Positions 1 to 15,998 of a stretch of DNA of 15,998 nucleotides are shown here, piece by piece. Source of the stretch: a virus. Taxonomy: Duplodnaviria; Heunggongvirae; Uroviricota; Caudoviricetes. A program made the position numbers and the translations under genes. The notes beneath the pieces are model-generated. The model was not told the DNA's origin and made no database searches. It saw nothing but the letters and a program-made list of their open reading frames with translations. How positions within the stretch are numbered: position 1 is the first letter of the stretch; each line of letters begins with the position of its first letter. The stretch covers positions 1-15,998 of the IMG/VR virus record IMGVR_UViG_2558860274_000005. One strand, 5' to 3'.

Positions 1-6916: not shown

Positions 6917-8230
6917 TCATTCTCCTGTTCTGCCTGTATCACTGCCCACTTCATCCAGCCCCTTAACATCCTGCCACGGCCCGTCACCAAATCTGACCTG
7001 CAAATGCTGAAACATCCCCTGAACCTGTGTGGCATCTTTGGGGTCAAGAAAGGTCAGTCCGGTGATGAGCGCACCATCTGTATCCGGGAACCAGCCATAG
7101 CTGTTTGTCTCAATAATGCTCATCGGCCCCAGACGAAAACGGATTTGTGTCTCGCCCGGGTCTCCCTTCGGCCCCTGAGGTCCGGTAGCCCCCACCGGAC
7201 CTGCCGCTCCTGTTTCTCCTTTCGGTCCCTGTGGGCCTGCCGGGCCTGCTGCACCGGTATCTCCCTTTGGCCCCTGTGGACCTGTACTTCCCGTCAGACC
7301 GGTCTCTCCCCGTTCACCCCTGTCGCCTTTCGGCCCCTGCGGGCCTGCCGGACCAGTATCTCCTCTCGGCCCCCGTTCGCCGGTTGCCCCGACAGGGCCG
7401 GTGTCACCACGCTCTCCCTTATCCCCCTTCGGCCCCTGAGGGCCGGCGGGCCCCTGTTCCCCCTTTGGCCCGGGAGGTCCCACCACGGTGGGGATTCGGT
7501 TTACGGCGTCTTCCGCCGCTATCCTGCTTTGTTCCGCTGACTGTGCGCTTTCTGCTGACTCCCGGGCTTTTTCTGCTGCGGTCGTTGCATCCCTGGCTGC
7601 ATTACCGGCTGCACTTTCTGCCGTCTTTCTTGACAATTCAGCTTCTGCTGCACTTTGTGATGACTCACTGGCTTTTTGAGCGGCCGCAGAGGCCGAGGAC
7701 GAGGACGCCTCCTCTGACTGCTTTGCAGCGGCTGCACTTTCTGCCGCCTGCCGGGCTGACTCCGATGCCTCCCCTGCTGAAGTGTCAGCATTTGCAGCGC
7801 TCTCTTCTGCCTGACTGGCTGATATGCCGGCATTCCTCGCGGACGTCTCCGCCTCTCCGGCATTCTTCTTCGCCTCCTCAGCGTGACGCGCCACCTCTTC
7901 CACCATCAGTTCAAAGCGACGCAGTGCCTCCGGCCGGACGTCATCCTCCGACATGGCACCGAGAAAATCATTCAGCGTCCCCGGTTGAGAATCTTCATAC
8001 ACGGTGATGGTCCCGGCATGTGACGGAGGAAATCCCTCCACCAACAGAATGACGCTGTACTGACCGTACTCAACGTCCATGCTGTAACGACCGGCTTCAT
8101 CCGGATTTTCAGAGGCCACCGTGTTCACCACCACCGTGCTGCTGGTCCGTCTGGCTTTCAGTTGAATGGTGCAGTTCTCTACCGGTTTTCCTGTGCCGTC
8201 TTTCAGTACACCTGAAATCTTTACTGCCAT
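6917..8230 (-). CDS. stf: Side tail fibre protein with collagen-like repeats
   Basis: N-terminus [28 protein letters not shown]...[21 protein letters not shown] matches the phage lambda Stf N-terminal domain as I recall it. Followed by an Ala/Ser/Glu-rich segment, about 37 Gly-X-Y collagen-like triplets and a distinct C-terminal domain. ATG at 8228-8230 preferred over the upstream GTG. Confidence 0.9.
7151..7489 (-). repeat. Collagen-like Gly-X-Y triplet repeat region inside stf
   Basis: Protein segment [29 protein letters not shown]...[11 protein letters not shown]. The DNA is a GC-rich 9-bp-periodic repeat (GGNCCNNNN) that also generates long spurious ORFs on the opposite strand and in other frames. 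Confidence 0.8.
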
Positions 8231-8241
8231 ATTCACCCCAC

Positions 8242-8267
8242 AAAAAAGCCCGCCTGAACCGGCGGGC
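8242..8267 (-). terminator. Rho-independent terminator between lom and stf
   Basis: On the minus strand: GCCCGCC-GGTTCA-GGCGGGC followed by TTTTTT (plus-strand stem 8248-8267, A-run 8242-8247). Confidence 0.5.
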
Positions 8268-8294
8268 TGTCATAACACTGTGTTACCTGGCTAA

Positions 8295-8846
8295 TCAGAA
8301 CTTATAACCGACACCCACGATGAAACCGTCAGTGCGCCAGTCGCCACTGCCGGAGCCTTCATAAGCAATATCAATGGCCACGGATTCGGTCGGGTTAAAC
8401 TGCACGCCAGCTCCCCACGCCAGAGACGTGTTGCTGTGGCGACCGTCATCACTTCCGGTCAGCACATCGTGCGTTTTCCCCTTGTTGTCAGTTACGCGAA
8501 GATAATCCCCGGAGAAAGTCGACACACGGCTGTAAGCCACACCCGCCATCGCATACGCGCTGAACCATTCATTCACGCGCACAGACGGCCCCGCCATTAC
8601 GCTGAACCAGCGGTTACGAACGGAATCTTCATGCCAGCGGGTATCGCTGTAACGGGTCAGCTGGCGATTCTTGTCTCCTGCATAGCTGAATGACGTCACC
8701 AGCCCCAGTGTGTCCGTAAACTCATAACGGTATTTCACGTTAATCCCGTTCAGATCATCACTGCCGGGAACGTTCGTCGAGGCATGAAGATACCCCGCGC
8801 TCAGCGTGGACTGATGTTCAGACGCCCATGCAGGCGCACCGGATAC
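8295..8846 (-). pseudogene. lom: lom-like outer-membrane protein gene (Lom/Ail/PagC family), 5'-truncated and lacking its signal peptide
   Basis: Product ...GAPAWASEHQSTLSAGYLHASTNVPGSDDLNGINVKYRYEFTDTLGLVTSF...FIVGVGYKF matches lambda Lom. Homology continues upstream of the ORF-track start (GTG 8738) to about 8846, then hits an in-frame stop at 8868-8870 with no signal peptide or start codon. Confidence 0.75.
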
Positions 8847-9078
8847 CCTGGCGACGCGCCTTACGCGTTAACCAGCCTTCTGCTTCCAGCCGTGCGATAG
8901 CCGTTCTGACGGTACTCATCCCCGCGCCAATCTGGCGGGCAATGGTTTCAATTGATGGCCAACACACACCTTCGTCATTACTGAAATCAGCCAGGCGGGC
9001 CATAATTGCCACGCTGGATAACTTCATGCCTGACGCAGCGCAACCATCCCATACATAGCCGGTTAATTTAGTGCTCAT
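8818..9078 (-). pseudogene. Replication-protein-like HTH protein, N-terminal fragment fused out of frame to lom DNA
   Basis: ATG 9076-9078 with SD GAGG. The first ~77 aa (MSTKLTGYVWDGCAASGMKLSSVAIMARLADFSNDEGVCWPSIETIARQIGAGMSTVRTAIARLEAEGWLTRKARRQG) look like the winged-helix N-terminus of prophage replication-initiation proteins. The frame then runs into lom-derived sequence and stops after 86 aa. Confidence 0.5.
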
Positions 9079-9087
9079 GACCGACCT

Positions 9088-9426
9088 CTATTTCCCTGAA
9101 TTTACGACGAAACTGTTCGAGCGGGCTGAAGCACTCATGCTCATAGCCTTCGCGGAGGTAGATAACCCGTTGTGTTTCCGGTTCCCAACGAATGACTCTG
9201 ACGGGCACTCCGTAGTGATCTTTGAACCAGCGGTTAACTTGTTGCAAAGGACTGTCTCCTTCTGCCGGTTGAAATCACCCACAGCCCACTCTGCAAATCT
9301 GTGGGTTACAATTTCCCTGTCACCTGGTACATTCACTGCATAGCAATACTCCACCTTCGCTTTTCCACCCGGTACAGGAAGCGCAATCAGTTGCGAGCGA
9401 CGGTAGTGTGTTGTTAAACTGTTCAT
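9088..9426 (-). CDS. Hypothetical early-operon protein
   Basis: 112-aa ORF whose ATG (9424-9426) overlaps the stop of the upstream gene in an ATGA arrangement. Lies 9 nt upstream of the replication-protein start. No family recognised. The plus-strand ORF 9071-9343 is treated as its shadow. Confidence 0.35.
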
Positions 9427-10007
9427 GCGTTAGTTTCTCCACAACCAGAAGCAATCGACGCCACGACGCCCGGAGCTGCACACTCGCGGGCGTTACTCTT
9501 TTCCGGCGCACAAAAAACACGAAATAACAGTGTTAAATGCTCCTGCCACTTCGCCATTACTTGGTAGCTGTTCTCTTCGATTTGCTCACGCTCAGCCTGG
9601 TCAATAACTCCATCAGCAGTTGCCTTGCGTAAGTACTGGGAATGCTTGCCAATCCATTCTATTGACTCCATCAGCCGCTGATTAATGTCACCATTGTCAA
9701 TGTCATCAATGACCACCAGCGGCACAAACACCCCATTACTACGACGGGCTATTGCATCTGTTACATGCCTGGTACCACTGGCATCCTGTAAAACCATGGC
9801 CCACTCAAGTGGAAAAATTTGATCCCCACCGCTACGCAGTCTGTTATGCAATTGATCTTTTGCTGGGGTGATATCATCAGATTTATACAAACCAAGAATT
9901 TCTGCTGCTTCCTCATAGCCATGAGGTAAATCAGCAATCGTTCTTCGTATTGCTGCCACCAGCCATGCTGGTTGTTTATCAACTTTCCATTCAGGTTCTT
10001 TACCCAC
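9423..10007 (-). CDS. Phage regulatory protein, CII-like/YdaT-like (tentative)
   Basis: 194-aa ORF with a GTG start (10005-10007) and SD GAGGA at 7-nt spacing, immediately downstream of the cro-like gene. Family assignment is from position and size, not a confident sequence match. Confidence 0.45.
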
Positions 10008-10034
10008 GGTTAATTCCTCATTTCTGTGGTGTTT

Positions 10035-10232
10035 TTATGCCGCAGCACTGTTAGTCTTTTGATATAAAGACACGTCAACTTTCAGTTTCCCGTTAGTAAT
10101 TTTTTCTAACTGGTACGCTCGGCCTTCAGGAATAATCTCAGGCCACTCTGAAACAGACGGATGCTTAATACCTAGGGCTTCGGCGGTTTTACAAACTCCG
10201 CCGAAATAATTAATCACGTCGGATTTCCGCAT
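10035..10232 (-). CDS. cro: Cro-like small DNA-binding repressor
   Basis: 65-aa ORF divergent from the CI gene across an operator-rich intergenic region. SD GGAGA 5 nt upstream of ATG 10230-10232. Helix-turn-helix-like segment KTAEALGIKHPSVSEW. Confidence 0.65.
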   Translation of the reverse strand: MRKSDVINYFGGVCKTAEALGIKHPSVSEWPEIIPEGRAYQLEKITNGKLKVDVSLYQKTNSAAA

Positions 10233-10264
10233 TTCTGTCTCCCGTTAAATTACGTTAAGCAGAA

Positions 10265-10329
10265 ATGTAGGATATCCAACATGTCAATGTCAAGAATCCT
10301 ACATTGGCATGTGGTAGGATTGCCTACAT
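10265..10329. promoter_or_regulatory. OR-like operator cluster between the cro-like and CI genes
   Basis: Three related sites: ATGTAGGATATCCAACAT (10265-10282), ATGTCAAGAATCCTACAT (10287-10304, opposite orientation) and a GTAGGATTGCCTACAT palindrome (about 10313-10328). All share the half-site TAGGAT/ATCCTA. Confidence 0.5.
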
Positions 10330-10981
10330 GATGAACATGAGTGATCGTATTCGCCAAAGGCGAAAAGAACTGAACCTGACACAACAAGCACTGGCTGATT
10401 TGACTGGTGTGAACCGTGTCACGGTTACTGGATGGGAAAAGGACGACTACCAACCAAATGGAGCCAACCTTCAAGCCCTAGCCAACGCACTTAAATGCGA
10501 TCCTCTGTGGCTTGTTAGCGGAAAAGGCTCGCCTGAACCAAAGATAAATCTAAAACCTGAAATATTCGCAGTTAAAAAAGTCCCCCTCATCTCGTGGGTT
10601 CAGGCGGGTTCATGGACAATGACGGAGCCTGGTGTCAGGAAAGAAGATGCTGAAGAGTGGGTTTATACTACCGCCCTTGTATCAGAAATGGCATTTGCAC
10701 TACGGGTCCGTGGTGATTCAATGACCAATCCCCTCGGCTCACCATCGATACCAGAAGGTTCTATCGTTATCGTAGAGCCAGATATTATTGATACAGAGTG
10801 TATTAACGGAAAAATCGTTGTTGCCCATATCAATGGTGGGCAAGAAGCGACACTCAAAAAATTTGTTGAGGACTGGCCGAACAGGTATCTCGTCCCACTA
10901 AATCCTAACTATAAAACTATTGAATGCGGTGAGAACTGCAGAATAGTTGGTCTTGTCAAACAAGTAATAATGGATTTTTGA
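10328..10981 (+). CDS. cI: CI-like prophage repressor (N-terminal HTH plus C-terminal LexA-like S24 autopeptidase domain)
   Basis: HTH segment LTQQALADLTGVNRVTVTGWE. S24 catalytic Ser (RVRGDSMTNP) and Lys (EATLKKF). ATG 10328 is preceded by AGGA. The ORF track's TTG start at 10304 is probably too far upstream. Confidence 0.9.
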   Translation: MMNMSDRIRQRRKELNLTQQALADLTGVNRVTVTGWEKDDYQPNGANLQALANALKCDPLWLVSGKGSPEPKINLKPEIFAVKKVPLISWVQAGSWTMTEPGVRKEDAEEWVYTTALVSEMAFALRVRGDSMTNPLGSPSIPEGSIVIVEPDIIDTECINGKIVVAHINGGQEATLKKFVEDWPNRYLVPLNPNYKTIECGENCRIVGLVKQVIMDF

Positions 10982-11002
10982 CACATCTTCCTCACTATCG
11001 CA

Positions 11003-11027
11003 AAACCGGGGTATCCCCGGTTTTTTT
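11003..11027 (+). terminator. Rho-independent terminator downstream of cI
   Basis: CCGGGG-TAT-CCCCGG stem-loop (11006-11020) followed by TTTTTTT (11021-11027). Confidence 0.55.
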
Positions 11028-11043
11028 ATGAGCCTATCTTTTT

Positions 11044-11097
11044 ATGTAGGATAACCAACATAAACTCTTGACACTCACATGTTTGATATCCTACATT
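11044..11097 (+). promoter_or_regulatory. pL-like early-left promoter flanked by two operator sites
   Basis: Operator ATGTAGGATAACCAACAT (11044-11061), perfect -35 TTGACA (11068-11073), operator ATGTTTGATATCCTACAT (11079-11096) overlapping a -10-like TACATT. Same operator family as the cro/cI intergenic sites. Confidence 0.45.
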
Positions 11098-11438
11098 TGT
11101 TTTTAGAGTTGTGGTGAAGGCGCAGGCTGATGCGCGAAAGACATTGCAGCTATTGCGGAAAAGAGCTGTTCGGCGGGGCAATTAAACGCCCGTGAGAGTC
11201 TGAAATAACCGCAAGCCGGAGATCAGCACCGGTCACCACAACAGCCACTGCTTTGGCGGTACCAGTTTGTACACTTGCTTCCGGCTGGTACCGCTCTTTT
11301 TACAAAACAGAGAAGAGCATCACCGGACGACGGGCTCATAACCCAATCCATCCGGGCGGCTGCCACCGCAGGTGTTCTTCTCTGTTTTGTGGAGAAACCA
11401 ACCGACCTTGCAGGGTCGATATGATGAGGAGCAGCAAA

Positions 11439-11801
11439 ATGGCTAGCGAACGCAGTACTGATGTGCAGGCATTTATCGGGGAGCTGGACGGCGGCGTATT
11501 TGAAACCAAAATCGGCGCAGTTCTCAGTGAAGTCGCTTCCGGTGTGATGAACACGAAAACCAAAGGGAAGGTCTCACTCAACCTGGAAATCGAACCATTT
11601 GATGAGAACCGTGTGAAAATCAAACACAAACTCTCATATGTTCGCCCGACTAACCGCGGGAAAATTTCCGAAGAAGACACCACCGAAACGCCGATGTATG
11701 TCAATCGCGGTGGTCGCCTGACTATTCTGCAGGAAGACCAGGGACAATTACTGACTCTTGCCGGTGAACCTGACGGAAAACTCCGCGCAGCAGGTCATTA
11801 A
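11439..11801 (+). CDS. YfdP-like prophage protein (120 aa)
   Basis: ATG 11439 preceded by AGGAG (11427-11431). The longer ORF-track version (from 11253) has an implausible Cys/Arg-rich leader. Size and position match YfdP of the KplE1/CPS-53 prophage as I recall it; assignment is from context and length. Confidence 0.6.
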   Translation: MASERSTDVQAFIGELDGGVFETKIGAVLSEVASGVMNTKTKGKVSLNLEIEPFDENRVKIKHKLSYVRPTNRGKISEEDTTETPMYVNRGGRLTILQEDQGQLLTLAGEPDGKLRAAGH

Positions 11802-11866
11802 TATCGTTCTTAATTAACTGATTATTTATCTCATCACTGAATATCTTTATATAGTGAGGACTTATT

Positions 11867-12691
11867 ATGTCTCAGAACTTAGACGCAACCGCAATTAATC
11901 AAATCCATGCCCTTATTTCTGCTCAGGGTGTTAATGAAATTATCAGTAAGATTGGTGCCGACGCAGTGGCATTACCTGAAAATTTCCGCATTCATGATCT
12001 GGAAAAATTTAATTTAAATCGCTTCCGTTTCCGTGGTGCGCTTTCCACTGCCAGCATCGATGACTTTACCCGTTATTCTAAAGATCTTGCAGATGAAGGC
12101 ACCCGCTGCTTTATCGATGCCGATAATATGCGAGCCGTCAGTGTGCTTAACCTGGGTACTATTGATGAACCAGGTCACGCAGATAACACCGCCACTCTCA
12201 AACTGAAAAAGACAGCACCGTTCTCTGCCCTGTTGTCTGTTAACGGCGAGCGTAACTCCCAGAAGTCACTGGCAGAATGGATCGAAGACTGGGCCGACTA
12301 CCTTGTGGGCTTTGATGCTAATGGTGATGCCATTCAGGCAACAAAAGCGGCTGCGGCAGTCCGTAAAATCACGATTGAAGCAAACCAGACCGCTGATTTT
12401 GAAGATAATGACTTCAGCGGCAAACGCTCCCTGATGGAGTCTGTCGAAGCGAAGACCAAAGATATTATGCCTGTGGCATTTGAATTTAAATGCGTTCCGT
12501 TTGAAGGCCTGAAAGAACGTCCGTTTAAATTACGCCTCAGCATTATCACTGGCGATCGTCCTGTACTGGTTCTGCGCATTATTCAGCTGGAAGCGGTGCA
12601 GGAAGAAATGGCTAACGAATTTCGTGATCTGCTTGTTGAGAAATTCAAAGACAGCAAAGTAGAAACCTTCATTGGTACTTTCATCGCCTGA
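11867..12691 (+). CDS. YfdQ-like protein (DUF2303 family)
   Basis: 274-aa ORF, the same length as E. coli YfdQ, in the yfdP-yfdQ-yfdR gene order. Function unknown. Confidence 0.7.
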
Positions 12692-12818
12692 TTTCATTAC
12701 TGCAAATGCCCCTGCGGGGGCATTTATGGAAACGTAATTAACTCAATAATCACCGGATGGTGAGGGCTTCCTTTTACCAGAATTCAGCGTGGTGCAGCAC
12801 ATATACGTGGAGAACAAA

Positions 12819-13355
12819 ATGTCATTTATTAAAACTTTTTCCGGGAAGCATTTTTATTATGACAGGATAAATAAAGACAACATCGATATTAACGATATCG
12901 CGGTTTCCCTTTCAAATATCTGTCGCTTTGCCGGTCATCTTTCACACTTCTACAGCGTCGCCCAACATGCGGTGCTTTGCAGCCAGCTGGTGCCGCAGGA
13001 ATTTGCTTTTGAAGCGTTAATGCATGATGCAACAGAAGCGTATTGCCAGGACATCCCCGCGCCACTGAAACGCCTTCTTCCTGACTATAAACGGATGGAA
13101 GAAAAAATAGACGCCGTAATCCGTGAGAAATACGGGTTACCCCCGGTTATGAGTACGCCCGTGAAATATGCCGATCTCATCATGCTGGCAACCGAACGCC
13201 GCGATCTCGGGCTTGATGATGGCTCTTTCTGGCCTGTACTGGAAGGCATCCCGGCAACAGAGATGTTCAAAGTTATTCCACTGTCACCAGGCCATGCCTA
13301 CGGGATGTTTATGGAACGTTTTAACGAGTTATCGGAGTTACGCAAATGCGCATGA
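12819..13355 (+). CDS. YfdR-like HD-domain phosphohydrolase (5'-deoxynucleotidase family)
   Basis: 178 aa from ATG 12819, with GGAG 6 nt upstream. Conserved HD-domain residues are visible (His in CRFAGHLSHFYSVAQH, and the HD pair in EALMHDATEAY). Length matches YfdR. Confidence 0.8.
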   Translation: MSFIKTFSGKHFYYDRINKDNIDINDIAVSLSNICRFAGHLSHFYSVAQHAVLCSQLVPQEFAFEALMHDATEAYCQDIPAPLKRLLPDYKRMEEKIDAVIREKYGLPPVMSTPVKYADLIMLATERRDLGLDDGSFWPVLEGIPATEMFKVIPLSPGHAYGMFMERFNELSELRKCA

Positions 13356-13867
13356 ATGTTTTCGAAATGGAAGGGTTTCTTCGCGGGAAATGTGTACCGC
13401 GAGATCTGAAAGTGAACGAAACAAATGCTGAGTACCTAGTACGTAAGTTCGACGCGCTTGAAGCTAAATGCGAGACGCTGGCGGCGGAGAATGCGCGGCT
13501 GAATAAATTTATCGTACAGAGTTGCTATGTGTTTAATGGCGAGCAGGATGAAATATCTGATGCGTATATCTGCGCAGCAGGCGGAGGTATGCCGCAAATT
13601 CCAGCCACCGATGCTTTTCTGGCTGAAATTCGTGCGGAGGCTCGCAACGAGGGAATTAACTATACCGCAAGTCGTCTTGCTGCAGCTTTCAACCACGGAT
13701 TTATCAATAAGTCTTTACGTGAAGTTTTCGACGTTACGCGCATGATTCTGTCAGCGAAAGAAGAGTTAGCTAATGAACCGCATCCGATTGATGGCCTGTC
13801 CGGTGAATATGCGGAGAAATCCCTTGAAGAATGGGCGGAGCAGATTCGCAAAGGAGGCAACCAGTGA
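13346..13867 (+). CDS. Hypothetical early-operon protein (possibly Ead/Ea22-like)
   Basis: 173-aa ORF translationally coupled to the upstream gene (ATGA overlap with its stop at 13353-13355). Predicted coiled-coil segment (EAKCETLAAENARLNKF). Family call tentative. Confidence 0.45.
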   Translation: MRMNVFEMEGFLRGKCVPRDLKVNETNAEYLVRKFDALEAKCETLAAENARLNKFIVQSCYVFNGEQDEISDAYICAAGGGMPQIPATDAFLAEIRAEARNEGINYTASRLAAAFNHGFINKSLREVFDVTRMILSAKEELANEPHPIDGLSGEYAEKSLEEWAEQIRKGGNQ

Positions 13868-14352
13868 CTGGACATGCAGCAATCCTCGACATGTGCTGTG
13901 GCAGTCGCATGTTCTGGTTCGATAAGAATGACGACCGGGCGATATTTAGCGACATCAGAAAGGAAGAGCACACATTATGTGATGGACGACGCCTGATAAT
14001 TAGCCCTGACCTGATAGCAGATTTTCGTGCATTACCATTTGCAGACGCATCGTTTCCGGTTGTTGTATTCGACCCTCCGCATCTTGAGCGTGTTGGTGAT
14101 AACGCCTGGATGGGAAAGAAATATGGACGGCTGAATAAAGATACCTGGCGTGATGATTTGCGGCAGGGATTTAAAGAAGCCTTTCGTGTGTTGTGGCCAA
14201 ACGGTGTTCTGGTTTTTAAATGGAATGAAACGCAAATACCGGTAAGCCAGATTTTGGCACTGACAGACAGAAAACCTGTTATCGGTCAACGAACAGGAAA
14301 AAACGATAAAACCCACTGGATTATTTTTATGAAAGAGGCAACCAGTGAGTAA
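13864..14352 (+). CDS. Putative phage DNA methyltransferase (SAM-dependent, amino-methyltransferase type)
   Basis: GTG 13864 overlaps the upstream stop (GTGA) and is preceded by AGGAGG (13852-13857). Product has a SAM-binding-like motif (ILDMCCGSRMF) and a DPPH tetrapeptide (VVVFDPPH) resembling motif IV, (D/N/S)PP(Y/F/W/H), of N6-adenine/N4-cytosine methyltransferases. Confidence 0.5.
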   Translation: MTGHAAILDMCCGSRMFWFDKNDDRAIFSDIRKEEHTLCDGRRLIISPDLIADFRALPFADASFPVVVFDPPHLERVGDNAWMGKKYGRLNKDTWRDDLRQGFKEAFRVLWPNGVLVFKWNETQIPVSQILALTDRKPVIGQRTGKNDKTHWIIFMKEATSE

Positions 14353-14656
14353 TTATCTGTACTGGTCTGGCTTAGTGGCTAACATCGCGCTCATGTTGTT
14401 CGTGGCTCTTTGCATCTGGGTTTGGTTTATCTGGCCTTTTGTAGAGGCCATGAGCATAACTCGGTGCTTTATTTGCGCATCAAAGACTTCTGGATGCAAA
14501 CCAACTGTAAGAGCAATTATCAGAACTTTAAAATACTGGTATCTGGATTTGCTTTTCGGCAGGGGCTGGACGCGAATTAGTAACCGCCAGTTTGAATGGG
14601 AAGGCGTCGGTAACTGGCGAATTCACAGCAGCAAAGAAACGCAGGAGGTGAAGTAA
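14345..14656 (+). CDS. Small predicted membrane protein
   Basis: 103-aa ORF with a GTG start overlapping the upstream gene end; hydrophobic N-terminal segment (LVANIALMLFVALCIWVWFIWPFV). Confidence 0.4.
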   Translation: MSNYLYWSGLVANIALMLFVALCIWVWFIWPFVEAMSITRCFICASKTSGCKPTVRAIIRTLKYWYLDLLFGRGWTRISNRQFEWEGVGNWRIHSSKETQEVK

Positions 14657-15228
14657 TGAATAACTTAATGATCGACCTTGAGACGATGGGGAAAAATAAG
14701 GATGCACCGATCGTTTCCATTGGCGCGGTGTTCTTCACTCCAGAAACCGGAGACATCGGACAAGAATTCTATACGGTTGTTAGCCTGGAAAGTGCTATGG
14801 GGCAAGGAGCTACACCTGACGGCGATACCATCCTGTGGTGGTTGAAACAAAGCCCTGAAGCACGAGCTGCAATCTGTATTGATGATACTTTGTCGATCAG
14901 CGATGCTCTCTCAGAACTAAATCATTTCATTAACCGGCACGCAGACAATACGAAATATTTAAAAGTCTGGGGTAACGGAGCCACCTTCGACAACGTAATT
15001 TTACGTGGAGCTTATGAGCGAGCAGGACAAATCTGCCCGTGGGCATACTGGAATGACCACGATGTACGCACGATCGTTACGCTTGGGTGTTCCATCGGAT
15101 TCGACCCCAAAATGGACATGCCTTTCGATGGCGAACGGCACAACGCCCTGGCTGATGCCCGTCATCAGGCAAAATATGTTTCCGCTATCTGGCAGAAATT
15201 AATTCCTGCCACCAGCACAGAATTATGA
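14656..15228 (+). CDS. DnaQ-like (DEDD family) 3'-5' exonuclease
   Basis: 190-aa ORF with the Exo I motif (MIDLETMG), central acidic motif (FDNVIL) and Exo III H-x4-D motif (HNALADA). ATG overlaps the upstream stop (TAATG-type coupling). Confidence 0.8.
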   Translation: MNNLMIDLETMGKNKDAPIVSIGAVFFTPETGDIGQEFYTVVSLESAMGQGATPDGDTILWWLKQSPEARAAICIDDTLSISDALSELNHFINRHADNTKYLKVWGNGATFDNVILRGAYERAGQICPWAYWNDHDVRTIVTLGCSIGFDPKMDMPFDGERHNALADARHQAKYVSAIWQKLIPATSTEL

Positions 15229-15264
15229 TTTTCCCGGGTGCAGCCGGTTTTGATGGAGAAAATT

Positions 15265-15998: not shown

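Follow-up and report, generated by a model that had tools for sequence, protein, structure and literature searches.

The prophage of Escherichia albertii KF1 bears a scar at which the first 78 codons of a replication-initiator gene (rep) run directly into a lom gene that has lost its beginning, and the rep side of this scar lies at a nucleotide where many other prophages have been broken as well. The explanation we regard as highly probable, taken as a whole, is that the element is a lambdoid remnant left by a rep-lom deletion of about 27 kb whose rep end fell at a hot spot, and that deletions of this kind originate by an exchange at a TA dinucleotide. A single internal deletion would have joined rep codon 78/79 to lom codon 17, with the crossover inside a shared GTA that is flanked by a further CCG match. 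The window analyzed here is a stretch of 15,998 nucleotides; all positions refer to it unless another locus is named, and a slash within a DNA sequence marks a crossover point.

The first-pass annotation of the window had noted that, on the minus strand, a replication-protein-like ORF stays plausible through LTRKARRQG and changes character at about 8845, and had suggested aligning both flanks to intact relatives. A three-way alignment of the window with intact rep and lom bore this out and pinpointed the deletion junction at 8840..8846 (minus strand). The truncated initiator ORF (8818..9078, minus strand; 86 amino acids), defined from the ORF list and Pfam, consists of rep codons 1-78 of 313 (MSTKL...TRKARRQG) followed by eight codons contributed by out-of-frame lom DNA (IRCACMGV) and a TGA stop. 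Our reference for the full-length gene was the 313-residue initiator of Escherichia coli EC43 (WP_000104954.1; L004, 8298..9239), to which the window is 98% identical in nucleotide sequence down the minus strand as far as 8844; position 8843 is mismatched, and 8842-8840 match again. At the junction the rep parent reads ...CGCCAGGGTA/ACCGCAATG and the lom parent reads ...CTGGCCGTA/TCCGGTGCG; the exact overlap common to both is the microhomology GTA (8846-8844), followed by one mismatch and then CCG (8842-8840), a parental match of 6/7 when extended over GTAWCCG. The HTH_36 winged-helix domain is complete within the 86-residue ORF (residues 22-70; Pfam, E=3.9e-12), accompanied by weaker GntR, DnaD_N and RP-C matches typical of replication initiators. 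The intact relative also has initiator residues 79-313 and repeats of TCAAAATCTGAC-type DNA, and the window has neither.

On the other side of the junction, the lom remnant (8295..8846, minus strand; alignment to intact lom and Pfam Ail_Lom) comprises codons 17-199 and the stop codon and is 100% identical over 552 nt (8846 to 8295) to the intact 199-residue lom of E. coli 22-250 (L003, 16112..16711). The frame 8295..8861 (minus strand) matches the Ail_Lom β-barrel (PF06316) at profile positions 17-199 of 199 (E=1e-111). Intact Lom has 199 residues, beginning MHKVCAAILSAAICLAVSGAPAWA and continuing SEHQ, and the window copy begins at V17; missing are residues 1-16 (MHKVCAAILSAAICLA), that is, the start codon and most of the signal peptide. 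When the lom frame was scanned for ATG, GTG or TTG, none occurred before 8738, where a GTG is the first in-frame start, in agreement with the earlier description of a Lom frame with neither start codon nor signal peptide. Judged from this alignment, the remnant is a dead pseudogene and not a functional member of the Ail/Lom family. The same description had spoken of a fusion of a rep N-terminus to lom, which is right for the DNA but does not extend to protein: the lom frame is +1 with respect to that of rep, which precludes a rep-Lom fusion protein.

The abruptness of the junction, and nothing else, could suggest faulty assembly or sequencing, or a chimeric join between two unrelated loci, and sequencing error was the alternative that the first-pass annotation had itself raised. 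The junction-specific 86-residue protein is encoded on four independent assemblies, namely the complete genome CP007025.1 and three unrelated metagenome contigs from ENA, and a de Bruijn assembler cannot join through a 3-nt overlap. Because the junction recurs in four independent assemblies we conclude that it is not an artefact, and we consider the probability of one to be negligible. A search with the exact junction 43-mer in one genome per species gave no match, the species representative being without the junction.

CP007025 is Escherichia albertii KF1 (PMC3907721), and the window was not found in the complete E. coli genome set that we searched. Its two halves have separate close relatives in E. 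coli: a prophage end in strain 22-250 shares 99.8% identity with the left half (1184-8846), and the right half (8840-15998) is ∼98% identical to prophages such as that of EC43. The intact relatives are dusA-integrase prophages, in which the gene order runs dusA, int, cargo, tail fiber, lom, J and on through tail, head and terminase genes, and continues with lysis, Q, nin, rep, DUF4222, ymfM, ymfL, cro, cI, yfdPQRS and so on to dusA'. The intact prophage of 22-250 contains the same int-cargo-stf-lom module as the window, and its rep stop and lom start lie about 26.6 kb apart; from this gap and the missing parts of both genes we obtain a deletion of ∼27 kb, a figure that is an estimate, the late/cargo half best matching 22-250 and the early half best matching EC43. 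Instead of a single deletion, the history could conceivably have had two steps, or two prophages could have exchanged DNA.

By these comparisons the KF1 scar is a real internal deletion of ∼27 kb in an E. albertii prophage. Measured against the intact relatives, what was deleted is the C-terminal two thirds of the initiator, the presumed origin iterons, nin, Q, the lysis, terminase, head and tail genes, and the start and signal peptide of lom; what was retained is the immunity region, the early left operon, the side tail fiber, the DUF4765 cargo and the integrase. The earlier proposal that the rest of rep and the morphogenetic region had been removed is therefore upheld as far as it went, but the loss was wider, taking the origin iterons, nin, Q and lysis too. 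Since these genes were lost, the KF1 element would be unable to replicate, to lyse the cell or to make particles. The prophage is cryptic, as had been claimed: the whole element spans ∼15.5 kb between two halves of rpiB, and its gene list contains no packaging, head or tail-shaft genes.

The immunity region, early operon and cargo had been thought to look intact, and the ORFs for the repressor, cro, the ymfL-like and ymfM-like genes, DUF4222, the early left operon and DUF4765 are indeed open. The DUF4222 gene (9068..9247, minus strand; Pfam) overlaps the rep start with its 3' end, so that the coupled arrangement is kept. It is followed upstream by a 112-residue ymfM-like ORF (9088..9426, minus strand; ORF list) in the same position as ymfM in e14, a 194-residue YmfL/CII-like regulator (9423..10007, minus strand; Pfam Phage_CP76 and annotation of relatives), a 65-residue Cro-like repressor (10035..10232, minus strand; Pfam P22_Cro, E=7.6e-22) and a CI-like repressor of the LexA family (10304..10981, plus strand; Pfam HTH_3 and Peptidase_S24). 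Close to the far end of the prophage, as in E. coli relatives, there is a YafO-family toxin gene (15564-15998, minus strand). Downstream of lom, the retained side tail fiber gene (6917..8236, minus strand; phage_tail_N, collagen repeats and Phage_fiber_C) is contiguous with lom in the intact relative 22-250 also. Its collagen-like Gly-X-Y block (window 7000-8000) has 62% GC, the highest in the window, and a long antisense ORF within the gene (7231..8007) is probably a composition artefact. The DUF4765 cargo gene (2818..6222, plus strand; Pfam; 1134 amino acids) has a computed GC content of about 31-36%; it is placed, intact, between the integrase and the tail-fiber remnants, is horizontally acquired and accompanies the same integrase in several E. 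coli strains from chicken and human isolates. A second decay patch, at 6307-6915 between cargo and stf, holds a transposase-gene fragment, a frameshifted tail-assembly fragment and a separate 89-residue ORF for a tail-fiber C terminus; because it is also present in the otherwise intact 22-250 prophage, this patch predates the big deletion.

The integrase is of the dusA-family tyrosine type (1388..2485, plus strand; Pfam), and the same gene adjoins dusA in E. coli 22-250 and EC43; elements with dusA-specific integrases form the family described by Farrugia et al. 2015 (PMC4482086). In 22-250 the integrase and its flank, at 99.8% nucleotide identity, sit at dusA. The KF1 element is not in dusA; it splits rpiB, with 124 codons on the far side and the 3' end at window ∼1140-1203 (L005, 1950-2525). 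Sequence comparison placed the left prophage/host junction (1184..1203, no strand assigned) in the 3' end of rpiB, at a pseudo-attB resembling the dusA site, and the ORF at 1135..1299 (minus strand) is a hybrid of a phage-borne dusA-like N-terminus and rpiB DNA. The rpiB crossover in KF1 reads TGTGCGCCCAGCCAC/GCATAGG, compared with TGTCCGTCCAGTCGA/GCATAGG in dusA (17 of 22 nt alike). The KF1 prophage has probably integrated at a secondary attachment site.

The rep side of the KF1 scar is not particular to KF1. We seeded a protein survey with the 86-residue ORF and found, among the 201 candidates listed, at least 120 short proteins (76-149 amino acids) that share its N-terminus; the relative usage of rep break sites taken from this seeded survey is semi-quantitative. 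The last residue shared with the intact initiator was residue 78 in 54 of the 120 clusters listed and residue 79-80 in a further 28, whose partners happen to continue AAC and make the crossover ambiguous, and no other last shared residue accounted for more than 4 clusters among the 120. Breaks outside TA fell at codons 83-132 among these matches, mostly as single clusters, most of them frameshifts in the iteron repeats. The tails that follow G78 are fragments, both in frame and out of frame, of RusA, DUF968, Q, methylase, terminase, capsid, tail fiber, lom, the rep C terminus and IS3 orfA, and when mapped to intact phage DNA they define at least 46-48 distinct partner sites. In one reference phage 25 of 26 partner sites are on the sense strand, 0.7-27 kb downstream, so the mapped junctions are simple deletions. 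The one antisense site of the 26 (protein P0081) may represent a rare inversion or another gene arrangement in the source.

DNA-level scans gave 14 distinct junctions after ...GGGTA, in which the left side is kept, and 5 distinct ones of the opposite kind, with the right side retained from ACCGC onward. Together with the protein survey, these scans showed a rep breakpoint that is recurrent, nucleotide-precise and two-sided, reached by dozens of independent deletions; it looks like a sequence-specific hot spot, 5'-CGCCAGGGTA/ACCGC-3', at rep codon 78/79. A metagenome scan for the left flank followed by a base other than A returned 5 loci, too few for statistics, and in a small unseeded IMG/VR sample 2 of 119 loci broke at the hot spot versus 2 in the iteron region. 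In the literature that we searched, with partial coverage, we found no description of the hot spot or of the partner motif presented below, and both appear to be undescribed. Farther down the intact rep gene, at codons ∼100-130 (L004, ∼8900-8990), repeated TCAAAATCTGAC(C/G)C-type DNA encodes a SDSDPSKSDASKSDPSKFDASKS linker; these repeats presumably are the origin iterons, and many rep variants in the database are frameshifted within them (last shared residue 95-109).

The partner sites share a motif, numbered here so that position 0 is the T in GGT, rep codon 78. TA occupies 0,+1 in 36 of 44 partner sites listed (P=8e-42, judged by how often TA occurs in phage DNA); the other favored bases are G at -2 (31/46) and -3 (22/46), and C at +3 (29/46) and -4 (24/46). 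Positions -1 and +2 are weakly constrained, and there is little information outside about -5..+6. The partner TA often stands within G-N-T-A-N-C: G.TA.C occurs at 14 of the 36 TA-bearing partners listed, compared with an 8.8% share among all TA sites of phage DNA (P=1e-6). Every junction has the rep base at -1 and the partner base at +2, which places strand exchange inside the TA. Within the 942 nt of rep, G.TA.C is found only three times, at codons 60, 70 and 78, and each of these sites is a recurrent break point of large deletions. In the reference phage two sites match CGG[AT]?TA[AT]?CCG and both are used as partners, and the lom partner in the window (CCGTA/TCCGG) fits the right half of the motif. 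Scars in K-12 that do not involve rep are TA-centered as well, with the overlap GGTA between portal and baseplate J in e14 and TAC between methylase and tail fiber in CPS-53; e14's own rep junction uses GGT, not TA.

These features suggest that the deletions may arise by RecA-independent breakage and rejoining, with exchange within the TA dinucleotide between (C)GG-N-TA-N-CC(G)-like sites, and that cells losing lethal late genes would then survive. Selection very likely acts after the event, the loss of lysis and late genes rescuing the lysogen. We put forward, tentatively, that an unrecognized sequence-specific activity could break and rejoin DNA within the TA of (C)GG-N-TA-N-CC(G) and so repeatedly disarm Escherichia prophages of the e14, CPS-53 and dusA lineages, with rep codon 78/79, beside the origin, as its favorite site.

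The junction had first been read as an illegitimate-recombination scar, and the short overlap supports that reading to the extent that 3 nt of exact microhomology is what ordinary illegitimate joins have; other breakpoints are also scattered in the same rep gene. That a one-off random event coincides with the other scars by chance is nonetheless extremely improbable, given that one and the same rep nucleotide has been joined to no fewer than 44 different partner sites, that e14 and CPS-53 share the breakpoint and that TA is present in 36/44 partner sites listed; the rep-side breakpoint is recurrent and nucleotide-precise and not a one-off. Selection in place of mutation bias, favoring cells that keep the 78-residue winged-helix fragment, for example as an exclusion factor binding incoming origins, would agree with retention of the complete HTH_36 domain (residues 22-70) and of the fragment's translational coupling to DUF4222, but it cannot yield single-nucleotide precision or a TA motif at the partners, and in CPS-53 and at four other junctions it is the opposite side alone that survives; we consider such selection highly unlikely. 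Cleavage by DNA gyrase or topoisomerase IV, through subunit exchange or through repair of poisoned cleavage complexes, has an attraction in that quinolones also induce prophages, and Ikeda and co-workers reportedly established gyrase-mediated illegitimate recombination. The arms that flank the cut in the published gyrase consensus (GGTAT and ATACC) resemble the G-G-T-A-Y-C motif. When 47 partners and the rep site were compared, crudely, with the 133-bp consensus string, the match was weak (z<=2.75 for the arms and z<=1.8 for the rep site), and a 4-bp stagger would put the exchange at either edge of NTAN and not inside the TA; we regard gyrase as a rather slim prospect.

A replication error is a less remote candidate, although we still think it unlikely. 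Here a fork or nascent strand would halt at the rep site, and its 3' end would re-anneal to a short, imperfect GG.TA.CC repeat farther downstream, be proofread to the TA and be extended by copy-choice; Bierne, Ehrlich and Michel reportedly described copy-choice deletion at the terB hot spot in 1991. This would suit the almost exclusive occurrence of deletions in direct orientation, the resemblance of partner flanks to the rep site on both sides and the position of that site beside the presumed origin, with iterons ∼75 nt downstream. It would leave unexplained the codon 60 and 70 sites and the TA-centered junctions elsewhere in the phage, the events that retain the right side are less well explained, a template jump of 27 kb is long, and there is no stable hairpin at the site, where the single-strand fold, examined for a hairpin or cruciform, was no better than shuffles (z=-0.24). 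An enzyme making a 2-bp exchange at the central TA of GG-N-TA-N-CC-like sites, so that the left half of one is joined to the right half of another, is a possibility that we entertain with reserve, and with the same reserve the agent might be a dimeric recombinase, a transposase-like protein or a nuclease, working by a 2-nt stagger of the serine-recombinase type or through TA sticky ends resealed by ligase. Such an exchange fits the crossover geometry best, with -1 from rep and +2 from the partner; constraint falls on the symmetric positions -2 and +3 and not on the adjacent -1 and +2, the motif is roughly palindromic, the retained side may be the left or the right, and the sites of the reference phage that match the motif best are used. 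Against it, no recombinase gene was common to the affected prophages in the annotations compared, inversions, expected from a free recombinase, are nearly absent (1/26), the e14 junction is without the A, the flanks partly mirror rep's own sequence so that plain imperfect homology could also account for the joins, and a serine recombinase would call for extended dyad half-sites, which these sites do not have. We know of no enzyme that carries out TA-centered exchange at GG-N-TA-N-CC sites.

Several specific agents were set aside. Use of the hot spot as a secondary site by the integrase was rejected, since the att core GCATAGGAGCAATG... is unrelated to GGGTAACC and the affected prophages carry different integrases. 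Origin from an IS end or IS excision was rejected as well: an IS stood at the site in 0 of 126 left-flank sequences, and the single partner from an IS falls mid-gene in an IS3 orfA, away from the IS ends. Rpn nucleases are reported to act without sequence specificity, and by-eye comparison with BstEII (GGTNACC), Dcm/EcoRII (CCWGG), EcoKI, the Ter core, the DnaA box and IHF sites found none that fits both cut position and partner motif. The search for a second cognate copy of the hot site in the phage gave a best match of 17/26, which is chance level.

The scar, taken alone, makes the E. albertii prophage a domesticated remnant with immunity, early genes and DUF4765 cargo. What carries further is the repeated breakage at a single nucleotide across many independent lineages, among them the two K-12 cryptic prophages that have been studied best; because the breakpoint recurs and the partners share a TA-centered motif, decay of these prophages follows a preferred molecular route and not random erosion. 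If a TA-specific activity is responsible, prophage domestication would be partly deterministic and the architecture of e14 and CPS-53 would be explained, and the preferred deletion route could reveal the activity that turns dangerous prophages into harmless gene carriers.

Two classes of known systems resemble the hot spot. The terB deletion hot spot and the hot spot for lambda bio transducing phages are sites of short-homology-dependent illegitimate recombination, and they have in common with the rep site deletions that look RecA-independent, one recurrent end precise to the nucleotide and overlaps of 2-4 nt. The rep site differs in having many partners with a palindromic TA-centered motif and spaced constraints, in that either side may be kept, and in that no arrest protein or structure is known there. 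Serine invertases such as Cin and Gin recombine quasi-sites, secondary sites that share the central dinucleotide, and the likeness is that a favored site recombines with many others of weak similarity that have its 2-bp core. Sites of the Din family, however, have AA/GA cores and a CC..GG polarity, opposite to the GG..CC of the rep motif, and the invertases of this family give inversions and need an enhancer, and no invertase is common to the affected prophages.

The closest comparisons are other prophage scars. In CPS-53 (KpLE1) of K-12, the oweS/yfdO pseudogene derives from the same gene, broken within one nucleotide of the KF1 position and with TA at the junction (...CATCATA/ACCGCAATG), but it retains the other half of the gene: rep from codon 79 onward is joined to the yfdP upstream region, the immunity region and the N-terminal part of rep having been deleted. 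The independent rep-lom and rep-J scars of the E. coli strains Ec-U11 and Survcare253 have, like KF1, the immunity region, DUF4222 and a truncated rep followed by lom/stf, with cargo and integrases that differ from those of KF1. In Ec-U11 the rep break is at exactly the KF1 nucleotide, but the partner is lom nt 244 (overlap TA); Survcare253 breaks at the GCTATC site of codon 60 and joins a GATAAC site in J. Survcare253 (L002, 6806-7090) has at least two nested scars, with rep codon 60 joined to J at GATA/ACCGCC and J broken again at GATA/ACCGAA; both J sites resemble the rep hot site TA/ACCGC. In e14, oweE (L152, 5171-5404) is exactly 234 nt long and is fused at CAGGGT/GATGG to the terminase gene aaaE, the product (ymfN) being annotated as a "chimeric replication protein/phage terminase YmfN". 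The oweE and oweS pseudogenes of K-12 (oweS at L128, 5002-5709) are complementary halves of one gene family, severed at the same nucleotide, with codons 1-78 in e14 and 79-313 in CPS-53. The e14 and KF1 scars differ in partner (large terminase, in frame and annotated as a chimera, as opposed to lom, out of frame), in overlap (GGT as opposed to GTA) and in integrase and attachment site (icd as opposed to the rpiB/dusA family). They agree in gene family, in the 78 codons kept, in the ymfL-ymfM-rep order upstream and in the direct joining of the rep N-terminus to a late gene by internal deletion, and the KF1 scar is an ordinary case of the e14 ymfN/oweE type of internal deletion in a lambdoid prophage.

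Follow-up and report, generated by a model that had tools for sequence, protein, structure and literature searches.

A predicted P22/21-type immunity module with five candidate operators of one 18-bp family in a lambdoid prophage remnant

The stretch of DNA analyzed (the window, 15,998 nt) contained a divergent pair of regulatory genes separated by a 95-nt gap. The cI-like gene (10328..10981, + strand) encoded a 217 aa repressor in which an N-terminal HTH precedes a C-terminal S24 self-cleaving domain (Pfam HTH_3, 1.1e-15; Peptidase_S24, 3.7e-25). This protein had matches to lambda CI (7e-25) and to the N-terminal domain of P22 C2 (4e-14). Residues Ala93-Gly94, Ser131, and Lys177 aligned with lambda A111-G112, S149, and K192, leaving the cleavage and catalytic residues intact. 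The cro-like gene (10035..10232, - strand) encoded 65 aa of the P22_Cro family (Pfam PF14549, E 7.6e-22), 47% identical to P22-type Cro and 57% identical to the Cro of phage mEp390.

The second gene of the cro operon (9423..10007, - strand) was labeled ‘YmfL family putative regulatory protein’ in RefSeq and had a weak CII (Phage_CP76) match (PF06892, E 1.3e-6). Because this gene is common to phages of other immunity types, it was placed outside the specificity module; mEp460_4F5 had positions 9073-10030, but not the cro/cI region, in common with the window. On the other side of cI, yfdP (11439..11801, + strand) was the first gene of the leftward early operon, identified by Pfam and by the RefSeq annotation of an ETEC H10407 prophage (99.7% identical); next came yfdQ/DUF2303 and a yfdR-like gene, then exonuclease and PrtN-like genes. 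The E. coli prophage was a deletion remnant: its O-like replication gene was cut after about 79 codons at approximately position 8840 and joined to a lom gene missing its first approximately 52 codons, and the replication, Q, lysis, head, and tail genes were absent.

Candidate promoters faced cro and yfdP. The candidate pR (10264..10293, - strand) had a -35 TTGACA (10293-10288), an 18-nt spacer, and a -10 TACATT (10269-10264), with a predicted start at about 10256-10258. The candidate pL (11068..11097, + strand) had the same hexamers (-35 at 11068-11073, -10 at 11092-11097) and spacer length, with a predicted start at about 11104-11106. Each had 10 of 12 matches in the promoter scan, and together they formed a 40-nt inverted repeat that was 85% identical. 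The cI gene was followed by an intrinsic terminator (11002..11027, + strand) with a CCGGGG/CCCCGG stem (11006-11020) preceded by an A run and followed by seven T (11021-11027). Its inverted repeat had 10-nt arms that were 100% complementary (fold -17 kcal/mol, z -3.8).

A sequence-only reading of this DNA had described five copies of one motif, ATGTAGGATANCCAACAT, across 10265-11097: three between cro and cI, and two flanking a perfect TTGACA just downstream of the cI terminator. These coordinates were accurate, the flanked TTGACA is the pL -35, and all five sites were present at the places described. With at most three mismatches, however, the pattern itself matched only at 10265-10282 (no mismatch), 11044-11061 (no mismatch), and 11079-11096 (one mismatch, reverse strand), against 0.03 matches expected in shuffled sequence. 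The sites at 10287-10304 and 10312-10329 had four mismatches each and are degenerate copies of that string. The family was better described as an 18-bp palindrome of two 9-bp half-sites, ATGTAGGAT·ATCCTACAT. Compared with the symmetric consensus ATGTAGGATATCCTACAT, each of the five sites had 13 to 17 matching positions of 18, and the proposed motif search, run across the 16-kb window, returned no further 18-mer with at least 13 matches (mean of 0.6 such 18-mers in 300 dinucleotide shuffles). The exact half-site ATGTAGGAT occurred four times in the window, each time within one of the five sites. In an intact relative, 16.5 kb was scanned and no operator-like site was found outside the module.

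The three candidate operators of the cro-cI gap were named OR1 (10265..10282, ATGTAGGATATCCAACAT, 17/18), OR2 (10287..10304, ATGTCAAGAATCCTACAT, 13/18), and OR3 (10312..10329, TGGTAGGATTGCCTACAT, 14/18); none is assigned a strand. OR1 covered the -10 and spacer of pR. The left half of OR2 coincided with the pR -35 and its right half was a perfect half-site. OR3 covered a candidate pRM and ran two bases into the cI ATG. Downstream of the terminator, OL2 (11044..11061, ATGTAGGATAACCAACAT, 16/18, no strand) lay immediately upstream of the pL -35, and OL1 (11079..11096, ATGTTTGATATCCTACAT, 16/18, no strand) covered the pL spacer and -10. The T at OL1 position 11084 was private to the present copy; the other 63 copies compared had G, which gives 17/18. 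OR2 is the least certain of the five sites and would probably need cooperativity. Its score of 13/18 is not significant alone, and it was accepted because of its position and conservation. A third OL site was sought in the OL2-OL1 interval and in the upstream terminator tail, where the best candidate had 6/18 by our own reading and none had at least 13/18. The OL region therefore had two sites, 35 bp (3.3 helical turns) apart, a separation that is a poor fit to lambda-style cooperativity between adjacent dimers.

The half-sites all contained TAGGAT or TACAT, which resemble -10 hexamers, and promoter calls within the region are thereby confounded. The candidate pRM was an extended -10, TGgTAGGAT (10312-10320), which lay within OR3, would start transcription close to the cI ATG (10328), and was kept across lineages; it remains unproven because TAGGAT doubles as operator sequence. 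The sole + strand scan match in the gap, TTGGCA (10304-10309) with a 17-nt spacer and CATGAT, was rejected as a conserved promoter, since its ‘-35’ fell in a hypervariable patch, read TGGGCA in most E. coli copies, and was missing from the other lineages. Transcription from this match would also start past the ATG codons.

The -10-like look of the half-sites, along with the location of OR1 and OL1 within the 40-nt repeat, could also mean that the repeated sites are a by-product of a duplicated promoter and that no repressor reads the 18-bp palindrome. The arrangement of the sites makes this very improbable. OR3 and OL2 lay outside the repeat and had the same palindrome, the right half of OR2 was conserved upstream of the pR -35, and each site had an internal symmetry that a promoter does not need. 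Conservation pointed the same way, as the operator blocks were invariant while synonymous sites had a diversity of 0.30.

Five lineages (E. coli, mEp390, Enterobacter soli, Pantoea brenneri, and Erwinia tracheiphila) with cI 61-100% identical were compared; the Erwinia cI was frameshifted and was not used whole in alignments. The five sites held their positions in all five lineages and the surrounding DNA diverged. Relative to the cI ATG, the OR sites were at -63/-64, -41/-42, and -16 throughout, and the 35-bp spacing of OL2 and OL1 was equal in every lineage. OR1 did not differ between the lineages of E. coli, Enterobacter, Pantoea, and Erwinia. OR2 was 22 bp from OR1 in all lineages, its right half kept though beyond the pR hexamers, if weaker in Pantoea and Erwinia. 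OR3, despite being non-consensus, agreed at all 18 positions in four lineages and at 17 of them in Erwinia. The pR hexamers were kept in all lineages and the pL -35 was invariant in all clades. Among 13 Enterobacter-type loci, operator diversity was 0-0.07 (zero for OR1), compared with 0.30 at cI synonymous positions and 0.15-0.26 in the spacers. Homology of the immunity module stopped at 11097, the end of the pL -10, and homology to the leaders of other phages began at 11105, which indicates that the operator sites travel with cI as a single exchange unit.

Among 64 E. coli copies, the intervening bases were variable, with three hypervariable patches, and the 18-bp blocks were nearly fixed. 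Patch 1 (10283..10286), between OR1 and OR2, comprised bases 2-5 of the pR spacer and had a mean diversity of 0.22 and 5.5 parsimony steps per site. Patch 2 (10305..10308), between OR2 and OR3 and just upstream of OR3, had 4.75 steps per site and three alleles at both 10305 and 10307, and most copies lose the TTGGCA ‘-35’. Patch 3 (11074..11078), in the pL spacer from the -35 to OL1, had 3.6 steps per site and a diversity of 0.16. For comparison, cI third codon positions had 0.06 parsimony steps. The patches were about 50-fold hypervariable among the E. coli copies, with about 60-90 times more changes per site than cI synonymous sites. They made up 1% of the length and a third of all differences among near-identical E. 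coli copies, and their bases were the few that lay in neither an operator nor a promoter hexamer. A P22/21-type control set had no comparable spacer hypervariability, which ruled out both a general property of lambdoid switches and an IMG/VR artefact. Quasi-palindrome centres, CATG sites, Dcm/VSP contexts, pR-pL gene conversion, and a small upstream ORF were considered from the haplotypes by eye, and none explains all three patches. We tentatively suggest that the switch may have been repeatedly retuned by selection through these free bases, which would set promoter strength or the induction set-point, or that a local mutational hot spot may lie beside a permanently occupied repressor array.

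The layout that the sequence-only reading had likened to lambda was found as described: divergent cI and cro on either side of an OR with three sites, then the cI terminator, then OL and pL reading the same way as cI. The C-terminal domains of this CI and of lambda CI were homologous as well (3bdn, E 7e-25) and had the Ala-Gly, Ser, and Lys residues in common, and the cI mRNA would be leaderless, as in lambda, if pRM starts near 10328. Judged by sequence, however, the module is nearer to P22 and 21 than to lambda. Lambda operators are 17 bp long and unrelated in sequence, the Cro of lambda has its place in another fold family, and lambda has three OL sites, rexAB between cI and OL, and N/nut antitermination. 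The repressor was homologous to P22/21-type repressors in its N-terminal domain (44% identity over the whole protein; PDB matches 1adr/2r1j), and Cro was in the P22_Cro family at the identity given above. The operators had the 18-bp length, symmetry between bases 9 and 10, 9-bp half-sites, and GATATC-type centre of P22/21 operators, and 14 of 18 consensus positions were identical to those of P22 (consensus taken from PMC5175364 and PMC4267663). OR spacings of 22-23 and 25 bp were alike as well, as was the contact of OR3 with the repressor ATG (c2 ATG in P22). P22 and 21 differ in having OL1-3, against the two OL sites bracketing the -35 detected here, and in an early-left region that begins with the N-type gene 24 rather than with a structured leader and yfdP.

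Specificity appeared to depart from P22 in both the repressor and its sites. The half-sites differed at positions 3 and 6 (ATGTAGGAT here, ATTTAAGAT in P22), and the block contacted by P22 C2 in ATTTAAGATATCTTAAAT, TTAAG, was replaced by GTAGG or GTTGG. The recognition helix read VNRVTVTGWE here and VSNVAISQWE in P22 C2, a difference at 4 of 10 residues from which a different immunity is expected. VNRVTVTGWE was invariant wherever this operator family was present. The architecture of the P22/21 switches is, on these sequences, shared and their specificity group is not, and the proposal that the operator marks an immunity specificity group is a reasonable one.

The RefSeq name of the cI product, ‘LexA family protein’, and the loose TGT...ACA look of the sites might suggest that a host or other regulator such as LexA binds them, and not the adjacent CI and Cro. 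The SOS box core is a CTG-N10-CAG palindrome. The sites read ATG-N12-CAT without that core, they were co-inherited with cI and cro as one module and ended at the module boundary, and the operator and the recognition helix departed together from the P22 consensus and from the helix of P22 C2, respectively. Binding by such a regulator is accordingly the most improbable of the explanations considered, and recognition by the adjacent CI and Cro is preferred.

The nearest sequenced phage with a diverged copy was mEp390 (NC_019721), with cI 61% and cro 57% identical. It had the identical recognition helix, the five-site layout, an identical OR3, and the 35-bp OL spacing, and differed in that several half-sites were ATGTAAGAT or AAGTAAGAT, OR2 was weaker, and the flanking genes were other ones. 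Two OL sites around pL, not three, are also reported for Stx2 phage 933W (PMC4587872, citing Tyler et al., 2004; Fattah et al., 2000), which in this respect resembles the present module. Its repressor and operator sequences were unrelated, and Stx2a-phage cI genes were approximately 34% identical to the present cI. These operators were not described in any of the literature found for the half-site string, Stx2c phage operators, mEp390, Lys8385Vzw, and 720R4, and no data on the operators of mEp390 were found. The literature searched likewise yielded no binding, footprint, reporter, or transcript-start reports for the module.

Downstream of the module, the pL leader (11104..11438, + strand) was common to phages of other immunity types (fold z -5.45). 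A conserved terminator-like hairpin (11255-11294 plus TCTTTTT at 11295-11301, + strand) lay 150 nt downstream of pL, and a boxA-like CGCTCTTTTTACAA (11292-11305) overlapped its tail. No N-like ORF was found between pL and yfdP. Given this hairpin and the absence of an N-like gene, pL may need further help to drive the yfdP operon. A long stem (11302-11321 with 11371-11390) closed a three-way junction with two hairpins, one tRNA-fMet-like (11323-11355) and one variable (11356-11369), and with a conserved GGAGAAAC 3' of the junction at 11391-11398. Across 26 diverse copies, 10 of 41 pairs had compensatory changes. This covarying leader RNA carries an initiator-tRNA-like anticodon stem-loop. An Rfam search of the leader under gathering and E-value thresholds gave no matches, ARAGORN found no tRNAs in the window, and a phage search showed no sequence similarity to HK022. 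A stem-loop at 11108-11242 is unlikely to be a conserved RNA; in mEp460, the sequence homologous to its 5' part begins a minus-strand gene, which is truncated here by the mosaic junction.

We give a probability of about 0.85 to the reading that the locus is a P22/21-type lambdoid prophage immunity module, in which a CI-like repressor acting on the 18-bp operators silences pR and pL. A repressor dimer would bind operators with 9-bp half-sites of consensus ATGTAGGAT. Occupancy of OR1 and OR2 would cover the -10 and -35 of pR (cro and the ymfL gene, - strand), and OL1 and OL2 would lie on either side of the pL -35 and over the pL -10 (yfdP operon, + strand), so that both early operons would be silenced. 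Judged from the match to consensus, OR1 and OL1 would fill first, then OL2, then OR3 and OR2. Since OR3 overlaps the cI start and the probable maintenance promoter, negative autoregulation would be expected. The small Cro protein would be expected on the same sites in the lytic state, and RecA-stimulated self-cleavage at Ala93-Gly94 would lift repression. The sites with their statistics and conservation, the promoter-like hexamers, the protein domains, and the module boundaries are observed; the identity of the binders, the order of occupancy, cooperativity, the transcription starts, and a leaderless cI mRNA from pRM are points that we infer.

The term ‘functional’, which the sequence-only reading had applied to the immunity region, is likewise used here as something we infer, because the copy is a deletion remnant with a private OL1 substitution. 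That loss of the replication, Q, lysis, head, and tail genes, together with the G to T change at 11084 found in none of the other 63 copies, would suit a switch whose operators and promoters are correct by descent but no longer work here, with too little time elapsed for decay. This is unlikely, as cI was full length with its catalytic residues, and the inducible phages Lys8385Vzw, vB_EcoM-720R4, and SKA5 had identical cI and cro genes, cI terminator, pR, and pL, together with four identical sites of the five. An active repressor is also often retained in cryptic prophages, as in Rac and Qin of K-12.

The module is common: of 5,426 complete E. coli genomes, 129 had at least 80% of a 2.5-kb query that covered it and its flanks (window positions 9400-11900). 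An identical cI was found in inducible Stx1- and Stx2c-converting phages; in the published description of one of them, Lys8385Vzw, CI and Cro are said to be absent. Overall, this is an ordinary genetic switch with an uncharacterized specificity, and it introduces no new principle. The parts that a specialist might not expect are the hypervariable bases between the operators and the tRNA-like leader RNA. The operator consensus and site map provide DNA targets for binding and reporter tests and would allow immunity groups to be assigned from sequence. They would also allow prediction of which resident remnants, the present one included, should exclude or dampen homoimmune Stx phages.

Positions 9400–11900 of the window shared 99.4–99.7% identity with prophages of E. 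coli, the one in ETEC H10407 among them, and with the Stx1 phage Lys8385Vzw, three Stx2c phages, vB_EcoM-720R4, and SKA5. RefSeq annotation of the H10407 copy, converted to window coordinates, gave five genes: a YmfL-family gene (9423–10007, minus strand); a Cro/CI-family gene (10035–10232, minus strand; 65 aa, Pfam P22_Cro); a gene for a "LexA family protein," here cI (10328–10981, plus strand; 217 aa, Pfam HTH_3 and Peptidase_S24); yfdP (11439–11801, plus strand); and yfdQ (11867–12691, plus strand). In an alignment to lambda CI (E 7e-25) the 217-aa protein kept the cleavage site (Ala-Gly) as well as Ser and Lys, and its N-terminal domain aligned with P22 C2 (E 4e-14). These domains, residues and alignments identify its predicted function as that of a CI-type, SOS-cleavable repressor. 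At the cI terminator, a perfect hairpin (CCGGGG/CCCCGG) preceded a run of seven T.

The sequence-only reading had claimed five copies of an asymmetric 18-bp string in this region. Allowing up to three mismatches, that string matched only 10265–10282 (OR1, zero mismatches), 11044–11061 (OL2, zero), and 11079–11096 (OL1, one) in the whole window (chance expectation 0.03), and the claim held for these three; OR2 (10287–10304) and OR3 (10312–10329) carried four mismatches each. All five candidate operators are better described as imperfect copies of the palindrome ATGTAGGAT·ATCCTACAT, against which OR1, OR2, OR3, OL2 and OL1 scored 17, 13, 14, 16 and 16 of 18, respectively. In each of the three strong sites one half was TAGG and the other TTGG, which accounts for the asymmetry of the original string. 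No other 18-mer in the window had at least 13 matches to the palindrome (shuffle mean 0.6), and the only sites in 16.5 kb of an intact relative were these five. The pattern and palindrome scans thus confirmed five related sites, three in the cro-cI gap and two at a TTGACA past the cI terminator. Centre-to-centre distances were 22 bp (OR1-OR2), 25 bp (OR2-OR3), and 35 bp (OL2-OL1), the last of which does not suit adjacent-dimer cooperativity.

A consensus promoter scan found TTGACA-18-TACATT twice: the candidate pR (10293–10264, minus strand) faced cro and the candidate pL (11068–11097, plus strand) faced yfdP. The two stretches formed a 40-nt inverted repeat with 85% complementarity. OR1 covered the -10 and spacer of pR, and the left half of OR2 was the pR -35, making OR2 apparently half promoter and half candidate operator. 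OL1 covered the spacer and -10 of pL, with OL2 immediately upstream of its -35. For pRM, the TTGGCA-17-CATGAT proposed by the scan was not conserved. OR3 contained the extended -10 form TGgTAGGAT, whose end lay 7 nt before the conserved ATG; this extended -10 was conserved, and was inseparable from operator constraint. One and the same non-consensus 18-mer was found at OR3 in four lineages, which suggests that the extended -10 form may impose a second constraint on this site besides its operator role. The AGGA at 10317–10320 could be a ribosome-binding site for transcripts starting further upstream.

Scans of genomes and of viral contigs recovered diverged copies. Their cI identities to the window were 84% (Enterobacter soli), 76% (Pantoea brenneri), 90% in the best segment of a frameshifted gene (Erwinia tracheiphila), 61% (phage mEp390), and 75–100% (80 IMG/VR loci). 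In every lineage the sites lay at -63/-64, -41/-42, and -16 from the cI ATG, with two further sites 35 bp apart around TTGACA after the terminator. Between lineages the cro leader, the spacers and all sequence past pL differed. In 13 Enterobacter-type loci, OR1, OR3 and the -35 were invariant and diversity was 0.009 in OR2 and OL1 and 0.07 in OL2, at a cI synonymous diversity of 0.30 and a spacer diversity of 0.15–0.26. The 18-bp blocks are under purifying selection, with a clean footprint in these loci. The fixed positions and this footprint lend the operator-family interpretation, and with it a predicted repressor-operator switch, both sequence and comparative support. Synonymous diversity in these loci (L072-L083 and L006) was only 0.02 in cro versus 0.30 in cI, suggesting that recombination between cI and cro alleles has its junction at OR itself. 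In Erwinia tracheiphila (locus L008, 1501–2153) the cI homologue was frameshifted into ORFs of 167 and 54 aa; the five sites and both promoters were still recognisable.

Thirteen bases between the sites (10283–10286, 10305–10308, and 11074–11078) were hypervariable among 64 E. coli-type copies with identical CI proteins. The mean pairwise difference was 2.43 (18.7%) in these 13 nt versus 4.69 (0.39%) in the other 1,196 nt, and parsimony steps per site numbered 3.6–5.5 versus 0.06 at cI third codon positions. Fourteen copies identical everywhere else contained six haplotypes at the 13 bases. A control drawn from the same collection, 57 modules of the phage-21/P22 type, did not show the hypervariability, spacer diversity being no greater than synonymous diversity. 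In pR and in pL a patch lay directly downstream of the -35, and a third directly upstream of OR3; the patches are the only promoter positions without additional operator constraint.

Module boundaries were taken from a BLAST comparison of the window with the recovered loci. The modules of Enterobacter, Pantoea, and Erwinia were homologous up to exactly 11097, where the pL -10 ends, and mEp460-type phages, which have other repressors, matched from 11105 onward. On the other side, mEp460_4F5 had the ymfL gene in common with the window up to 10030, and neither cro nor cI. These breaks indicate that the candidate operators, promoters, cro and cI move together as one exchange unit, as expected for an immunity-specificity module. 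The mosaic junction at 11097–11105 coincided exactly with the predicted pL start.

The P22 consensus operator ATTTAAGATATCTTAAAT is 18 bp long, its symmetry axis falling between base 9 and base 10, and has a non-contacted centre (PMC5175364, PMC4267663). It was identical to the consensus here at 14 of 18 positions, the differences falling at positions 3 and 6 of the half-site. Members of the window's repressor family all had the recognition helix VNRVTVTGWE, versus VSNVAISQWE in P22 C2. In a P22-type locus OR1-OR2-OR3 are spaced by 23 and 25 bp, with the c2 ATG at the end of OR3. This comparison points to a switch of P22/21-type architecture that very probably has its own specificity, distinct from P22. 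The lambda logic proposed earlier stands for the divergent cro and cI, the terminator and the OL/pL beyond it. Two OL sites recall 933W, for which two are reported (PMC4587872). CI and Cro were stated to be absent from Lys8385Vzw (PMC7946995), so the module has gone unrecognised there so far. A literature search for these operators found no describing paper.

The match to the intact H10407 prophage did not extend left of 8840, with a deletion junction at 8738–8840. There the O-like HTH gene, shortened to 86 codons, adjoined a lom gene without its first ~52 codons (matching Pfam positions 53–199 only). Beyond lom were a tail-fibre gene and the far end of the element (1200–6597): an IS66 C-terminal fragment (6307–6597), a gene for a DUF4765 protein of 1134 aa (2818–6222), a tyrosine integrase (1388–2485), and a dusA-like fragment (1200–1302; 82% to the dusA pseudogene that lies at the end of the H10407 prophage). 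Positions 1–744 contained a host gene for a short-chain dehydrogenase. Replication, late-regulation (Q), lysis and morphogenesis (head, tail) genes were missing, so the prophage is a cryptic remnant retaining its immunity module. The module was intact save for a G→T at 11084, a conserved half-site position in OL1, where T (ATGTTTGAT) was private to this remnant and the other 63 copies compared had G (ATGTTGGAT).

Between pL and yfdP no N-like gene was present. A terminator-like hairpin, GGCGGTACCAG...CTGGTACCGC then TCTTTTT, lay at 11255–11301; its stem covaried and its T run was conserved across phages, and its tail overlapped a boxA-like CGCTCTTTTTACAA. Conservation of positions 11255–11398 extended to the early-left leaders of SfV, SfII, SfIV, cdtI, mEp460, ST64B, Stx2c phages, phiNP, and Klebsiella and Pantoea phages. 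Twenty-six diverse copies supported this hairpin and, after it, a three-way junction closed by a long stem (element 11302–11398), with compensatory changes in 10 of 41 pairs. The leader's first ~77 nt matched mEp460 at the 5' end of one of its minus-strand genes. One junction arm read CCGGR-CGAC-GGG-CUCAUAA-CCC-AAUCCA-YCCGG and included a hairpin with GGGCUCAUAACCC (11332–11344). Its tip combines three G-C pairs with a CAU loop (CUCAUAA), which we take to be features of the initiator-tRNA (tRNA-fMet) anticodon stem-loop; a search with the 17-mer that located the hairpin also retrieved what are presumably genuine phage tRNA-Met genes. In Klebsiella phage GZ7 (locus L291, 1500–1590) a diverged copy of this hairpin (GGGCUCAUAAUCC) directly followed genes for tRNA-Asn and tRNA-Arg, downstream of Q, placing the element also in a late-region tRNA cluster. 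Rfam contained no family matching the leader RNA. Its possible roles would include an anticodon-nuclease decoy, a processing signal, and translation or antitermination control.

Altogether, the system belongs to a very well known type of switch, of which it is a so far uncharacterised example, and as a switch it is of modest interest; the leader RNA and the hypervariable bases between the operators merit separate attention.

Follow-up and report, generated by a model that had tools for sequence, protein, structure and literature searches.

Among the lambdoid phages, a class described as having no Rec module carries a yfdP-yfdQ-yfdR cluster, together with DnaQ-type nucleases near int (PMC12315714). 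In Escherichia coli K-12, YfdR has been demonstrated to bind domain I of DnaA (Phe46) in competition with DiaA and DnaB, and to possess weak dNMP phosphatase activity with low nucleotide affinities (PMC4776307). Multicopy yfdQRS or yfdQRT inhibited initiation at oriC in this organism, an effect that required YfdS or YfdT alongside YfdQ and YfdR; the effect on DnaA was observed under overexpression only, with the authors allowing for a possible artefact, and deletion of yfdQRST produced no initiation phenotype (PMC4776307). Weak sensitivity to MMS has been reported for a K-12 yfdQ mutant (PMC4776307), and raised sensitivity to H2O2 for deletions of yfdQ or yfdS (as cited in PMC4776307).

The window analysed here is a stretch of 15,998 nucleotides of viral DNA (IMGVR_UViG_2558860274_000005:1-15998), in which positions 11439-15228 (+ strand) are a previously annotated early-left operon of the usual kind, belonging to a lambdoid E. 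coli prophage of the CPS-53/SfV/mEp460 type. Gene calls in the window placed here a tight, co-directional gene string, followed by an excisionase gene, in which the genes overlap or abut and each has its own Shine-Dalgarno site; all of the open reading frames are intact and full-length relative to their Pfam and PHROGs profiles. The genes listed in a first-pass annotation were all real, lying on the + strand where they had been placed, although a seventh (13346-13867, 173 aa) had been omitted. That annotation also flagged the locus as a possible site of under-characterised biology, which holds for the individual genes but not for the operon itself; this is not new, being included in the published no-Rec-module class (PMC12315714). 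The same operon is annotated in RefSeq E. coli and in phages mEp460 and 720R4, one RefSeq locus being 98.7% identical to that of the window, and its genes are carried at 96-99% identity in phage genome records such as those of mEp460, SfIV, cdtI and Stx2c phages. Among the complete E. coli genomes searched (5426), part of the 4.4-kb region was recovered in 3535 and nearly all of it in 96. The features of the locus are as follows.

10035-10232, - strand: P22_Cro-type gene, on the strand opposite to the repressor and the operon
10304-10981, + strand: cI-type repressor (HTH_3 and Peptidase_S24), predicted to control the operon; Peptidase_S24 E=4e-25 and HTH_3 E=1.2e-15 (Pfam), phrog_4 (transcriptional repressor) E=2e-59
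11044-11097, + strand: OL/PL, two operator copies and a promoter-like site reading into the operon, from consensus matches
11098-11438, + strand: structured leader of 340 nt between PL and yfdP; MFE -136 kcal/mol, z=-5.15 against 100 shuffles
11439-11801, + strand: yfdP, 120 aa, 99.2% identical to K-12 YfdP; phrog_204 E=1e-49
11867-12691, + strand: yfdQ, 274 aa, DUF2303, 98.9% identical to K-12 YfdQ; PF10065 E=2e-92
12819 (best start)-13355, + strand: yfdR, 178 aa, putative HD-domain 5'-deoxynucleotidase, 96.6% identical to K-12 YfdR
13346-13867, + strand: Ea22/YfdS-type mosaic gene, 173 aa, in which a YfdS N-terminus is joined to an Ea22-like body; full-length match to phrog_614 (E=3e-78)
13854-13867, + strand: left copy of a 14-bp junction repeat, GAGGCAACCAGTGA, holding a Shine-Dalgarno site, a GTG start and a TGA stop
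13864 (GTG, best start)-14352, + strand: minimal class I SAM-dependent amino-methyltransferase, 162 aa; PADLOC MTase_II E=7e-74, phrog_954 E=7e-89
14335-14348, + strand: right copy of the same repeat
14345-14656, + strand: small basic membrane protein, 103 aa, pI 9.5; phrog_2531 E=4e-27
14656-15228, + strand: DEDDh 3'-5' exonuclease of the Rv2179c/T4 DexA type, 190 aa; PF16473 E=1.9e-74, positions 1-177 of 177
15265-15537, + strand: PrtN-type excisionase, last gene of the operon, with its start set as RefSeq annotates it in the locus that is 98.7% identical; PF11112 E=4e-24, phrog_1300 E=2.5e-40

A hairpin (inverted repeat, 11002-11024) lies 3' of the repressor gene. Within OL/PL, the operator (consensus ATGTAGGATAWCCAACAT) is present at 11044-11061 and again at 11079-11096, together with a promoter-like site, TTGACA-18-TACATT (11068-11097, by consensus match), that mirrors PR. 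The same operator occurs twice in OR (10265-10282 and 10314-10330), giving four copies in all, and complementarity of 85% links a 40-nt arm (11066-11105) with the PR region (10256-10295). The operon (11439-15537, + strand) lies downstream of the repressor gene and shares its strand, with cro on the other one and the excisionase gene at the distal end of the operon, as in PL operons. The upstream S24 repressor, OL/PL and the distal excisionase uphold the earlier assignment as an early-left operon; judged by its sequence, this is a true lambdoid PL operon, with operators of OR specificity over a predicted promoter, a repressor and xis. The leader matched no Rfam family at the gathering score, and neither an N-like open reading frame nor an Rfam match was found for an N-type antiterminator or nutL. 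Since the repressor and operators are intact, the operon is predicted to be silent in a lysogen. The prophage, with its integrase at the opposite end (1388-2485), is a remnant that has lost its structural genes and carries a truncated replication gene, and the operon may never be expressed in the window's host.

The locus is probably best explained as the PL operon of a defective prophage of the CPS-53(KplE1)/SfV/ST64B/mEp460 type, acting as a general DNA-metabolism and host-control accessory rather than as a dedicated anti-restriction operon. The S24 repressor would occupy the two operators over the predicted PL promoter and, upon its loss, a single transcript would be expected from 11098, running through yfdP, yfdQ, yfdR, the Ea22/YfdS-type gene and the genes for the methyltransferase, membrane protein and exonuclease to xis. 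The conserved core would serve host takeover via DNA replication, a role transferred from the 97-99% identical K-12 proteins. By this analogy, YfdR may bind domain I of DnaA (Phe46), competing with DiaA and DnaB, may reduce initiation at oriC when joined by YfdQ and by either YfdS or YfdT, and may act as a weak dNMP phosphatase as well. The downstream genes, namely the methyltransferase cassette, the membrane protein and the exonuclease, would be exchangeable accessories.

The core of the K-12 cluster is present, with YfdQ and YfdR 98.9% and 96.6% identical over their full length; the earlier description 'YfdP/YfdQ-like' had named the right genes but understated their relationship, these being essentially K-12 alleles (99.2% and 98.9%). 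YfdR matched phrog_318, 'deoxyribonucleoside 5' monophosphate phosphatase' (E=3e-111), and PDB 2gz4 (E=2e-13), and His50 and His69-Asp70 of the metal-binding motif H...HD...D are present, whilst its score against PF12917 (24.2 bits) was slightly below the cut-off of 25.9. The K-12 protein is named 5'-deoxynucleotidase in RefSeq. No YfdT homologue is encoded in the operon, and YfdS is shared over residues 1-45 only of the mosaic gene product, these 45 residues being 96% identical to K-12 YfdS and the C-terminal domain different; a weak HALZ (leucine-zipper) match covers residues 29-54 (E=0.0075, 16.8 bits versus a cut-off of 28.1).

The fifth product had been put forward as an orphan DNA methyltransferase. 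Its catalytic motifs survived proper alignment, in that D9, C12, D30 and D70-P71-P72-H73 were invariant in 52 diverse homologues (40-96% identity), with motif I (LDxCCGS) following strand 1 and motif IV (DPPH, residues 70-73, bases 14071-14082) following strand 4 in the alignment and in an AlphaFold2 model (pLDDT 93.8). In line with an orphan, no restriction enzyme gene is adjacent. The designation as a DNA enzyme fared less well: the DPPH and SAM motifs are present, but the protein comprises the catalytic core alone, without a target-recognition domain (the homology unit is ~150 aa across the family), and no DNA methyltransferase was found among its top 50-60 PDB fold matches, the nearest solved folds being RNA, protein or small-molecule methyltransferases. 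The word 'DNA' in its name is thus an annotation and not a result. No Pfam DNA-methylase family was matched at threshold, 10 of the 52 homologues matched PF01555 weakly (best E=1.3e-4), and no experimental reports of DNA methylation by this family were found in the literature. The enzyme would most likely N-methylate nucleic acid, with phage DNA as the probable substrate, and a function as a DNA methylase is plausible. Its gene forms a cassette bounded by the 14-bp repeat, of which two perfect copies were found against 0.09 expected by chance; phages 720R4 and mEp460 have one copy at the equivalent junction and no cassette, which is also missing from K-12 CPS-53. As a variable cassette, the methyltransferase cannot define the function of the operon.

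Of the remaining products, the membrane protein has one hydrophobic segment (residues 11-29, Kyte-Doolittle 2.51) and matched 462 phage records by tblastn (29-39% identity, 90-97% coverage). The exonuclease has the motifs IDLET, FDNVIL and H-x4-D and matched PDB 8kel, 'Exodeoxyribonuclease' (E=1e-10); as a DexA-like enzyme it would be expected to digest oligonucleotides or single-stranded DNA down to mononucleotides.

The first-pass annotation had instead pointed to candidate anti-restriction and nucleotide-metabolism functions. On this view, which we consider unlikely, the operon would be mainly one of counter-defence, with the methyltransferase protecting phage DNA from restriction and nucleotide-based defences being opposed by the HD hydrolase and the exonuclease. 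The intact SAM-binding and DPPH motifs and the lack of an adjoining restriction enzyme gene are in its favour, as are the matches of the methyltransferase to two REBASE-derived PADLOC models, MTase_II and oMTase. The family also occurs in phages of many host phyla (256 records), being 50-64% identical in those of Proteobacteria, Firmicutes, Actinobacteria and Bacteroidetes; some homologues adjoin an m5C DNA methylase gene and one is in a microvirus-featured contig (5.9 kb, with a Phage_F-domain gene), settings that would suit protection of self-DNA. However, none of the seven products matched known anti-restriction or anti-defence families (Ocr, ArdA, Ral, Dar and others) in Pfam, PHROGs or PADLOC, and the variability of the cassette, the missing target-recognition domain and the nearest folds of the methyltransferase also argue against this proposal. 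The notion of an anti-restriction operon was not borne out; DnaA binding by YfdR and the inhibition of oriC initiation by multicopy yfdQRS or yfdQRT are the sole experimental data on the cluster, and replication control is its published phenotype (PMC4776307). Nor did a role in countering nucleotide depletion find support, given that YfdR acts weakly and on dNMPs, the dephosphorylation of which is not obviously opposed to dNTP-depletion defences. Published work on the best-studied genes points to a block of host replication rather than to anti-restriction (PMC4776307).

As annotated previously, the Red/Rec module is absent, with no matches to Red, Erf, RecT, Gam, Exo/Beta, Sak or Abc among the operon products in Pfam, PHROGs and NCBIfam. 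The genes occupy the position of Red, and YfdP-YfdQ, perhaps with the exonuclease, could form an unrecognised DNA-end or single-stranded DNA system in its place. The two form a conserved adjacent pair, yfdP being directly upstream of the YfdQ homologue in every phage record common to both match lists; in Vibrio phage 66E30.1 the genes around the pair include those for Erf, a recombinase, an exonuclease and SSB, and in Xanthomonas phage Sopo the pair is near recombinase and exonuclease genes. YfdQ also matched PDB 9o7m, 'YfdQ Protein' (E=4e-44), whose 36 chains in a single entry suggest a large oligomer, and the weak MMS sensitivity of the K-12 mutant is in keeping with such a role. This replacement of Red is nonetheless very unlikely: phage ArgO145 carries the cluster alongside a complete, separate Rec module, and the phages without a Rec module rely on RecBCD and Chi, their describers deeming a recombination role unlikely (PMC12315714). 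Furthermore, no sequence similarity to annealing-protein families was found in Pfam or PHROGs, and the exonuclease is not conserved together with the pair. Equally improbable is a domesticated stress module, in which the phage function has gone and the genes are retained for host benefit, for instance in tolerance of oxidative stress or DNA damage. All operon reading frames are intact in what is, as with CPS-53 in K-12, a remnant prophage, and the H2O2 sensitivity of the K-12 deletions would fit; yet the conservation requires no host benefit, the genes being 96-99% identical in phage records, and silence is predicted in the lysogen. Two further readings, both rather unlikely, are that the methyltransferase is not an ordinary sequence-specific DNA enzyme and that YfdP-YfdQ is a high-order assembly acting on phage DNA. 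The former could methylate nucleic acids with low specificity, or have RNA or protein as its substrate; the latter may be a two-protein assembly, possibly carried in virions, that serves the entry, protection or processing of DNA.

The general accessory operon that we favour has its closest counterpart in CPS-53 (KplE1) of K-12, likewise a prophage remnant, where yfdP-yfdQ-yfdR-yfdS-yfdT-ypdJ-torI follow the same order and strand logic, with the excisionase gene (torI) at the end and the integrase gene (intS) at the other end of the prophage. K-12 differs in having YfdS with a DUF551 C-terminus, YfdT, YpdJ and TorI, whereas the window encodes the Ea22-like C-terminus, methyltransferase cassette, membrane protein, DEDDh exonuclease and PrtN-type excisionase, and has kept the repressor and PL region that K-12 has lost. 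The early-left regions of mEp460, SfV, ST64B and LLS resemble the window in placing a yfdP-yfdQ-HD hydrolase core behind PL, in having no Red, Erf or Gam, and in having a DnaQ-type exonuclease gene that adjoins xis, although the window's prophage, unlike these phages, is defective. mEp460 covers 71% of the region at 97% identity; where the window encodes the methyltransferase and membrane protein, it has four small genes, an Ea22-like gene and a DUF551 gene.

At the protein level, the methyltransferase resembles the gamma-type amino-methyltransferases (the N6-adenine and N4-cytosine DNA methyltransferases, Trm11, RsmC, RsmD, PrmC and N6AMT1), which have a (D/N)PP(Y/F/H) motif. It shares with them a class I Rossmann fold, a glycine-loop motif I preceding motif IV, DPPH after strand 4 and a conserved acidic residue closing strand 2, but with 162 aa it has no target-recognition or substrate-binding domain, and loops and a hairpin replace the helices between the first strands. 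The exonuclease has in common with T4 DexA and Mycobacterium Rv2179c the DEDDh motifs, a similar size and a full-length match to PF16473, whilst its gene, unlike theirs, adjoins xis in a temperate phage operon.

The window carries seven tightly packed ORFs on the plus strand between positions 11439 and 15228, whose products were identified by scans against Pfam, PHROGs, NCBIfam and PADLOC, together with comparison to E. coli K-12 proteins. The gene string reported here by the first-pass annotation was present; two start codons needed minor correction, and one unlisted gene (13346-13867) was added. Shine-Dalgarno-like sequences precede all genes of the operon, several of which overlap their neighbours at the start and stop codons.

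Features of the window (coordinates, strand where assigned, description)
1-744, host short-chain dehydrogenase gene
1388-2485, integrase gene
2818-6222 (+), DUF4765 gene, 1134 aa; G+C 28-37%, far below its surroundings
9423-10007 (-), YmfL/CII-like gene
10035-10232 (-), P22_Cro-type gene
10304-10981 (+), S24/HTH repressor gene, facing the cro-type and CII-like genes
11439-11801 (+), yfdP, 120 aa; 99.2% identity to K-12 YfdP
11867-12691 (+), yfdQ, 274 aa; 98.9% identity to K-12 YfdQ; DUF2303, E=2e-92
12819 (best start)-13355 (+), yfdR, 178 aa; 96.6% identity to K-12 YfdR
13346-13867 (+), Ea22/YfdS-type gene, 173 aa; residues 1-45 correspond to YfdS, Ea22-like phrog_614 across the whole protein, E=3e-78
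13864 (GTG)-14352 (+), SAM methyltransferase gene, 162 aa
14345-14656 (+), membrane-protein gene, 103 aa, basic, with a single strongly hydrophobic segment
14656-15228 (+), DEDDh exonuclease gene; full-length PF16473 match, E=1.9e-74
15265-15537 (+), PrtN-type excisionase gene, next after the exonuclease gene

YfdR matched phrog_318, 'deoxyribonucleoside 5' monophosphate phosphatase' (E=3e-111), and possesses His50 and His69-Asp70, whilst the membrane protein reached a Kyte-Doolittle value of 2.51 over residues 11-29 and the DEDDh exonuclease was found to be T4 DexA-like (PDB 8kel, E=1e-10). At the corresponding RefSeq locus in NZ_CP083512 (L001; 98.7% identity), the Ea22/YfdS-type gene is called as a truncated pseudogene (L001 8147-8281) and the membrane-protein gene (L001 9154-9456) is unannotated; these calls are probably an annotation artefact, because in the window both ORFs are intact and match their PHROG profiles over the full length.

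The attribution of these genes to an early-left operon was upheld. As read from the sequence, the region beside the S24/HTH repressor gene is a classical OR/PR and OL/PL arrangement, in which two copies of an 18-bp operator, ATGTAGGATAWCCAACAT, stand between the repressor and cro genes (10265-10282 and 10314-10330) and two more downstream of the repressor gene (11044-11061 and 11079-11096). The last of these copies overlaps the predicted PL, a promoter-like TTGACA-18-TACATT at 11068-11097 (+), which mirrors a promoter-like site reading into cro at 10293-10264 (-); both promoter assignments are consensus matches. The PL and PR regions have a 40-nt arm in common, with 85% complementarity. PL and yfdP are separated by a leader of 340 nt (11098-11438) that is predicted to form several long hairpins (MFE -136 kcal/mol), a fold far more stable than those of shuffled sequences (z=-5.15). 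No N-like ORF was found in the leader, and no Rfam family was matched at gathering score by the leader or anywhere else in the window. The leader could serve in antitermination, processing or attenuation.

The prophage to which the operon belongs is a remnant. The DUF4765 gene, which has the integrase gene on one side and an IS66 fragment on the other, looks like foreign cargo, and the window also holds a tail-fibre gene. Signs of decay between 6307 and 9078 include the IS66 fragment, which is C-terminal, a lom gene without its N-terminus and an 86-aa replication-initiator (HTH_36) stump, and homology to other E. coli genomes stops at about 8846. No lysis, head or replication modules were found between the genes identified in the window, nor any tRNA genes in the window. 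Just past the excisionase gene, and convergent with the operon, is a homologue of the YafO-family type II toxins (15564-15998, -; PF13957, E=2e-21), whose partner antitoxin, if any, would fall outside the window; a bidirectional terminator-like hairpin occupies 15548-15565.

Published work on the yfdQRST cluster bears on the interpretation of the operon. Noguchi and Katayama (PMC4776307) reported that yfdQRS or yfdQRT in multicopy suppressed over-initiation mutants and inhibited initiation at oriC in wild-type cells, and proposed an ancestral phage role acting on DnaA, analogous to that of lambda P; the same authors cautioned that this is an overexpression effect and that gene deletion gave no initiation phenotype. 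Earlier enzymology, summarised in the same paper, placed the nucleotide affinities of YfdR much below those of the housekeeping 5'-deoxynucleotidase YfbR. Overproduction of YfdQ has also been reported to boost a T1-like phage (preprint 10.1101/413146). The first-pass proposal that the operon counters host restriction or nucleotide depletion found no support in the literature on this cluster and no profile match among the products encoded here; in a PADLOC scan of the operon, the methyltransferase models were matched and otherwise no defence system. An anti-restriction role survives for the methyltransferase cassette only, and there we regard it as unlikely.

The methyltransferase itself has its catalytic motifs. 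Loss of catalytic motifs would have told against the first-pass assignment, and these were found to be kept both in an alignment of 52 homologues (40-96% identity), in which D9, C12, D30, R32, P48, D70-P71-P72-H73, E105, R108, G114, K119, W120 and P138 were invariant, and in a confident AlphaFold2 model (pLDDT 93.8) generated from that diverse alignment. In the model, LDxCCGS follows strand 1, strand 2 ends with D30, and DPPH comes directly after strand 4, which is the layout of the amino-methyltransferases. The protein is unusual all the same, as it comprises a catalytic core only, without a recognition domain. No Pfam DNA-methylase family reached threshold, a single-sequence PDB search returned only noise, a PDB profile search gave weak matches to generic methyltransferases and an m2G tRNA methyltransferase, and a search of a viral fold library retrieved one further close homologue and nothing else. 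Three observations were counted in favour of a DNA target: strong matches to REBASE-derived PADLOC models, one distant homologue adjoining an m5C DNA methylase gene, and a Phage_F-domain (microvirus capsid) gene on the contig that encodes another homologue. The latter homologue (44% identity) lies at 5001-5456 of the 5.9-kb ENA contig k147_2848839 (L007), which by its gene content is one with microvirus features. DNA N-methylation is the most likely activity suggested by these comparisons. A literature search for an experimentally characterised member of this small methyltransferase family found none. The family is large (2039 clusters at 50% identity) and its conservation is striking: homologues encoded by Gordonia, Listeria (A118 ORF50), Streptococcus, Staphylococcus, Porphyromonas, Bacteroides, Vibrio and Acinetobacter phages have 50-64% identity. 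In protein P0001 (294 aa), two copies of the small methyltransferase domain are naturally fused in tandem, and several phages encode two adjacent methyltransferase genes at the same spot, which together hint that the enzyme may act as a dimer.

The methyltransferase gene is flanked on both sides by a perfect 14-bp repeat, GAGGCAACCAGTGA (13854-13867 and 14335-14348; 0.09 copies expected by chance), which contains a Shine-Dalgarno sequence, a GTG start and a TGA stop. Phage 720R4 has a single copy (L005 4372-4385) joined straight to the membrane-protein gene, a junction that is an empty site for the cassette, whilst phage mEp460, in which the methyltransferase gene is absent, has a single copy (L002 7929-7942) joined to a different gene. 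The repeat looks like a recombination joint for the exchange of early-left gene cassettes. Of 5426 complete E. coli genomes, 945 (17%) have the cassette, O157:H7 strains among them; such a variable element cannot be what defines the role of the conserved operon.

The phage records in which tblastn detected YfdP (180) and YfdQ (184) were nearly the same, with near-identical taxon counts, and YfdP lay directly upstream of YfdQ in every record common to both lists, an adjacency that extends to Vibrio and Xanthomonas phages, where identity is 37-42%. The pair (11439-12691 in the window, 3540-4828 in locus L008 and 3574-4828 in locus L009) occurs in about 180 phage records, including Pseudomonas and Thalassomonas phages, often among Erf, recombinase, exonuclease and SSB genes. 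The gene order in Vibrio phage 66E30.1, for instance, is Erf-like, recombinase, exonuclease, P, Q and SSB, and Xanthomonas phage Sopo has recombinase and exonuclease genes near the pair. The DEDDh exonuclease was considered as a companion of the pair in distant phages and rejected, as it does not travel with it. The DUF2303 protein of Burkholderia phage JC1 has been reported to be virion-associated (PMC9144972). PDB entry 9o7m is a 36-chain 'YfdQ Protein' whose sequence closely resembles that of the Sopo homologue, with most aligned positions matching in a comparison by eye; a literature search found no paper on this entry, and a Xanthomonas phage cryo-EM preprint makes no mention of YfdQ. PDB searches with YfdP gave no match. 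These data suggest that YfdP-YfdQ is an oligomeric, DNA-associated two-protein module.

We favour, with some reservation, the explanation that this is an ordinary repressor-controlled PL operon, in which a conserved core would serve host takeover and control of DNA replication and the distal genes would be exchangeable accessories. A hidden recombination role for YfdP-YfdQ is less likely, and indeed improbable: recombination genes are frequent neighbours of the pair, but the yfdP/yfdQ/HD-hydrolase trio has been judged unlikely to be such a system because a full Rec module co-occurs with it in phage ArgO145 (PMC12315714). A domesticated stress role is likewise less likely, and we give it equally little weight. 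An unanticipated activity of the methyltransferase, which is without a recognition domain, or of the YfdP-YfdQ pair is also doubtful, though somewhat less so. Should the methyltransferase prove to methylate DNA with low specificity or to act on something other than DNA, or the pair prove to be a DNA-handling complex, a gap in lambdoid phage biology would be filled, and the handling of DNA by 'Rec-less' phages would be better understood.

The operon as found matters little, being RefSeq-annotated, present in most E. coli genomes and of a described class; it is a reminder that yfdP, yfdQ, the minimal methyltransferase and the small membrane protein are very common prophage genes without an assigned function. 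Megablast matches to the 4.4-kb region were found in 3535 of the 5426 complete E. coli genomes, with at least 80% coverage in 96 (best identity, 98.7%), and in 166 phage records, including mEp460, Stx-converting phages and Shigella phages. At the best-matching E. coli locus, RefSeq names the products 'protein YfdP', 'YfdQ family protein', '5'-deoxynucleotidase', 'class I SAM-dependent methyltransferase', '3'-5' exonuclease' and 'pyocin activator PrtN family protein'. The statement that these genes stand in place of canonical Red genes was right, yet already published: 22% of enterobacterial lambdoid phages lack a Rec module, their early-left operons often have the trio, and DnaQ-type nuclease genes occur sporadically near int (2025 Genome Research paper, PMC12315714). 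Published work associates Chi abundance with lambdoid phages that lack a Rec module; Chi octamers (GCTGGTGG) number three on the minus strand of the window (9713, 9956 and 15209) and zero on the plus strand, in a remnant too short to judge. Relative to CPS-53 of K-12, which is without the methyltransferase cassette, the operon of the window differs in carrying it.
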